Source of the DNA: Callorhinchus milii | Taxonomy: Eukaryota | Reading direction: 5' to 3' | DNA: 64,000 nucleotides | Assembly: GCF_018977255.1 (NCBI RefSeq) | Contig: NW_024704742.1 | Coordinates: 1,738,001 to 1,802,000 of the forward strand | Part shown: piece after piece, positions 1-64,000 of the stretch | How positions within the stretch are numbered: the first letter of the stretch is position 1 | How the letters are laid out: each line of letters starts with the position of its first letter | Program-made: the position numbers and the translations under genes | The notes under the pieces: generated by a model | Database searches by the model: none | What the model was told of the DNA's origin: nothing | What the model saw: the letters and a program-made list of their open reading frames with translations, nothing else

Positions 1-189
1 TTTTTTTGTTTGTTGTCCACGAAAGCACCGAGGGTTTCCGATCGAGACACCCTGCGGAATGTCAGTCACCGAACAAACCACTCACTGCAGCTATTATGCT
101 GTCAACACAGCATGCATCTGAAGACTTTCAGCTTCGGAGATGGTCGGGAGTTAACTTGCCTTGTTATAAATAGCAAAGGGAGACATACA

Positions 190-340
190 AAAGAAAGAAG
201 GGAAAAAGGTGGCTTTGGGAAAGGATATTGAGATGAGCGGAGGTTCACTCAGTGCATAAACACTTCATAATCACATGAGCTTCCGCATGGATGAATTGGG
301 CTGAATGAATGTTTTCAGTTCTGTAATTTTCTATGTAATC
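190..340 (+). mobile_element. CR1-type LINE 3' UTR fragment
   Basis: ...gtgcataaacac...ttgggctgaatgaatgttttcagttctgtaattttctatgtaat resembles the CR1 3' terminus; similar copies at about 39690-39780 and 36330-36447. Confidence 0.55.
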
Positions 341-479
341 GATGCAGTATCTCACACTGACCTCTCGCAGCTCCACTCAGCTTCCAATTTGTTGCCTGCA
401 ATCCAGCTTTGCAGAAATGAGACTGGCGTGTGAATGGTGTTCCAGAAGGTCATGTTGAGAAGCACTCGGGGCACCCTGC

Positions 480-720
480 TCTTTGGGACCCTCATCCTCC
501 TGTTGTAGAACAGATCAATTTCAAGATCCTCATCCCCATGAACAGAGCTCTTCATGCCCTGGTTCCTCCCTACCTCTCCGACCTACTTACACCCCGCTTC
601 TCTATCCATCGCCTTTGCACAGCTGGCTCCGGCCTCCTGCACATCCCTTGTCCCATCTGCCTTTGTGTATGTGTACCTTCATAAGGAGCGCTCCTGCTCA
701 GAAAGTCAGCTTCAAGACAA
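480..720 (+). mobile_element. Degraded L2 LINE ORF2 C-terminal fragment
   Basis: Translates to ...QINFKILIPMNRALHALVPPYLSDLLTP..., like the L2 motif RIxFKILxLxxKALHGLAPxYLSDLL. Confidence 0.7.
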
Positions 721-2759
721 AGCCTATATTTATAAGAATTAGCGAAATTCTGGACTTCCTACATAAATTTAGACCCAGGTGAAATTTCTCCCCAAAGGTA
801 CATCTCAAATAGGTGCCATTGGAGGAGATGTCCACTGGAGGATTCTGACCATACCCACGTTAGCATCAAACTTGCTCAAAGAATAGCCTTAATCTTATGT
901 TTTTGTAAATGATACACACATCTGTGTACAGACGCTGTACATTTGCATGTAAAAGAGTTGCCTCCTTAAATAACTTGATGAAAGTTAGAGCCTTGAATTC
1001 AGAGGTCGATCTCCCCTTCAGATGGCCTTTGTTTTTTTTTTTTTTGGTTCTCCAATGGCTCTTAACAGGCCGTTGAAAGCCATCTTCTCTTCAGTTATAT
1101 TTTTCACATGAAAACATTTCCATACCTCATACCAAGTCCTGTGTGTTTCTTGCGATCGCTGTTCTCTTTGGCAGAACCCTCCCTCCCGCTCCCGGTCCTT
1201 GCATTGGACGGAGAGCCAAGTTGGGCTTGTTTGTTTGCTGAGCTGTGGTTGCCCCGTTCCCTAACGGAGGAATCGATGAATATGCAGAAGGCTTGAGATG
1301 GCTGAGTGAAGGGATCTGAATGAAAATATGCTTTGGATGATTTGACAGTCGATTTTATCTTCCTTCCCTATTCATCAGAAGAATCTCTCTTCTCACCCCC
1401 TCTTCTCTCCCCCCCCACACACACAAATTTGAGTGATTAAATACCATCATTACACAGCATCATTAACGAAAGGAAAGGAGGGGAAGTGGGGAATAAATTA
1501 AATTTCGCAGAGTCTTCCGGTTTATACAGTGCCCCACTTGATGTATTTGATTTAATACCTTGTTGGAGTGTTGCTACGAATAAATGGACTGAGTGAGAGC
1601 GTCTAGCTTATTAGTCAACATGCTACCACTGAGGAGCACTTAATCTGAAATCGGTGCTTCATTAATGATGCTGTGTAAAGCGACGCTAGACTCATTTGTT
1701 TTAATCCAAATTGTATTGTCTGAAACTGGAGGTTGTCTCCAAAGGTACTTTTATGGATATTCTCCTCAAAGAGTTTTGCTTTGCTGTGTTTTTTTTTTCC
1801 CCCGCTTGGATCTTTTGGATGATCTGAATCAATGCAATACAAATTAAAATTTAGACAGTACCTTTCACGTCGGGAGGACGTCCCAAGGTGTTTGACAGTC
1901 TTGGGAGACTGTGTGGGAGCTGAGGGAGGGTGGAGAGGGGAAAGATCGAGAATGAAACGCATTGAGAATGAAAATGTACGGAAGGAAACCGAATATCTCT
2001 GTGACTGTGCGGTGACGTTAAACCTCGATATTGCCAGAAATGAATTGCTTGTGAAAAACTGCGAGTGGGGGGAGCAACAGTTCAGTCATATTCGCTTAAT
2101 GAATCCTGATGCCTGTTTGCTGTATAGTGTGAGAGTCATTAGAAAGCAGCATGAAATGAACAGAAATGCATAGCCTTGTTTACTTGTGTGAATTTGGAAT
2201 AAAGCACTGTGAAGCTTTCCAGGCCAGTGCTTTCCACTCCTGTAGGCAAGTTTAGCTTGTATTTGTAGGACACATTAACACGGCTAACATTAACACACAG
2301 ATCACAATAGCCATCTCCTTAATGTGATCCATTAATCCACGCTCCTATCCTCGGAGCCTTAATTGCTGTCCTTGGATGCTCAAGAAGCAATTGACAGGTT
2401 ATTGGAGGCGGCTAACGTCCTTTGCCTTAGCATAGATTTAACCGAGGGAGGCATTTGTTCTCTTGGCCTGCATCGTATTTTGCAGAAAAACTGTACCTGA
2501 ATTTGGAGATCGTCTCTCAGGCTCTCAACAACAACAACAACAAGATTCCATTTATAAAGCGCCTTTCACGTCAGGAGGACCTGCCATTTGCATTAAGCTC
2601 TCGTGCCACCATCACTAAAAACAACTTACATTTTTGTATCGCCCTCTTCATGTGGGATGATGTTTTGGAGTGCTTACATGATGGCATAGAATGGCAGCTA
2701 CTGATATTATTTCATACTTTTATGAGGAAGTTAGTTGACCTAAAGTGCAGAGATTACTA

Positions 2760-3110
2760 CAGCAACAACATTACATTTATAGAGCACCTTTCACGTTGGG
2801 AGGACATCCCAAAGCACTGAACAGTCAGGTGTCGGGGCCCGAGGTTGGGGAGGGGTGGGGTAGGGGTGAGGGAAGGCAGAGAGGTGGGAGGGAGACCAAA
2901 GGCACGGTTGAAGAGAAGGGTCTTGAGACCGGCTTTGAAGGAGGCGAAGGAGGGAGCGACGCGAAGGGACCGTGGGATGGAGTTCCAGAGTGTGGGGGCA
3001 GAGAGGCCGAAAGCCCGGACACCGGTAGGGTGGGTCGGGCGGGAGACATGGAGCAGCCCGGAGCCCGCTGAACGGACGGAGCGGGCAGGTTGGTAGGGAG
3101 GTGGGAGGGC
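2760..3110 (-). mobile_element. L2 LINE 3' end
   Basis: Reverse complement gives an L2 ORF2 end and 3' UTR ending ...gtgctttgggatgtcctcccaacgtgaaaggtgctctataaatgtaatgttgttg; homologous to 24737-24910 and 51471-51698. Confidence 0.75.
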
Positions 3111-4019
3111 ATTACAACGTGTTTCATGCGGCCACTAAATTTAGTGATAAAAATACAGTCCCAAAACTCAGTCAGTGGACTTCTTATTTTCGATGTGTCT
3201 TCCCTCACTGTCCTCCATGGGAACTACCCCAGATAGTCTGTACATTGGTTGTTCGCTGATGGGACTCTGTATAATGTACGTGAGAAGTAAGGGGTATGGG
3301 GGGGGTGTGGGGGGGAGAGGAAGATAAGTAGGGATCACTTTCGGGTTGAATGGTATATAGAAAAAAGTAAATACCTTGTCCAAAGTATGCTGACTAATGC
3401 ACACACACGCATGTATATATCATATATTATATTTTATACATTCAGCCAATATCCAGCAGCTATTTCAAGCAGTAAATAAATGATATTCCTCTCGAGGTTT
3501 GCCGTCATTGGGAACCTTCCCCAAGCTCGGTTCATTACATTATTATCTTGTAAGTCAGAGCCAGGTTATGGTATGGTTCACAGCATACGCGCCAAGCACA
3601 TAAGTAGTTTAGATCTGGCTTAAAGGTACTTGTTTATTTTCTGAAACCAGCTCTTCCAGTTACACTTCCAAGCAAAATCGCTTCTTTTTTTTTTTGGCCT
3701 CAATCGCGTGATGGAAAAAAGGTGCACTCCCCATAATAACAAAATACCAAAACACTGTGGTGCCAGAAATACCAAAAATATGGGTTTGGAGAGTCAAATT
3801 TACCTTGTCAAACACGTTATATACTTCAATTGAGTTTAGTGAATTGGTTTCCGAGATAAAACCAAGGTACCACGCCGAGGAAAGAGATGCTCATCGGAAC
3901 ACCGTCTTTTTTTGTTGGAAGAAAGAAGTGAAGGAAGATGCCGAGAAAGGAATTTAGAATTCCTGTTCACTTACTTTTGCCATTTTCCATTTCTGTGCTG
4001 TTGAAAGCTCATTTTCACT

Positions 4020-4760
4020 TCAACAGCGAGCGCCGGCATCAGTGATCGGCTGCTGGCTCAGGGAACGTATATGGCTTTGCAATTCGAGCGAGAAGAATAA
4101 CATGTACAGTTGAATCGGAAGCACTGTTGGATTCACGATTTATATCTGCGCCAATGTGGCGGCGTCACACTCTCAAATCCCTCTCAGTCAGCAAGCAGTC
4201 AGCTCCTCCTTCGCAAGAAAAGAGCATTCTTTCCCTTCCGATCGTCTGAAAGGCAGAACTAAAAACCGTGCTGAAGTGAACAGAGTTGCTCTGCAACGAT
4301 TTACGCTTCAAATCACGTCCCGAAACTAATTTCCGGTGATTCAGAGTTTCAGAGGAACGCTCGCTAGCCTGTGCCTCTGTTTCCATCCTATTCTTTTTTT
4401 CTTAGTACCTAACTCCAATCGGTGGATACACGTTGATTTGTTTTTCATTCTTTTGTTGTCCTGAAAGTGTACTGTAGAGGAGAAGAACATTCAGCTCTCA
4501 GTAAAATACCATCCCAGCCTCCCAACACAGCCCTCCCCAGAGGGAGAGCCCCAGAGAGAGAAAGAGTCCGACTTTTTTAATCGGGCAAATTCAGCTCCGT
4601 GCGCCATGACCTCTGGCTGCCGTCTGACCCCCCGCCCCCCCTCCCCACCTCCCACCTCTCCCTGGTTTCGAGATTCAGTTTCTCTCCGGGAACTCGTTCT
4701 TTTGCTTTGCTTTCCACTTTTAACTTGCCTTTTTGCGCTGGTGGTTGACTCGAAGTTTAC
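4020..4760 (+). promoter_or_regulatory. Repeat-free, relatively CpG-rich segment; candidate internal promoter or enhancer
   Basis: Visibly more CG dinucleotides than the flanks, CCAAT motifs near 4151 and 4414, GC-box-like ccccgcccc near 4630, and no recognisable repeat. Function is inferred only. Confidence 0.3.
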
Positions 4761-6348
4761 CCTGAACGTTACGTTTCAGAAAATAAATGATAATTTTTCT
4801 ATAAATACCGTTTTATCTAATTAATTTTAATGAATTCCCTCCCCCCACCGCCCCCCGCCCATCAGCCTGGCAGGATCGAGATGTCACTGTGGATGGAATG
4901 GTGTTAATTCCTCATTTTTTTCACACATGCACACAGGTGTTTTAATGAGATTCTTCTCATGGTGTTTTATCAGATTCTGGCGAGTTCAGTACATGTTGGG
5001 ATCATTTCCAAGCAGAATGAGTCTGCCTGTGGCCTTTATAAAACTGAATATCAGCGATGTTTAATGCCCGGTTTATATGCTGGAATTCACTGTGGAGCCA
5101 GACAGCAAGGTGTACGTGTAGCTCAGTCCATCTCTTTAATAACAGTGGAAAGGGTCCTTACAATTTTACCGACGGAAATGTCGGCAGAATTGTCAGACGA
5201 CAGAGTAAATGCAGTAAACGCCTGATAACTCGAACCTGGCTTGACCTGTCACGATCACTGAAGCCATCGTGCTGTCAATATACCGGCTGCATTTATTTAT
5301 ATATATATATTTATACAATATGCCTAACTACACCGTTCCGGATAACTCTTCCCCGAGCCATATTTCCCTTGCAGTGACAGAGTTGACTCAGCTTCAACAA
5401 CCAGTTAGTTTTGTGTTTGATGTGGAAAGGAAGAGCTGTAATCAGGCTGTCACAACGGACAGTAATCCCCGCGTTCAGACAGTGGATGGCAGCAGCACAC
5501 TCTACATGAAATCGATTACCGCTGAATTATGCAATGAAGAGGCAGTGTTTTGTTGTGACGAGATAACGTTACACCTGCTTAAGGTTACGAACCGAGTCCT
5601 AAATTATCAAAAAAGCTAGACTGTAAGTACCGAGGTGAACTTTTGCTGCATTTACGTCGTGTAGCGGCTGTCAGACCTCATGCTGCAAGTTGAACGTAAA
5701 ACTCGTAAGTTAGAAATTAATTTCCGCCAACTAAGTTTCAATTTGAACTTCCTTCGGGCAAATATAACAAACTGAACTATTTTCTGCAAGTACTCTTGAA
5801 CCTCCGTCGAGAGTGATTTGGGAATATTCAGTAACTCATTCCTGCAACAAAGCTCAATGTAGATCAGGCAAAACACGCTCACTGTTATGTCTTGTTGGCT
5901 GTAAGGTAATTATGTTTTATAAGAAAAAGAAATTAATTAAATGTAAATGAGGTATTGTACCTTCATTTTAGTGTAATTTAAACACAACCTCACACGCTTT
6001 TGTTGATGCAGAGGTAATTTAAAATTCAGCAACCCCAAAGTAATTTTGTTAGAAAGATAGATTCATAAGCTAATGTACCAAGATTTTATTTTAGCCTTAA
6101 GCTGCAGCAGTAAGAAATATTAGGAAATCTCCTTCAGTTATATGAAAATGCATATTTTATAGCACAGCTTCAGGCGTGAATGTTCCAGAAGTAGATATGT
6201 AGTGCGCTCTTTGAGAAATGACTGACTTTAATTTCAATTTATTATTTTTAGGCCATTTAAAAGTTGGTTGAAAGTTTTCTTTATGCAGAACATGATTTTA
6301 TCATACACAGTATGTGTGTGTGTGTATATATATATTATATGTTATAAT

Positions 6349-6609
6349 AGCAGTAAATAGGAACCCGGTTGATAGTCGATTGGCGGATCGCTTTCTGGGG
6401 ATAATAATTCCTTGAAATTTTTTTAAAAAAATTAAAATGTGGTCGCTCAATCTATGACTGCTGGTAGGATTCGGCTGTGCGCAAATGGCCGCCGTGTTTC
6501 GCCGGCAAAATATAGAGTCAATTCACGCGATAGTGTATTCTATGAAGAGTTTTGAGATGTCTCAACAAAGTGACAAGGCACTATATAAAAATCAAGTATG
6601 ATTATTATT
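6349..6609 (+). mobile_element. 5'-truncated young Deu-domain SINE
   Basis: agcagtaaataggaacccggtt...gctgtgcgcaaatggccgccgtgtttcgcc...gattattatt matches the multi-copy SINE family in this window. Confidence 0.85.
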
Positions 6610-7214
6610 GTGTGTGTATATATATATTACATACACACACAGGCCTGTTGCAAGAAGATTAATGCTGTCTGGAGATTTGTTCCTACTTGTTATATTTTAG
6701 CATTCAAATGCTATTCCAAGAGTGAGACAAAACTATTATTATTATTTTCGCTGCAGCTTGTTTCACAGCCACAGTAATGCAGCAGTTTGACATTGTTGAA
6801 ACGAAGTAAAATTGTCACCCGCCATACCTGGTAGTAGGAATTGTTCTTAGTTTTCCTGAAGCTGGACAATTTGCTGTGACACTTTGCGCGTTTCCCTTTG
6901 AATCGTAGGGGCTGAACACGCTGCGTTGCTGTTTGTGTTGTGGGAAAGCACGGTCTGGCGACCTGAAAGGTGCCTTAAGGCATCGCTGCTGTGTGGCCGC
7001 TGTCAGAAGTTTTCCTTCTCTCCAGAAATTCTCCTGTACAGCACAGAGGCACAAGATGTCTGCTCTGACTTGGCTTCTCATTGGATCTAAATTCTTGCGA
7101 GTCTGTATGATATACAGTGGATATCCTGGAGCAAGTGCTATTTAAGTCGTTGGTGCTTTTTTATGGAGCCATGCGGCGAGGACAGCGATAGAGAGCTTTT
7201 TTTTCACTGTATCC

Positions 7215-7535
7215 GCCCTGTCAAGATCCTCACCCTAGTGTTTAAATCCCTCCATTCCTTGGCACCCCCCATCTCTCTAACCTCCTCTCTCCCCACAGCA
7301 GCACCGGCTGCCTCTGCTCTACTGGGTCCGACCTCCTCCGTGTCCCCCGAATCCTCCGCTCCACCATCGGCAGACGTGCCTTCAGCCACTACGGTCCGAA
7401 ACTTTGTCACTCCCTCCCTCAACCCCTTCTCCCTTCTCCTCGCCACCCCAGCCCCCCCCCCCCCCCCCCACCCTCCACCCTTCCCCATCTTCAGGTCACG
7501 CCCTGAAGACCTTCTTCTTTGACCGCGCCTACGGT
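7215..7535 (+). mobile_element. L2 LINE ORF2 C-terminal fragment
   Basis: KILTLVFKSLHSLAPP followed, after a frameshift, by GRRAFSHYGPKL; then ...ctgaagaccttcttctttgaccgcgcct. Confidence 0.8.
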
Positions 7536-7599
7536 CACCTTGGAACCAACATGGTCCAAACTGACACTCACATGCAGTACTGGGTGGGGGTGGGGGGAA

Positions 7600-7990
7600 T
7601 GGTGAGCTTTTATTGTTGGAGGTGTCTAAGACATTACACTGCGGTCCTGTCTGGCTGTTCAGGTGGACGTTAAAAATCCTTTGATACTATTCACAAAAAA
7701 AAGGAGGAGTTTTTCCCGGGGTATTCTAACAATCCCCCCCACCCCCGAATTTAATTAGTCACTCACTCAATGGCTGTTTGCAGGACAATGATGTTCGCAA
7801 ATTGACTGCTGAGTTTTGCCCACGCAATACAGTCATTCCACTTTATAGTGAATCCTGTGAAGCGCTTTGAGATATCTTGAGGATGTGATCAAGTACAAAG
7901 CAGTATTATTTGGGCAGCAAATCTTGTGAAGAGGTTTCGAGCCGTTTTGAAGGCGTGATAAAGGCGCTTTATCAAGTACAAGCATTATTG
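7600..7990 (+). mobile_element. Older SacSINE1-like DeuSINE remnant followed by a second SINE tail
   Basis: ctgttcaggtggacgttaaaaatcct...ggagttttcccggg...ggctgtttgcaggac...cgcaaattgactgctg...gtgaagcgctttgag is the Deu-domain layout. Confidence 0.7.
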
Positions 7991-8074
7991 TTGGTGGCGT
8001 TCGTTCTCGTGGTGAGCAGCTTCAGTTCTTTATTCAATGGTAACGCTATTATTTTTTTCCCCCTCTGATCTCAG

Positions 8075-8174
8075 GACGTGCTGAACAGATTGGGATCCTG
8101 CGATTTGGATGAGGATGACTTGATGCTGGACCTGGAGTTCCCGGATCAGGGTGACAATGCTGTGAAACGCTTTG
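8075..8174 (+). CDS. CCSER1: Internal coding exon of CCSER1 (coiled-coil serine-rich protein 1 / FAM190A), 100 nt, phase 0 in, phase 1 out
   Basis: Pyrimidine tract and acceptor ...ttttttccccctctgatctcag|GAC; donor TTTG|gtacgt. Encodes DVLNRLGSCDLDEDDLMLDLEFPDQGDNAVKRF, matching the remembered vertebrate CCSER1 segment DILNNLGSCELDEDDLMLDLEF. The LDLEF ending fits CCSER1 better than CCSER2. Confidence 0.9.
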
Positions 8175-11100
8175 GTACGTCTCTGACTGTCTTCCGTTCG
8201 CGTTTTAAGAGCCCCCACAGCCACACGCGAAGCAAATTAGAGCTCTGTTCTCACTCCCATCGATTGACCTTGGTCATTCACTACCAGAACTAGACTCCTG
8301 TCAAGAAGAACGCAATTGCGTTAAATCCACTTGATCTGTCGGATTAAGTGACCGTAACCTGTAATGTATTGGTTTATCGTACTGTCTTAAAGACTTTCCA
8401 TCGGTTTTGCTTGTTCGAATTGACTACAACATTAGCCAATTTAGCAGTTCAACTGTTACCATGAGGACTTTTTTTTATGTAGTGTGTGTGTGGGCGCGGG
8501 GGTGGGGTGGGGGCGGATGCACGTGGGTAGAGATTTATTTATTCATTATTTCATCTTGTGGACCATTTCCCAGGTGAGGTGATGGTGGGGAGGATAGAAG
8601 ACAGAAGAGAGTGCAGGTCCTCTCTAATCTATCATGGTCACTCACTAAGCATCCACTGGGAGGTCTGTGTGACCCAAGCACGGCACACGTCTCATGAAAT
8701 GTTTATTCCATTTTCTCCTCTGCTGACAAAATTAGCTCATCTCCACTTGTCTCATCTTTTATGTCAGTGATTTATGGAGATCTCGGACAAACTCTCAATC
8801 CATTGCTATTCCAACAGTTTGTACACTTTGTACTATCTCGTCCCCTGCCTGCTCCAGCCTTCAACCACTACACCCACAACCTCTGTAACTCCCTGTCTCT
8901 TTTCCTCCGTCTCGTCCCCTCTCTGTCTACAAATCCCACCGGATAACCCACCTACCTCTTCAACAGCACCTAAAGTCACTTCACCTTCTCCCTTGTTGGC
9001 ATGAAGCACTGAGAAATGTTCCTACATGAAGGGCTCTACGTAAACGCAAGCTGTCTGTGGTTGCAGTAGTACCTCATGCATGCAATATTCCAGAAAGGAC
9101 AAGACCCCATTCCAGAATCCGAGGCCTTGGAGCATTCCTGCATTTGTCAAAGGAGGCCTTTGAGCCAAACTGGAGACAATTCGATGGTCTAATTGAGCCA
9201 ATTTATTTCAATTATTTCAAAATCGGCACCTGCTGGATGTCTTTTAAACTAATACCCAAAGGGGAGAAATTGATGGATCCAGATTTTTGTTTTTTGTAAA
9301 AAAAAGTCAGTTTGATTTTTAGGACCGACTGTTTCGTTCCGGTACCGAACATAAGACACACCTCGGAGCCTTGTTAGAAGTTGGTCTGACAGCGCTGTGG
9401 ACTGCTCGTGGCAATTGGCATATTTCATTTACCTGTATCTCAAGTTTCCCGATGTTGCGCTACTCTGCCTATTTTGAAAAGTCAACGTGACGTATCTCTT
9501 GCCCCGCAGCCACGTTTAATTGACTTCGGACCCAACTTGAGTATTAGTTCAATGCCCTCAGTGGAGTCAATTAAAAATTAATTGTGCATCTCAATTTTGC
9601 AGACTCCTGCGATACTTCCTGCCTTCTTTCCAATTTCCAGGTCTCTCTATCGAGTAACCATGGAAATGTATTCAGACACAACGAGATCAGATGTGCTGAT
9701 ATAGCTGTCATCTCTTTACTTGTCAGTCCGCACTTTGCAGTCCTTTGGACAGAACAAGAGAGACTGCGCTGTCGCAGCAATTGGTGTTTATTTCGCCAGG
9801 TTCTCTGCACTTCATTAGTTACTTCTGGTTATCAATGCAGAGGATATGAGGACCTTGTACTTGTATTGTTTGGGTTGATCAGGATGCGAGGCTCAGTTTT
9901 ACAGTTGTGCCACAGTCTGATGTATCTGATGGGTTGGTACAATGACCAGACACCGTCATCAACAGTTGACGTTTCTGAAGGAATTTCAAATTTCCAGATT
10001 ACCATGGTGCCATTAATATCACTTCCTTTGCACGGCAAATGTGATGTTGGTGGTGACCTCATATGGAATTAAGGCATTTGGCTACCACCCCAACCCCAAC
10101 CATACTTCATCCTTCTGCAAGCAAGTAACAAAACGGCAATAAGTCTGTATATTTCAGGTAAACTAATGCAGGGGTCCGAAAACCAACAGCACAATAAACA
10201 AACCTGCCTTCTTAAGAAAACCCTTTGTAAAATAGTTCCACTCCATGTGGAACACTACCCAATAAGGCGGTGGGGGAAACTCCTGTCAGCAGACTAGAAA
10301 CCGGCTTGTCAACAAAAAAAAATCCATTTGGGACCATGTTGTCTATTGTGGCTTTTGTGGAAACCGTGTGTTTTATATTATTTGTATCAGCACAGGTTTT
10401 TGGAGGGACTTATCGGTGCTCTTATTTATGTAATTAATCAATGAAAATGTATAGAATTAATGAGCCCTTTTGCCCACGGTTTATACATTGATTTCTCACC
10501 CCACCCACCACTACCAGAGCAATGTAGTATTTATCCAATTTGGGATATTCCTAATTAACTGTCAAAAACTCTTTCCTTTGTGTGATTTTATTAAGAAAAA
10601 AACTTTTTGTCCAGAACGTTAAATCTGCCAGCAGGAGAGACTTTGTCTGCCTACGAAATATATAGTCACTGCACTCTACAACATATCCTGCGAAGCACTT
10701 TGAGACGTCCTCCCGACCTGAAAGGATTGTTGTTGTGGGCACAAGGACCTTGGGGGTAGGAAGCCTCGAGTTGTTTTTAGCTGCTGTGTGGTCTTAATGA
10801 GATCCCCATGCCCCCATTTCTCTCTTGGGTGCTGTGGGGACTGGACTGAGAAGGGTGGAGAATTGGCCTGAGATTGGTTAATGTTTGGAGCAAGGGTGGT
10901 TTGGTGTGAGGGTGGGGGAGGAGAATGAAAGTGCACAGGTCTACAAGAGGAGTGGCAAGCACTGACCATGAGATCAGGTGCCTACACCCCTCTTCAGTCG
11001 CTCTATTGCTGTTTCAGGTTCCCCCTCCCCTGAGATAAATAAAGCCTGCGTTCTAGCCCAAGAGTCTGCGACCAAATCTGTCTGACTCGGTGGGTCCGCC

Positions 11101-12494
11101 CTCTATTATAATCCACGAAACACTTGGGATGTCCCATAGAGCGAGCGTTGAGTATTCTCACGATGTCTGGCAGGGTTTTTTTTTTCCCCGAACAGTTTCA
11201 TCCACATTATGCAGCCTCTGGAGCATAATTAATGCACTTAGTCTATTCCTTTGTACTTTAGTTTGCTTGGCTTAACACAAAGAGCATAGGTTTTCTTTCA
11301 GTGAATTTGGAGTCGGAACATTTCGCAGTTGAACCCTCTCCCATTCCCGCAGGGATGGTTATTCTTGTACGGCAATTTTGGAACCACTTCACACCTGCCC
11401 TTTTGTGGCCTCGTTCTCTCCTCCGATTCGCTGTGGGTTCCCTAGAGCTAGTCTGGAATATGTGCATTTAGTAACTTGTTCCCCACCTCTCGTCATAGGT
11501 ATGTATCGGGCAATTTGCAACCCAACCTGTAAGCCTGACTGCAGGACATTTGGAATTGGGCTGTTATAAATAACTAAAAACGCTGCCAGATGAGAAATCA
11601 CTACCAATCGACAAGCAAGAGTCACGGGAAAGGGGGGGAAGACGCAAATCTTTTTGCACCTCGAGTGTAACCCTCCAGCAATCAGCAAGAGCACTCTCTT
11701 CTTTGGTCTCCAGCGCTTCACTTGATATCAGAGCTGCGCTCAAACCGAAGCTGCTGCTCCACTCTACCATGTCGACAAAACAGCTGCTGTGTGAACAAGG
11801 GTTCGCTCTTGATAGACCCACAACTGAGCACCCCTGAGTGGTTAACAACCTATCTTAACATGACAGTAAAATGTTGATGGTAAATATTTATGGGCCTTCT
11901 CGTTGCCTGCGGTGCTTTTAGGCAGTGCGCTGAGTATAGATTCAGTCAGTAATTTCAGCAGATCATTTGCTGAAGCAAAACCTCCACAGCTCCTGGGTTG
12001 ATACTTTCCGTGCTTAATTTGTTCTGCGCTGATCTATTGGATATTGAAGAAGAGTCGTGGATAAAATTGACTTCCCGTAGAGATATACCCTTACGTCTAC
12101 CGGCTCGATGGGTCGGTGGACTGTAGAGCGGTGGCATGGAGTGGCAGATTGTGTTTTATCATCGAAAACCATTAAAGAAGCTTGGTTCAGAGTGCATACG
12201 AGGTTGAAAAGAGTGTCTGGGTTTATTCTGCGTTGCTTTTGGTGCTTTTTTGCAGTGGGATTTTCCAGAGGATTGCACTCACAGCACGGTAAGCGCTCTG
12301 AGACGAAGGGGGCTAGATAAATGCTTGTTGTTCTTGTTGGGTATCAAATCAACCTTCAGATAAGTTGAAAGTCCGGGAGACTCGACACCTGGATAAATAG
12401 CGTGGGACAGCATATCAGCGACATAATTACCACCAAGGCCTCCACCGGCCTCTGAAGACCAAAGACATCAGTCTTCCAAAAAGAAAAGAAGAAA

Positions 12495-13280
12495 GAAAAC
12501 AAAGTAGATCACATATTGTCATTATGTCCAGCCCTGGCTCAATCTGAATATCTGATCAGGTATAATAATGCAGCTAAATATATACACTGGACAATCTGCA
12601 AATACTTTGATCTTGATGTAAAGACCAACTGGTATGAACATCAACCAGCATGTGACATTGAAAAATAACACCACAATAATCACAAGTACACACAGGTAGA
12701 ACAGTGATCTGTAACAAACTAGATATTATCACAAAGGACCAAATAGATTCTACGTGTATTATTGATGCGGTTACAACTGTGTAATTATCACCTGGGTTCA
12801 ATTCCAGGCAGGTCAGGGCGAAACCTTGGGCAAGTTTCCTTACTCCACACGCCTAATAATAATCCCTCCAAAACAAAACACAATAGTAAATTGGTTATTT
12901 TCAATCCACGGCTGTTTGTGAGACGCTGCTGTGCGCAATTGGCCTCCGCCTTTCGCCTTCAAATATACTGTCAATTCACTTTACAGCATATTCTGTGAAG
13001 CGCTTTGAGACGTCGAGAAGACATGAAAAGCGCTATATCAAATGCAAGGATTATTATTATTAGAACTGAAGAAACAAGGAACAAGAGAAGATCAGGACGT
13101 ATATCGATCTACAAGTTGAATGTGGACATGTAAGGCAGTATGAAACAAACAGTTCCTATCGTCATTGCGGCAACTGGGGCTGTCAACAAGACTATTCAAA
13201 AATGGCTTGGCAAAATATCAACCTCCCGTAAAAAAGTAGCTAGTTTAGGAAGTTCAAGCATATTAAGAAAATTTACATCC
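12495..13280 (+). mobile_element. Decayed R4/Dong-clade (RLE-type) non-LTR retrotransposon C-terminal region, interrupted by a SINE at 12791-13061
   Basis: Manual translation: ENKVDHILSLCPALAQSEYLIRYNNAAKYIHWTICKYFDLDVKTNWYEHQP / HTGRTVICNKLDIITKDQIDSTCIIDAV / KEQEKIRTYIDLQVE / TVPIVIAATGAV / KVASLGSSSILRKF. This gives the second half of a CCHC knuckle, RHN-like and WYEH motifs, a degenerate NRPDI..D core, and EKxxKY and VPIVIGALG-like motifs. Confidence 0.8.
12791..13061 (+). mobile_element. Deu-domain SINE, short (internally deleted) subfamily, 5'-truncated near the B box
   Basis: cctgggttcaattcc (B box)...gggcgaaaccttgggcaagtttccttactccacacgcct|aataataatccc...(TTA)n tail. Confidence 0.9.
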
Positions 13281-13999
13281 GTTCAAGTGTTATTGGTCTG
13301 GCTGACCCATCATTGAAAGCTTAGACAATGTGAGTTCAAGTCCTTACATGGAGACAGACGGTAGCGTTACCACACATTTGGAGATTGGGAGGAACAAGAG
13401 TATAAAGGTCAGAGGACCAACAACCACAAGGAGGGTTGATAAAATGGCCAAAAACAAGGAGCAGCGTGGAACCAAGAGAGCAAGACCGATTTGGAAGATA
13501 TTGGGTTTGAACCCACAGCTCCTGATGCAGCAAATTGTTACTTATAGCTAAGCTGTCGGAGAATAGCACAACAGAAACCACGTGATTCTTCAGAGGAAGT
13601 TAAGGGAAATCACCAGCTTTCTTCATAACTATGGGCTACTCTTCAAGTGTCCATCTATCAAACAGCCTTTGCTTCGTGTTTGTGACACCAAAGGAAGGAA
13701 AGAGCCTAAACCTAGGGAAAAATTAGATGGTGTGGTGGAAATAATTACTAATATTAAGAATTTAAAATGGTATAATATCTCCTAAATAATAAAACAAGAT
13801 TGAAAATCAGTTTCTTTCTGTGAATTAATGAGTGCAATATGTGGTGACTTCCAACGGGATTCTTCAGGAGGGAAACCAAAAGCACTTAACCTTGACCTGT
13901 ACTCCGATGCGCTCTACAGTTGGAACTAAGTTCTCACCGAGTGCACTTTCAGTTAACGGAAAGAGATTCCTTTTTAATAATCATATAAGATTCTTACAT

Positions 14000-14250
14000 T
14001 TGATATTGCGCTTTTCTTGCCGGGGTGGGTGAGGGGGGGGGAATGTCTCAAAGCACTTCACGAGATATATTGTACAGTGCGGTGACTGTGTATTTTGGAG
14101 CCAAACACAGCGACCAATTTATGCGCACAGCAATACCCCACAAACAGCCATGAAGTGAGCGACCAATATTACCAGGGGATTTCTTGGCCAGGGCACTGGG
14201 AGAAACTCCATTCTCTTTTTGAATAGGGCCATGGGATCTTTGGCATCCAT
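14000..14250 (-). mobile_element. Older SacSINE1-like DeuSINE remnant
   Basis: Reverse complement contains gccaaagatcccatggccctattcaaaaagagaatggagtttctcccagtgccctggcc...ggctgtttgtggggtattgctgtgcgcataaattgg. Confidence 0.75.
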
Positions 14251-14261
14251 CCCAATAAAGG

Positions 14262-14475
14262 TCAGTAATATTTTAAATGGGACTGAGAAAATAAACTCAG
14301 AACAATACTTGTGTTTGTGCCCAGACAGTAGAACAAGAGCACACAGGTTTAGAGTTGCAAGGGACAATTTCAGGACAAATGCCAGGAACTATTTGTTTCA
14401 ATACCTTGAACAGGTATTAAATCAATAACTGGAACAGATTACCAGGAAGGTTGAATTGAGGACTCATTTCAGGAA
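14262..14475 (+). mobile_element. CR1 LINE ORF2 C-terminal fragment
   Basis: NILNGTEKINSEQYL...SRTRAHRFRVARDNFRTNARNYLF...WNRLP is CR1-like (TRGH...R..FF...WN.LP); related pieces at 18800-19080 and 24590-24736. Confidence 0.7.
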
Positions 14476-14585
14476 TAGCTTTGTGCTGTGATGAGAGGAT
14501 TGTAGGGTGGGTATTCTGGAAGGATGAGATCAAATTGGTTTCATCTGAACTAATCTTGCGAACTATACAATGCTCGTAACTGGCG

Positions 14586-14900
14586 GGGCGAAATGTTGTG
14601 CAAGTTTCCTTACTCCACACGCCTCCGTTCCGTTTCCCTAGCAGTAAGTAGGAACCCGGTCGTTAGTTAATTGACTGATCGCTTTTCCGGGCATAATCAT
14701 TCTTCGCGGAAAAAAAAATAATAATTTGGTCACTCAATCCACAACTGTTTGTGGGACGCTGCTGTGTGCAATTGGCTGCCGAGTTTTGCCCACAAAATAT
14801 ACGGTCAATTCACTTTGCAGTCTTTTCTGTGAAGCGCTTTGAGACGTCGAGAAGTCGTGAAAAGCGCTATATCAAATGCAAGGATCATTATTATTATTAT
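14586..14900 (+). mobile_element. Young Deu-domain SINE (long subfamily), tRNA head missing
   Basis: gggcgaaatgttgtgcaagtttccttactccacacgcc...gcagtaagtaggaacccgg...ctgtttgtgggacgctgctgtgtgcaattggctgcc...ggatcattattattatt. Confidence 0.9.
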
Positions 14901-15400
14901 AACCAAAATTTGATCCAACCTTTTAAGTCTTAAGATGAAAGAAATCACCGGCAAATGGATAGAACAGATGGAAGTAAATTGCAGTCTAACGAATCGTTTT
15001 GCCAATGGTAAAACTAAACGTGTCATGTGGTGATGAAAAATATCCCACCGATAGGCAATTAATCTTCAGGCGGTTGTCGTTTTGTGTGGATTAGATGAAG
15101 ATGACAATGATTAATTACAAAACATAAAGCAAGATTCTTTAAGTAATTGCTGCATATTTTGATGTTAAGGCTGATTAAAGGTACACTGGTTATGAAAAAA
15201 ACTGATTTAATTGGAAATTAATTTACAGCTTAAAAAACTGACAGGCTGTCATTGGATCATAGAACCGTGGATATTTACAGTGCAGAAGGAGGCCATTCGG
15301 CCCATTGAGTTTGTACTGACTCTCAGAGCAAGGTCTTTCAATCCCACTGCCCTGCCCTTTCCTCATACCACTTCAAGTCTCTATCTTTCAATGAGAGATG

Positions 15401-15403
<3 letters not shown>

Positions 15404-15431
<28 letters not shown>
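15404..15431. repeat. (TA)n microsatellite
   Basis: Perfect TA run read directly. Confidence 0.9.
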
Positions 15432-15434
<3 letters not shown>

Positions 15435-17639
15435 TCTACATCTCTTCTACGTACTGAAGGGATGGGATCTCTCCAAGGAATTAATATCCGCTGCTTTTTT
15501 GGGGGTCGTGTGTTTCACTATATTGTGGGGAAATCCCCAATCCTTTTATCTCGCTTAAGGATTGCTCATATCATCATGTGCGTTCCCAGTTGGACCTGAT
15601 CGTGTCACTGGATAATGACCACTAGGACCCCAGCCCACAGTTTCCACCTCTGCCAAGTCTCTTGTGTATAAATCTCATATTCATTCGCTTTTACAGATTG
15701 ATTTATAAATTAGATATCGTGCTAACTACAGAGGTCGTGCAGATAGATCAATGTCTTGGCATTGGAAGAGACTATTTGGGCAGCTCATTGCCCCAGAAAC
15801 ATGCTGTTTAATAGCTGCCCTGCTTCTAACATAATGATTGTTTTGCCACGAGTACTCATTGCGGGCTGCACAGTGGCAGTTTGTGCCCAGGTTATCTTTA
15901 GAAAGAGAGAGCAAAGAGGCTTGCTGATAGTTGCTTTTGCTTTCCTGCGGAATTTCTGTCCCACTGTTAATTGGATAATTGTAGGCAAACTTGTCTCTCA
16001 ATTAAACAGATTGGAGGCCTATTTCTTTCCACGTTTCTTTCCACACCATTGCACGTGCAATGCCCTTGCCTCAGGCCTACAGAGCAATTGTCTATTCTCA
16101 AGGTAGTTATCACCCTCCTGTGTATGCTTGTGATGCAGTAGGACTCTACACGGACTCCAAAGCTTGTATTTTAATGCTGCCTGACCTGCTGAGTGTTCCC
16201 AGCGTTTTCTGTTCTTGCTTATATTTTAATGTACTGCCTTTGTCTATATATATTAGATCTTGGATCTCTAGGACTGATTGTGTGGGTTATGAGGATCAAG
16301 CTCAAGAGATGCTCTATTGCTCCATTCCGTTTATACTAATTAATGTAATAAATACTGCAATTATTCACGGTGACTCCTGAAATTATGTGTAATAGGTGCT
16401 GACATTTCTATTCTCTGTATCAGAGAGGTATAGAAATTCGGTTTCTAAGTGGTGTTTCAATGCAGCACTCGAGAGTGCTGAATTGTCAGAGTTTCAGCCC
16501 TTCAAATGAGATGTAAAGCTGAGTTCTTCTCTGCCTTTTCCTCACATTGACGTTAAAAATGCCATAGCACAAATCTCAAAACAGAAACAAGGGCGTATCT
16601 CTTGGTGAGCATGCGGTCTTGAACCCACAACCTTGTGACCCTGAAGCAATCAATGGTTCTGGCGAACTGAGCCAAGCCAATGTGTAAACTGACCAGAGTG
16701 GGCCAAATGAGAGTGAAAGTAGTTTTGTGAGTCTGTGGGTTTATTATGGATTTTGGTAGAAGGAGTATCAGAGGTAGAGAGGGTAGAGGTCGAGATGGAC
16801 CAAGTCAAAGTGCAGGTTAGCTGGTAGTAAGAGACAGAGCCAACTTCTCCTGGTCAGAGTGAGAGCAAGGTACAGGCTCTCTATCAAACCTGTAGTTCAC
16901 TGGATACATTTGCTGTAGAGTATTTTTTTGTTCAGGAATGGAAAAGATTAAATGATCATCGAAGTTCAGTTATACATTGTCTTATAGCAGTAAAGCTGTA
17001 GACTGTATAGCAGAGAAATAGGAAGCGCTTTGAAATGTCTCAACGATGTGATAAGGCACTATATCAAATGGAAGGATTATTATTATATGATCAGCCCAAC
17101 TAGTTTATGCTTTACATGAGTCTTTTATACATATCCGAATCCTCTCCGATCTCCCTCCCTCCCTCTATTCCTTGTCCCTTGTGTGTCTGTGTGTAAGTTT
17201 CCTGTAAAGTGCAGAACTAATCCTGACTCTCAGGATAGATTTCCTTTTGTGGGTGTTTGTTTTTTTCTTTCGATGATGATGAAAGTTGGAGAATTAAAAA
17301 TGCTAATGTTATTTATTACACTTGAATTTCCTGTCACTGTTGTGTCACAGTAACGTAATTATGAATGATAGTACTCGTGTGTTGCAGTCACACTGGGCAC
17401 TCTGTGATTACTGGAATACAAATAACTTCTGTGTTTCAGTTCAGCTCATAGCTTCCCGATGGACCATCCTCATAGCTAACCTATTGAAGCGTGCATCAAT
17501 GAAATTGATCGAACCCTTGACAATAGTTTTTTTTTTTGGCAGGTTTCGATTTTACAGCACCCATCTCATTTATTTCAGCAGGCAACGCGAACAATTTCCG
17601 TAGTGCCCTTCATTTCGAGGAGCTTCAGGCTGCTGATTT

Positions 17640-17870
17640 GGAGTCTGAAACCAGGGGGCTGGGAGAGAGGAGGCACGGAAAGGGAAGAGTGGGCAGAGCG
17701 TCGACAAAGATGGCGGGTTTTGAAAGCGGGGAGTGAGGAGATGAGGCAGTGGGGGTGGGGGTTGGAAACTCGTAGCTGCATTTCCCGAGAGCCGGGGTCA
17801 GAATGGTTGAGACGTCTGCGACGCCGTCCGGCGTGGAGGGCGCTATATAAATCCATGTTGTTGTTGTTGA
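17640..17870 (-). mobile_element. L2 LINE 3' end with (CAA/TTG)n-type tail sequence; partly rearranged
   Basis: 17640-17740 is the reverse complement of L2 3' text (ggcagagcgtcgacaaagatggcgggttttgaaagcggggagtgagg). 17800-17868 is a + oriented tail, gggcgctatataaatccatgttgttgttg. Confidence 0.5.
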
Positions 17871-18514
17871 AGTTGATGACTCGGCGACCGATGGTATGGC
17901 GAATCAAGCAAGGGATGTGAAGCAGTTTGCTTTGACTGCAGCTTCTGCTGACCTCTGAAAGCTGTGCACTTTTCAAGGCATCGTAACCACCCTTCCTGCC
18001 CCCGAGCATCAAATCTTCCCGCTGCAATAGGTGAATCTGTGGCATGACGCATGTGTGATCTAAACATCAAGTGGTAATAATCTTTGTCAATATGACGGTG
18101 CTAATGGTTAATCAATAGAATATTGCACCAGTTGTATTACGTTCCTGGGTTTACCACTTTCAGGAGAAATGCCTCGTAATTCACTCTGGCCTATGCTGCT
18201 CATGAATTATTGACGCGTCACAGTCTTATCATTTGAATACTGTTTATTCTGGGTTTTAAAGAGCTGTACAGAATAAAAATAAAAAAACAAGTAAGCATCA
18301 ATAACGGTTGAACCCAAAGTCTTCAAGCTTCCATGAAGCAAGCCTGTTTAGCCCCTTATTTTACACCTAAAGCACCCCACAGTTGAAAGGAGTCGACTAT
18401 TTTGCAAGTTTTTAGCAAAAAGTATATTTGTAGGTGCAGTTTAATGCACAGTGCACACCGAGTGACTTGCATCGCGATTTAAGTGAGAGTGCGAGAGGGA
18501 TGAGTCAATTACAT

Positions 18515-18733
18515 GTTATTAATCGATAGGCTTTTCCGGGGGTAATAATCCCTTCAAAAACCAAAATATAATAATAATTTGGTCACTCAATCCACGACTG
18601 ATTGTGGGACGCAATTGGCTGTTGCTTTTCGCCCGCGAAATATAGTCGATTCACTTTACAGTATATTCTGTGAAGCGCTTTGAGACGTCTCGAAGACGTG
18701 ATAAGGCGCTTTATCAAATGCAAGGATTATTAT
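18515..18733 (+). mobile_element. 5'-truncated young Deu-domain SINE
   Basis: gcttttccgggggtaataatcccttcaaaaa...aattcactttacagtatattctgtgaagcgctttgagacgtctcgaagacgtgataaggcgc...caaggattattat. Confidence 0.9.
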
Positions 18734-19247
18734 GATCTTTGCAGAACAACTTGATAAGGTAGAACTTGTTCAGTCTTCAAAAGAGTTGTCTCAGAAGGGA
18801 CCTCATAGAGGTAATGCAAGATGCTGAAAGAGACAGAGAAACTAAATTCCAAATAAAGGTAATTTTAGTAATAAGAGAAGACTCAAAAGCCAATTTTTGT
18901 TTAAGCCTTTAAGGCAATAAACAGAATGTATTTCACATGGAAGGTAATTAATGTCTGGAAAGGATTACCGAGAAGATTTACAGAGGACAGGATACCAGAA
19001 TGCTTTAAGAAAGCTGTATAGGAAAGAAAGTAGACTGAGCATCGTGGGATGATGAGCTGGCGAACCTTGTTCATCTCTACCTCTCTTTAGATTTTAATAT
19101 TGAATGATGTTGACAGTGGTTGCCAATAGTTTCAATAGTTTGCGTTTCAAACAGTGGATGCTATTGAGAATGCAACGCTGCATTGGTCTTACTGCCCTGT
19201 TCCCATTTGGCAGATGTTTTATGCATTCAAACGCTTATGGCGATATC

Positions 19248-19351
19248 AAACAAAAACAGACGTGGCTGGGAACACACAGCAGGTCAGGCAGCATCTTCGG
19301 AGAAAGGAAAGTGACTCAACGTTTCGGGTCCGAGACCCTTCGTCAGAACTG
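19248..19351 (-). mobile_element. Penelope-like element pseudo-LTR fragment
   Basis: gctgggaacacacagcaggtcaggcagcatc...aacgtttcgggtccgagacccttcgtcagaact; homologous copies at 16178-16218, 40147-40236, 61585-61715 and 63207-63370. Confidence 0.7.
19314..19350 (-). ncRNA. Minimal type I hammerhead ribozyme motif (Penelope-associated)
   Basis: The minus strand reads AGUU-CUGACGA-A-GGGUC-UCG-GACCC-GAAAC-GUU-GAGU: CUGANGA box, 5-bp helix II, GAAA box, palindromic AACGUU helix III and a GUU triplet. Helix I has one mismatch in this copy. Confidence 0.65.
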
Positions 19352-22300
19352 AGTCAATCCTTAGAGTGCAGGGGAAGGGAGAGCCATATTTTTCAGCTGG
19401 TTGTATATTTGAATTGTTTTCTTAATGTATAAAGGTTAACTGTAACCAAGGCCTTCAAAAACTACAGGCGCACACTGATATCCAATCAATAACCCATTTC
19501 ATATGGTAACGTTTGCCATTCTCCTGTCTGAATGCATGACAATTATGCACACTTAGCGGGCAGGAAGACAGATCTGCAATAGATGGACTGCTCTAACATT
19601 GATCAATGCAGTCTGTTCCTGTAGTTGCTTCTTTCACCTGGGTCCATTTAACTTATAGTCTGTGAATATGCAATCTTTCAGAACCAGGAAGTATGATGAA
19701 GCAGGCACTATAGATTCTGCAGCTCTTACAGTCGTAAACCAGTGATTTCAAAAACGTCTGAGGAATAAAGCAAATGAAATCATTGAGGGTAGATCCGTTG
19801 AAAAAAAAATCCCTTTGGCTGTTTATACTTCTGCGGCATTTAGAAAATAAAGATCTCAGTGCGTATGTGAATCTCTTGAAGTGATTCATTTCATCAGGAC
19901 ATGAAACTTGTGCATCGAGGAACTTGCTTACCTTGCAAGCCATTCTGTGTAGAACGATTCAGATTGCACACTTAATTTGAGCTGTAGCTTGTTCGTTTCC
20001 AATTAGCATCGTTTATCGACTGAACAAAGTGTTGATACAGTTATGATGACCCCGATTTAGCGCAGTGCTGTTAAATACCATAAACTGGAAAGCACTTCCC
20101 TCACACAAGCGGGGCAGAGCCTGAAAACCTGTCGCAAACCTTCTTTGATGCAATCTTTTTGTAAACGCAGAGCAGCTTCAACTTCCACTCCATTTGGAGC
20201 CGTAATTGGCCTTCGGGATTCAATCTGTTTACACCGCACGAGGTCGATTCCACCGCACTGGCCGCGACAGGCAACTGCGTGTCATGTATGTCCTGAAGTC
20301 GCAAGCCCGGTACGGTGACTTTCGTTGCTGCTCGTTGAGCTGCGTGCGATGAAGAGTTTTGTGTTCGGGTCCTGAAAGCTCAGCCCAGAAAAAAGGGGCA
20401 GTCAGCGCTGGTGTCTGCGGCAAACATCTCTGTTGACTCCCTGCAACACTATTTAGCTTCCCCAGCGTGTCGTCCTCTTATTGAACTTCAAGACAGCCGC
20501 CCGGGTTATCAATCCTGTTATAAAATGTCATTTTAGACCGCCCTCCCCCCCCCCCCCACTCTACTCGTAAGTTGAGGCACGCCCTCAGCTCTGTGAGCTA
20601 AAGCCCTAATGGAGAATCCTAGAGCTCTAAAAATTGACGGCACAGAAGACGGCCATTTGGTCCATTGCATCTGTACCGGCTTTTTTAAGAGCAATCCTTT
20701 TAGTGCCGTTTACCTGCCTTATCCCTGTATCTCGTGTGTGTTTTGAGAATTCTACATTTAATGGTCCTTGCCAGGATAAGTGATCTTAGTTGGCAAGCAC
20801 CGTTAAATGTAGCATTCTCAAATACAATTCTTCTGAAGTTAAGCTCGACACTTTAAAATATGCCACTCTAACTACACTCGGACTATGTTTCATTCTGGGC
20901 ATCGCACCACACACAAATATATATATTTGCTTCCTGTAAAGATATATTAGAGAAAGATTTTAGTTCAGAAAGAAGAGGATTAAGCAAGGAAATGTTCTCA
21001 TGGTACAGTTAAGTGCTGATAAAAAATAATAATTCTTGCATTTGATGTAGCGCCTTTCATATCGGGATGTTCTGTAAAGTGCAATGAGACTAATATAGCA
21101 GTCAGTGTGTTAATTATTCTGCATCATTGTTTTGAACGGGTGAGCTGAGAGCTATTATTAAATATTTGAGCGGGCCACTATTTTCTAAACGATTAGATAT
21201 CTTAATCGGTCAATACAAAATGTCAGCCCAGATGCCTGCAGTAACAAAGCAACACATCTTCAGCATTGCATTGGAGCACCAGCAGAGACGATGAACTTGT
21301 GCCCATGGATTATTGCTATCTCCCAATATGTGCTATTGGGACGCTAGCGATCACATAAGAACACGTTTTACTTGCCTGACAGAAGAGAATATCAGAACTG
21401 AAACCCAGGTATTATTGCTCTTTGGAGCTGAGATGCACTGAAGCAAGAACAGCACACACCATGGATCTGAATCAGAATGGTCATTCCAATATAAATGCTG
21501 CACTAATAGGCTTCCTTTGGAGAGACTGCAGATCTTAGGATAATTGCACAGTGATATCTGTAAAGTTTTATGAAGGCTAATTAGGTTTCTGTTTTTTTTT
21601 TGATTGGTGATTAGGTTACAGCAAGCTGCTGCAGTCCATCTGAAAGAGCTACTATTATCATTACATTCTAATGAGGACGTACTATATATGATTGAGTGGT
21701 ACCTACAGTGGAAAAGGGAACGTGGCCTGCTGATTCAAGCGCAAAGTGACAGTCTGGTGTTTGAACTAATCCAGAGTCTCTTTTCCTTGCTGGCGCCAAT
21801 TCATTCCGCAAGTGCTCTCGAAAGTGATTAAGTGATTGAAAGTGATGCGTTTCCTTGCTATTTTTAAATCCCTTTTTCTAATTCATAATTTGCAATTTAA
21901 ATTTTTGCACCAGGTTACGTGTGTGTACGGCTAATGTCTGCACTGTTGGAGGGCTGAGACCCCAGATTTTATGTTCGGTGGGACAGGCCTTTGCTGGACT
22001 ATACTTTGTTGTGATTTGAGGCTCTCACTGTTGAAATTCCCACAGATTCTTCTTTGGTTTCATTGCTTGACGACTGGTTATTACTTAAGGTCCTTTGCCA
22101 TACCAGGCAATGCTGGTGCTACAATCTGGTTTAAGCTGTTAGATCTCGGACATAGATATACAAGAGGGTTATGTGCTTTCTGAGATAATATCGCTGTTGA
22201 TTGGGTTTTCCTATTTCATGCTTTCATATGTTTGCCCGCAAAACACAGTCACTCCACTTTAAAGTACAATACTGTGAAACAATTTGAGACATCCTTCTGA

Positions 22301-23834
22301 CATGAAAGGCACTAAATCAAACGCAAGGATTATCATTATTATTATTATGACAGCTATTCTTATTATTAATCGTTATGTTTACTCCACGTTGCCTGCGCCA
22401 GGTTGTCCTCGGTTGCTGATCTCTTAACTGATCATCATGCCTCGACTGTTCAGGTTTAGGGAATGTTCCTCCGGGAGTTCCATTCACTTCATCACTTCGG
22501 GAATCCAGTTTGTGAAGTTTGCAAAGGGATTTGTAAAATCGAGGAAAAAGGTTTGATTATTTTAAATATTATTTTAATCAAACGCTTGATTATTTAAAAT
22601 GTCTTTTTTTGCCAATCCCACATCCCTGTGTTCCGAAATGTGCATTTGCTTCTTTAGGTGAAATCCTGTTAAAATGTTTCCTTTTGAAGATCCCGTGTTA
22701 TGTCGTTACGCTGACGGATATGGTTAGACATTTACATGTCTTTTGTGGCCAGTGAAGGCTGATTTACTTTCCGCGCCCTCCCACCCCCCCCTCGCTCTCA
22801 TCATGTTTGATGTAATAAATCCTGACCTGACTGACAAATTTAGTAATCAATTGAAGCACGAAAGGATGGACTCCGGGGAGTCTGGAAGTATCTTAATGCT
22901 CACATGTTTAGCGGGACCTGTCAATGGGATGAAGTGAATGCTAACTAGTGCCTCCATCATGTCAACTGTGTCAAATATCAAACCGCCTGCAAGGTGCCTG
23001 CACAAAACTGAGCGTTGCAACTTACTTCATGGCAGGGCGCGTGAGCTGTCACTTGCAGCCACCGCCCTATTCTGTGCCTCTGACTGTATCTGCATCAATG
23101 GGCGCTGTTCGTTTCTGGAGATATCAGAGCACCCGATTTGTGTAATATTGGACTTCGTTCCAATTTGCAAAAAAAAAGCGACCGCTTCGCTGGCCGGAAA
23201 AGACTCAAACTCTACGTGGAACCATGTCTGTCGGGACGAGCGTATCACATGGAATCTTTGAAATGAAACAATTTAAAAGATTTCATGTTTAAGAAGAAAA
23301 CAACAACAACAAGATTCCATTTATTGAGCGCCTTTCACGTCGGGAGGACGTCCCAAGGCGCTGGAAAAGCAAGTATATATTTCAGGCCGAAAGAACGGAA
23401 TGATTAAACCTCACTGGAGTCTCAGCCTCAATTAGAAGAGTAGATCCTGATGTTGGTGGGGTGGTGGGCGGGGGGGGGATGGCATGAATCCACCACTCGC
23501 CGGGTCGAACTGCTATTCACCCCATTTAAAAGAGCGTCCTGCTTGATTTTTGAGTGCAGAACAGTGGTTTGCAACCAGAAGTTTTAACTAACCTTCCCCA
23601 GTCGCAAGTTGAATGCGTGAGAGGGAGTTTATTTAAGAAAAAAAAGAAGCACTGCAGAAGTTCATTAGTTTGATTGGTACTTGTCTAAAGTGTATGAATC
23701 CTCAACGGGCTGGAAGGGATCATAGAATGTTATGGCACATACACAGGGCATTCAGCCAACTGTCCTGCTGCTCTTCTCCACATCAGCCACCTCGTCTAAT
23801 CCTCGTTCTACTGACTCCATGCACCTCTTGTCAG

Positions 23835-23928
23835 CCATCACCGTTGCTTAAGAGCATCCAAACCAAGCTGAGGACTCCATGTATCCCACCTACACATGGA
23901 AATTCCAGAGACAGATTGTTGGAATGGT

Positions 23929-23970
<42 letters not shown>

Positions 23971-24075
23971 ACAGACAGCTTACCTAATTCCGTAGAGTAT
24001 TAGGCGCAGGTTGAGCGAGAGCCAAGGCTTGGGGGGGAGCCAATGCAAATCTGCGTGGAACACCAATTGCTGGAT
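23835..24075 (+). repeat. Unclassified interspersed repeat with internal (CT)n expansion (23934-23967)
   Basis: gcttaagagcatccaaaccaagctgaggactccatgtatcccacctacacatggaaattccagagacag...ttacctaattccgtagagtattaggcgcaggttgagcgagagccaaggcttgggg recurs in inverted orientation at 33405-33630 and 47940-48150. Confidence 0.8.
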
Positions 24076-24736
24076 CTTCCTCGTAAAGGAGCGCGATGTT
24101 ATTCATGGTGTTGACCTTTCCTGTATTAATAAATCTTGATGATCATCCCCCTGCCTGTCCGCACAAAATGAACAGAACATTCAATGTCCTTCGTACTGCT
24201 GATTGTTACCATGGAGCATGGAACAAAATGCACGTTGCCTTTGACAAAACACAGCAGGTTGTCCTTAGTGATGAGAGTTGCTGTGTTTGTTTTGTTCTGG
24301 GAGTGGAGCAATGGCAAGAATAAGAAAAAAAGTCAATGAAGCGTGCCCCTATGCATTTTCGGTATTAGATTTCTGGTCGTGATGGAGTTTGCTGTTGCAG
24401 TGTCTTTTTTTGCGCACTGTGTAATAACGTTGAATGAATACTCTTAAGCTCTGAATAAGTCCATTTAAGGCCGGGGTCTGCAGACTGTGGCTCAAATAAA
24501 AATACATGTCAGAATCCAGTTGCAGTATTTCCGGTATTGAACTCACTCAGAAGCTCAATATGCTTCTACAATTACAGCTTTCAACCCATGGGATTGCAAA
24601 AGTAAACCCAGAACAATACATAAGGGGCACCAAGACACCAGAACAAGAGGACAGACATTTATCACAAAGGACAATTTCAGGACAGACACCAGGAAGCTTT
24701 TCTTTAATCAGAGGGTAATTAATGATTGGAACAGGT

Positions 24737-25152
24737 TCGAAGGCACGGTCGAAGAGGAGGGTCTTGAGGTGGGTTTTGAAGGAGGCAAGGGAGGGGGTGA
24801 GGTGGAGGGACTGCGGGATGGAGTTCCAGAAGGTGGGGATAGAGTGGCTGAAGGACGTGAAGCAGGCCGGAGCCCGCTGAGCGGAGGGAGCGGGCAGGAT
24901 GATAGAGGCTTAAGAGGTTGCAGAGGTTGGGGGGAGCAAGGCCATGGAAGGCTTTGAAGGTGAGGACCAGGATCTTGAATTGTATCCTCTGTGCGATGGG
25001 AAGCCGGTGGAGTCGGGCGAGGATGGGGGTGATAGGGTCGCGGGGCCTGGTGTGGAAGAGGACACGGGCTGCAGAATTCTGGATGATCTGCAGCCTACGG
25101 AGGGAGGAGTTGGGGAGGCCGACAAGCAGGGAGTTTGCGTAGTCAAGCCTGG
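24737..25152 (-). mobile_element. L2 LINE ORF2 C-terminal fragment, well preserved
   Basis: Minus-strand translation SRLDYANSLLVGLPNSSLRRLQIIQNSAARVLFHTRPRDPITPILARLHRLPIAQRIQFKILVLTFKAFHGLAPP is the classic L2-clade ORF2 tail. Confidence 0.9.
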
Positions 25153-25459
25153 AATGCAGTAGTTTCCATGAAAAGAATTAAGACATACTGACAAATCAGG
25201 ACAGAAACAGGTACCAATTCAATGGGAAAGATGAGTGAGCTGCTGAAACTAGTGGATAACAGCTGGCCAGCATTGAGGTGTCTATGTAACATAAAGCAAG
25301 CATTAGTCACACTGACACTCAATTCCCCAAGAACTGTTTCATCCTCTGCAATGATGAATATAATACAACGGTGTAAAAAAAAGGGAAATAATCTGGTCAT
25401 TGTTACAGAACTTGCATGTTCATGTCAATGCCCGTTGTAACTCCTTTCGGGTCAGGCGG

Positions 25460-25715
25460 GTGTTTCAAAGCGCTTCAAAAGATATACTGTGAAGCGTAGC
25501 GACTGCGTGTTTTTTGGGTGAACCCAAGGAACTACTGTCAAGCAAACTCGACAGCCACTGTGACCGTAAAGTGAATGAGCTATTAATCTGGAGGATTGCT
25601 GGCTGGGGCATCAGGAGTAGCTCCCTTTCTTTTTCAAATGTTGCTGCAGGCTCTTTAAGGTCCACCTGAACTGGGAGACGGATGAACGGCAAGAGGCTCG
25701 GTTTAACTTCTCGCA
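25460..25715 (-). mobile_element. Older SacSINE1-like DeuSINE remnant
   Basis: Reverse complement includes gttaaaccgagcc...cagttcaggtggaccttaaagagcc...atttgaaaaagaaagggagctactcctgatgcccc. Confidence 0.6.
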
Positions 25716-28039
25716 CAATGAAGGATAAGGAGGCAGGCAGACGAGGCTTCAGTTTAAACTGAGCACAATTGTGATCTGTACACAAATAATAAGAGTGTGG
25801 CACAACATTGCGATCCAAGTTAGGGTGGGCAACACAGCATGCCTCAAGGCACGTTGTAATGGAATTTAGCGCTGAGCAATGTTAACTGAACCCAAGCACT
25901 GGGGGCAGTTTAATCATTGGAATAGATATTTACTGACCACAATGTTCGCCCTTTCCTTTCGCTGGGTTTCAGGAGCATCGGTTACTGCATTGCGTTGAAA
26001 TTCTTCTGAGTGCTTTTGTCTGTGAATTTACTGATGATCAGATTTGAATTCAGTGGAAGTTCTGATTGAATTTGCATCCACTTAATGATAATCCTTGCAT
26101 TTAATATATTGCCTTTCATATCAAGAGAATGCTTCGCAGGACTTACTGTGAGGGTGAAGTGACAGTGTATCTTGCAGCTGAACCCAGTGGTTAATTTGCC
26201 CACAGCCATATCCCACAGACGGACATGAAGTGAATGACTAATTTTATTTGGTGGATGGCTGGCCAAGAAACTGAGAGAAACTTCCATCTGATAATCTGGC
26301 ACTGCCTTAATACCTATGCCGTAGGACAGAGAATAACAGTCACTATTGTACTCTGGGCACACTGGACATTCTGGCAATGTTTATTATACCCTATATATTA
26401 TATACCATATACAATTAATGAATATTAGCTACTGTTATAGCAGTGATGTAAAGCAACTTGAGAGTTAACATCAGCCTTCAACCAAAGTTGCCTCATTACC
26501 GTCTTAATAACGGAGAGTTGATCCCAAGGTCCGTTACTCCCAGAAGCGAGTTGCTCTCGGTATCCTGGCTGACAATTCTGCAGCAAAATTGTTCGTACGC
26601 TTCAAGGCTGTGCGGAAAAGCGTGTGCAAGTCGTCGCTGGTTATCCTACAGTTACACGTGCGCTACACGTAACGACAGGTTAATTACAGGTAAGCTTTTT
26701 GAGATGTTTCAGTGGTATAGGCTCTTTATAGTGTGTTGTATCCCTGGTTCGTGCGCAGTTGCTTTTGAGCGCTGTGAAACATGTACTGTTAGCTAGAACG
26801 AAGGATACCGAGAAGCGGACGAGTATCAACATGCTTCCTTACATTTTCCCTTCATAAATAACTCTCCTTGATCTCTTGTTTACTTCAGTGGATGCTCCTG
26901 AGCGCATAGCAATCCGATTTTTGTTTCTATCCAACTTAGAGGGCATTGGCAATGACATTATCATTGAACTCTCCGAATCAACAGTAGCAGTGATGAGGCC
27001 TCAACCAACGTGACATGTTCGACTTGTGTCTGACCTGCAGTCCACTTATATCCCTGTCAATTCATATTAATGTTGAAACACAATGTTTCAGCCGGCACAG
27101 TGGCTCCCAATCTTCAGACACGCACGTAGTTTCTTTTTGTTCAGCTTGTTATATTTTTTGGGGGGGCTTGCGAGGGTTATTTTAGGTTTCTACATGTTGT
27201 TGTTACTGCCGCACTTGCTAAATATTTTCTTTGCGACTTCAGGTCTCTTGGATAAGAGGTCCCTGATCGGTAAAGTGCAGGATTGGTGTTTTCTTGCTAC
27301 ACACTAAACGCCTACAAATACACAGTCATTACACTTTGCAATAAATCCTGTGCAGTGCTTTGAGACATCCTCCTGACGCGAAAGGCGCAAACCCAAATGT
27401 AAGGATTATCAAATGTAAGGATTATTAATAGTTCAAATGCTCTCCTGGGTCGATCTTCAGAAATGTATTCAAAATGCAAAGACAGCAAAAGCAGCAAAAA
27501 CAGAAAGAATATGTTGCCGCTCTTTCTCATAGTGCGGTACTTTGAGTAGTGATTGTAGAAATTACAGAACAGGAAGAGGACGTCTGACTCATTCAGTCTA
27601 TGCTGTTAACCTATTAACTTAAACTTAAAGCAAATCCAAATATTCTTTTCCTTTTGCAGTGACCAGCTTATTTTCTCCCCAGGACCTAAAGACTGCAAAC
27701 CCCTTTATATCTGGTGTCCTTTTCCTCATTCAATCTTTAATACCTTAAAAGGCCTTTAATACCCAGGTTTAACACCACTTAATCATTATTTGTGATTTAT
27801 CTTGTCTGCGCCTGCTCCTTTCAGCCTCGGTGGGATCTTTTCTGTCTTCGACCTGATGGAAGGGGAGATACTGTACTGGATATAACCTTTAAAAGATATT
27901 ACATCTGAAGCACAGGATGAGCATTATCGATGATCCTCAGTGATGCTTCCTAGTTTGGAGCCAAACAGAAAGCTCAATGAATGATTGGCTTTATCACAAG
28001 TTATAGAAGATAACGCAGCAATATGCTACTGTACTTATA

Positions 28040-28350
28040 TTGAGAATTGGCCACCATCTGATCTTGAGGATTTTGTTCAGACTCAATGTTTGTTATAATT
28101 GGAGCTAAAACCCTTAAATGTGAATCAAGAAAATATTTCTTCACACAAACGCTTGAGAGAACGTGGGACGTACTGTCCCAGGATGTTATAGAATGTTGTC
28201 CATACTTCGGGAGGAGATGCGCAGGTATTTTGCATGTTATTATATTCAGTGGGATATGGGGAGAAAAGGCAAAGAATTGATAATAGAAAGGTGCCACGAA
28301 ATATANTTTTTTTTGTGTGGCACGCTTAAAGGGCTGAATGCCTATTCCTG
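28040..28350 (+). mobile_element. CR1 LINE 3' fragment (contains the single N at about 28306)
   Basis: KCESRKYFFTQTLERTWDVLSQDVIE followed by a 3' UTR ending gggctgaatgcctattcctg. Confidence 0.7.
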
Positions 28351-28577
28351 TTTTTGTGTCCCTCTGGGAGCGTGTGTCGTAAGCAGGGCCAACAGAAAAT
28401 TGCGGAAACCTTTCCCAACGCGCAGGGAAATTCGCTGGTTTTGCAGAAAATTGAGGGGTGCCGTTGAGAGGTACGTGATTGTTCGGGAGAAGTGCCGGAG
28501 GTGAGGCCACGAGCCACCGAGAGAAGTGAAAAGCCAAATTAAGTTGTGGCCGGGAACTTAATGTCGCTTTCGTTTGT

Positions 28578-28888
28578 AGTGGAGTCCTGTTGCTCAGTGG
28601 TTAGAGCACTCGCCTCGCAAGTGAGAGACCTGGGTTCGATTCCCAGCAGGCCGAAACGTCGGGCAAGTTTCCTTACTCCACACGCTCCTGTTTACCCAGC
28701 AGTAAGCAGGAACCCGGTTGCTAGTCGATTGGTGGATCGGGCTTTTGGCCACTACGCCCCGAAACTCTGGAACGCTCTTCCTCTGTCCCTCATTCTTGGC
28801 TCCTCCTTGGTGTTGTGCTCCACCACTGTCAAGCGCTGTGGGGTGCAAACCTCTGTGAGAGGCGCCATATAAATGCGACACTATTATA
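28578..28888 (+). mobile_element. Chimeric element: SINE 5' half (tRNA-Ala-like head) fused to an L2 3' end
   Basis: A box ttgctcagtggttagag, anticodon arm ctcgc-ctcgcaa-gtgag and B box ggttcgattcc. SINE body runs to about 28740, then L2 text DRAFGHYAPKLWNALP and the tail aggcgccatataaatgc. Confidence 0.75.
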
Positions 28889-30061
28889 GAACCCAAAATA
28901 TTATTATCTTAGCAATTGCTCGCGAACTACTCCAGGTCGCTTGCAGGCGCGAGCCCAACATTTGAGCAAGGCCTAATAAGGGTGGTAAATGTACAGCAGT
29001 GGGCATCTCTGGCTGCGCGTTCCCTCACACAATGCATCAGAATAAGTGTGAAGAGCAGAAGCCATGGTCTTTCATTGTAAGCCCTTTATCCTTGTCTCTT
29101 ATCAGCTCAGCGGGAGCCAAGGCTACTTGGAAACAAATGGGTTCTTCCTTATGTGATTACCGAAATAGCCTCAAGTATGGTTGTTAGCACCATGGGGTCT
29201 GCATGCACTCTCGGTCCACAGAATGTGCTCCGTTTTTATAAGTGAGCTTCTGAGCGAGGCTGATAATGAAGATGCACATTGCAGCAGATTCCTTTTCCTT
29301 TGATGAGCTGAGCTGCCAGAATCACTGGCCTTGGGAGTGCCTGTGTCATATTTTTTGTATCGGGGGATTTGTACCAAACGTGTAATTTGGTAGCCAAGAG
29401 TTTGATGCCGTTCACCTTTCCTCACAAGTCCGTGAAGGGTCTTAAAAGGCAGATGGTTCTGTGTGTGAAGACGCTGTGATTCTGGCTTGCTCTTAAATGG
29501 TTTTGCATGTGCTTCTGCTTTGCATAGGCATGTGGACGTTTTAATAATATTGATTAGGAACAACCATCAATGACATTCTGCAGCTTCTGATCGACAACAC
29601 ACCAAAACAATTCATAGTCGCATAACGTTTACCGCACAGGAGGAGATAATTTGGTCCATTTGATAAGTTGTCTGTTTTGCTATGAGCGTGCCACTGGAAC
29701 AAGCTACTTCAATTTTTGCCAGAAAAGGTGATTAAGACCAGACCACTGAATTTGTTTATAAAGCAGCTAGATGCTGGTTGGGAGGACAGTAGGGTGGGAT
29801 GAGATCAGATGGACTTAAAGGCCTTCGTCAACCAGGTCATTCTTGTGAACTCCATTACCATGGTCTTTTCTCATGCCCTTTAATGTATTTTCCTCACACA
29901 TTGATATCTAATTCCCTGACGAACTAGTAACCATCATCCTGGGGGAGAGGAGGTAGATGAGGTTTTCTTGGAGCTGAACTGAATCCAAGGTGACATGTTT
30001 GGCAAAGATAGAACATGGAGGGATGGACAAGTCAATGGAGGCAGGGAATCTCCGTGCACCT

Positions 30062-30286
30062 GATAATGATCCCTCAAGAAAAAATAAACAATAATAAGAA
30101 AAATTGGTCACTCAATCCATGACTGTTTCTGGGGCACTGCTGTGCGCAATTGGCTGCTGCATTTCGCCCACAAAATATATACAGTCAATTCACTTTATAA
30201 TATATTCTGTGAAGTGCTTTGAGACGTCTAGAAGACGCGAAAAAGCGCTATATCAAATGCAAGGATTATTATTATTATTATTATTA
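30062..30286 (+). mobile_element. 5'-truncated young Deu-domain SINE
   Basis: aattggtcactcaatccatgactgtttctggggcactgctgtgcgcaattggctgc...aaagcgctatatcaaatgcaagga(tta)n. Confidence 0.9.
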
Positions 30287-30950
30287 GGTGAAGTATCAGT
30301 GTGCTTAGCCAGTTCTTGCCATTATTTTAATTTCCCTTTGTAGAATAGAGCAGTACCCAACATCACAGCCCATTGCTATCTGGACGAGAATTATTGGCTT
30401 GGTATTCTCAGCACTGAGTATATAACACTTCATTGTGGCATTTCAATTTATTCACAGTACTAAACTGTGCCGAGCTGACTTTAAAAAGAAAACAACTTCT
30501 CAGTCTGTCTCATAATATTGTGTTTCACTATTTATTAACAGCCTGCTTGCATTTTGTTTGCTCATAAAAATGTTGTGGTCGATGCGTAACGTAATTTCAA
30601 ATTAAGTGTGGATAAGGTACTGAGTAAGTCACAGCACAACTGATTGCGGCTTAATTGAAAGACGGTAGTTTCTGTCGGCGGTAGGAGTTGAGTTACAAAA
30701 ACAAGGGAAAACCTTTTGTTTGTTGCAAACCCATATGACGTCTGTTGTACAACAGTGGCTCAAATCGGTCTGTAGAGATGTTTTTTTTTGCTGAACATTA
30801 GAGATGAGGGTGATTCTTTTTCTCTGATCAGAGTAGAACCAGGCTTGAGCTATGAATACCGCCTCTCGTGTCGTTTTCTCATGTATTTTTTTTTCACCCT
30901 TTGCCATCTTTGCACAGTGATATTGATTGCTGTGTGTTTTCCCCTTGCAG

Positions 30951-31062
30951 TGGGCCGTGAAGACTCAAACCAGTCCATCAAGTCGTGCATTGAAATCCTG
31001 CACTCACCGGTTGAGCGGAAGATGAAAATCGAAGGACCAAAAGTCCCAGACGCTCCAAAAGA
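30951..31062 (+). CDS. CCSER1: Next internal coding exon of CCSER1, 112 nt, phase 1 in, phase 2 out
   Basis: Acceptor ...gtgttttccccttgcag|TG; donor AAAGA|gtgagt. Splicing to 8174 rebuilds G|TG (Val) and gives VGREDSNQSIKSCIEILHSPVERKMKIEGPKVPDAPK, which resembles remembered CCSER1 VCREDSYHSVVSC...PEPSK. The intervening intron is about 22.8 kb. Confidence 0.85.
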
Positions 31063-33404
31063 GTGAGTTACTAACCCCACTGTGCACTTCATTCTCCTGA
31101 TTACCCGCTCTTCTAATTAGGAAAAATAGTCATTTGGGCTCGAATGAAAATATCGGTATGGTTTTGAGAATAACGGTGAAGCGGAACCCCAGGGGACAGC
31201 ATTGTTAATGCTTTGAGCGGTAACATTGATGGAGAGACAAATACAGAAATATGTACTTTGTATTCTGGTTGTCATTTTTTTATTGTAGTTCTTGTATGTC
31301 ATCTTTGAGTGCCTCCCGTACACTGGTGGAAGGTTGTTCCCTGCAAGCCCTGTTACCCTTGACATCGTGGTCAGTTTAACCTTCACAAAAGCAGTTGACC
31401 TCAAGGGGTACGTGGTGGAAGCTTAGGATTCAACCTGTTTCTGTATTCTGAGGTGTGATTCCTTACCAGTTTGGATATGGACCACGGTACATTACTGTGT
31501 TGTTTATAGGTGTTTGACATCTCAGGGTGTTTTTTTTTTTAACCCTCACATGATGCTTCACACCTTGCATATGCTTTCATAATAAGAGATGAAACAGGAA
31601 AGAGAAGAATATAATTAAGAGCAGCCAACACGGATCTATGAAAGGAAGGTCACGGTTGACCGAACTTATTGAATTCTGCGAAGACGTAACTGTTATATTG
31701 GATGAGGGAAATGCCACGTGAGAAACTTTTCTCATCCGGTCCTTCAGTTTAACCTGATTAATAATAACATAATAACAGCCCTTACATTTATATTGCATGT
31801 TGGGGGAAGGGAAAGAAGACCATCACAAGATTTACTGTAAAGTGTAGTGACTTTGTATTTTGTAGGCAAAGGTGGGAGTACCCTGTATCTAATTATGTAT
31901 TTTCCTTTTTAAAAAAACTTTTTTTTTTGTCTCTGAGACAGGTTTGGTGTTCTTGTAAACCAAAGCACTTTATTGGCACTTTGTGCTGCCTGCAAGTCGG
32001 GTATGAAAGGAAATTTGGTTGACAAGTTAGTTCAACCTGTTCAAAAGAGGGGTATGCTTTAAACTGGTCTTAACATGTGTCTCGTTGATCGTTGAATACA
32101 AACACTGTTCTTGTGCCTTAGCAGATAATGGTACAAAGGAAACAAAATTAATCATTTGAGCCGTTCATGTAATTATCCTACTATTGAAACTGAGGAAGTT
32201 GGCATGTTGTACGAAACGACATTGTTAGAAATTAATTGGTACCTTTTCACTGCTAACGTACAGGAATGTCTGATCGAAGTGCGAATTAATAATGACTGTT
32301 AGTACACTTAATAAGTGTAAACTACCAGTGAAATTTACAACACAGGACTAGGTCTTATACCCAGCGTGTCAGTGCTGGCTCTTTTAAGAGCAAACCTTTC
32401 AGTCCTATTCACCTGCCCTTTTCCAATTTCCCAGTCCGCATTATGATCTGCAGGAATCTCAACACAAGTTCTCTGGATATTCAAGTTGCTTTTGCTTCCA
32501 ATTCGGGCAGGCAAAGGTTTGAGCTGAGACCTCAGCAGCCGCAATAAGATTTCCAATTACATTGATGTCGTTGCTTTTCAACAGAGTTGCAAAGGTGAAG
32601 AGTTTCCTTTCTGAAAAACACGCAGTTACTGTATTTTCTGTGCGCTGTAAGGGTAATTGTTTTTTTGTAACCACATAAATTTCGGACTGTCATCATTGCT
32701 GTTCAGACTCCATAGAGTCCCAAGAAACTCTGGAAAGCTGCAATCTGCTAACAGGCAGGCGAAAGCCAGCAGCCAACTGCAGGATATTATCAAGAGCTGC
32801 GTTGGGGGAGGCCTGTCCCAAAGTGATTTATATTTGACACTTACGCAGTTTCTTAATGTTGCACTGCAAGCTCCTGCGCTTCACTTCCAACAATATTGTG
32901 GGGTGGAGCAGAGGGCTTGATTTACATCCTCGAATTCAAGCAAAAGCTTTACAAACCGCAGAAGTCCTCAACAGGAAAGGTGTTTGGGGCCAGGTTCCAG
33001 GATTCGTACTTTTTTTTTAAAACAAATAGTTGGATGCTGTGTTGGGAGGAGAGTAGGGGGCTGCTGTCCTGCAAGGACAAAGATCAAATGGGCCGAAGGT
33101 TTTTCCTGATCAGAACCAATTGTGTGATCTTTGGGCCAGAGCAATGACACTCTATGGTATGTACATTCAGACCAAAATCAGGGCTCTGTTTTTACCATTA
33201 TTAGAGAATGATCCATCACAAAATGGCTTGACAGTTCTTGGGTTTGCAGTTGACTCCCCAAAGAGCTTTCAATGGACCACGAGGGAAGGGAGGACAGTGA
33301 TTTATAGCTGCCATGTCTATCCTGGAGCTGATGCTTCTCAAGCTGCCTTCCTGTTGAAATTTGCTGGATAGACAGTGCTTTAAAAATAGTAAGCTATGTG
33401 GTTT

Positions 33405-33630
33405 TAGCTGGTTAGACTCCCAACAGTTACGCCAACGCACGCTCTGGGGTCCCCAAGCCTTGGCTCGTGCCAACCTGTGCCTAATACCCTCTGGAATTAG
33501 GTAAGCAGGATGCTTCGCTCCAGAGAGAGAGTTAGCGTTCCATCCCAACAGTCTATCTCTGGGATTTCCATGTGTACATGGAATGCATGGAATTCTCAGC
33601 TTGGTTTGGATCCCTAAGCATGGTGATGGG
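33405..33630 (-). repeat. Unclassified interspersed repeat (same family as 23835-24075)
   Basis: Clear nucleotide homology; the ORF track shows matching pseudo-peptides IQTKLRTPCIPPTHGNSRDRLLEW and IQTKLRIPCIPCTHGNPRDRLLGW. Confidence 0.8.
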
Positions 33631-33675
33631 TTTCCGCTTGCATCTGACCAGAGAAGAATCAAGCTGCCTCCAAGC

Positions 33676-33827
33676 AATTGACTAACAACATGGTTCCTAC
33701 TTAATGCGAGGTAAACAGAGGCGTGTGGAGTAAGGAAACTTACCTCACGTTTTGCCCTGCCAGCGAATCGAACCCAGCTCCTCTCGCTTGCGAGGTGAGC
33801 GTCTAACCATTAAGCTGCAGGACTCCA
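33676..33827 (-). mobile_element. 5' half of young SINE (tRNA head and first body segment)
   Basis: Reverse complement begins gtggagtcctgcagcttaatggttagacgctcacctcgcaagcgagaggagctgggttcgattcg. Confidence 0.85.
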
Positions 33828-36800
33828 CTCTTTAGGGCCATATGAACTGCCATTTATGGAACAGATATTTTCTTTACAGTAACCGCTGTCCTCACCGTTA
33901 CTTATCATTATATCCTGAGGTTACTCTTCATTCCGCCTCCCAGATGTAGTAATGCCAGAGATGTTAAACCGTTTCTCCCGCTGCCTCCGGTGACAGCAGC
34001 CGTCCTCTATCCAAAACTGCAGGTGCCAAAATTACAACAAATTAATGCTTGCACATTTGGGCGCAACAGCAGACTGAACTGTCAACCTACCTGCACAGGG
34101 TAGCACTGGGAAAAGCCACCGTTTGGGACTGTATGGAGCTTCCCAAAGTAGCAGGGACAATCTGCAGACAGTGACAAAATCACAAACTCCAGCATGAAAA
34201 CAGCTTCCGAAACTAACCGGGACAAAGTCCACAGCACAAGCTGCCTCCTTCAATCTGCTCTGCGGTGTAAACCCAGCGTAATTGTGCATTGATTGCACCC
34301 TGTAGCCCAAACCACCGGTTCTGTTCTGTCAACACATTGCTGCGGTTGTACGATGCGTTGATCCATTCGGAGGATTTTCTATCCATTGCCTGAGCATTCT
34401 CAAAACTTGCTGATGCATCGACGCGCGTTAATATTTCAGCAGTATGTCTTGTTGTAGTTGCATGTTTTTAAATCCAAAATGTGCAAATCAGTTTCCTGTA
34501 TCATCCAGGTTTGTGTCTGCGATGTTAGCTCTTACTCTGCGATGTGTCTCTTCGGTGATTGTTTGCCTTGCATGTGATTGAACGATCGGGTTGTTAATTT
34601 GTAGATGGAAATGGATCTATTTACACCTATTACCGTACTCGATTTGAGCACGCTCACATAACGAGTGCAGTATACACCGAGCAGCTACGGTAAGCTTCCG
34701 GGGTGGGAAGATTGTGTCGTGTCAGGCAGTGGTTGGTCCCAATGTAACTGTTATCCTCCGCATCCTGGATGGTGACCGGCAGATGTTGGACACGTACATT
34801 TGATGCAGGGGATCCGGTTTCTTTTAACGCCATGGACAGAGACCCCTTGTACACAATGAGATCTGGTTAAGGAATGTGTTACAGTGCTGTATTTGAGAAA
34901 GAGACTGCCCTCGTTGGGTATGGACTTGTTGAGCCTAGACTCTGACCTGGTGTTATTAATCCTTGCATTTTTGATGTGGAGTCTTTCACGTCCGGGGTGA
35001 TTCACAGGATTTTACTATGATCTATAAGGTGTGTTTTATAGGCGCCCACAGAGCCACAACACCACCTAAACAGGCAGATGGGACTGTGGTCCCCTATATA
35101 TTGACCTAATTTGTACACATTTAAGTTTATACTGACATCTACATCTAAATATGTTTCTGTAAGTATATGCTGACTAGCAACTCCCACGTGTCCTTTTTTC
35201 AGTGGCCAACAATCACCCAGATAGAAATCAGATATGCACTTCATGGCAAGGATTATTATTAGATTATGTATTTATTCTTTAAAGCGTCCGAGTGTTGATG
35301 GAACAGGCTGAAGATGTTCAGTGTGTGCTTGGTGCATTTTACCTTACCGCAGCCAACTCGTGACTGCTGAATTGCTTAAGGATTACGGAGGCTTAAAGTT
35401 CTTAATGTAACTGATTTCACTGCTTGTTCAGAAAGAAACGCAGTAATTGCTGAATTTGATTTTGTTGTACGTTTGCAGAGCTTACTGGCATGAGTTGAAG
35501 CATTGGAGTAAATTCTCCTGGCTTTTTGCAGATCACACTCACGATACAGGCTGATAGAACAAATGGAAGAAGAATGCCTAGAGTTTACGAAATATATAGT
35601 TGCAGCCGATTTTTGGAATAAATTCATGCAAATTTGAGTTCATCAAATAAATGATTGACTGGCTCCATAAGATTCAGAGTCTTAGCTATGATGGAAAATT
35701 ATAATTTCAAAGCAGAATAGGCTCCTATTGAGGTGGTGGAATTAACAACAACAATAAATTACATTTGTTATACCGTCTTTCACATCGGGAGAACATCCCA
35801 AGGCGTTGAAGGCAAATGTACATTTAAGTGAAATGTTATTAGACAAGCTGGACTATTGAGCTGTCGTGCACAACATTGATGCTGGTACCAATTCATTGTA
35901 ATGTGCATTTTGGAGTGGAGCAGGAAACCTGTGGAATATTGTCAATGTGGAAATACAGTAGAATCCTGATAAGTACTTTCTATAATAAAGAAACACTGTG
36001 CCTGCATCGAGCGCGATGAAACCATTGTGATATTTTCATTGAATTAAAACACGATACAGAGAGTGATGTATTTGTCTACAGATTGAATGACAAAATTCAG
36101 AACTGCAGAAAAAAAGTATGTTAACGCTATAGAACTCCCAACGTTCAGTGAGGGAGGGAGGCATTCGATTGTGAGAGTCAAAGTAATTGACAGTGCCTAT
36201 AACCCAAGATTTATTATAGCCAATGAATGGAAATACTAGTGGACAGAATCCCTTTTGCATGTGCTGCTATTAAAGATGCCACACAGTAAAAGATTGCCCT
36301 CTGCACTGCAATTCGTTCAATCCAAATATATAGATGAGGGAGAAGGGAACAGCAGGGTATGGGAGGGATTAAGAGGCTGAGTATAAAGAGCGACGCAGTC
36401 TGTTTTGGACTGAATGGCCTCTTTCTGTGCTGCAAAGTCCATGTAAATCATCTGTTCAGAACTTCAATCGCATACAAAGCCTATTCTCAATATGTACCTC
36501 TTTGACTGTGCTTTAGGTCATCTGTCCTCTCTCCGTTACCTGGGCTCCCAAGTCCCAGCTCAGGTGTCCAGACGCCATTGTCAAGTGCTTTGAGACATCC
36601 TTCTGATATGCAAGGCAAATGTAAATTGTATTGGGTTTAACCTAAATAACGATAGAAAATACTACATAGGTCTGTAGTCATATAATGGGTAAGGATAACC
36701 TGTGGTGTGGGAACGAACCCTACGGACCCCAAGGTTTCCAAGGCAGTTCCCAAGGTTCTGCCCCAGGTAAAGACAGCGTTAGCTGATCACACCCATGTAA

Positions 36801-36879
36801 CGAACACATTAATTGGCTTCAACATCCTGGTTCTGCAAACGAATAAGCCATTTACTGTTGCTGACCATCCGAAGTGTGT

Positions 36880-37250
36880 CAGTCTGCCTCCGTTGGCAGG
36901 ACACTCGCCTCCGAGTCAGAAGGTTGTGGGTTCAAGCCCCACATCTGGATTTGGGACGCGTACAGACGAGACAGACAATCCAGTGCAGTGAGTGTGAGTG
37001 CACTGCGTCGTCAAAGATGAGACGTTAGACCGAGTTTCCATCTGCCTGTTCAGGTGGGTAGATCCCATGGAACTATTTGGGAAGGGAAGTTCTCCCAGTG
37101 TCCTGGCCAATCACCCCCTAGTTAACATCGGTCATCTAACTCATGGCTGTTTGTGGGATGTCACTATGTACAAATTGGTGTTCACCCACAAAATACGTAC
37201 AGTTACTGCACTTCACAGTATATTGCTGTGAAGCGCTTGGAAATGTCTTG
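36880..37250 (+). mobile_element. Near full-length old SacSINE1-like DeuSINE
   Basis: cactcgcctccgagtcagaaggttgtgggttcaagccccac...tccagtgcagt...gatgagacgttagaccgag...ttcaggtgggtagatcccatggaactattt...tctcccagtgtcctggccaat...ggctgtttgtgggatg...gtgaagcgctt matches the remembered shark DeuSINE consensus. Confidence 0.8.
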
Positions 37251-38279
37251 TGTGATTATTTCGGTACCTATATTGAGAATACATGAATACGCAAGGAGGT
37301 GGGAGCATGGCGTGACTGTCAAATTACGATACATTGGAGAAGTAGATGTGCAGGAGAGAGTGAGTGGAATTTATAAATGGAGCTGACTGAGAGAGGACAG
37401 GTACACTCTTTGTTCTTCAACAAACTTTAGATTTGAAAGCTAAGTCGCATGTCAATTTCAAGATAAATTGGTCATTCATTCCGTGGCTGTTTGTGGGACA
37501 TTGCCGTGGGGGTACTGGCTGCTGCGTTTCGACCGCAAAAAGCAGTCAAACCACTTTACAGGATATCAGCAGAGGCTGACGAGAGAAAGAGCGGGTGGAA
37601 AAACAATAATAATAATCCTTATATTTGGTACGGCGGCTTTCACGTCGGGAGAACATCTCAAAAGGTGCTTCACGGGATATACTGTAAAGTTGAGCGATTG
37701 TGTGTGTTTTGTGGACAGGCACTGTCTCACGATGACGTACAACAGTCCTGAAAGTCGTATCAGTACAAAGCGAGAAGAATGTAAAGAGCGTGGCCCACAC
37801 GTTATAGGAAACGTGAGAGTTAATAAGCTGCTCCCAAGTGTCAATATTTCGTATGTGTTTCTGCTTAATTCTGTTTCATCTTCAGTAAAGTGTGGAGCGC
37901 AGATTGATTTATTTTTAAAAATGCAATGAAACCGTTCAATTGATTTTCGGAGAACAGGTGGGATAAGCTGTCGATGCCTAGACCTCAGTGAGGGGGATAT
38001 GAGAAAGAGCAGATGGCCGATGCAGACCACAGAATAATGGTTCAAGTTGGGAAAAATTAGATTTTGCTGATTCGCATGATTTCATTTCACAGGAGCAGCG
38101 ACTTGGGGGGAAAAAAAAGAATTAAGAAGTGAAACGTTTTTAATTCAGGAGCAATGAATCGATTGTGTTTTTTTTGTTCAGTTTTTTTTATTGTTGACCA
38201 TATCTACCTTCTGTTTTCCATTGGAACTTTTCCACCCGCCCGAAGATGGGAATGAAGTGATCAGTCTCGGGTATATCCA

Positions 38280-38595
38280 GTCGAGGCGTCTCATGAATGG
38301 TTTCGACGTAATTGGACATTTTGTGGACGAAACGAGGCAGCCAACTGCGCACTGCAGTGTCCCACAAACAGTCGTGGATTGAGTGACCAAATTATTATGA
38401 ATTTTTTTTTGAGTGATTATTATCCCCGTAAAAGCGAACTCCCAATCGACTGACAACTGGGTTCCTAGTTACTGCTGGGTAAACTGAGGCGTGTGTGTGG
38501 AGTAAGGAAACTTGCCCGATGTTTCACCCTGTCCGGGAATCAAACCCAGGTCCTCCCGCTTGCGAGGCGAGTGCTCTAACCCCTGAGCAACAGCA
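38280..38595 (-). mobile_element. Young Deu-domain SINE (long subfamily), head present, tail degraded
   Basis: Reverse complement: gctgttgctcaggggttagagcactcgcctcgcaagcgggaggacctgggtttgattcccgg...tccacgactgtttgtgggacactg. Confidence 0.85.
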
Positions 38596-39499
38596 CATGA
38601 AAGGTGCTCTGCCAAAGAATTATTATTAGCGCCTTTCACCCCAGGACAACATCTTGTCAAACCATTTTGTCAAAACGGTTACAGGATATACTGCAAGGTG
38701 TGAAGTACTGTGTAATTTGTTGATAAATCTGTTGGCAGAATTGTGTTCCTGCAAATTCTGTGTTTGAAATAGTGTTCAGGTCGGGTTTGCTGCTAACTGT
38801 GTGTGAAAGAGTATCGCAGATCAGCTTAATCATACAATCAAAAACCACTGCAGAGGATTTATAGTCATCTGGAAACATTTACATTGGTTATTATATCAAT
38901 CAAGAACATCTGTAACTCTTAGATTAATCACGTGGGCTGCTATCAATAGCTACAAATTCACCATAATCAGATTCACCCAACGATGACCATTAAACTCTGT
39001 AACTGGTTCAGAAATGCAATAAATCCGATGGGTTTTTAGTAAAAATTTTTTAGTCCCTGATTTCTAAATGATTGCTAAATTAAATCCTACCGATTTGGAA
39101 AAAGGACCTTTCCTACAGAGCGATGTATAAATCAACCTTGCTCTGTCTGTTGAAAAGCCGTGCATCTTGCAGTCAATGCTATTGCTACATTTGGTCAACG
39201 CATTAATAAATCTGTAGAGGAACGATATTATTCATCACGACTATATATTTTTTTCTCTCTGTCAGTGAGGCAAAGCCGTTAGCCTTCCAGAAACATAATC
39301 TGCCATTATTGTCCAGAGATTTATGACTCTAGACATTGTCCGGACCCTCAGTCTGATTGAACACTTCTGTAGAAAAAGACTTTGGAGAATGCTTTTCCTA
39401 TGTTGGTAAATGTACAAGTGTTTGCTGGTGTGCGTACTTGCAGTGGGAATGTATTCATTGTGATGATAATTAATAGTTCCCTCAACTCCCTTCCCCTTT

Positions 39500-39780
39500 G
39501 AATTACTTTTGGCCTAAATATAAGATAAACAATACCGGATCTAAAAGGGCGTTTCCGAGGAACATCTTCAAGCAGCGTACGGTGGTGAGAATGTAGATCT
39601 TGTGGTCGAAGGAAAAAAAAAACGGGAATGTATTGAAGAGGAACTTGATGGGGGAGAAGGGAGTAGAGGCTGTAATAGAGGAAATTAGTTGAGGGCTCAT
39701 GTGGAGTATAAACACTGGCGCTGACTAGTTGGGTCGAGTGCCCTTTTCCTGTGCCATGGCGCTCTGTGTAATTCTGTGTC
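39500..39780 (+). mobile_element. CR1 LINE 3' end
   Basis: ...gggctcatgtggagtataaacactggcgctgactagttgggtcgagtgcccttttcctgtgcc...ctgtgtaattctgtg is a CR1-type 3' UTR. Confidence 0.65.
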
Positions 39781-40146
39781 ATTTCTGGAATACAAAATAA
39801 AGCAAAAGACCATGTTTAGCAGTGCTGGAAGTAACGAGATTATTTGTTTCAGACATTGTGTAATGACCGCTGTTCTCTCGAGGCAGCTCCAGATACAGAT
39901 TCAGGAAACTGTCGACTCGCTTACTGCAGACTGGCACAGGTGCTTGAGAACTGAGACATTTCAGTAAGTTTCTCCCAAGCTGGAATAACTCGCGTAGGAA
40001 GACGCCATGCGTGGTTAATCTGTACTCTGTGCGGAAAGCGCCTTGATCACTCATATTTTTTGAAAAAGTCTCCTCTTGAAGACAAGACAACCTTTTCGAT
40101 GGCAGTGCATTTGCTTGTAAGCACAAAGCCAGTTGTTCTCTTCAAT

Positions 40147-40236
40147 GGAAACGGAAGCAGAAGTGACTGGGAACACTCGGCAGATCAGGCAACGTCTATG
40201 GAGAAAGGAAAGTGAGTCAATGGTTCGGGTCCATGG
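40147..40236 (-). mobile_element. Penelope-like pseudo-LTR fragment, truncated within hammerhead helix II
   Basis: gactgggaacactcggcagatcaggcaacgtctatggagaaaggaaagtgagtcaatggttcgggtccatg, homologous to 19248-19351. Confidence 0.7.
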
Positions 40237-40777
40237 GGGGGAAGCAGGGTGAGGACGACAAAGGAGAAAATAATTGACCGCCATGTTCAAACCCAAGGCT
40301 CACAGCGACTCCAATTTATAGAATATCCCGTGAAGCTCGTCCTGAGGCGCTGCACCAAATGTAAGGATTATCGTTACCATCTCAAGGTATAATGTCAGCT
40401 CAAGGCTCATTGTGGGACCTCGGTGTGCACAATAGGACTGCCGTGTTTGCCTGCGAAATAACTCTTGAAAGTAATAAATGTAAAGAGCTTTACGACATTT
40501 CAACGAAATGATGCCAAACAAAAGTGTTGGTTTTTTTTTTCCACTTCGAATCAAACCCTGGGTCCCAGGCCTATTCCTGTTCCGCCACCAGTCACTCCAT
40601 CTCATCTCAGAAACACTCGTGCTCCTGGCCCCAACTTCCATCCAATTACAATCCTGGCTTATGAGGCAAGTCTCTCCTTTGTGAAGACTGTAAAGGCCGC
40701 CCTGTGCAGTCTAAATTACAGAGCAATTTGTCCGAAAGGGCTTCTTACTCCAACCTCTCTTGTGATTACAGTCTGGA

Positions 40778-41112
40778 ATAATAACAATCCTTGCATTTGA
40801 TACAGCGCCTCATCACGTCTTCGAGACATCTCAAAGCGCTTCACAGAATAGACTGTAAAGTGAATTGACTGATTATTTTGCGGGCGAAACGTTAGGCAAG
40901 TTTCCTTACTCCACACGCCTCTGTTTACCCAGCAGTAAGTAGGAACCTGGTGGTTAGTCGTTTTTGGTGGATCGCTTTTCCAGGTGTAATAATCCCTTCG
41001 AAAAATAAATAAATAAATAAATTGATAATAATTTGGTCACTCAACCCACGGCTGTTTGTGGGGACGCTGCTGTGCGCAATCGGCTGCCGCGTTTTGCCCA
41101 CAAAACATACAG
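40778..41112. mobile_element. Rearranged SINE: minus-strand tail joined to plus-strand body
   Basis: 40778-40890 is the reverse-complement tail and 40882-41112 is forward body; the two overlap at gggcgaaac. Confidence 0.85.
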
Positions 41113-42899
41113 TCTGGTCAGCCAGGTGTCTGACACATGAGGAAACTTCATTGTGCATAATTAATTCATGCTTAAGGGTTTCCTAACCATGAGAAAACTC
41201 AATGCCATGTTTAAGAGGATTCCATGCATCCCGCCGTTACGTGGACATTTAGGAAATATTTATTCAAATGGAATATACACATCTATCATCCTGCTAAATT
41301 GAGTCTAAAAGCCATAAGGAAAGCTCATCTGATCTTGGATTATAGAGATCGTTTGTGAATCCACAGTAATGCGTCAGCACATCTTGATTACATTCGTTAA
41401 TTCTCACCAGCGGTAAATACTTACCTAATGCGATACTTGAAGAGACATTGTTGTCTCCTCTACCCTTCTTTCAAATTAGAACAGTCCCTTGTGAATGCAG
41501 AAGTACAGATTAAAGCTCGCTCTACCTATGAGTGTTTACAGACTGGAGTAGATCATTCAGAGAGAGTGGGGCTGTGGTCTCTGGCACTGGCTTTATGCCA
41601 CGTGATTCTGACGTTCATTGCTAAATGTGTGTTACGCACAGGTGCTGTGAATCCCTTTAAAGCACAAGACTTGGAGGATATTCACGCCTGGTGCAGTATA
41701 AGCAGGAGATGCAGTGGCCATGAATCTCTCTAGGGCACTATTGTTCCATTACACAAATCTACAGTCAATTCACTTTACAGTATATTCCGTGAAGCGCTTT
41801 GAGACGTCTTGAAGATGTGAAAAGCGCTATATTAAATGCAAGGATTATTATTATCATTATTACACCAGGAGGTGGATAATACCTGGCACAGTACAAATGG
41901 GATAAGTGCTACTTGCAATGGACTCTCGTCCATGAGCTTCACTCGAAGCACCCCAAACTTTGAACAAACTCATCGCTGTTTGTTGACGGGTTGAATGGAT
42001 CTTCACAATTTCGCCACAATTCACAAAGTATCAGCAGAAAGCCAATTTAATTTGGGCTTTCTGCTGATACTGGCCATGTATTATTATCCCCGTGGAACGT
42101 GGTGTTTTGGTTTCGTTCCAAATTTGCAGTGATGTGTACTGGCAATCGTAAATCCGGCTTCCTGCTGGATCTCCCTATTCTGCTGGCAGTAACAGTACCA
42201 CGTAAGGCAAGTGAGGTTTGCAGAGCTGAGTCTGCTTCCACTGGATGAAAAAACTGAGATGGCACATGGTTAGAGGTTTAAGATGCCAAGGAGCTTAGTT
42301 GGTTCACATGCAGACTACCTGACTTGACCTGCACGGATAGAATAAAAGCACTTGGATTTAATACTCACACACGGTAGATGAGCTCCCATCAACCCGGCAG
42401 ATGAAGCACGCACGCAAAGTCAGCACTGCTTTTTTTTTGTTACGGCCATGAAACAAGAGCTGAACTCGGTGCTGGATCAGTAATAAGGGTCAAGCCATTC
42501 TGCTTATCAAGACATTAGTTTGATAACTAACAAATTAAACCTATTCAGAAGATGGGATCAGACAGATTCGAGAAGAGAATCTCTGACACTCTCTCCCTAC
42601 CAGTAGCAAGGCGATGGACGTAATTGGTCTCTTGTATCTCACAATGATCTACGTTGCATTCACAGGCTGCCTGAAGGAGGGATAACAGGGACTGTCCTGC
42701 TTAAAGCAAAATTTCTTTATTTTTAATTGGAAATCTGAACCTGTGAAGAAAGAAACCTTATTATAAAAGAATTAGCTACGTCTCTCGGGCCTCACTTCTA
42801 ATCCCGCGCACTTTCAAGGCGTCCTTTTCATACGATCGGTAGTAAGAATAATCCTTGCATTTCATGGAACAACTGCACCGTCAATGTCTCAATGAGCTT

Positions 42900-43270
42900 C
42901 ACAGTTAATTCTTCAAACTCTACATCCAGGTTCTCACTCGCTCTCCTTTCCCTCACCTTCGTAACGTTGTCTGCCTCGACCCTCGCCCTCAAGTTGTTCA
43001 GATCTTCATCCGTTTCTTCAGCATCTTCAGGTTCAATTACTCTAATGCCACCCCCGACTGACTCCCTCGCTCATCCCCACACAAGCTGCAGCCAACGCTT
43101 AACTCTTCAGCCCAAATTCTCTCCCGCACCAGACTCTGTAAACCCATCACCCACATCCTGGCTTGGATCCACTCACTACATGTTCCACAGAGGAGTGAGT
43201 TTTTGTCCTCACTTTGAAAAGTCTCTGTGAACCTGCTGTACCCCCTGCTATCCCCAGGCCTCTCCCTCAG
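42900..43270 (+). mobile_element. Degraded L2 ORF2 fragment
   Basis: C-rich L2-type text: ...aggttcaattactctaatgcc...caagctgcagcc...aactcttcagcccaaattctc...cccatcacccacatcctggcttggatccact. Confidence 0.55.
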
Positions 43271-45219
43271 CTCAGCTCGGACTAAATGATCAACTGCATT
43301 CGTGACTGGGACAGGTTACTAGGAAGGGTGATTGGGACCACAAAACTGGACTGGAAGGACACTGGGATAAGTATTTTGCAGGATGAAATCAAATGGACTA
43401 AAATCGATCAATCGATCTCGTGAAGATATTTTTTGGCGCGTGAAAGGAAAATGAAAAACACGGATGATTGACTTTGTGGTCATCCCCCCAAAAAATAACT
43501 ATCTGATGATGAAATGAAACGTACCCACCTGCCGTTTTTATTTTAGAGTAACATTTCAGATTCCGAAACCCACGCGAGAGAAATTCCACCCGGGTTTAGA
43601 ATTGATTCTGTTCCAGAGCGTCAATTCACTTGACGTTTTGGAAAAAAAAGGTATTAAGTTTTGAAGCTGTGCGATATGGAATGCTTAAAAATAGACAGTC
43701 GTCACCCAGCTGTCGCCTGATCTCTGCGACTGGGCAGAAGAGGTACAGTACAGTAAGCAGGTCCTTTGCCTTGTTACTGCAGTAAAGAAGTCAAAGCAGA
43801 ATCATTTACTTGGCTCATTGAGGCTTTCATTATCGTACAGCTAATGGTGTCCTCCTGGACACTCACCTTATTCAGGAGTTGTAAGCCCAGACACTTTCCG
43901 CTGCTTTAACTAAAATCAGGAAGCCTTGCAATTTGACAAAGGCTGAAGTTATTCGTGTAATGTGATGTTCGGAAACACTTCCTCTCATCGCTTTCCACCC
44001 AGTGAAATGCGGCTGTTTTGGGATTGCTCTGATGTAAAGTTAATCCGCTTGAACATTATTACAATTAGCAAGAGCCAAACCCAAACATGTGGATGCTTTA
44101 TTTGATTAGATGCGTGCTCCCGGACACCGTGGGCAAAATGGGCTGTTCGAAACCTTGTTGCGGGGTTGCCGAAATTGACTGAGGTGAAATATTTTGCTCC
44201 GAATGAAGCTCTGTGCATTGCAACGACTGCGCAACGCAACATGTTGCCTTTGTGCGGAGGGAAGATTTCATGGCCAGAATCGCTAATGCTGCTGTTATAC
44301 CCTTCATCATTTAAGATCCGACTGATGCTGATTTGTTAAAACCAAGTGCTTATAAATTGGACTGAGCAAGGTGTTCCTCCTCTCGACCAGTTTTAACCCC
44401 CCACCTCCCCACCCCCCCACCTCGCCAAGCTAATGGTTGGCAGAGCCTGGAAAAGCTCGCACTGATAGATGTGGCTTTTTGATCGAAATCACCCACTGAG
44501 GTCAAGTGGTAAATGTGTTTCCTTGAGAAATCCAATTTGTTTTGTGTGCGCGAGTACATCTTCCACTGGAGTGAAATTCTACAATGACGGTCGTGTTCAA
44601 CTTGGTTCGAAACAACAATCGTTTGCTGCAGATTATTTCTGCTGTGCTCACATCCCCCTTCGCGTTAAATGGCCATACACCTCATGGTGCAAATCGCTAC
44701 TCCCATTTGCCGGCGAAAAACGTCGCCGTGCTTGACGGCAATTCATCGTGAAACACTCTGGGACCTTTCCGAGTTGGACAAACTCGTGATTCGCTCTCCG
44801 TGGCTTTAAGACATCAATGCACCCAACTACAGCAGACATCGATCTTGTCACTAAGCGCAAACCACCACATTTCTCAGTAGCCTCTCGATGATTTATGAAA
44901 TTAATGGAATTTCTGCTGCGGGTCGCAGTTCAGTCCCTACGAAAGCATCGATCGTTTGCTATGAAATCCAATTCCTGAACCCGTATCTCCATGACATCTG
45001 GATCTGTAGATTACATGTTAATAATTGTTGCTGAGCAGGTACTCGCTTCAAAACGCTCAGTAGTGCCAATGAATCTAAAATGAATGTTAAAAATTAGTGA
45101 TTCTTTATTTGAAGAAAAAGGTGCGTGACTAGGAATAGATTCCCAATACCACTACGATATGGAGAAAATCAGCATTTTAGATTATTGATAATAATAATAA
45201 TTCATATTTTTTTTTAAAA

Positions 45220-45620
45220 AACGGCCACTCACTCCATGGCTGTTTGGAGGCTCACCTACAAAAATACACACAGTCACTGCTTATCACATTATATCCTGAG
45301 AAGCACTTTGAGACATCTCGATGATGTGATAAAGCGCTATATCAAATGTTATTAGTATAATAATAATCCTTGCGTTTGATATAGCGCTTTTCACGTCTTC
45401 TCGACGTCTCAAAGCGCTTCACAGAATATGCTGTAAAGTGAATTGACTGTATATTTGTGGGCGAACGCGGCAGCCAATTGCGCACAGCAATGTCCCACAA
45501 ACAGTCGTGGATTGAAAATGACCAATTTATTATTGTTTTGTTTTGGAGGGATTATTATCAGGCTCTGTGGAGTGAAGAAACTTGCCCAAGGTTTCTAACC
45601 ACTGAGCTACAGGGCTCCAC
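45220..45620. mobile_element. Tail-to-tail SINE pair: + remnant 45220-45350 and - short-subfamily copy 45358-45620
   Basis: ...gataaagcgctatatcaaatg ttattagtataataataatcc ttgcgtttgatatagcgcttttcac... Confidence 0.85.
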
Positions 45621-47939
45621 ATATAATATTATAATTATAGTAACAGTTATCATGGGTCTAAGCATCAAAAACGAAAATGACAAAGTTAGACTTCAATGTG
45701 GATTTTTGGATTCCCTCAGTCCTCGTGTGTTTTTTTTTAAAAGAGGATGGAAAGTCGTCTAATTCAAACGCATGAATGATTTTCCCAAATGTGAAGCTTT
45801 GTTTTTAAATATCATTTGGTGTATTATTTATTCGCAATGATTACAGAGGATGTATTCTGGTTGGTTACACGATGTGCATGCTGCGATTTGCATTATCCAA
45901 TAATGTGCAGCGTAAATAATATCCACCTTTGGAGAATTTCCACCTGCGAAGACGTTAATCTCTGATGATTTCAGGGCGTGCGGAATTTGCCCAACTATTA
46001 AATGCAGCTTCGCTTTTGAAGCTGTGTTTTTTTTTTTGGTGGACTCGATTTTGGAACCTGAGATAATTGGCTTCAAGTACGCGACTGAATTTAAGAAATT
46101 GTCAAATTCTGAACCTTGGGAAAGAAAATAGTGTAATCTAGACCCAGGTGGATTTTCTTTTCTGCCCCGTGAGCGCAAGTGTGCGCGTGTGTGTGTGTGT
46201 GTGGTGTGCGGTGTGCGTGCTTTGTTTGTGCGTGTCTGTGTGCATACTTTAATACAAATCGATAGTCGTTTGTAAATGACAATGCAGTGCCTTATCATGA
46301 AGCGTGCAGAATGAATTCTAATGATGTTCTTAGAGCGAGCGGATTCCTTTTTTAATGGAAAAATCATCTTTCTGTAATTCAGTTTGACTCTTTAACTTCA
46401 CAAGGGGGCATTATTCACCCTGCTGTAGTGTCTGCGTTTGCTCATTAGCACAGCGCTCAGCGACGACCAGAATAATAATCATCGAGTCTTTCTGCCCTGC
46501 TTTGTGCAGAACAAAGAAGCTTATTTTTATGTCTGTGCTTCCAAGAGTAATGAGTTGGAGTAGCAAAGCGCTTAGTGTTGTTTTTGTTTTAGAAAATGAG
46601 ATGGGAAAAACTATCTTGTAATCCAAGTAAATTCATAGTTTTCTTTGTTGTGTGAAAGACGCTCTTCTCCCTCAACACCACCATCTTGTGCCCGGCCTCT
46701 ATCATATTGGTTGTAAGCCACGATTCACAGTCAGTATCTGCCAAACGGTTCCTTACAGTGAATACTTGTTTCCTTTCCTTGTTCGTTAAGCTTCTGTGAT
46801 GACTGAAATTCTGGACACGTTTTCTGGAAACTTAGTGTATTATCACAGGGTTTCCAGTGACTCATCAAACTGGTGCCTTGGCTTTGGATTCCAAAGGCTT
46901 TCTCACACCCTGTCCACTGACTGAATGCATTGGGTTAAACCTTCTTCACAGATCGTCCCTCTGAAAAGTGGAGGTCACCCTTATTGCTCTCCTTTGAACC
47001 GCTTCTAGATTGCGCGTAGTGACCAGAGCTGTACGCCACCATCCAAGTGTGGCCTACTTATATACACTAGGAACATGATGGGGGCTTTCTTGAGATCCTG
47101 TGACTTGTTTACACACAGGGAGCACGTGATGCAAAGTAAGTGATTCCTGGTTGTGTCGGATGCAAGCCTTGTATTTTACGGCATACTTTGATTAATTGGC
47201 CAGGGATATTCTTGCAACTGTAACAGCAATTGGATTAGTGGTGGAGATAAAAGAAGATTGTAATTGGCTTGGAGTCGTGTTAAAAATTCATGATAAATGC
47301 TCACTTACCTTATCGTCAGAGCCGCGTTCAATGAAGACGTGAAACAGAAAGCAACACAACAATGAAAATCCATCTGCTAACTTCTCAATGTTTCTTTTTT
47401 TAGGTCAAATTGATTCAATACTGAAATCGACTTGCGTATTTGCAAGTAACTTGCCTGAGATGAAGCAATGCACTTGAGGAGCAAATCACTCGTTTTAATT
47501 AAGTATTTGATGCATACAAATTAACTTTGTATTTTGTCTCACATTGTTGCAGCTGTTCGATGCAAAACAAGGGGGCGAGAGTTATTAATCACTTATTATT
47601 CAATCTGTTCTGTGGCGGTTTTAACCTGCTTCAGTTACTCTGGCAAACTTTATGCAAAGTAAATAGTAACTATCCTTGCACTTGATTATAGCTCCGTGCA
47701 GAAGGATTCACTGTAAAGTGAAGTAACTGTGTGTTGTACGTGAAATAGACTGCTTGACAGCAGTCCTGTAGATTAACACAACAAGATATTCGGGTGACAA
47801 AATGCAAATGTTTCTTATCTTGGAATTGAAGTCCCCCCCCCACCCCCCACCATGACTATTGTTGGGGAAGCTGGACTTGGATGGGAAAGTGGCGGGAAGT
47901 TTGACAGACAGTGCTTTCGGTGGCAAGTGGTGCGGCTTT

Positions 47940-48150
47940 CGCTGGTCAGACTCCAGCAGTTTACCCCAATGCAAATTATGCGGTCCTCAAGCCTTAGCTC
48001 TTGCCAACCTGGGCCGAACGCTCTCAGCAATTAAGCAAGTTAGGGTGCTTTCCTCTGAGGAGAGTGTGGGCGTTCCATTCCAGACACAGGAATTTCCATG
48101 GGTCGATGGGATGCAAGGAACTCGCAGTCTGGCTTGGACCTTCTTAAGCA
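47940..48150 (-). repeat. Unclassified interspersed repeat (third copy of the 23835 family)
   Basis: caagccttagctcttgccaacctgggccgaac...ggaatttccatgggtcgatgggatgcaaggaactcgcagtctggcttggaccttcttaagca. Confidence 0.7.
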
Positions 48151-51100
48151 CGTTTGTGCGTGTGTCAGACACCCGGCTGACCCCCCCCCCCCCCACCACC
48201 CCCCCAAAAAAAGCATCTTTTGTTACAACAGCATCACATTGGAGTGTTTTTATATACATCTTCCTCTCCACCACATGGGGTGTTTAGTACCTGTGGTTTG
48301 TGCCCACCTAACCTGGAGCTGGTCTATTCTGCGTTCAGTGGTGGTGTAGTCGATCCATAAAATCCACAGTCGTTCTGCTTTTCACTCACTTTGGTAATGG
48401 AGTCAATTTTGCGGTATTTATTAATTGATCTTTTAATTACGATGTGGATTTTTTTCCTGCTCCATGCGCACTGCTTCCTAGGATCTTGTCAATTTCTTAT
48501 CGATTCTTAGAAGCTTCTCTTCCCCTCCCAGCAACCTATTTTCTTGCCTTTCAAGCCGGCGGATCACAGTGTGACACCACGTCGAACGAGTTTGCTAAAT
48601 ATATAGCATTCGCTGAGCTTCCCTTGTTCACGACTTTGTTTCTTCAAAGAACTTCCAACAGACGTTCACGTACAATTTCCATCCACTATTCCCGTCTCCA
48701 GCTTTCCCTCCAATATCCGATTTGACTGTAATTTCCCGGTTTATTTCCTTTATAAGTTGGTGTGAATCTCCCTGCTCTCCAACCTTTCTCCCTCGCTCCC
48801 TCCGCCACTTTCCCCGACACCATGCGTGTTTTCAGTCAGACCCTAAATACAGTACGTCTGCTGGAATCAGGGGCATTCCTTTGTATGTGTATCTTGATAT
48901 CTAGGCCTGATGCCTTGCCGGTTTTATTCAGTGCCTCGCAAGATGTGAATGGTAGTCATTTCCTATTCATGAACTAAAGCACACACGGTCTTTACGTTCA
49001 CGCTGTCTTTCCTGGCATTATGAAGGTCCTGTCAGCGAGCATAGCATTTGTACTTTTGTTTCACTTGCTGTGATTTTCAACACATTTGGATAGATATGGC
49101 ATGGCTATTGCTGTTGCTGTACAATAACATAGGAGTGTCTTTATTTATCTGCAATATTATGTGCCAGGGATTATGAACGCACCCGAAAACACACATATAC
49201 ATAATTTAACAGCCTTTTTGACACCGTGCAGGAGTATGATATAACTAGATGGCATGGATTTCTTGTTGATGCCTGTTTTGTGGGTCTCCTGACCCTTTTA
49301 TTGCAATGTGTGTTCATTATTCTGGGATCGGGTTGTTGGGGAGAAATAAAAAATTGAGCAGTGAAGCATAGACGTGTATCAGCAATAAATAACCAGAAGG
49401 AAATTGAGTGAGAGTAGTAAGCTTTAACTACACTGTTAGTCTGAGTGACTGTTTTCTTGTAAGTATAAGGGATCCACCTCAAACCAACATTTGACAGATG
49501 ACAGATGATCAGCTGCTGACTGTCCTCTGGGGAGGGGAAAGATAAGTCTCTCAGTCACTCAACTCGCGATGTTCTTGGCAACAGAATATCTGTGTCTAAG
49601 TCAACCAGCCGGGGTCATTGACAGAACTTGGAGGGGCAGACCAGGTATTGGGGGCAGAACCCCTCACTCAAGCCAAAGCCCCAATGGGGAGGGTGGTCTT
49701 AGCTGTCTAAGCATTGGGAAGCTTGCCAGACTTTGTTTTTTTTTTTGACAGCCTTGTAGATACACATAGAAAGCTCTCTCCATGATTAAGAGTATTTAGA
49801 TCAGACTGGGTGTTCCACATGTGCTTGCCACCCACACGTGGGAATTTATCTCCCTGTTTACCTGATTCCAGAGAGTATTAGGCACAAGATGCATTAGAAT
49901 ATACAGCACAGAAACAGGCCATTCGGCCCAACATGAGCCTTCTCCTGCCCGTCCTCAACTAAGCCTTCAAGCATAACCTTCAAGATGGTAAGAACCAAGA
50001 CATGGGAACTCCAGTGTCCATTAGATTACTACTGGAATTTAACGAACTAAAACTGTATAGCTTCCTATTACAAAATCAAGCTGTTTAGTAAGAGTCCAGC
50101 GTTGGTTTCCTCAATCAGCCTTCTGGGTAACCTGGTGTCTCCCTTAAAAAAATCCTTTCACAACCTTACACCTGTGACTATTGCTCTGCTGCCTTTGTTA
50201 ACTCTGAAAATATTATTCAGGATTTATTTTGTCCATAACTCATTCAGTATTTCATATATCTCTATAAGGTCTCCTCGTAGATGTCTCTGTTGACGGCAGA
50301 CGAACCCTCGCTCTTGTTCCTCACTATTGATCATTCTAACACTGGGAAGCAGCTCTCCTCTTCGCTGTCTGTAAGGCCCAGACAATCTCTTGTGTTGCCG
50401 TGTCCAGAATCATACACTGAACTCCAGCCTCACCACGTGTACTGCCCGCGAATTTGTATTTAACCCGTAGGAAGGTGACGAGCAGATTTCAGTGGAAACT
50501 GAGGACAGAATTAGTCTTGTGAATGAGATGGTTTGCTTCTAAATTCCTTTTATTGTTGAAAAACTTTACATTGAATGACAATACCGTACATTGCGCTGGT
50601 CACACGAAGGCTTTAAGAATGCTTTAATTTGTTTTCTGACGTGATTCTGTTTGACAAACATTGTTTTACGTGCATGGAGTAAAGTTGGCCCGTAATAAAT
50701 CTTAACTTCTCTCAAGTTGGCATTTGATTTGGAAATGTTCTGTATGTGAAGGGTAACACCAACTCTCTGATGATTTGTTTTCTAATGGATATCTGGAGCG
50801 TGTAAATTGAAATTCAAAAATGTTGTTAATCCTGCCACTTGTCTATGGCTCCACTTTATCAATATATCAACCAAAGTTATAGCTGAGACTTTCATGGCTA
50901 GTTCTGTAATTTACCACCATGTGCTACTGCATTTTGATACAAGGAGTAAATCTAGCAAAGAGTTGTATTTAATCTGGACAATGACACGTCCTGTTTATGC
51001 CCAGTGATGTGAAGCCTTTAATGACAGAAAAAATACCTGCAATGCATAATAATAATTGCAACAATAATAGTCATAATCCTATCAGTGTTAACCGAGGGTT

Positions 51101-51435
51101 GCCTTGCAATCAAGTGACCTTGTGGGTTTGCCATTTCAACAGGAGGAACCAACTTCGATTCGATCTCGCCCCCTCGCCCCACCGTTTGAAGACTTCCGGC
51201 TTTTCACGCTTTCCTCTGGGTACAATTCCACCAGTTCCAGGTCCCACTTTGCCCAAGAAGTCATTGTTAATGCGGGTCAACAAGCTATTCAACAACCCCA
51301 CCCGAGCCTGATCCTATCCTCACCCGACTTGCATTCATATATACCTTCCGGAGGTGAGCCTCTGGAAAGGGGTCAGAAGCTGAAACCCTGACTGATTTTC
51401 TCCTTCCCCTACCCACGAGAGCTGAAGTTAATTTT

Positions 51436-52024
51436 AATAATAATAAACCTTGCATTTGACACAGCGCCTTCTCTTTGACCGTGCCTTCAGCTCCCCTCTC
51501 AACTCTCTACCCCCTCCTCGCTCCCTCCCTTCCCTCCCCTCACCCTGACCATTTCCCCCCTCCTCGCTCCCTCCCTTCCCTCCCCTCACCCTGACCATTT
51601 CCCCCCAATGCTCGGGTCATGACCCAACTGTGCAGCGCCTTGAGGCGTCCTCCTGACGTGAAAGGCGCTTTATAAATGGAATCTTGTTGTTGTTGTTGAT
51701 CACGTCTTCGAGACGTCTCAAAGCGCTGCACAGAATACACTGTAAAGTGAATTGACCGTATATTTTGTGGGCGAAATGCGGCAGCCGATTGCGCACAGCA
51801 GCGTCCCCACAAACAGTCGTGGACTGAGTGACCGCATTTTTTTTAAGGGATTATTACCCTCGGAAAAGAGCTCCGCCAATCAACTAACCACTAGGTTCCT
51901 ACTTACTGCTTGATAAACAGAGGCGTGTGGAGTAAGGAAAATTATCGTATCGCTCTGTCCGGGAATCAAACCCAGGTCCTCTCGCCTGCGAGATGAGCGC
52001 TCTCACCACTGAACTACAGACCAC
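51436..52024 (-). mobile_element. Full-length young SINE (long subfamily) split by an L2 insertion
   Basis: The tail piece ending ...acagcgcctt (to 51470) resumes as atcacgtcttcgag (from 51699); tRNA head at about 51955-52024. Confidence 0.9.
51471..51698 (+). mobile_element. 5'-truncated L2 3' end with (TTG)n tail nested in a SINE; contains a 46-bp tandem duplication
   Basis: ctctttgaccgtgccttc...cagcgccttgaggcgtcctcctgacgtgaaaggcgctttataaatggaatc(ttg)n; unit starting tcctcgctcc occurs at 51515 and 51561. Confidence 0.85.
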
Positions 52025-55000
52025 ACGTGACTCAGCACAGACTTGACTTTAAACCTTCAACAGTCCAGTCTTTATGGGCTGGTGCTGTATAGCAGCATCT
52101 TTTCTTATCTCGGTAAGCCATGCGGGAACACTAGATTTCATTCTTCGATTTTGCACTGATTCCAGGAGTGAAATTGATAATCGGGGTTCCAGGTTGTCTT
52201 CTTTTTTGCGTCTTGTTGCAGATATGAAGTATGTGTCGATGCTAAAAGGTTCAGCCTGTCCTCTGTATCCGGAGCCCTGCTGATAAAAGGAGGTCCCGAT
52301 CTTTAACGCCTCGAACACTGAGCTTCATGATGCACACGCTGTGCGACAAAGGTCACTTTAGGCGAATGTTTTGCTCACCCGAATCCCGTGAAGGGTCCCG
52401 AACGCCTTTTGCTTTGCAACGCTTCCTCACCGGGACACTTGGTGCACAATGAATGTGGGCCACAGGAGAGCAGTCATTAGTCCCGCACTAATGTGGTTAA
52501 ATCGCTGGTATGTAGGCTAATAGGCTGATGAAAGGTCACCTCGGTGAACTGTTGCACACCCTGAGATTGCTGCATTGCCTGTCAGAGGGCTGCTTGATCT
52601 CCAGATGATCTTTTTTCAAGCGCTGCCGTGACACGGGTGACCTTTTTACTGCAGAGTTGTTTCCGTGGCGTGGAATAATGGCAGAGCCATCATTAGGTTC
52701 CAATTTGGTGTCTCTGCCAACTGCGTTCTGACTGTGTGCGCGCAACCTCGTTCGACACCTGGTGCGCGTTTGCTTTTAATTTCTTCTGCAAACCTAACGT
52801 GCGGGAAAGAAAGTATCCGTTTGCTCCATTCTTTTCGCCCCCAAAAACTATACGGTCAATTCACTTCACGGTCTATCCTGCGAAGCGTTTTGAGGCGTCT
52901 AGAAGACGTGAAAAAGCGCTATGTCGAATGCAAGCGTTATTATTACTATTAGTTAGGGGAATAAGAGCATTTGGGGTTATTACTTGGTGAGACAAATGTT
53001 GAGACACCAACACATTTATGAGGTTATTATTGAAGTTAAAAGCCCAGGCACTCAACCGGCAGACAGAATCCAAAATGATTCTTTTGGGAAGTTGGAAGGG
53101 TAGATAGATTGATCAAATGGTCTATTCATGCTTGGAAGTGTTAAAATGTCCCTGTTCAACGATTATAATAGAAAAGATTTGCAATGACAGATTAGCAATT
53201 AGTGATGTGCAAAGAAAGGGTACACAAGTCTTTATGAAACTGCTTTCCGAGCAGTTGCCATTCATTCTACGTTCTTTTATTACAGTATTTTTATTACAAC
53301 GTTAAATCTTCAGTCCTTGCCAAGCTTTGGGAAATTATACAGTAATTAAGAACACAGACGTTTTTCATTCATTGTCAGGCCAAGACAAAACTGATAAAAA
53401 AGCACGTAAACGGGTATTTATAATGGAGTGGCAGACTCTGGTAGGAGCCGGCAGTTATTGCAGCTGTGTGTGTGAGATTTATGTGATTTTTCAATGCAAC
53501 AAAAATGCTTCCCACCACATATATGAGGTTATTATTGAAGTCGAAAGCACTCGATGGGCAGATGGGACAAAATCAATTCAATATGGTGTGAGCTGTAATC
53601 TCGGAACAAATTATTTCGTTGGAGAACTTCAAACTTTTTTTTTATTCCCCCCCCCCCCCCCCCCCCCACCTGTTTGGAATTCAATCTTCCTTTCTACGTT
53701 GACAAAATCAGTGGCCGAATTGATCTCGCTAACATTTCTAAATCAGATGAGAGCATCAGGCGACCTGGTTATTTTTGAATAGGTTTTCCGTGAATTCTTC
53801 ACAGACGTATTCCATCTCCTCTTCCTCCTTCTCCCCGTCCCTCACTGCCACCCTCGGAGGAGGAGGAATGGATTGCTCTTTAACAATCGGCGTCTCAGCG
53901 GTGGTGGGGCGGGTGGGGGGGCAGAGCTACTTCAGCGAAGTGGCTCTGCGGCAGAAAGTCTTTAGACTCGGATGGTAATGAAAGTGATTTTTTTTCCCCC
54001 CTCCCTACCGTTGACCTCCCAGTTAGTTTTCCCAACGCCTTAGTGCTGCACACACGATTGTCCCTTGCGATCAGCGGAATTTCCAGCCATCCGATATTTA
54101 AAGAGCCGAGGTGAAGGTGTTCCCTCAATATTTGTGTGAAATTTCAGTGGAAATTCCTTTGAAGTTAATTACCATCTTGTCGGGACGAGATGGACTAAGC
54201 GTTGACCGGTTGAAAGATTGATCAGAAGCTTCCCGGCCCCACGTGTGACACTTTTTTTTCAAAAAAATGGATCCGCTTATTAAATGTCACCAGTAATGTC
54301 TTTCTGGTTGTTGACTGACTTTTCCAGTTCGAACAATATTTCGGCTTCCGTGGTTTTATTTTATTTTATTTTTGCCACCTGCACTCGTCTATTACATTTG
54401 GAAGGATAACGGTTGTCTGATGTCCCTGCGAAATCCGATCCGTCTCTAAAATACTTGCTGTGATGTTTTTGTTGCTGCTGAAGCCGATAGCCGCATCCAG
54501 ATTCGCGTTGTTTCTGATATGGGGTTCATAATCACTTGGCGAAATTAATTCCCGTTTATAATGCTGCTGTTTATTATAGCAAATAACTTTCTCGCTGTCC
54601 CACTAAATTTAGTACCGGGTTAAAATCATTTACTGTCAGACATACGAAGACCGCAAGTTCAGTGTAATCAGAGCAATGTGTCCACAGGAAAGTATTTACA
54701 TAAAGAAAGAGGGTAAGGAACAGCTCGACCAGGTAATAAACTGGGCCAACTGAAGAGTGCGGATCCATTTTATCCGCGAATCCACCTGTACGCACAGTGT
54801 GCTGGACCCCAGGACCTCTGCTCGCTGCTTATTCATTGCTGCTACTGTGTGCAAACAGTCCTCCTTGATGGATCTGAGCTCCTGGGGGAATGCAGAGGGA
54901 GAGGCTTCCTCCCATCCCCTTTGCAAACTCCAGGATCGAGCAGCGCGGTGGATTTGTGGCAAACACGGGGGGGGAGAGCGGCTGTAGGGGAGGGAGGGCT

Positions 55001-56169
55001 TTCGGTCTTCACTGACCCGTCGCCAAACCCCCCCTGGAGGAGGAGTCCGTTATTGGCTGCCTTTCGTGCTCCAGGCCAAAATGGGCCAAGCGCTTCCAAA
55101 ACCTAAAAATGTCAATGCGCAAACAAGCAAATGGCCTCATTCAAGGTCTTATTAAACTTATTAAAATCCTCTTCCCCGCGTCCACGTCAGTCCGCTGGCC
55201 GGTTCTTAATCTGAACAGAGCAGTGATGCTGCAATTTGGGAGCAAATAAACAAGCTGCCCCTGATGGCCCATTTAGCCCCCGGAGGAAAAATGGCACGTA
55301 CTTTATCTGTATTCTTTTGATGTTGTGCCATTTCATCGCCCATCGAGTGGCTTCATTAAAGGTGCACTGGTGAGAATAAGAACGGAGTAATTTCTCAATT
55401 ATTTTCCGCCCTTCCTTTTAATGCTGAAAGGCTTGGTAATCATGCAGTCGCAGGATTAGAGCCAACCTCAAGCTGTTTAATAGAGATTGTTGTGTTTGCT
55501 TCAGTATTTTCCTGTCATTAGCACACTTTCAGTCTCCTAGCAGCCGAATTGGGATCACAGTGCCCATTTATCATCTTGCAGCATGATCCACGTCTTGCAG
55601 GACAAAGTTAATGAGACTCTCTTTCTCCCCGCCACCCCCCAACGCACCCCCCCCCCCCACCCTCTTGCTCACTTGCAGAAAAATACAGACGTAAACGTTA
55701 ACCCTTTCGCAGCTTTTGTTTTCACCCGACCCGTAACAGTCGGACATATTCGCGTTCCACACGGGGTGAACAAAAACGAGCCATTTCGTGAAGCGATTTG
55801 AGGTGATGACAGACTCCCCCAAATCTGTTCCACAAATGCTACGTTTTCCGTTCCGATGTCTATGAAAATCAAGTTATAAAATGGAATCTGAAGTCGAGGC
55901 AGATTGCAGTACGCGTTATTCTCACAGGCTATTCTCTGTGTAAAAAAAAAGCATTGCTCTGCAGCCCTTATTTGCTTCAGTAGCTTTAGAGAGGTTATGG
56001 GAGTCTTCTATTATTTAAGAGAATGATCTCAGAAAACGCAGGAGCATTAGCAGTTAAAATAAACTTTTTTTTAGCAATTTTTGGTGGTCAGGCAAGTTCA
56101 CATTTTTTTTTCCTTATTGCTGCTGCTTTTCTTAGTTCACCGCTAAGTCATACAATACAATAAACTTTA

Positions 56170-56640
56170 GATTTTTGCAGCCCTCTTTCACGGCGGGGAG
56201 GTTGTCCCAAAGCGCGTAACTATACTTGCTGGGCGCCCGAGCTGGGGGAGGAAAAAATGACCAAAGAGGTTGGTTTTGAGACTGACCTTCAATGACTTGA
56301 GGAAGGGAGCGAGTCAGAGGGACTCCAGGATGGATTCCATCGAGTGGCGAGTGGGGCAGGTAAGGGTGAGGGTCATCAATCAGTCCGGTCGGCCAGCTGA
56401 GCGAAAGGAAAGGCCAGGTTGGTTGGGTTTTGAGGAGGTCACATCGCCAGGGTGGGGTGCGACCATGGAAACCGAAGGAGACTGTGCGTCCGTCCAGGTT
56501 GATGCTGTCGGCGTCAGGCAAAAGCAGGAGAGTCTCTGTTTTGTCGGCGTTCATCTGGAAAAAGTTAGAGCTCCGACTGTCAGCGTGAGGAAAAGGGCAG
56601 CGGGGAGCGAATGGGAAGTCTGCGAGTGATGGAGTGCTGT
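56170..56640 (-). mobile_element. L2 LINE remnant with internal deletions (end of RT region plus 3' end)
   Basis: Minus-strand NFFQMNADKTETLLL (L2 LNxxKTE motif), then 3'-end text ending gcgctttgggacaacctccccgccgtgaaagagggc. Confidence 0.65.
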
Positions 56641-57109
56641 CTCACACCCACATCTCTATCGCAGTGTGAGCTGTGTTGACGAGCGTTGGCCACCCTGCAG
56701 CTACGTGCATAGACAATATTGTGACCACACAGTCTATGCACATAGCACAGTGTGGGCATCATATGAAATAAGTTCATACTTACTCAGCGTTAACTCCATA
56801 TAACAATTCGAAAACACACACCGTTATTGGGGGGGAGCAAAAGAAAAATACACAGCCAGAATCTTTATTGTCCAAACCGAGTCATTTTCTTGTCAGCCTC
56901 AATGATCAGACTCTGAACGTGCGATAAGGAAAAAATATATAAAAGGGATATAACGATAATTTGTCAAGATCGTATTCTGCCTGATTTTTTTTTTAATCTG
57001 GGTTGATCGACATTTAATTAAGGGTGAGTTTCGCGCCTTCGGTCACCTCCCCACTCCCCCCGGCTCGGTGTCATGCTCTCCTGTTGTGAGGGGAGCGATA
57101 TAAATGCAA

Positions 57110-57430
57110 GTCCTGTAGCTCAGTGGTTAGAGCACTCGCTTTGCAAGTGAGAGACCTGAGTTCAATTCCAGGCAGAGGGCGAAACCTTGGGCAAGTTTCC
57201 TTACCCCACACACCTAATAATAATCCCTTCAAAAACCAAAACAATAATAAATTGGTCATTTTCAATCTACGACTGTTTGTGGGACATTGCTGTGCGCAAT
57301 TGGCTGCCGCGTTCGCCCACAAAAAATATACAGTCAATTCACTTTACAGTGTGTTCTGTGAAGCGCTTTGGGACGTCCTCCCGATGTGAAAAGCGCTACA
57401 TCAAATGCAAGGATTATTATTATTATTATT
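57110..57430 (+). mobile_element. Essentially full-length SINE, short subfamily
   Basis: gtcctgtagctcagtggttagagcactcgc (A box)...gagttcaattcc (B box)...cacacacct|aataataatccc...Deu segment...(TTA)n. Confidence 0.9.
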
Positions 57431-57815
57431 AAGTTGTTGTTGGATTTTTTTTTTTAAATGTTAAGATGTTAACAAGAGCCGATCTGTAAACTCACTTGTG
57501 CAGCACTCAGTGAAACGATACTCTGCTACCTCGTCTTTTTTCTCCCTCCCCCACCCCCTCTCCGTTAAGAAAGCTTTATTTTTATCTGGTACAACAGCTC
57601 GAGGATGTGCTGTTTGGATGCTATCTCCTTCAGAGCAAACTAGGGCTGCGAGCTCAGTAGCCGAAATAGTACTTATCTGAAGTGACTGCCTTACAGATCG
57701 GAATCCAACTGTTCTTTTTTTTCCTCCAGATAAATATAAGCAAAAGGAACAGTTCGTCCTTTTTTTTTTTTGCGTTTTTGTGTTTCAGTGAAGATGAAGA
57801 TTTCAAGCTTTTTCT

Positions 57816-58621
57816 GCCTTTACGGTGCTTTTCCGATGCATTGAGAATTCGATCGCTTGATCACTCCTCTCAGCCGATGGTGGTTAGTGCTGTACTGCCA
57901 TCGTCTTGTTCATGCCCACTGGAGTGAGAGCACAGGGTATTCATCTACTATTCAAACAGGTTGCGGATTCAGGCTTTTCATCTGGATTGATATTCCAGTG
58001 CAGTGCTCGGGGAGTTTGCGTTGCCAAAGATGCTGTTCTCCCCCAACTGAGACCTGTAAATAAAGTCCACAACCTGACCGGAACTCAGACTAGACTGACG
58101 CTCCAGTGCAGGACGAAGTGAGTGTTCAGTTGTCGATGTTGCTATCCTTCAGCTGAGACTTTATACTAAGGTCCCATCTGTGTGTACAGGTGGCCAACAC
58201 CCCTCCAGATTAATTGTTTTTCACTCCCTGGCTGTGTGTGGGAACCTGGCTGATGGAAAATAGCTCTTACATTCGACTGCGATACGTATCTACTTGTGAC
58301 AGTAAATCGTGAAATGCTTTGATGCTTCGTGTCCCCCCAACTCTGCCCACACCACGATCAGCAGTTGGTGTTTCAGCCTATCTGCCTCCGCTCTCTGGAA
58401 CTCGATCCTGGATCCTCCGCGGCCTTGGCCTCGCCCCTTCCCTCGCTTCTTTCAAGGTCTACCCTGAAGGCGTTCCCCGCCCGGGATGGTCGATTCCAAA
58501 CGGGATTCCTGAATTAAATAATCTGGAATTGCAGCGATTCAACTGATGGCAGCTCCGTTCCAAAATGATTTGGTGTCGGAGGGAGTTCTTGCTATTTGAA
58601 GTGATGCACTTTTGATTTGGG

Positions 58622-58654
<33 letters not shown>

Positions 58655-61035
58655 TCTTATTGACTATCGTTGCAATTTGCAGCCCAAAGTGCGGCTTGAA
58701 TCAGTAAGGAGTTTTTTTAAAAAAATACATTGCCTCTCAGCAATGTTGTACGTGACAGCTGGCCGCCAGCAAGACAGTTTGACCTTGTGTTGCGATCTCC
58801 TTTAAGAGGTTATTGAGATCTTACGAGAACATGCTCATTTACAACCCCCCCCCCCGCAACTCTCGGGGTCTTGACCTGCTGGGGTTCACGCTGCAACATC
58901 AGCAGCTTGGTCAGCGTCACTGTTTTCACACGGTGCGACACTGACTGGAAACTGCGGAAGACCCGGGGCTCCACAAGAAGAGCTGTGCGAAAACTTCCAG
59001 CAGATGGCAGCGACTAATGGCAAAGCGAAGGAAGGGACGAACCCGGGTTCACACGGAACCAAGTTGCAACGAAATGTCTCGTAACATTTCGCAGGCTCGT
59101 GACTTCTTCGTGGGAAAACGCGACTGCCCTCTGTGCCGGTAGGGTCCCACAAATGTCCGTGAGATAAGCGACGAATGAACGTGCGGCGCAATTGTCCAGG
59201 ACTGTGGGAGAAATTCTCTGCTCTCGTACCTGCAAGAGATCTTCGACGCCCACCGTATCAGGCAGATGGACCTTGGCGAAACGATTCACCTGTGATAGAG
59301 AGCGAACTCGTCCCTTGCGATGCTCCAATTGTCGCGCTGACAGATGCTGAGTAGAGCTGGAGACAACGTGGTGATGGAAGGCTGGTGTGCACTGAAATTT
59401 AGGGGCAATGCCTTGCCTCCAGCCTTTACGGTGCTTTTCCGATGCATTGAGAATTCGATCGCTTGATCACTCCTCTCAGCCGATGGTGGTTAGTGCTGTA
59501 CTGCCATCGTCTTGTTCATGTCCACTGGAGTGAGAGCACAGGGTATTCATCTACTATTCAAACAGGTTGCGGATTCAGGCTTTTCATCTGGATTGATATT
59601 CCAGTGCAGTGCTCGGGGAGTTTGCGTTGCCAAAGATGCTGTTCTCCCCCAACTGAGACCTGTAAATAAAGTCCACATCCTGACCGGAACTCAGACTAGA
59701 CTGACGCTCCAGTGCAGGACGAAGTGAGTGTTCAGTTGTCGATGTTGCTATCCTTCAGCTGAGACTTTATACTAAGGTCTCATCTGTGTGTACAGGTGGC
59801 CAACACCCCTCCAGATTAATTGTTTTTCACTCCCTGGCTGTGTGTGGGAACCTGGCTGATGGAAAATAGCTCTTACATTCGACTGCGATACGTATCTACT
59901 TGTGACAGTAAATCGTGAAATGCTTTGATGCTTCGTGTCCCCCCAACTCTGCCCACACCACGATCAGCAGTTGGTGTTTCAGCCTATCTGCCTCCGCTCT
60001 CTGGAACTCGATCCTGGATCCTCCGCGGCCTTGGCCTCGCCCCTTCCCTCGCTTCTTTCAAGGTCTACCCTGAAGGCGTTCCCCGCCCGGGATGGTCGAT
60101 TCCAAACGGGATTCCTGAATTAAATAATCTGGAATTGCAGCGATTCAACTGATGGCAGCTCTGTTCCAAAATGATTTGGTGTCGGAGGGTGTTCTTGCTA
60201 TTTGAAGTGATGCACTTTTGATTTGGGATAATAATAATAATAACAATAATAATAATAATATCTTATTGACTATCGTTGCAATTTGCAGCCCAAAGTGCGG
60301 CTTGAATCAGTAAGGAGTTTTTTTTTAAAAATACACTGCCTCTCAGCAATGTTGTACGTGACAGCTGGCCGCCAGCAAGACAGTTTGACCTTGTGTTGCG
60401 ATCTCCTTTAAGAGGTTATTGAGATCTTACGAGAACATGCTCATTTACAACCCCCTCCCCCCCCCCACTCTCGGGGTCTTGACCTGCTGGGGTTCACGCT
60501 GCAACATCAGCAGCTTGGTCAGCGTCACTGTTTTCACACGGTGCGACACTGACTGGAAACTGCGGAAGACCCGGGGCTCCACAAGAAGAGCTGTGCGAAA
60601 ACTTCCAGCAGATGGCAGCGACTAATGGCAAAGCGAAGGAAGGGACGAACGCGGGTTCACACGGAACCAAGTTGCAACGAAATGTCTCGTAACATTTCGC
60701 AGGCTCGTGACTTCTTCGTGGGAAAACGCGACTGCCCTCTGTGCCAGTAGGGTCCCACAAATGTCCGTGAGATAAGCGACGAATGAACGTGCGGCGCAAT
60801 TGTCCAGGACTGTGGGAGAAATTCTCTGCTCTCGTACCTGCAAGAGATCTTCGACGCCCACCGTATCAGGCAGATGGACCTTGGCGAAACGATTCACCTG
60901 TGATAGAGAGCGAACTCGTCCCTTGCGATGCTCCAATTGTCGCGCTGACAGATGCTGAGTAGAGCTGGAGACAACGTGGTGATGGAAGGCTGGTGTGCAT
61001 TGAAATTTAGGGGCAATGCCTTGCCTTGCCTCCAG
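57816..61035 (+). repeat. Tandem duplication, two ~1606-bp units (57816-59421 and 59422-61035)
   Basis: Both units start gcctttacggtgcttttccgatgc. Duplicate ORFs in the track are offset by 1606-1608 bp. About 13 differing sites seen by eye. Confidence 0.97.
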
Positions 61036-61584
61036 TTCCTGGCAGAACTGGTGGATACAGGAGTGAAACACTTCTCAGGAAAGCATTAGTATTTTCGGGT
61101 CGGCATCATGTATTTTTGCGTTGGCACGATGTCAAGAATCTCCCTGCAGAAAGCAGGTCTAGTTGTGAGATGTTATTTTTGTGGATGAGGCACAAAGCAA
61201 CATTTTTTTTTCCCCCCAGCTCCCCACATGCCCAATCTCGCGTATGAGCACTCGTGTGTATCTGCGCGTGTGTGTGTGTGTGTGTACACGTGAGAAGTTG
61301 AACGCAAAAGCAATGGGTGGAAAGTAAATTATAACGGGGAGGAAATAATTAAGCTGTGTCAAGTCGTTCTGTTTGTATTAGAAGAATGACTCCAGGATAA
61401 TAATATCATTGTGATCGAAATGAAGAGTGCAGGGCACCGTATATCAGCAAAGACTGCGAAAAGCTACCTGTGACAATCTCATTACTCAACAGGCTACATA
61501 CAGTATGGCCTTTGTTTTTTAAAACAAGAAACTTTCAACGAGCTTTAAATTGTTTGAGACAATGGCGTTATTACAAGTGAACAC

Positions 61585-61715
61585 GGAAACAGAAGTCGCT
61601 GGGAACACTCAGCAGGTCAGGCAACATCCAGAGAGAAAAGCAAGATGCTGCCTGACCCGCTGACCGTTCCCCAGCGACTTCTGTTTCCAGATTGCCAGCA
61701 TCTGCAGCATTTTGT
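61585..61715. mobile_element. Fold-back derivative of the Penelope-like repeat (arms 61585-61628 and 61644-61688)
   Basis: ggaaacagaagtcgctgggaacactcagcaggtcaggcaacatc, a 15-nt spacer, then gatgctgcctgacccgctgaccgttccccagcgacttctgtttcc. Confidence 0.8.
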
Positions 61716-62451
61716 GTTATGGCAAATGTTGTGGCAATTGTAAGTTAAGAATACTGCCCTCCCCTTAAGCTGTCTGACGATTAGAATGAGAATATTTCCG
61801 AACGTGATTACACGTGCTGATAAGGAAACGGAATAAGAATGGCCTTGGGGCGTCCTCCTGACTTAATTTGTGGTTTGTCGTCGTCGTAGTTTTCTTCCAC
61901 CAAATTGTGGCTCCTGGCTCCTGCAGTGAAATTAAGCTTCACGCAAACATGATATGGGCAGTGTAAGATGTACGTTCAATCTCTCCTTCCGTAAGGCCAT
62001 TTGATGACAACTTTATTAACATTCCCATCATGAGACTGACATATTTCCGCGTCTCCTGCTGGAGCAGGAGGTGAGCTCTGCAGCGGCGTAATACGAACCA
62101 TCCAATGTTCTAAAATCCGACTTTAATCAACACTGATAGCCTTTAAATACCGCGGTGCCGGTGAAGGGGAAAGAAAATAAGGGAATCTTTCTTTTCAATT
62201 TGTTTGCGCACGACAGCAGGTTCACTAATTCACTACGCCTGGTTGTTGCAGGACATTTTTCAATCAAAACGAAAGCAGAAACCAGACTCTCCGTACCTGC
62301 TTCGGTCTGATTTGACAGCAACTTTATTGATGTGGTTTTAAAAAAAAAATGTCTTTCACTTCATGGCTATTTGTGGGACACTAATGTTTCCAAAATTGGG
62401 TACTGAGTTCACCTACAAATACAGTCACTACCCTTTGTAGCAAAATAATAT

Positions 62452-62785
62452 AATAATAATCCTTACATTTGGTACAGCCCTTTTTTACTTGTCAGGTGGA
62501 TGTCCCAAAGCACTTCACAGGATTTACTGTTGAGTGCATAATTTGTAGGTGAACACAGCTATGTCCCACAAACAGCAGTCATGTGAATGACCAATTTAAT
62601 TTGGGGGATTGTTGGCTAGGACACCAGGAGAAACTTCCTTCTCTTTTCGAATAGCGCCATGGGATCTTTGACGTCCAAATGAGCACGCAGACCGAACCTC
62701 AGTCTAACGTATCATCCAAAGGACGTCGCCTCCGACAATGCAGCGCACCCAACACTGCATTGGAGTGTCAGCTTGGATTCTGTGA
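62452..62785 (-). mobile_element. Old SacSINE1-like DeuSINE
   Basis: Reverse complement: aagctgacactccaatgcagtgttgggtgcgctgcattgtcggaggcgacgtcctttggatgatacgttagactgagg...ggacgtcaaagatcccatggcgctattcgaa...ctgtttgtgggac...(tta)n. Confidence 0.85.
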
Positions 62786-63206
62786 CTTCTTGTAAAGTAC
62801 TTTGAGACGCCTCAACAACACGAAGGATTGCTATTTCAAATCTATTATTATTTGAGCAATAAAACAGTATGCAACTTGAACATATTCAAACTATTCAGGT
62901 CCAGCAGCACTGAAATCACTGGCCCGGCCCGTGTGCAATTAATTCACAACTGTTAGATCTTGTGTTTTGCTTTTCTTTGTATTTTTATTTGCAGCTTCTC
63001 CTCAGCTGCCCATCTGAAGTGCGCTGTGTTTGTACTGAATACTTGGCGGTGCTGGTGAGCAGCCAGGCTGAAGCTCGTGTCCTAATACTTCTTTGAGGTG
63101 TTGGTTTGAAGACCACCTTGTTGTAATATCAACCCAGTGGCTGTGAAACTCACTGGGCTCACTCCCTGTAGTCCATTATAAGCTCTCACTGGCTCAGGTC
63201 CACCAC

Positions 63207-63370
63207 CCCTTCGTCAGAACCCAATTCTAGCCTTAACCCAGTTCTGACGAAGGGTCATGGACCCGAATCGTTCACTCACTTTCCTTTCTCCATAGATGCT
63301 GCCTGACCTGCTGAGTGTTCCCAGCCATTTCCGTTTTTGTTTTCAGGTTTCTAGCATCTGCAGTATTTGC
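63207..63370 (+). mobile_element. Penelope-like pseudo-LTR with mutated hammerhead core and inverted partial copy
   Basis: cccttcgtcagaac (63207-63220) is the reverse complement of gttctgacgaaggg (63241-63254). The core reads AGTT-CTGACGA-A-GGGTC-ATG-GACCC-GAATC-GTT-CACT. Confidence 0.75.
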
Positions 63371-64000
63371 AAGGATTAATATAACACATTTGAAGCAGGC
63401 TCACTCTGGAGTACTCTAATGCTAGGAAGTGGAAGCCTAAAATGAGATACTAATCTATCAGAGTCCAATAGTTTCAATCCCTTAATTACCTTATTAAAAA
63501 CCTTTCTTTAATTCAAGCATAATAACCTCTCATTTTACTTTGAATAAACTCACCAAATGCTGTCAGCTCCTGAGGTGCAGAGAGCACATATTCATTCCCT
63601 ACATAAAAGGATTGTAGATTTCGGCTTTGTGTATAAGGCATAAACATGCCCAATTTGAAATATAAGTTGTCGATTTCCTCTCATTTCCTTTCCTCTCCAA
63701 CTCGTGTTAGCCTTTGTTTCCAATGGGCAATGGTCACCCGAGTGTGCCTATCCTTCATGCATCAGTGTAGACAGTGTCAGCAAGGCAATTCAACCATGAG
63801 GACATTATGGCCAAAACTGGCCTTGCCCTTATTTGACATCTACACAGAACACTTTCAAGTTGGGGAGGAGGAGAGGTCACTTGATAGTTATCAGACATGA
63901 TCCAAGGCAGTTCCCCCCACCCATTCTCCGGTAAACTGCTTGTCCAGCCAGTAACTACCCTGCCCTAACCTTTCTGGCTTTGGCTTCCAGGTTTACCAGG

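Follow-up and report, generated by a model that had tools for sequence, protein, structure and literature searches.

A minimal hammerhead motif at the head of a high-copy repeat and its probable descent from a Penelope-like retrotransposon

Introduction

The window, by which is meant the whole 64-kb stretch of DNA analysed here, contains one short segment whose minus strand reads like the core of a hammerhead ribozyme. The question raised by this locus is whether the segment is a ribozyme kept by the host, the remnant of a mobile element or a resemblance that arose by chance, and what its relatives elsewhere in the genome reveal about the RNAs from which they were copied.

The minimal hammerheads (min-HHRs) of metazoan Penelope-like elements (PLEs) provide the main comparison. 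In the parts of the published sources covered, to which this and all later citations refer, min-HHRs are described as lacking helix III and loop 3, as having a palindromic 15.2-16.2, a G10.1-C11.1 pair and a short helix I, and as presumably acting in the form of dimers; their cleavage in vitro is weak and is seen in dimers or trimers only (Cervera & De la Pena 2014, PMC4209133). Their genomic copies number in the thousands and are mostly solitary, with opposite-strand pairs at spacings of 100-700 bp (PMC4209133). The motif in the window is very probably the min-HHR of a Penelope-like retrotransposon, kept in one solitary, 5'-truncated insertion of about 110 bp. Short, solitary, slightly damaged and one of thousands, the fragment is a typical instance of the kind described in 2014, and the locus itself, a decaying member of a class that has been in print since that year, matters little. 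The family to which it belongs adds a clean example of cartilaginous-fish type, and its insertion ends can act as a fossil record of the forms of RNA that were reverse-transcribed.

Structure of the motif

Read directly from 19350 to 19314, the minus strand gives AGTT CTGACGA A GGGTC TCG GACCC GAAAC GTT GAGT (Table 1). This agrees letter for letter with the original prediction, which had described both catalytic boxes, helix II, the extra A and the palindrome. Helix II is a perfect helix of 5 bp in which the closing pair G10.1-C11.1 is kept, and helix III is cut down to A15.1, C15.2, G16.2 and U16.1, the palindrome AACGUU, without a loop. By standard hammerhead numbering, cleavage is predicted after U17 of the triplet GUU, between 19318 and 19317. 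Helix I of the window copy forms three of its four pairs, namely G.U, A-U, a G/G mismatch (1.3/2.3) and U-A in order, and every CpG inside the motif is still present. The motif stands at the head of a repeat of about 110 nt that extends over 19248-19357 according to blastn.

Table 1. Positions of the hammerhead motif, its parts and related family copies in the window
Feature	Position	Strand	Basis or remark
Minimal type I hammerhead motif (min-HHR)	19314..19350	-	direct read; sole descriptor match in window
Helix I strands	19350-19347 and 19317-19314	-	
Catalytic box CUGACGA (C3-A9)	19346-19340	-	direct read, intact
Extra unpaired A between A9 and helix II	19339	-	direct read
Helix II hairpin GGGUC/UCG/GACCC	19326..19338	-	19338-19334, loop 19333-19331, 19330-19326
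GAAA box	19325-19322	-	direct read, intact
C15.2/G16.2	19321/19320	-	
U16.1	19319	-	
U17	19318	-	
Region 3' of motif to short-form insertion end (GTTTTTGTTT)	19248..19313	-	70 nt past predicted cut
Last bases of family homology upstream of motif; 5' end of truncated copy	19351..19357	-	
Second family copy, decayed hammerhead, with tail extension	63233..63368	+	blastn extent 63233-63345
Short inverted fragment (hammerhead 5' half and helix II), head-to-head with second copy	63197..63220	-	by eye
Third family copy	40143..40271	-	two collinear blastn pieces, gap in reference
Head-to-head inverted pair from region 3' of motif, hammerheads absent	61570..61722	.	
Family fragment from region 3' of motif, hammerhead absent	16174..16220	+	

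The published min-HHR consensus, 'NNN CUGANGAH GNNNNN ... NNNNNC GAAAN palindrome NU H NNN' (PMC4209133 supplement), fits the motif position by position, and the interpretation as a PLE minimal hammerhead is therefore supported. More specifically, the motif shares with the metazoan PLE min-HHRs the box CUGANGA followed by an unpaired A (the H of the consensus), the GAAA box, G10.1-C11.1, the palindromic C15.2-G16.2 and the U-H cleavage site. Its helix II of 5 bp compares with 4-8 bp in the published class, and its helix I, with three of four pairs in the window copy and four of four in the family majority, compares with 3-5 bp. The species named in the covered part of the supplement to that survey include no cartilaginous-fish-like host, and the words 'shark' and 'Callorhinchus' are absent from one of its two supplement files (PMC4209133).

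Parts of the same design occur in other hammerheads. Newt satellite 2 and Schistosoma Sm-alpha reportedly carry type I hammerheads with a weak helix III and a palindromic loop that are presumed to act as dimers. The hammerheads of animal satellites and non-LTR retrozymes thus resemble the present motif in their type I topology, their palindrome and their presumed action as dimers within multimeric transcripts, whereas their real helix III with its loop, their loop-loop contacts, their tandem arrays and their detection by Rfam models have no counterpart in the family described here. An extra A between A9 and G10.1, such as the window motif possesses, is said to occur also in a viroid hammerhead; that hammerhead differs in belonging to a plant viroid and in having full-length helices.

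Chance occurrence and model searches

A descriptor scan of both strands of the 64-kb window recovered exactly one motif, that at 19314-19350, and no second one on the same strand. In 300 simulated windows (Markov-2), the relaxed form of the descriptor, consisting of the boxes and a helix II of at least 4 bp, is expected 0.30 times per window, and the full minimal-hammerhead descriptor did not occur at all. The loose pattern CTGANGA-N(4-30)-GAAAC has 6 matches in the window against 1.31 expected. A chance match is ruled out for the motif, which heads a high-copy repeat.

Covariance models gave a different kind of answer. An Infernal search with the Rfam hammerhead models had been put forward as a check on the original prediction, and it returned no hammerhead. 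At gathering scores, cmscan of the whole window yielded tRNA-like SINE heads and chance matches only, and at E<=10 no hammerhead model matched the segments 18800-19900 and 19290-19375 or one family-majority copy. The motif thus falls outside the canonical Rfam hammerheads (types I, II, III, HH9, HH10), an absence that is expected because it is without helix III.

These two results bear in opposite directions on the idea that the core is a mere look-alike, arisen by chance in the tail of a repeat with no ribozyme history and with its boxes kept since the repeat is young. The silence of the Rfam models is what such a look-alike would lead one to expect; the complete failure of the full descriptor to appear in simulated sequence, and the coincidence of eight independent published min-HHR traits in a single motif, are not. 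With the further evidence given below, this explanation appears very unlikely, and the reading of the motif as a PLE min-HHR is preferred.

Family size, decay and copies in the window

Searches covered the window's own genome, of 991.5 Mb in 1,762 contigs. A query of 126 bases gave 1,716 first-look candidates, of which 40 were scored, yielding 47 matches that are mostly 85-93% identical to the window copy; several of the family alignments begin at query positions 4-10 of 126. The size of the family was estimated by pattern counts, each of them set against a control with the reversed pattern, and comes to at least 3,000-5,300 copies. The pattern GTTCTGA-N(26-32)-CACTTTCC, which requires the 5' edge of the motif and the first bases past helix I to be intact, occurs 3,013 times against 54 in the control. 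A tail-anchored pattern of 35 places, with its anchor just past the motif and 20 free bases upstream, occurs 5,301 times (control 122), and a word of 27 bases from the region 3' of the motif 2,421 times (control 0). The fully intact motif of the main subfamily was counted 378 times and that of a second subfamily 171 times, each against 0 in the control, and the loose two-box pattern gave 15,619 matches genome-wide against 6,611.

Among the matches listed, damage to the copies consists mostly of CpG transitions (CG to TG or CA) at the four CpGs of the motif. In the first 100 matches listed of the 3,013, the motif is strictly intact in about 15 and intact with wobble pairs in about 27; tallies from listed matches were made by eye and may be in error by a few. 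Helix II double changes that restore pairing (GGTTC/GAACC and GGGTT/AACCC) were seen as single copies on contig 1, near 6498541 and 8971384, and may reflect either chance in decaying copies or traces of minor source lineages. Words from 19251-19331 reach repeat-level depth in the contigs of four runs, whose origin from RNA is a guess and which carry neither strand nor end information.

The arrangement of the copies resembles that of the metazoan PLE min-HHRs, which share with the family the mostly solitary copies in their thousands, the pairs on opposite strands and the association with reverse transcriptase (RT) and GIY-YIG sequences. Among the first 100 matches listed of the 3,013, no head-to-tail tandem arrays and no same-strand neighbours less than 2 kb apart were found; neighbours within 1.1 kb of each other all lie on opposite strands, and one same-strand pair occurs at 2 kb. 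The tandem arrays that characterize animal non-LTR retrozymes are thus absent among these matches.

Within the window itself, relatives of the motif were found by blastn. The original prediction had spoken of three copies, which is right only in part for those at 19248, 63233 and 40143. The copy at 63233 has the whole motif with the GAAA box changed to GAAT and with CACT as the 3' strand of helix I, and the copy at 40143-40271 has an internal deletion, in which the 5' half of its hammerhead is lost together with the last part of the 3' UTR. Further fragments consist of the region 3' of the motif or of an inverted hammerhead half (Table 1).

Linkage to a Penelope-like element

The claim that the family derives from a PLE was borne out by physical linkage, by the manner of insertion described in the next section and by the fit to the min-HHR consensus. 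Of 30 loci fetched with the window copy, 13 show homology that extends upstream over distances which vary and can exceed 850 bases. The DNA upstream of the motif in these longer copies is itself a high-copy repeat (1,342 first-look candidates) and contains broken frames with an RT core, a Cys-rich CxxC linker and then a GIY-YIG-type motif (VVYCIRCSRCGLLY.G.T...GDRF.EH). In seven loci (L033, L034, L036, L038, L040, L042 and L044), the hammerhead motif lies downstream of RT/GIY-YIG frames on the same strand; in L042 the frame occupies 1707-2624 and the motif 3043-3085, with a tRNA-type SINE inserted between them. PLEs are defined by an architecture in which a single frame encodes an RT and, C-terminal to it, a GIY-YIG nuclease (PMC4209133).

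Protein comparison gave concordant results. The L042 frame is 42% identical to protein P0001 over 75% of the query (E 2.3e-46), and the RT frame of L077 is 41% identical to it (E 3e-38). P0001 combines RVT_1 (28.0 bits) and GIY-YIG (21.8 bits) in one chain, both below the curated Pfam cut-offs, and the genomic frames also score below these cut-offs (RVT_1 16.5 bits, E 0.007; GIY-YIG 16.7-16.8 bits, E ~0.009). In the Atlas, the clusters closest to P0001 consist of animal proteins that combine HTH_animal, RVT_1 and GIY-YIG.

Among the candidate loci examined, none proved to be a full-length element whose reading frame is flanked by the motif at both ends, and several candidates were rejected. 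L075 (contig 4, 54255600-54260900) holds two second-subfamily copies 4.7 kb apart that were considered as a pseudo-LTR pair and have no RT frame between them; the direct repeats that hold these same-strand copies share 98.9% identity across at least 626 bp, and the locus is a recent segmental duplication. The same-strand pair at 2 kb, beside L011, has unrelated DNA between its copies, and L077 and L078 are both 5'-truncated. A genome search with Pfam GIY-YIG produced just 2 matches, and both belong to another PLE-like family of older appearance. This second and more decayed family, observed at L031 and L032 (contigs 1 and 12), has the N-terminal motifs ADKG...MD and LPKVHK; its GIY-YIG match is above the Pfam cut-off, and no credible hammerhead occurs within 1.5 kb of it.

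In the parent element, as it may be pictured from these copies, the hammerhead would lie a few hundred bases downstream of the RT/GIY-YIG frame, about 70 nt upstream of a short-form 3' end and about 105-110 nt upstream of a long-form 3' end. By analogy with the published min-HHRs, a long or tandem transcript that contains two motifs could join them by pairing at the palindrome ACGU, and the paired motifs would make a double hammerhead that cuts after GUU.

Insertion ends and the state of the copied RNA

Insertion ends were compared at 59 loci, a sample that is not random: 30 were taken for their similarity to the window copy, and the other 29 because they match the motif of the second subfamily exactly. 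At 16 of these loci the copy extends upstream into the 3' UTR by variable lengths, at 20 an inverted, 5'-truncated partner lies immediately upstream, and at 23 the copy ends within a few bases of the motif; in all, 43 of the 59 have either an end at the motif edge or an inverted partner there. Downstream, insertions end 70 nt after the predicted cut in the short form and about 105-110 nt after it in the long form, the extension of about 35-40 nt past the short 3' end being present at 27 of the 59 loci. The window copy (L001) ends at the motif (class END) and has no such tail (extension score 7). Frequent 5' truncation, an adjacent inverted 5'-truncated copy and a tail of 30-40 bp are published hallmarks of PLE insertion (Craig et al. 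2021, PMC8557442), and the insertion features of the family match those of the EN+ clades.

Cleavage of the RNA at the hammerhead ahead of copying should have left many insertions whose first base is the one that follows GUU. By eye, about 96 of the first 100 matches listed of the 5,301 cross the cut site and include the 3' half of the motif, and the reverse-transcribed RNAs were therefore mostly uncut at the motif. Of these first 100, one has a head-to-head junction exactly at the cut, and 2-3 have unrelated upstream DNA, a number near the 2.3 chance matches expected from the control; at most 1-3 of the 100 copies listed thus start at the cut. The rarity of copies that begin at the predicted cut, and the many that begin just upstream of the motif, sharpen the question of what role the hammerhead plays in PLEs.

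The Poseidon element of Anolis carolinensis (PAc) offers a close parallel. Its hammerhead is located at the pLTR-ORF junction, the reading frame starts at the hammerhead, and the ribozyme is active in cleavage and sensitive to mutations at C3/G8 (Frangieh et al. 2024, PMC11167929). Reverse transcription begins at two internal RNA sites shortly downstream of the hammerhead; the interval between them is the tail of 30-40 nt, and genomic copies end there (PMC11167929). Hammerhead mutants leave insertion in vitro unaffected, and the account covered reports no RNA-seq reads ending at the cut (PMC11167929). Common to PAc and the present family are thus a hammerhead shortly upstream of two alternative 3' ends, an optional tail, and ends at the cut that are rare or undetected. 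The spacing differs, at roughly 85-92 nt in PAc (by arithmetic from quoted positions) and at about 70 and about 105-110 nt from the cut here. This shared position relative to the PLE frame and the insertion ends, in an element whose hammerhead cleaves, again speaks against a chance look-alike, and the insertion ends of the family agree with the finding in vitro that the Anolis element can insert without hammerhead cleavage.

As a separate observation, family copies have a TAG with an ATG directly behind it about 20 nt past the predicted cut, on the minus strand near 19292-19294 in the case of the window copy; this ATG, a putative start, opens the frame MLPDLLSVPSDF...

The abundance of copies that end at the motif edge suggests that the 5' ends of many template RNAs lay a few bases ahead of the motif. 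A tentative and rather doubtful extension of this is that the hammerhead-headed units of about 105-140 nt are not random truncations, being instead run-off copies of RNAs that start 4-10 nt upstream of C3. Transcription would then start at TCAGTT, just ahead of the motif, and reverse transcription would begin internally, some 70 or 105 nt beyond the cut, and run to the 5' end of the RNA. The word TCAGTT before the motif also fits an initiator-like word. Were the run-off reading correct, the element RNA would open with the hammerhead as its first structure, and the genomic record would show uncut RNA to be the normal template, given that about 96 of 100 listed copies cross the cut and at most 1-3 start there; this would bear on the purpose of PLE hammerheads.

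Within the 60 nt that precede the motif in L023, L009, L054 and other loci, the last part of the 3' UTR is a run rich in pyrimidines, closed by a CAG that abuts the helix I strand. To judge from its letters, this arrangement looks like a 3' splice acceptor. In the Penelope element of Drosophila virilis, the 5' edge of helix I reportedly marks the end of an intron (Cervera & De la Pena 2014, PMC4209133).

The same insertion ends bear on a rival explanation, in which the units of about 105-140 nt form a distinct non-autonomous mini-retroelement, SINE-like or retrozyme-like, that is mobilized by the PLE enzyme in trans and of which the window copy is one. The 43 of 59 loci that end near the motif (23) or have an inverted partner there (20) are what such an element would leave, its units keep the region that holds both alternative 3' ends (27 of 59 with the extension), and a 2026 preprint derives animal non-LTR retrozymes from PLE pLTRs (10.64898/2026.07.22.740005). 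However, the units match the 3' end of the autonomous element collinearly and with about 90% identity, 16 of the 59 loci continue into the 3' UTR, head-to-tail arrays are absent among the first 100 matches listed, and the choice of loci by similarity or intact motif was not random. A separate mini-retroelement is thus conceivable rather than probable, and the units are better regarded as 5'-truncated insertions of the PLE itself.

Covariation, folding and probable activity

An alignment of 56 family copies, in 45 distinct rows, was used to examine pairing. The original prediction had inferred AGUU/GACU as the helix I of the family, and this equals the majority in the alignment, in which all four pairs, including a G.U, are formed. 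Overall, 92.4% of cells pair in the alignment against 6.9-46.5% with slid partners, and the pairs of helix II are kept in 97.7% of cells across the 45 distinct rows. The extra-A column (19339) is invariant in the 56 family rows. The pair 15.2/16.2 is C-G in 29 distinct rows, U.G in 5 and unpaired in 11, mostly from CpG decay.

Covariation of helix II across genomic copies had been named beforehand as a test of the motif. It is present, and is confined to one compensatory pair: 10.1/11.1, read as GC in 28 rows, AU in 15 and GU in 1, is the only one of 11 pairs with change on both sides, and its replacement of G-C by A-U is a single event between the two subfamilies. Position 1.1 also differs between them, G having become A opposite U2.1. 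The published survey describes 'consensus families full of covariations' (PMC4209133), compared with which the covariation within this genome is much poorer because a single lineage with two subfamilies dominates. Change on both sides at one pair only would suit a chance look-alike, whereas the absence of core positions from the five at which the two subfamily majorities differ inside the motif would not; as evidence, this avoidance of the core is weak because the changes are so few.

Thermodynamic prediction gave no signal either, a further point on the side of a look-alike. The minimum-energy fold of the window copy as a monomer has -16.3 kcal/mol (z -1.27), and the folding z-scores of -1.27 and -0.35 are not significant. 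The double hammerhead of the window copy is predicted at -8.5 kcal/mol against a dimer minimum of -41.6, and those of two natural family copies at -15.9 against -55.9 and -11.1 against -32.1, in energy models that leave out the tertiary structure of the hammerhead core.

The original prediction had also proposed that flanking TGACTC and GAGTCA could supply an alternative, out-of-register closing stem. The complementarity is real, and the stem TGACTCA/TGAGTCA is used in the monomer minimum-energy fold; its supposed effect is another matter. In that predicted fold the stem is continuous with a pairing of A6-C7-G8 with C15.2-G16.2-U16.1, and U17 is paired as well, so that the core and the cleavage-site U are sequestered. 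The stem needs both the C-to-G change that sets helix I of the window copy apart (GACT to GAGT) and the particular upstream bases of this copy. Arising from changes specific to this copy, it is therefore fortuitous, and marks an inactive conformer rather than a rescue of helix I.

The window copy is most likely an inert fossil, to judge from the modelled fold, because its helix I has a G/G mismatch, a stable fold sequesters its core and no same-strand partner lies nearby. Amniotes have conserved intronic hammerheads. A similar co-option of the window copy by the host, as a working intronic antisense ribozyme or regulatory RNA, might be read from its intact boxes and helix II and from the survival of all CpGs in its motif; by eye, an intact motif is kept in only about 15-27 of the first 100 family copies listed. 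It is nevertheless one of thousands of copies that decay in a neutral, CpG-driven pattern, its helix I is mismatched, its stable predicted fold pairs the core and the cleavage-site nucleotides, and the 64 kb contain no second same-strand motif with which a dimer could form; published min-HHRs, moreover, cut poorly even as dimers (PMC4209133). Co-option by the host is thus highly improbable, and the motif is best viewed as a decaying relic of the PLE.

Other features of the window

The original prediction had placed the motif antisense in a putative CCSER1 intron; of the 134 open frames in the window with a length of 85 aa or more, none has a Pfam match. The segment 58000-61200 is a tandem duplication with a period of about 1.6 kb, whose units are 98-99% identical and give rise to paired open frames of equal length, and a single N occurs at position 28306. 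The Rfam tRNA model, at 30-58 bits, marks tRNA-derived SINE heads at 28583-28654 (+), 38525-38596 (-), 51951-52022 (-) and 57113-57175 (+), and about 20 further fragments of tRNA-derived SINEs are present, for example at 12792-13062, 45357-45595 and 57111-57428. The body of the SINE in the window matches that of the SINE inserted in L042 between the PLE frame and the hammerhead.
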